DNA of 64,000 bases from Eledone cirrhosa (Eukaryota), in NCBI GenBank assembly GCA_964016885.1, contig OZ024752.1, positions 11,160,001 through 11,224,000 of the forward strand, in the 5' to 3' direction. Of this stretch, positions 1 to 64,000 are shown piece after piece. The position numbers were made by a program, and so were the translations under genes. Under the pieces are notes generated by a model, which had not been told where the DNA came from, did not search any database, and was given only the letters and a program-made list of their open reading frames with translations. Numbering within the stretch: position 1 is the stretch's first letter; each line of letters opens with the position of its first letter.

Positions 1-45001: not shown

Positions 45002-46922
45002 TATATATATATAGAGAGAGAGAGAGGTGTGTGTGTCTAACTTAGCAATACAACCTGTCGATTCTGATCTAGTCGGCATATGATGAGAGATGTCCCAAAT
45101 ATGACATTTCTTTGGCCATACCTCATGTCAAAATAATTTATCCTATGTGAATTTATTATTTTTATAATGTTAATCTATGCTTTGGGTGATTATTTTTCTG
45201 TTCCGTCGAGAAATTAGAACATCCCGGAGAGGTTTTCGCTTTGTTAATTTGTAGAATACATTAAACACTGTCTTACACATTTGCCCTTAGAACATACATT
45301 CATGCGAGATTTGTAGTCTCTTCACAATCTAATTCTAAACTGAAAACGACATTCACACTCTATCAAGACTGACAGATAACACCGCAGCAAATAATTATCT
45401 TCTGCATAGCTGATATTGGTCTCTCGAGTGGGCAATTACACTCGATTTTATATGCTTGCCTACATTTGTGTAAAAATCACAGTTCAGCCAAATACTAACC
45501 TACATTTGAGAATCACATTATTAATTTCATCTAACGTCATCATAAAATTAGCGGAGAATTCATTTTCCCTTCGAGATAAAAGCCGACACTTGTGGGAAGA
45601 ACCACACTTGACGCCGACGATATGACATTTAACAAGAAATCATACTTAATACTAAAGTGAACAGAGATTTTCAACAACTGTTTCTGTGAATGTAGAATAT
45701 AATATGGTCACTGAATATATTATCCAAATTATAATCAATACTTCGTCAATGGTAAACGGAAACTGGATAGTAGTCACTAGATTCCTGTATATTCTTACAC
45801 AATTCTGTTTGATACAAAATCTTTAAAAAATACTCAGGTTCAACGTGTAGTGAGGATCATGAGATGTTTGTATTATAATTCTGTCGGTATTTTATAATCT
45901 TTTATCTTGACTTGTTCCGTTTGAAATATCGAACTTTTAGAAACCAAGATAAAACGATTAGGTTAGTATGGCTTCAAATAGTGTCGGTTATGTGGGGGGA
46001 GGGAGAGGAGAGCACAGATTTCTTGATGAACTTTTCAATTCATTTCTATTCCAAATCATTTTGTTTGTTTTTAGTTTGTCTTTGTAAACTTTTACTAACG
46101 ATGCATATTGTGTTAGAATCCTAAATATGGCGATCAATTCTTTCTATGATCGATAAATTAGTCCCTTCAGATCAATGAGTTATAAACAAGAATCAACAAC
46201 AACAACCACATCAATAAAATAAAACAAATGAGCTAATAAATAAAACAAAAATCTAAAAAAATACATATAAAATACGCCCTGATTCAAATTAGATGCGTAC
46301 TTGTTTTCAACAACCGAAGATCAATATTCACAGTTTCTATAGTTGCAGTTCAAACTGAATTAAATCCAATAGTTGGTTATTTCCTTCCCGTCTACGCGCT
46401 CTTTTTTTATTTCATTTTATCTATTATTTTCTTTTAAATATTATATTCCCATTTTGTTTATTAGAGATAAGATGTGGTGGTTTACAGAGCTGATCGTATA
46501 GTTAACCTCAATCCTAATCATTGTCTTTACTTCATAGCATACAGATTAATAAAAAAATGTTCAGCCACAGTTTTACTGTTTAGCATTATCGATGACAAAG
46601 CTAAAAGTTTTATAATAGAGTATAGAGAATCTATGGTTTTTCTATAGCGTTCTTTTGTGTAAGACAAATCATTGTTTCTATATATATTTTTTTTCAGCAT
46701 TTCCTCTACATGTCTTCGTTAAGTTGTAGGTCACATTTTTACTTCATTGCATTACTCGCTGAGGTGGTTATAGAAACGACGTTTCAAATACTACTTACCC
46801 CTTCCTAAAATAAACATAGCTGCATAGGAATATACGTGACGAGAATACATATATTACAGAGACACACAGACTCACCTCACAAATACACTCTTACACTCAC
46901 TCGCACAGTCACAGATGCATAG

Positions 46923-46974
<52 letters not shown>

Positions 46975-47053
46975 AATCAGGATGGATTCAGTATGAAACT
47001 TGTTAAACCGCTACTCAACAGAGTACTCAATACTTGGGGTAGAGTATCGTTAC

Positions 47054-47166
47054 ATTATAAAGAGACGGGACCCGACCGATGGCTAAGCTCTTGCCGTTTC
47101 AACAACTAGTTCCAGACTAGCTGTTGAAACGACAAGAGCTCAGACCTTAGATCCCGATTCTTTATA

Positions 47167-47168
<2 letters not shown>
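47054..47168. repeat. Fold-back hairpin with outward GAAACG on both strands and a left tail (46975-47053)
   Basis: agctcttgccgtttcaacaactag-ttccaga-ctagctgttgaaacgacaagagct, with outer arms attataaaga/tctttataat. The minus-strand tail motif tactct...gtattgagtac is shared with the 52106 family. Confidence 0.65.
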
Positions 47169-47257
<89 letters not shown>

Positions 47258-47260
<3 letters not shown>

Positions 47261-47535
47261 CACAAAGAGAAGTGTGTTACACAGTGAGATGTGTGTAAAG
47301 AATTATTACGAGTGTTTTTACCGTTTTTACCGTTTCAGCAAAATATAGTTATAAGGTTTGTGATTTAAAACTCTAATCCAGAGATTTGATTCTGAATTGG
47401 TTTTTTTCTATTTAATTGCTACCCTGTAGATATTGTTCCCTATACAGTAACGGTAAAAACACTCGTAATAATTCTTTACACACATCTCACTGTGTAACAC
47501 ACATCTCACTGTGTAACACACTTCTCTTTGTGTAA
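47258..47535. repeat. Long inverted repeat next to (TA)n with a right-hand tail to ~47642
   Basis: ttacacaaagagaagtgtgttacacagtgagatgtgtgtaaagaattattacgagtgtttttaccgtt and its reverse complement at 47449-47535, which has an internal duplication. Confidence 0.85.
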
Positions 47536-47640
47536 TATATACTTGCATTTGAGCTCAGAAGGAAATTCTCTATTTCTTCTTTGAGCTAATACTATTATTA
47601 TTATTACAGTGAACTGCGGAATACTCTTAATTCCGATGTT

Positions 47641-47678
<38 letters not shown>

Positions 47679-47742
47679 AATTACCGTTTTGAAAGCCTAT
47701 ATATATATTCATCACTGGATAGAACTGGTCTTTCCGTTTAAT

Positions 47743-47860
47743 TAATTGTTTCTACTTTTTGGCACAAGGCCAGCAATTACCCAGTGCATTACTGGTACTT
47801 TATTTTATCGACCCCGTAAGGATGAAAGGCAAAGGCAACCTCGGCGGGATTTGAACTCAT
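47743..47860 (-). mobile_element. SINE family A, 5'-truncated
   Basis: Family core and B box present. Confidence 0.85.
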
Positions 47861-48684
47861 GATGTAATAGTAAAAGCCCTCTACGTTACGTAGCTCATCC
47901 ATCGTTGATGTAGAATCCGGTGGTTGATGCAGGGATGGAGTAAAATATTTGTTTGATTAAAATATATTCTAGAGACTGAGCGATAATGAGAAAACTAGTA
48001 ATTGCTACTAAACTGACCTATAATATTACGCTTGAAGCGGAAATGTACAAATCGTTACTGAAAATTAAACTCCTATCAACGATTTGTAAAACTTCAACGC
48101 TCAGTAGTAGCATGAAATCACACAATAACAATAGATGGCAGGAAAATGATAAACGTAATGAATCTATATAGATGCTTACTTGACAGTTATACTCTATCAA
48201 GCAATGCAATGCAACTACATCAACATATCTCTTTATAAAATTTAAAATATGGAGAGAAATCAAACCAGATCTAAAAATAGTTGATCACAAGGGAGTAGCT
48301 CACTTGAAAAGAAGAAATATCAAAACTATAAAGATATCAATTCGAAAATGAAATATAGGACGTTAATGAATATATAACAAGAGTAGAATATAAATATTGA
48401 CTAAAAAACAACACAAAAATATATTGAAAAAACAACATATAGAACGTGAAAAGTAAAAGAGATTTAACACGTGCAAATGAGAGTGAATAATCAACGGCGT
48501 AAATATGAATCCCCAGAGCAACTTCTTCAGCAATATAAACCAAAATATGGAAAATAAGAGAAACATATAAGAATAGGCAAAATGGAGATTACTAGGCGAT
48601 AGTATCTACGGGTAAAACGCATGTATTAGTATCAATAATGGACCTTTTCAGGGAGCTACGAATGTAGCTGTCAAGGATAACATT

Positions 48685-49199
48685 CAATAATGGTTTCTTA
48701 TGTAGGCACAAGGCCAGCAATTTCGGAGGGAGGGAAAAGTCGATGAAATCGACCCCAGTGCGTGACTGGTACTTTATTTTATCGACCCCGTAAGAATGAA
48801 AGGCAAAGTTAACCTCGGCGGGATTTGAACTCAGATCATAAAGGGACGTAACTCTATGCTTCAAAGAAGCTTCACCGACTCTCTACCGATACTGCCAATC
48901 CACCGCTCTTTTTCAAGAAAATAATAATAAAGATCCCTGAAAAGTTCAATCAACAAGAAAGCAAAATAATTCAAAACAAAAATAAGGGAACGGCAAATAT
49001 TATATATAAATAATTGTTTCTACTTTTTACACAAGGCCAGCAATTATCTCAGTGTATTACTGGTACTTTATTTTATCGAACTCGTAAAAATGAAAGGCAA
49101 AGTTGACCTCGGTGGGATTTGAACTCGGATCATAAAGGGGCGTAACTAATTCTATGCTACAAAGCATGGCGTCCGACGCTCTACCGTTACTGCCAATCC
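48685..49199 (-). mobile_element. Two SINE family A copies (48685-48907 long variant; 49011-49199)
   Basis: Each has the core, the B box and the head ctaccg.tactgccaatcc. Confidence 0.9.
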
Positions 49200-49439
49200 T
49201 CTATATAATGTCATAAAAAATAAGATGCTTTCAATAAAAGACCATCGAGGAGTGGAATCCTCGATAAATTATGAAGAATACAGAAGTAGAAATAGTATCA
49301 CCGGTTCCTTCAGTAAATAAAGCAGCTCAAATCTAACTCAAAATTATATTAGGGTTATTCCATATCAAATCACAAAGTTTCAGAAAAATTACCAAATTTC
49401 TGTCAAATTATATATTTTTTATTTTACTATGACAGTTGA

Positions 49440-49640
49440 TCGGCTTGACCGAGGAAACAATGTTTCCAATGGTCTTTCCAATTGCTAATGCTCTCTATGG
49501 GTCGCAACAACAGGTAGAAGAAGCAACGTGAAATAAAGTGTCTTGCCCAAGCAGATAACGTATCGCCCGGTCCGGGAATCGAACTCACTATCTCACGATT
49601 GCGAATCTTATTCTCTTACCACTCAGCTACGCGCCTTCAC
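49440..49640 (-). mobile_element. SINE family B
   Basis: ccaatggtctttccaattgctaat...gcaacgtgaaataaagtgtcttgccc...gggaatcgaactc...accactcagctacgcgcc. Confidence 0.85.
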
Positions 49641-50162
49641 TATGAATATATAACGTAACAAAAAATAAGATTCAGGAGTAGAATTGTCGATACATTATAA
49701 AGAATACAGCAGTATGAATAATATCACCGGTTCCTTGAGTAAATAAAGCAACTCAAATCTAACTCAAAATGAAATTATCAAGAAACCACATAACCCAGAA
49801 CTCGATGCAGATGTAACAGTTAAACATGTTAGGCGATTCTCGTGAAGATTATGGACAGTGGACAAAGATAGAATCAGGGATTGGATTGTTGAAAACAACG
49901 ACTCCAACAGATAATCTTATCGAATTCCACAGCATTTCTCGTTGCACAGACACTAATTAAACAAACATCAGGAAGGCACCATAATATAAAATACCAAACC
50001 CTTACTAGATTATTCAACAGACACATCATTTTTCCATATATATATATTTTATGATATACTGAAGTAGCCAGAGACTTTATCTGACCCTTGAGAATATTAA
50101 CATTTTAATAACCAAGCGGATGAGAAGGCAAATACAATGTCTGAAGGCCGATAAGACATTAA

Positions 50163-50425
50163 ATAATTGTTTCTATTTTAGGCACAAGGCCAGCAATTAC
50201 CCAGTACATTACTGGTACTTTATTTTATCGACCCCGTAAGGATGAAAGGCAAAGTTAACCTCGGCGGGATTTGAACTCAGATCATAAAGGGACGTAACTA
50301 TGCTGGAAAGCATGTCCGAGCCTCTACCGATACTGCCAAATATCGATTTCTACTATAGGCACAAGGCCAGCAATTTTGGATGAGAGGAAAGTCGATTGAA
50401 TCGACTCCAGTGTATTACTGGTACT

Positions 50426-50458
<33 letters not shown>

Positions 50459-50746
50459 ATTTGCATATATGTGTGTGTGTCTTTGCATATATATGTGTGT
50501 GTGTGTGTTTTTGCATACTTGTGTGTATGCGTGTGTGTGTTTGTCTGTGCATATATATATATAATTGTTTCTACTTTTGGCACAAGGCCAGCAATTACTC
50601 CAGTGCATTACTGGTACTTCATTTTATCGACCCCCGCAAGGATGAAATGGAAAGCTAACTTCGGCAGGATTTGAACTTAAAGGACTGTAGCTATATGCCA
50701 CGTAGCAGGGTGTTGGACGCTCTCCCGATTCTGCCAATCCACCACC
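50163..50746 (-). mobile_element. SINE family A cluster (50163-50340, 50345-50425 fragment, 50562-50746)
   Basis: Repeated ggcacaaggccagcaatt plus the family core. Confidence 0.88.
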
Positions 50747-50972
50747 GTTAATAACTGTAGTTATATTACATCAAATAAACATCAAGAAACCATGATGCTT
50801 AGATATAAAAGAATGCACACAAGATGGAAGACTATAGAAGTGTCTGAGTAAGGAAGGAAGGCATTAACACTCAAAGACTTTTGAATCTGTTATATAGACG
50901 TGTACCATAAGACTATATATTAGAGTAAGATGGCACCAATGATCAGCGGGAGCATTATTACTGTAAATGGCA

Positions 50973-51162
50973 GGGCGGTGGATTGGCAGTATCGGTAGAG
51001 GGTCTGACGCCATGCTTTGACGCACAGATTTACGGCCCTTGCCATTCTGAGTTCAAATCCCACCGAGGTTAACATTGCATTTCATCTTTACGGGGTCGAT
51101 AAAATAAAGTACCAGTAATGCACTGGGAAATAGCTGGCCTTGTGCTAAATGTAGAAACAATT
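50973..51162 (+). mobile_element. SINE family A copy followed by the 3' flank of the 35002 copy
   Basis: Full head gggcggtggattggcagtatcgg. The following 49 bp are identical to 35188-35236. Confidence 0.9.
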
Positions 51163-51864
51163 ATTTCTTCTATGAAACAATACAAAATGCCTATATGATC
51201 AGAAATATCATTCTGTTTTCCATTGTTTCGTAGTTTTTGCTCTTCATCTCCTTTTCTTCTCATTTATGGCATTTATATTCCTTTCCAATACTGTTCTCTT
51301 TCTGTATGTTTAACCAAATGATGCTAAATGACAAAAGAATAGTGATAGGCATCAACATTCTAGTGGGTCCAAAAATATCTTATAACGAACAAAAAAAAAA
51401 CTAATACAAAGTAATGTGCTGAATCTTTATTTCGTATCCCTTATCCTTCTTTAGGACAGAAGTCAAGTAATACAAAAAGAGGATGAAATTAAAGAAAGTA
51501 TTCAGATACAGAAGAAATAGGTTAAAGTGATGGCAAAACCAACAAAATATAACAAATCCCTGAAAGTAAAATTGAGCAGGATATATATAAATGCACAAGA
51601 AAACATTATTACAATGGCGTAAGAAATGCTGGACAGGAAAACGGAATAAATGGATAAATAATTGGGTACAAGATAAAATCATTCTAACCAAAAACTATCA
51701 ACCTCATGTAATATAGCAACATACATAAGCCATCATTTTATTTTAACAAAATTTGATTGGCAACAATGAGATTCTCATTTTGATGTCATCCTACAGAGCG
51801 TTGGAAAGTTGAACATGGAATCTGGTGGGCGAAACTGTATGTAGACCATTAAGCGTGCATATAA

Positions 51865-51917
<53 letters not shown>

Positions 51918-51935
51918 CATACAATTATATATAGA

Positions 51936-52032
51936 GAATTAGAAATAGAAGCCAGGACTATCCGTCATCAATGGTCTACTAGCCATCATAGATCCACTGA
52001 TGACGGATAGTCCTGGGTTCTATTTCTAATTC
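51936..52032. repeat. Fold-back hairpin with a half-deleted hammerhead in both arms
   Basis: gaattagaaatagaagccaggactatccgtcatca ... ctgatgacggatagtcctgggttctatttctaattc. Confidence 0.75.
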
Positions 52033-52105
52033 TTCATTTTTATATATATATATCACATTTGCTATAACATACCTCGCCGTTTTTCAATTATATATATATA
52101 TATAT

Positions 52106-52231
52106 ATTTTATAGAAGGAGCTTCTACAGGACTAGTACTGTTTCATTCAGATGAAATCTTCAGGAAGAGCTTCCTGAAGAGTTCATCTGAATGAAACAGT
52201 ACTAGTCCTGTAGAAGCTCCTTCTATAAAAT
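52106..52231. ncRNA. Palindromic twin hammerhead (complete type I motif on both strands), with tail to ~52305
   Basis: Plus strand: gagcttc CTGAAGA gttc-atct-gaat GAAA cag-tactagtc-ctg TA gaagctc. The 62-bp arms differ by one mismatch around a 2-nt loop, so the minus strand carries the same motif. Confidence 0.88.
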
Positions 52232-52487
52232 AAAATAAATGTTACTCTGCCATGTATTAAGTACCTTACTTACTGTGGTTATCCCCGACTCAACCCGGGA
52301 CCTACGTATATATATATATATATATACATATGCATACACACACACACACACAGTATTGAAAGGATCAGAGGCCATAACCAGTTGATATAGGTTTATTTAT
52401 ACAGATTGGTAGATTGTTGAATGCTTCATTTTAGCTGCATCGCAGCCGACCGACCTAATATCGCTCGCACGTGCCTGGTCAGTTAGC

Positions 52488-52518
<31 letters not shown>

Positions 52519-52529
52519 ACGCACACACA

Positions 52530-52716
52530 CTTGTTTCTACTTGTGGCACAAGGCCAGCAATTATCTCAGTGTATTACTGGTACTTTATTTTATCGACTCC
52601 GTAAGGATGAAAGTCAAAGTTAAAATCGGCGGGATTTGAACTCAAACCGTAAAGGGCCGTAACTCTGTTGCAAAGCATGGTGTCCGACCCTCTACCGATA
52701 CTTCCAATGCAACGCC
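52530..52716 (-). mobile_element. SINE family A
   Basis: Full core and head. Confidence 0.9.
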
Positions 52717-53370
52717 TCTCTCTCTCTATATATATATATGTGTGTGTGTGTGTGTGGCTATATATATATATAGAGGCGTTGGATTGGAAGTATCGGTAGA
52801 GGGTCGGACATAAATATATATATAAGATAGTTACTTTAGATCATCTCTATTTATTTTATTATATATATTTCGAAGATGCAAGACTTATGTATAACATAAT
52901 CAAAACATGTTCTCGTCAGACCAAATGGATAGGAGTTGAAGGTTTCTTGTGATATTCTGGCGGCCAAACGAGCTGGACAGATCGGTGACAACCAAGCATA
53001 TGATTCGAATATATAATATATATATATATATAGTTCAATAAATAAACAGAGAACAAAAAACAGTGAAGCATTACAAATGGTATGGTTTTTAGTTTCACGC
53101 TTATAAAGTGTCTTTTGCTGAAGTGTAAATGTATATCGAGGAAGGATATAAACATCCATGAGAGAAATTAAAATATAGCTGACACTCATTTTGTCACGAC
53201 GTATAGGATTAGAAGTGCAGTAAGTCAGCTTTTGGCCAATTGTAAACCTACAACAAATGACGCAATTGCAAGTAAATTATTTAGAATATCAATGGTGGAA
53301 AACCTGGACAAATTATGACAGAGTTGGAGTTTTCATACACTGGAATTTATTCCAGAATTATGAAATACGC

Positions 53371-53994
53371 CCAAGCAGCGAAAATTCAAAGAAACACAGT
53401 CTGCCGTTATAATCATGGCTGTGATTATAATCATGACTGTGTTTTGGGACCGGAAGGGAGTTTGTTGGTCGACTTTATGCCTGCTGGGACCACAATAAAC
53501 GCTGACAGGTACTGTGAAACACTGAAAAAAACTCAGAAGGGCAATTCAGAACCGGAGAAGAGGAATGTTGAGCAAGGGCGTAAGCATTCTCCACGACAAC
53601 GCTCGACTACACGTCGCCCGTCAAACCATCCCTCTCCTGCAAAACGTTGGTTGGAACATCATCACCCACCCCACCCACCATATAGTCCGGACTTGGCACC
53701 TAGTGACTACCTCCTGTTCGCTAAGTTGAAAGAACATTTGGCCGGAAGGCGATTCTGCTCCGACGAAGAGGTGAAAGATGATGTTCAACGTTTCCTGGAG
53801 GATATGGCGGCGAGCTGGCATGACAGGGGCATACAAAAACTGCCACAGCGTCTACAAAAATGCATCGACCAAAATGGCGATTATGTAGAAAAATAAATAA
53901 TTGTTCAACCTTTAAAATTATGTAAATATTATAGAAAATAAATGGTTGTTTGTATTTCTAAAAAAAGGAGACCCTACTTTTTGGATTGCCCTCG
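53371..53994 (+). mobile_element. Mariner (DD34D) transposon, 5'-truncated and frameshifted
   Basis: TVFWD..GSLLVDFMPAGTTINADRYCETLKK/LRRAIQNRRRGMLSKGVSILHDNAR../PYSPDLAPSDYLLFAKLKEHLAG...KCIDQNGDYVEK*. The right end is ctactttttggattgccctcg|TA. Confidence 0.92.
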
Positions 53995-55027
53995 TACTAA
54001 CCAAACATATTTTGTAAATATATATATATATACACAACACAAAGGAAGGTTTAGTATAGTAACGTGTTCCTCCACTGACCTAGGGTAATCCACACATTCA
54101 AGAAGCTCAAATTAAAGTTATTGCCAAGGAGAACGAGAAATATATCTGATCAAAAATTATATATTCATGCCAAATGATGAGAATTTACCTTTGAAGGAGT
54201 CGGCGGAATAATCCATATATATATTCTGATAAAAGAGACAAACCGAATCTGAGTATTCAAAGAAGAATTACTATCAACAATAACAGGTACCTTGGAAAGG
54301 ATTTAAAATCTTCCTGTGAATATATAATCAATAAGCCAGAACTTAGAAATATACATAACAAACACTAAATAACTACGACAGCCTTGTTACGTAAAATATT
54401 TTCAATAGAATGTAAATTCCCAAATCACATCTAAACACTGCAACTTTCGAAGGCCCATATAGCAGCGCTCAGTGATGCGGTTCAAGCACGTAATAAACAT
54501 AAGACTACTCGAAATGACAATAATTATGAACATAAGAGCAATAATAATACTTTTCTCATAACAATTCGACACCTAGTCACTTGTCTATAATCAAGTCAAT
54601 CAACTATACTTTCCATCCAGTATTGATTTCTATAGACGTGCGAGAGATAAAAGGTAAAATTGGTCCCGATAGTATTCGGACACAAGATCACAGGCGCTGA
54701 TATATAATGATACAAATCTTATACAGAGTCATTCTACTGAATCAGCGATCGTTATGCACATGATATGAGAAATAACATTTAAACGTTTGTCCAAGAAGCC
54801 AAATTTCCATCCTATCATATTGTGTTAGGTTATATATTCTCTTCTTCATGTCAGGTAGAATTGTTCAAATCAGTGTTATGGAATTTCAAAGTGTTTCGGA
54901 CTTTATACTTTGATATAAACCCCACCCAGTATCACACAAAAATAGTCATTAGATTTCGTAAATATTATTACGAATACTTAATACACTATTCCATAGAAAT
55001 ATCGCAACAGACATACACACACACGTA

Positions 55028-55197
55028 AAGTTTAATATAGGAATGGTTTCTACAGGGCTAGAACTGTTTAATTCAAAAGAAATAATCAGGCCTTTCTGAT
55101 GATATCTTTTTAATGAAACAGTTGTAGTCCTGTAGAAGTCATTTCTATATTAAACTTGATGTTTACACCCTCCTAATATACTGAGTACCTTATGTAC
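55028..55197. ncRNA. Diverged twin-hammerhead hairpin of the 52106 family
   Basis: Arms aagtttaatatag.../...ctatattaaactt. Plus strand: cttt CTGATGA ... GAAA cag-ttgtagtc-ctg TA gaag, with weak stem II. The tail contains tgagtacctta. Confidence 0.7.
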
Positions 55198-55199
55198 TC

Positions 55200-55242
<43 letters not shown>

Positions 55243-55243
55243 A

Positions 55244-55450
55244 TTAGTACATCTACCAACATATGTGTACAGATGTACACTCATGCTAGCAAATATACAA
55301 GTTATGTCTTAGTACCTATGTGGTTCTATGCAGGTGAATGCAGAACAATTATATGAAAGACGTAAAATAAGAAAAATTTTAAAAATTAAAAATCAACTTA
55401 CTTAGTAAGTAAGTTGATTTTAAATTTTTTTAATTTTCTTATTTTACGTC

Positions 55451-55458
<8 letters not shown>
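55244..55458 (-). mobile_element. Short fold-back copy (55351-55458) plus tail of the 56872-57545 family
   Basis: 55244-55349 is the reverse complement of 57436-57541. The hairpin arms aaagacgtaaaataagaaaa...aacttactta match the ends of the 56872 element. Confidence 0.8.
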
Positions 55459-55488
<30 letters not shown>

Positions 55489-55591
55489 TTATTTACGTAG
55501 AGCACGGAGCGTATGTGCATAAACACACATGTACCGTGTCGTATTTTGACAGTATTGTATAAGCTCAATGTACGAGAACAGAGCCGTTATA

Positions 55592-55818
55592 TGTAAAAGA
55601 AATCAAAGAACGCTTACATACTCAAACAGTTTTTATTTGCTGACAATGTTTCATCCATACCGTTTGGCAGGAATCATCAGAGCTTAATAAACAAAATGTT
55701 TATTATTATGTGTTTTGTTTATTAAGCTCTGATGATTTCTGCCCAACGGTATGGATGAAACATTGTCAGCAAATAAAAACTGTTTGAGTATGTAAGCGTT
55801 CTTTTGATTTCTTTTACA
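55592..55818. ncRNA. Twin-hammerhead hairpin (~105-bp arms) with left tail 55495-55591
   Basis: Plus strand: tttattaagct CTGATGA t-ttc-tgcc-caac-ggta-t-gga-t GAAA cattg TC agcaAATAAA. The mirror copy lies on the minus strand (tcatcag at 55674-55680). Confidence 0.85.
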
Positions 55819-55842
55819 CACACATATATATATATATATAAT

Positions 55843-55975
55843 ATAAAAATGGCTTCTATAGGACTAGAAATCTTTCATTGGGGAGAAATCATCAGGAAGT
55901 CTAGACCTGTCGAATCCATTTCTATAGTAAATATTTATACTCTGCTGTGTATTGAGTACATTTAGGAAATCCACT
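55843..55975. mobile_element. Partly deleted member of the 52106 hairpin family
   Basis: atggcttctataggactag...tttcatt...aatcatcaggaag gives a minus-strand hammerhead remnant. A short right arm and the tail tactctgctgtgtattgagtac follow. Confidence 0.7.
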
Positions 55976-56292
55976 CATATATATGTATATATATATACCA
56001 TACTGAGAACAATTGTTTCACCTTATGCGGATCTTCAGCTCGGACTGGTCATGGTTTTACGAAACAGGAAGAACAACCGTATGAACGCGCATGCGCAGAA
56101 ACGGTCACTTCACCCAAGCGATACAAAACCACAGGCGGGACTGGGTGCTCTACCACTACGGATATCGCCTTCCACTGTCCTACCGCTATATATATAAGTA
56201 GATGGGATATTCAATGTGTTGGTAATTCAACAAATATAAATGTTTATAACTGATTCAGATGTTTATAACTGAGACAGATTTTCTGGAGTATA

Positions 56293-56839
56293 ATATTCAA
56301 TGATATTAAATAAATTGAAACTATATTTATAAAACCATATTTATTCTATTATATATATTTCAAGGGTACCAAAACTTTGGTACGCCTTCATCAGATAAAA
56401 TATGAGGTGAGTTTTATGACATAACCAAGGAAAATACCTTAACGGTTCAAGTTTTCCTGGGATAGTGAAGGGATAAGAGAAGAACAGTAAGATATTTCAA
56501 ATTGTTAAGATGAGAATGCAAATGAGTATGCAATATCATAATTATTTAAATTCTCCATAGCGTCTAAAATAATGTTTTTTCAGCCCGTTACCTCAACGTC
56601 ATTTGCATACTCATTTGCATACTCATCTTAACAATTTGAAATATCTGACTTTTCTTCCCTTATCCCTTCACTATCCAAGGAAAATTTGAACCGTAAAGGT
56701 ATTTTCCTTGGTTATGACAACATTTATAAAACACACTTCGTTTTTATCTGATGAAGGCGTACCAGAGTTTGGTACCCTTGAAATATATATAATAGAGTAA
56801 ATATGGTTTTATAAATATAGTCTCCATTTATTTAATATC

Positions 56840-56848
<9 letters not shown>
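56293..56848. ncRNA. Large fold-back (~240-bp arms) with a hammerhead in each arm
   Basis: Plus strand 56743-56796: tttat CTGATGA agg-c-gtacca-gagtt-tggtac-c-ctt GAAA tatata TA ataga. The minus-strand mirror lies at ~56346-56399. Confidence 0.85.
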
Positions 56849-56871
<23 letters not shown>

Positions 56872-56878
<7 letters not shown>

Positions 56879-57545
56879 CGTAAAATAAGAAAATTTTTTT
56901 TTTTTAAATTTTTTAAAAAAATTAACTTACTTACTTAAATTTTCACTCCAACTAATTAGTTTCTACAATGGGATAAAGACAGTTACGTAATGAACCGTTG
57001 AGAATTTCATTGCGTCATCAGGGAGAGCAAACCTGCCAAAACCACTTCTAAAAATTTTTTTTGGGGGTGTTAGTAGGCGCTTGTCATCTTACCACCTCAT
57101 TCCTACTGACTAGCCTCTGTGTCACGTGATTGATTCTTTAGAATCGGCCATATGATCAGTGGCAGTGAGAATTTTCAGTAGCTGGAATCCAGTCCTCGAT
57201 AGCTGTTCCATTTACCGAATTATTATTATTTTTATATGAGTCGCCAGTGTCCGCGCATCGCCTGGAGACTCGGCTGAGAATGACCTCCCTGATGACGCAG
57301 TGAAATTCTCAACGGTTCATTACGTAACTGTCTTTATCCCATTGCAGAAACTAATTAGTTGGAGTGAAAATTTAAGTAAGTTAATTTTTTTTTTTTTTTT
57401 TTTTTTAAATTTTCATATTTTACGTCTTTTATATTATTGTTCTGCATTCTCCTGCATCGAACCACCTAGGAACTATGACATAACCTGTGTATTTGCTGGC
57501 ATTGGCGTACATCTGTGCGCTTATGTTAGTAGATATATTAAATTA
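56872..57545. ncRNA. Fold-back element with twin long-stem-II hammerheads and a right tail
   Basis: Plus strand 57285-57364: ctcc CTGATGA c-gcagtg-[37 nt]-cattgc-a GAAA ctaattag TT ggag. The minus-strand mirror lies at 56946-57025. Confidence 0.82.
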
Positions 57546-57789
57546 TCTATATATATATATATATATATATATAGTCTATTCCCCGGCATATGTGGAAAGA
57601 TTGTTCCTACAAACCAGCGGTAAGTGCGTCCCAGGCGTTAGTAGTATATGTGTGTGTGTATGTGTTTGTCTGTGTGAATATATGTATGGGCGTGTGTGGG
57701 TTTATGAATTTATATGTACAATAAGCTCAAAACTCCGGCAAGCCGAAGGCTTGTTAATCCGCAGTAATCCATGTTCCGGGTAATTATTA

Positions 57790-58527
57790 ATACATATGTA
57801 TGCATGTGTGAGTGTATATATATATATATATATATGTATGTATATATAATTTTTTTTGTGTGTAAATATATATATATATGTATGTATATATAATTTTGTG
57901 TGTGTGTGTGTATATATATATATATGTATGTATATATAAATTGTGTGTGTGTGTGTATATATATATATATGTGTATATATAAATTGTGTGTGTGTGTGTA
58001 TATATATATAAATGTATGTATGTATATATAAATTGTGTGTGTGTGTGTGTATATATATATAAATGTATGTATATATAATTTGTGTATATATATATATATA
58101 TAATATATATGTATGTATATATAATTTGTTTCTGTATGTGTATATATATATACATGTATGTATATATAAATTGTGTGTGTGTATATATATATAAATGTAT
58201 GTATGTATATATAAATTGTGTGTGTGTGTATATATATATAAATGTATGTATGTATATATAATTTGTGTATATATATATATATTTGTATGTATATATAATG
58301 TGTGTATATATATATGTATGTATATATCATTTGTGTGTATATATATATGTATGTATATATAATTTGTGTGTGTGTATATATGTTTGTATATATAATTTGT
58401 GTGTGTGCATATATATAATATATATATATGTGTATATATAATTTGTGTATATATATATATATATATAATATATATATGTGTATCTAATTTGCGTGTCTAT
58501 ATATATATAAATGTATATATAATTGTA

Positions 58528-58594
<67 letters not shown>

Positions 58595-58655
58595 ATATAA
58601 GTTGTGCATATATATATATATTTGTGTATGTGTGTGTATATATGTGTGTATATCA
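57790..58655. repeat. Compound minisatellite (tgtatgtatatataa(a)ttgtgtg plus TA)
   Basis: Seen directly. Confidence 0.93.
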
Positions 58656-58756
58656 TATTTCCATACTAGGACAGCAACAACAACTCAGTTATATTCTTAA
58701 AGTGGCTTATATATATATATATATACACAATGTGCATAAATGTGAGTGCATGTGTG

Positions 58757-58805
<49 letters not shown>

Positions 58806-59422
58806 ATACATGTGTGTGTTTCATATTATCCATACTAGGACAACAACAACTGAAATAGTTATATTCTTATAGTAAGTGGCTTATATAGGACCAGACAAAT
58901 CTGAAAGACATGTGATTCTTTACTCACACCTACCATAATTTCTGATTATTATTCAATAGTTATTATTTCCCCATGTGTGATACAATATATTTACTAAATA
59001 TATATCTATATAACATATACACATTTATTCAAACTTTGCCCTAATAGTACTTTAAATATTATTACTAATATCCATTTTTATGGCAATCTGTATTGTATAT
59101 ATATCCCCTTGTGGACAATAGCGAAAGTATTATAAGTATTATAAATATAATCAACATCATCATAGCCATCCTAATGCACATGATTTTTTTCTTTTTAACT
59201 TTGCTTTTTCAAGCTATGTTCGTTAGTGTATAAGTTCTCTAAAAATTCAGTAGACCATGGATACATAAAATATATTTTGATAGCTTGAATGGCACTCAAC
59301 CCACTCTATATGGATATGATTCTAGGTTATATAAGAATAAATTATTACCTGAAGTAAAATGTATTATTTTATCATACTGTTTGCAATTGTTGCCAATATA
59401 TTTACGTTTTTATCTGTCTCTT

Positions 59423-60004
59423 TATTGGCAGTATCAGTAGAGGGTTGGACGCCATGCTTTCTAGCATAATTACGTCCCTTTACGGTTGAGTTCAAATCCC
59501 GTCGAGGTTAAGTTTGCCTTTCATACTTACGGGGGTCGATGAAATAAAGTACCAGTAATGTACTGGGTTATTGCTGGCCTTGTGCCCAAAGTAGAAACAA
59601 TTATTTGATATAGTGCGGAGGATTGGTGGTATGGCAGTATCGGTAGAAGGTCGGACGCCATGCTTTGCAGCATAGTTACGCCCCTTTACGGTCTGATGAC
59701 AAATCCCGCCGAAGTTAACTTTGCCTTTCATCCTTCGAGATCAATAAAATAAAGTACTAGTAATGCACTGAAATAATTGCTGGCCTTGTACCAAAAGTAG
59801 AAGCAATTAATTGGAATAGTGCGGTGGCTTAGCAGTATCGGTAGAACGTCTGATACCCTACTTGCAGCATAGTTATAGCCCTTTACCTTCTAAGTTCAAA
59901 TCTCACCGGGGTTAACTTTGCCTTTCATCCTTACGGGGTCGACAAACTAAAGGATCAGTAATGCACTGGGCTAATTGCTGGCCTTGTGCCAAACTAGAAA
60001 CAAT
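59423..60004 (+). mobile_element. Three head-to-tail SINE family A copies
   Basis: Copies at ~59423-59602, ~59625-59810 and ~59821-60004. Confidence 0.9.
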
Positions 60005-60103
60005 CATTTCGTATTTTTCTTACATTAAATTCTCATATATTTTAAAGATGTTGCTATTTTGAGGTATTTATGTTTAAATAAGTTTTGTTTTCCACTCTCT
60101 TTG

Positions 60104-60142
<39 letters not shown>

Positions 60143-60700
60143 AATGTGTTTGTACATATACCAGAGTATATACTTCTCCCTCTAATAGTGTTAGGATATT
60201 GTCTATGTAAATATATCTTTGTTTCGGATTGTGAAAACTTTCAACGGAATATTCTCATTGTAATTTTATAAGACGTATATTCCATGTGTTTGTAGATTGT
60301 TGTGCTATAATTATCTATAATATTATCAAAGAATCCATTATATGAAGCAATCATCAGTATCATGGATCTCTTTGTCCTTCAAAGTTAACAACGATGTAGC
60401 TGAAGGACCATTGGTATCGATTATCTCCCCTCAACTACCACTCTCCTACTTTTGTATTTCTGTTCTGCTTGTTTATATCTTTTGAATGAAGTATACACAT
60501 CAATTTGTGAATATATAAACTGCATCGTATTTTCTTGGACTAAAGATGGCTTCGAACTATATGTAAGAATATAGTATTCTAGATAACAATTTGTAAAATA
60601 CTCTATCATTTGTCATCACATTGTTTCTTCGATTTGCCATTCGTATTCACCAGCTCTTCAATGTTTTGTCTATGTTGGCTTTTCGTAATTATTTCTTTGT

Positions 60701-60920
60701 TCATTCAGAATTATCCGAATATTTTCTGTTGTTTACAGTAATCCGATGTTTATCCTTTGGACATAAACTTTGCAGTGACCTCTTTAAATGACATAGCTTA
60801 AATTTTGAAGGAGCTATTTCCGTGTAGTTATCATTTCCATAACAAATTGTAAATTTCACAACATAACTATTGTACACACATAGGTTGTCGTTGCTGGTTT
60901 TGTTTTTGTTGCTGTTCAGA
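60701..60920 (-). pseudogene. Possible decayed Penelope GIY-YIG endonuclease fragment
   Basis: [33 protein letters not shown] loosely resembles C..(VVY)...Y.G...FK.R. Key residues are altered. Confidence 0.3.
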
Positions 60921-60964
60921 TAAAGAGATGTGATGACAAAATGCCCATATATATATATATGGGC

Positions 60965-61028
<64 letters not shown>

Positions 61029-61294
61029 ATATACATATTTGTGTGTATATATATATATCTGTGTGTATATATATGTGTATGTATATATATATGTGTGTAT
61101 GTATGTTTATATGTGTATGTATATATATATGTGTGTGTGCATGTATATATATATGTATGTATATATATATGTGTGTGCATGTATATATATATGTATATAT
61201 ATGTGTATGTATGTATATATATGTGTGTGTGTATGTTTGTATATATATCTATATGTGTATGTATGTATATATGTGTGTATGTATATATATTTAT

Positions 61295-61900
61295 GTCAGG
61301 TCACCAGTTGGTGCTACTGGTAACATGTATCCCAGTACAACCTGTCTCATGGTCGGGTCGTTGGCGACTAAACTGGCAACCCCACCAAGGTTTCTTGGTG
61401 AGGAGGGTGACTTTGGACATCCTGCAGGACTAAAAACAAAACCTGTCAAAGGGCAAGGGAGCTCTTAAGAGTCAATAGCCATCCAAAATCACCGGGAGAG
61501 ATGACCCCTTAGCCTTTGTCAAGGCAGAATTCTAGGAGAAGGAAAACTCTGATATAACACCTGCAATCCTGATGGTATCCAATGATGTTGACCTGTTCTT
61601 CTTTTTGGTAAATATCATCTTGGTTAAGAGAGTGGGACTGGCTTTGTGCAGTGCCTTTGCTCACTATAAAAGCTTCACAGCACAGGCATTGCTTTATATC
61701 TGGAGATCTCTCTGCACTTGTCATCACATGGTACCATGGGCCCTGCACTATGTGTCAATAATGGTCACAAGTGTAGTCTTTGTACCAGAGGTTTCAAGTC
61801 GCTGGCTGGACTAAAGTCACATTCGTTCAGCGCATCGGTAGGGGTTCTCCTACATGGATATAAAGTAGTGGCCGTACTCGAAAACGAGTTGGCAGCCACC
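61295..61900 (+). mobile_element. RTE-derived non-autonomous retroelement
   Basis: Colinear with 40715-41322; encodes [17 protein letters not shown]. Confidence 0.9.
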
Positions 61901-63120
61901 ATGTATATATATATATGTGTGTGTATGTATATATATATATGTGTGTGTGTGTATATATGTATATATATATGTGTGTATGTATATATATATGTATATATAT
62001 ATATATATATGTGTGTATGTATATATATATGTGTATGTATGTATATATATATATGTATGTATATATATGTGTGTATGTATGTATGTATGTATGTGTATGT
62101 ATGTATGTATGTATGTATATATATGTGTGTATGTATGTATATATATGTGTATGTATATATATATGTGTATATGTGTATATATATATGTGTATGTATGTAT
62201 ATATATATGTGTGTATGTATATATATATGTGTGTATGTATGTATATATATATGTATGTATGTATATATATATATATATATATGTGTGTATGTATGTATAT
62301 ATATATGTGTGTGTATGTATGTATATATATATGTGTGTGTATGTATGTATATATATATATGTGTGTATGTAAGTATGTATATATATATGTGTGTATGTAT
62401 GTATATATATATATATATGTGTATGTATATATATGTGTATGTATGTATGTATGTATATATATATATGTGTATGTATGTATGTATATATATATGTGTATGT
62501 ATGTATATATATATATGTGTATGTATGTATGTATATATATATATGTGTATGTATGTATATATATATGTGTATGTATGTATGTATATATATATATGTGTAT
62601 GTATGTATGTATATGTGTATGTATGTATGTATATGTGTATGTATGTATGTATATGTGTATGTATGTATGTATGTATATATGTGTATGTATGTATGTATAT
62701 ATATATATGTTTGTATGTATATATATATATGTATGTATGTATATATATATATGTATGTATGTATGTATATATATATATGTATGTATATATATATATGTAT
62801 GTATATATATATATGTATGTATGTATATATATATATGTATATATATATATGTATGTATGTATGTATATATATATGTATGTATATATATATATGTATGTAT
62901 ATATATATATGTATGTATGTATGTATATATATATGTATGTATATATATATATGTATGTATATATATATGTATGTATATATATGTGTATGTATGTGTATGT
63001 ATATATATGTGTATGTATGTATATATGTGTATGTATGTGTATGTATATATATGTGTATGTATGTATATATATATATGTGTGTGTGTGTATGTATATCTAT
63101 GTGTGTATGTATGTATATAT
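61901..63120. repeat. (TATG)/(TA)/(TG) compound array between two tandem elements
   Basis: Seen directly; similar arrays occur at 60947-61294 and 63693-64000. Confidence 0.96.
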
Positions 63121-63692
63121 CCCAGTACAACCTGTCTCATGGTCGGGTCATTGGCGACTAAACTGGCAACCCCACCAAGGTTTCTTGGTGAGGAGGGTGA
63201 CTTTGGACATCCTGCAGGACTAAAAACAAAACCTGTCAAAGGATAAAGGAGCTCGTAAGAATCAATGGCCATCCAAAATCACCGGGAGAGATGACCCCTT
63301 AGCCTTTGTCAAGGCAGAATTCTAGGAGAAGGAAAACTCTGATATAACACCTGCAACCCTGATCGTATCCAATGATGTTGACTTGTTCTTCTTTTTGGTA
63401 AATACCATCTTGGTTAAGAGAGGGGGACTGGCTTTGTGCAGTGCCTTTGCTCACTATAAAAGCTTCACGGCATAGGCATTGCTTTATATCTGGAGATCTC
63501 TCTGCACTTGTCGTCAAATGGTACCATGGGCCCAGCACTATGTGTCAATAATTGTCACAGCTGTAGTGTTTGTACCAGAGTTTTCAAGTCGCTGGCTGGA
63601 CTAAAAGGTCACACTCGTTCAGCACATTGGTAGGGGTTCTCCTACATGGATATAAAGTAGTGGCCGTACTTGAAAACGAGTTGGCAGCCACC
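63119..63692 (+). mobile_element. RTE-derived non-autonomous retroelement, 5'-truncated by ~34 nt
   Basis: Starts at atcccagtacaacc and encodes the complete finger [22 protein letters not shown]. Confidence 0.9.
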
Positions 63693-64000
63693 ATGTATAT
63701 ATATATATATGTGTGTATGTATGTATATATGTGTGTATGTATATATATATATGTGTATATATATATATATATGTGTATATATATATATATATGTGTATAT
63801 ATATATATATGTGTGTATATATATATATATGTGTGTATGTATGTATATATATATGTGTGTATGTATATATATGTGTGTGTATGTATATATATGTGTGTAT
63901 GTATATATATATGTGTGTATGTATGTATATATATGTGTGTATGTATGTATATATATATATGTGTATGTATGTATATATATATGTGTGTATGTATGTATAT

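What the first reader, a model, noticed from the sequence alone, without database searches (positions are those of the whole stretch)
55028..57545. Hotspot: six fold-back units from four families within 2.5 kb
Seen: hairpins at 55028, 55351, 55592, 55843, 56293 and 56872, mostly separated by short TA runs. Two belong to the 52106 family and two to the 56872 family, the latter in opposite orientations (55244-55349 is the inverse of 57436-57541). Inference: repeated insertion into TA tracts left by earlier events builds a ribozyme and dsRNA cluster. If intronic, it could cleave or heavily structure a host pre-mRNA.
Basis: partly seen in the sequence, partly recalled or inferred. Interest (0 to 1): 0.72.

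Follow-up and report, generated by a model that had tools for sequence, protein, structure and literature searches.

The report
Penelope retroelement pile-up in TA repeat
Seven short stubs of Penelope-like jumping genes, from five families and of different apparent ages, lie end to end in one TA repeat; the pile-up is real but of a kind common in this genome, and the self-cutting RNA motifs inside the hairpins are predicted to be locked shut rather than able to cut a host RNA.

Summary
The six fold-backs are real, and a seventh unit (56001-56186) was missed. Seven insertions from five families fill 2368 of 2518 bases, separated only by TA-type runs. Families C, D, E (and more weakly A) lead upstream to reverse-transcriptase/GIY-YIG-type coding remnants elsewhere in the genome; family B is a 558-nt tandem retrozyme with a covarying type I hammerhead. 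Each unit is a tail-less inverted arm joined at a variable point to a tail-bearing arm: the published Penelope-like-element (PLE) layout. Best-hit identities of 86-99% point to serial arrival. Density exceeds Poisson (0.16 fold-backs/kb in 790 kb; none of 79 stretches reached five per 2.5 kb), but clustering at TA runs is genome-wide and some hundreds of equal clusters are expected. Hammerheads inside fold-backs are 42-116 kcal/mol disfavoured by folding; only one minimal motif is unpaired. No host exon was detected, and transcription could not be tested. This scan noted the same PLE hairpin layout many times on other DNA. Ordinary, with a useful mechanistic side-light.

The parts
55028..55199 (+). 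Unit A2 (52106 family, older subfamily): fold-back 55028-55157 plus one-sided tail; hammerhead core at 55096(+), predicted site after 55134, sequestered
   Evidence: best other genomic hit 92%; left junction on one 1205-nt DNA contig 53960-55141 with no differences
55200..55243 (.). (TA)n(GA)n spacer
55244..55459 (-). Unit B1 (retrozyme-type family B, second subfamily): tail 55244-55349, short fold-back 55350-55459 that stops short of the hammerhead
   Evidence: best other hits 99%, several paired at 539-544 nt spacing
55460..55491 (.). (TA)n spacer
55492..55818 (-). Unit C: tail 55492-55591, fold-back 55592-55818; minimal hammerhead cores at 55729(+) and 55680(-), both sequestered
   Evidence: arm 99% and tail 100% to other copies; coding remnants upstream of longer copies L305, L315, L317
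55819..55839 (.). (CA)n(TA)n spacer
55840..55977 (+). Unit A3 (52106 family, decayed): short fold-back with the hammerhead core (55895, - strand) in its loop, stem III mismatched, plus tail
   Evidence: fails descriptor; best other hit 86-88%
56001..56186 (-).
   Evidence: RT and EN remnants directly upstream of copies L308, L309, L313
56189..56848 (-). Unit D: tail about 56189-56292, fold-back 56293-56848; hammerhead cores at 56748(+) and 56394(-), both sequestered
   Evidence: L118 shows inverted arm - RT/EN remnants - direct arm - tail
56849..56868 (.). (TA)n spacer
56869..57545 (+). Unit B2: inverted arm 56869-57025 joined to a nearly full monomer (57026-57545) of a 558-nt tandem retrozyme; type I hammerhead cores at 57289(+) and 57021(-), both sequestered
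   Evidence: 98% to a tandem array on contig C28
52105..52310 (+). Unit A1, the young reference copy of family A outside the cluster

Best explanation
The stretch is a row of seven 5'-truncated stubs of Penelope-like elements and a PLE-style retrozyme that likely inserted one after another into the same TA microsatellite, each leaving TA on both sides as a target for the next, with their hammerheads predicted to be locked inside the hairpins. Shown: the units, their families, TA spacers, coding relatives, the layout (tail-less inverted arm, tail-bearing direct arm, variable junction) and the spread of divergence. Inferred: the element's GIY-YIG endonuclease cuts both strands of a TA run; each cut end primes a cDNA on the element RNA, one from the pLTR end and one from the tail end; the two truncated cDNAs join, often at a short microhomology, so the hairpin is a by-product made anew at each insertion. 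Predicted: on either strand the antisense arm is transcribed before the hammerhead, which is then paired and cannot fold. The cluster is the upper tail of a genome-wide habit, not a built device.
For: Coding relatives: L118 has inverted D arm, RT/EN remnants, direct arm and tail; C and E bodies lead to RT then EN remnants on the same strand (L305 RT hits RVT_1 at 7e-5; YIG motifs read). Layout: 25 of 29 tail-anchored A copies have an adjacent inverted arm, 0 of 25 carry the tail, 19 distinct junctions; inverted arm reaches further upstream in 4, direct arm in 8, within 3 nt in 13; at least 7 of 29 C copies show an inverted arm starting at +88/+92. Arms with no shared sequence: unit E, L223. 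TA targeting. Clustering is general: 0.29 fold-backs/kb around 77 family copies versus 0.154 in 59 unselected stretches; 15 of 73 neighbour gaps <=300 nt. Folding: active fold costs 42-82 kcal/mol (A, C, D) and 106-116 (B) in the unit versus 2-8 in isolation. Literature: inverted 5'-truncated copy, one-sided tail and (TA)n bias (PMC8557442, passages); two RT start sites bounding the tail, both strands cut and extended, predicted dimer (PMC11167929, parts 1-2 of 4).
Against: Pfam GIY-YIG did not hit the C, D or E endonuclease fragments and RVT_1 was below its cut-off; the 120 listed of 237 homologues of the C RT carry no informative name. Family A's link to a coding parent is one 26%-identity EN piece; no coding partner was found for B. 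Rfam reported no hammerhead. One C locus (L222) shows an inverted match that includes the tail about 1 kb upstream, and 2 of 29 A copies have no inverted arm. Tails are 65-110 nt, longer than the published 30-40. Best-hit identity is a rough age proxy. The correlation of fold-backs with TA tracts (rho 0.58) does not show that insertions create the targets. No empty-site allele was seen.
Confidence: 0.85

Rival explanations
1. Same elements and same pile-up, but each hairpin forms by self-priming (snap-back) of one cDNA or RNA, as proposed for Adineta Penelope palindromes, with the tail removed from one arm afterwards.
For: Many A junctions are near-perfect palindromes centred in the hammerhead (13 of 25 arms end within 3 nt of each other); self-priming on an antisense template is the published reading (PMC3846280, passages).
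Against: Self-copying cannot give a tail-less arm that reaches further upstream than the tail-bearing arm (4 of 25 A copies, C copies L214, L218, L223, L227, window unit D) or arms with no shared sequence (unit E, L223) without a second use of the RNA.
Confidence: 0.15
2. The cluster is a functional ribozyme/dsRNA module in an intron that cleaves or structures a host pre-mRNA.
For: 710 predicted base pairs in six hairpins; eight strand-specific hammerhead matches in 2.5 kb versus 0.023 expected per shuffled region for the short-loop descriptor; density in the upper tail.
Against: Seven of the eight matches are sequestered; the free one (E, - strand) is a minimal motif with a 2-bp stem III, 9.6 kcal/mol from its fold. 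No host-protein domain in 127 window ORFs or 56 flank ORFs beyond transposon proteins and three weak sub-cut-off hits. Units are young family members, 86-99% identical to dispersed copies, with no sign of locus-specific conservation. No A-to-G polarity between arms.
Confidence: 0.05
3. The units are TA-targeting MITEs (non-autonomous Tc1/mariner derivatives) whose arms are terminal inverted repeats.
For: Long inverted arms, TA flanks, high copy number; a mariner fragment lies at 53285-53893.
Against: One-sided tails, junctions that differ copy to copy, tandem monomers, hammerheads, and RT/EN remnants continuous with the arms.
Confidence: 0.02

Closest known systems
EN+ Penelope-like element insertions with inverted 5'-truncated copy and one-sided tail (Craig et al. 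2021, PMC8557442; Adineta Pen2a, PMC3846280; passages read)
   Same: Inverted arm adjacent to a direct pLTR, tail on one end only, hammerhead in the pLTR, RT followed by C-terminal GIY-YIG-type endonuclease, (TA)n bias
   Different: Here most copies are reduced to 100-700-nt stubs, tails are 65-110 nt, and five families sit end to end in one TA tract; clade not determined
Poseidon PAc in vitro mechanism (Frangieh et al. 2024, PMC11167929; parts 1-2 of 4 read)
   Same: Two RT start sites bounding the tail, both target strands cut and extended, AT-rich target, uncleaved RNA used as template (arms here run through the predicted cleavage site)
   Different: The parts read report no difference in start site between strands and do not model inverted insertions; genomic copies here show tail-less inverted plus tail-bearing direct arms in 25 of 25 A fold-backs
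Animal non-LTR retrozymes (Cervera and de la Pena 2020, PMC7229834, passages; Li et al. 2026, 10.64898/2026.07.22.740005, abstract and part 1 of 5)
   Same: Family B: non-coding tandem monomers each with a type I hammerhead, PLE-like insertion
   Different: Monomer 558 nt, above the 170-400 nt quoted; dispersed copies insert as fold-backs; RNA circles not tested
Type-SGC/CSG permuted hammerheads (Eckert et al. 2023, PMC10085705, passages)
   Same: Considered for family B because its core first failed my descriptor
   Different: B has the ordinary C-G-S (type I) order with a 50-nt stem/loop II; not permuted

Membership tests
EN+ Penelope-like elements | RT followed by C-terminal GIY-YIG endonuclease in a parent continuous with the terminal repeat | tested here: met
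   D (L118, L119), C (L305, L315, L317), E (L308). Frames are broken; Pfam support is weak. A: one EN piece only; B: none found
EN+ Penelope-like elements | Inverted 5'-truncated copy next to the direct pLTR | tested here: met
   25 of 29 A copies; at least 7 of 29 C copies; all window units
EN+ Penelope-like elements | Tail on one end only | tested here: met
   0 of 25 A inverted arms carry it; lengths 65-110 nt exceed the published 30-40; one possible exception in C (L222)
EN+ Penelope-like elements | Type I hammerhead in the pLTR | tested here: met
   Own descriptor: A, C, D, E. Not detected by Rfam
EN+ Penelope-like elements | Target-site duplication | not testable with these tools
   Both flanks are TA runs, so a duplication cannot be read
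Hydra / Neptune / Nematis clade | RT phylogeny and linker or CCHH motifs against reference sequences | not tested
   No reference set was aligned; earlier notes of this scan name Hydra for families in this genome, unchecked here
Non-LTR retrozyme (family B) | Tandem non-coding monomers, each with a type I hammerhead | tested here: met
   558-nt period on C28; 96.6% of cells paired, 4 of 15 pairs changed on both sides in 6 hand-picked variants (few sequences, structure derived from them)
Non-LTR retrozyme (family B) | Self-cleavage and circular RNA | not testable with these tools
   Needs RNA and bench assay
Permuted (SGC/CSG) hammerhead | Non-circular order of blocks C, G, S | tested here: not met
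   Family B reads C-G-S
Tc1/mariner MITE | Symmetric ends, fixed internal sequence, DDE parent | tested here: not met
   Asymmetric ends, 19 junctions in 25 copies, RT/EN parents

The most novel reading that the evidence does not exclude
These stubs record a fixed division of labour in Penelope-type insertion: one cut strand always primes at the pLTR end and the other at the tail end, the two cDNAs joining head to head. That would replace the published self-priming model, automatically lock every hammerhead inside a hairpin, and, as each insertion splits one TA run into two, let TA microsatellites grow self-feeding stacks of unrelated families, with several hundred thousand fold-backs in this genome.
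Probability: 0.45. Interest if true: 0.42.

Novelty: new member of a known kind. Interest (0 to 1): 0.2.

Why it matters
As a locus it matters little: it is one of some hundreds of similar stacks. As a record it is useful: seven insertions of five families show one rule for how PLE inverted ends form, which is an open step in the PLE cycle, and explain why a genome can hold very many hammerheads (54 descriptor hits in 590 kb) with many of them predicted silent. If such stacks are transcribed they would be a large dsRNA source for editing or small-RNA pathways; that is untested.

Tried and rejected
Rfam at gathering score (window) and at E<=10 (cluster; B monomers): no hammerhead, only generic hairpin models. 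RNA evidence: no RNA holder listed; this is no evidence on expression. Contigs of three DNA runs of one sample confirmed the left junction but were too fragmented in the repeats to show an empty-site allele; the listed joints are explained by copies elsewhere. Host gene search by Pfam on 127 of 136 window ORFs (9 inside the LINE ORF left out) and 56 flank ORFs of at least 75 aa: transposon proteins only; short exons would be missed. I first read family B's core as atypical because my descriptor capped loop II at 45 nt; widening it gave an ordinary type I fold, and the permuted-hammerhead lead was rejected. A-to-G editing footprint between arms: none. A short shared tail motif: 4 matches versus 1.66 expected, 8 of 100 shuffles as high, not significant. 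Paper searches for the double-priming reading or for PLE stacks in microsatellites found nothing specific (0 papers; 1 unrelated review; no octopus PLE hairpin paper in the listings); the library lacks most subscription papers and no supplements were read, so absence from print is not shown. Orthologous loci in related species are not held.

Full report
Setting. The window is G000:C12:11160001-11224000 of a 3.0-Gb, TA-rich animal assembly. That it is octopus-like is my recall plus earlier notes of this scan, not a result of my calls.

Observation. Self-comparison gives fold-backs at 55028-55157, 55350-55459, 55592-55818, 56293-56848 and 56869-57434, with arm identities of 85.5, 92.7, 97.2, 90.3 and 86.1%, and a decayed one at 55840-55935 (27 nt, 81.5%). 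The inverse match 55244-55392 / 57393-57541 is 83%. A seventh unit, 56001-56186, belongs to a fifth family (3388 first-look candidates). The seven units cover 2368 of 2518 bases, and the six spacers are TA, TA/GA or CA/TA runs of 10-44 nt. One DNA contig spans the unique left flank into the first unit without differences.

What the units are. Each family has hundreds to thousands of first-look candidates (lower bounds, not copy numbers). Longer copies lead to coding remnants. For D, L118 reads inverted arm, RT and endonuclease pieces, direct arm, tail. For C, RT then EN pieces lie upstream of a long non-coding body in L305, L315 and L317. For E, RT and EN pieces end directly at the element in L308, EN pieces in L309 and L313. 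For A there is one EN C-terminal piece 1.8 kb along an inverted arm (L301, 26% to the D EN). Pfam support is weak: RVT_1 at 7e-5 for L305 and no GIY-YIG hit for C, D or E fragments; homologues of the C RT are unnamed (237 hits, 120 listed). B is a 558-nt monomer in a tandem array on C28; no coding partner was found.

Hammerheads. Rfam finds none. A type I descriptor finds six strand-specific matches in the cluster (A2+, C+, C-, D+, D-, E-) against 0.023 per region in 300 shuffles of base pairs-of-two. Allowing a longer loop II adds B2+ and B2-. Six hand-picked B variants keep 96.6% of cells paired, with both-side changes in 4 of 15 pairs; the set is small and the structure was read from it. 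A further pairing between GAGAA upstream of stem I and loop II is seen by eye in the alignment and was not counted. B1 has no core and A3 has a broken stem III.

Layout. Anchoring on the tail alone avoids choosing hairpins. Of 29 A copies (self hit dropped), 25 have an adjacent inverted arm, 2 run beyond view and 2 have none; the inverted arms end at +38 to +65 relative to the core, and none includes the tail (+65 to +130); there are 19 distinct junctions; the inverted arm reaches further upstream in 4, the direct arm in 8, and 13 are within 3 nt. In 24 of 25 the direct arm starts between -6 and +22, inside the hammerhead and upstream of the predicted cleavage site, so the template was uncut RNA. 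Of 29 C copies at least 7 show an inverted arm starting at +88/+92, one shows an inverted match with tail 1 kb away, and the rest show none within 1.4 kb or were cut from the printout; B inverted arms often start at +151 (some B loci overlap). Unit E and L223 have arms with no sequence in common. This is the PLE layout of PMC8557442 and PMC3846280 (passages). It fits the two start sites and two-strand priming of PMC11167929 (parts 1-2 of 4) better than self-priming, because a self-copy cannot outrun or fail to overlap its template. That step is inference.

Is it a hotspot? It finds five in the cluster: Poisson P 6e-5, negative binomial 5e-4, about 75 or 560 bins genome-wide. Not all 127 are shown to be PLEs. 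Clustering is general: 77 of 127 have (TA)>=4 within 30 nt of an end versus 646 of 3950 control intervals; 15 of 73 neighbour gaps are <=300 nt versus about 5% under Poisson (not corrected for the 10-kb limit); counts track TA tracts (rho 0.58). Around 77 family copies the density is 0.29/kb and the largest group was the anchor plus three. Tail ends abut TA in 74 of 77 terminal copies versus 9.6% of random windows. Best other hits are A3 86-88%, A2 92%, D 93%, E 96%, B2 98%, B1 99%, C 99% (40 candidates scored each), so B1 and C likely landed between the older A2 and A3.

Could it cut or structure a host RNA? The six hairpins hold 710 predicted pairs. Because arms are head to head, the hammerhead's complement is transcribed first on either strand. 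Forcing the active fold costs 42-82 kcal/mol in A, C and D units and 114-116 in B2 (38-111 in nascent RNA), versus 2-8 for isolated motifs and 5.4 in an array monomer (pseudoknots and dimers not modelled). Only E is unpaired, a minimal motif with a palindromic stem III of the kind described as needing a dimer (PMC7229834, passages). Pfam found only transposon proteins and three weak hits in 183 ORFs over 114 kb. Intronic position and transcription stay open.

Verdict. A real upper-tail stack of known elements. Earlier notes of this scan reached the same two-copy reading on other DNA; I read them after forming mine and count them as no support. An octopus repeat survey reports recently active Penelope families and 100-kb TE hotspots, not such stacks, in the passages read (PMC13282606). 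Interest is low.

Noticed in passing
family A loci L182-L210; window 52105-52232: Junctions crowd inside the hammerhead (-8 to +22 from the core), often at short self-complementary words; family C shows no such crowding. May mark RT stalling or the RNA's start.
   Followed up: partly
L114-L116 (G000:C28:45.83-45.86 Mb): Array of 558-nt family B monomers over about 20 kb, each with an unsequestered type I hammerhead; a candidate active retrozyme source. A 539-544-nt sister subfamily exists.
   Followed up: partly
window 57276-57280 with 57306-57310; L123, L149, L337, L050: GAGAA upstream of stem I can pair with UUCUC in loop II across B variants, a likely loop I/II tertiary helix; seen by eye, not counted.
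   Followed up: partly
window 12665-15766 (-): Uninterrupted 1034-aa APE endonuclease plus RT LINE frame; the same LINE follows a family A tail in L108/L302.
   Followed up: no
window 53285-53893 (+): Decayed mariner transposase fragment.
   Followed up: no
window 6011, 28976, 37545, 42708 (+); fold-backs 37370-37688, 47259-47515, 51935-52033: Further hammerhead cores and fold-backs of other or related families.
   Followed up: no
L164:456-3366: Tandem array of about 482-nt units, each with a minimal hammerhead: another retrozyme-like family.
   Followed up: no
L117:1364-3349: An 80-nt piece of the family C body amplified in tandem more than 20 times inside one copy.
   Followed up: no
L120:6529-7143 (-): Host nucleotide-sugar transporter exon 1.3 kb from a 3-kb family C fold-back; a better place than this window to test effects on a host gene.
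   Followed up: no
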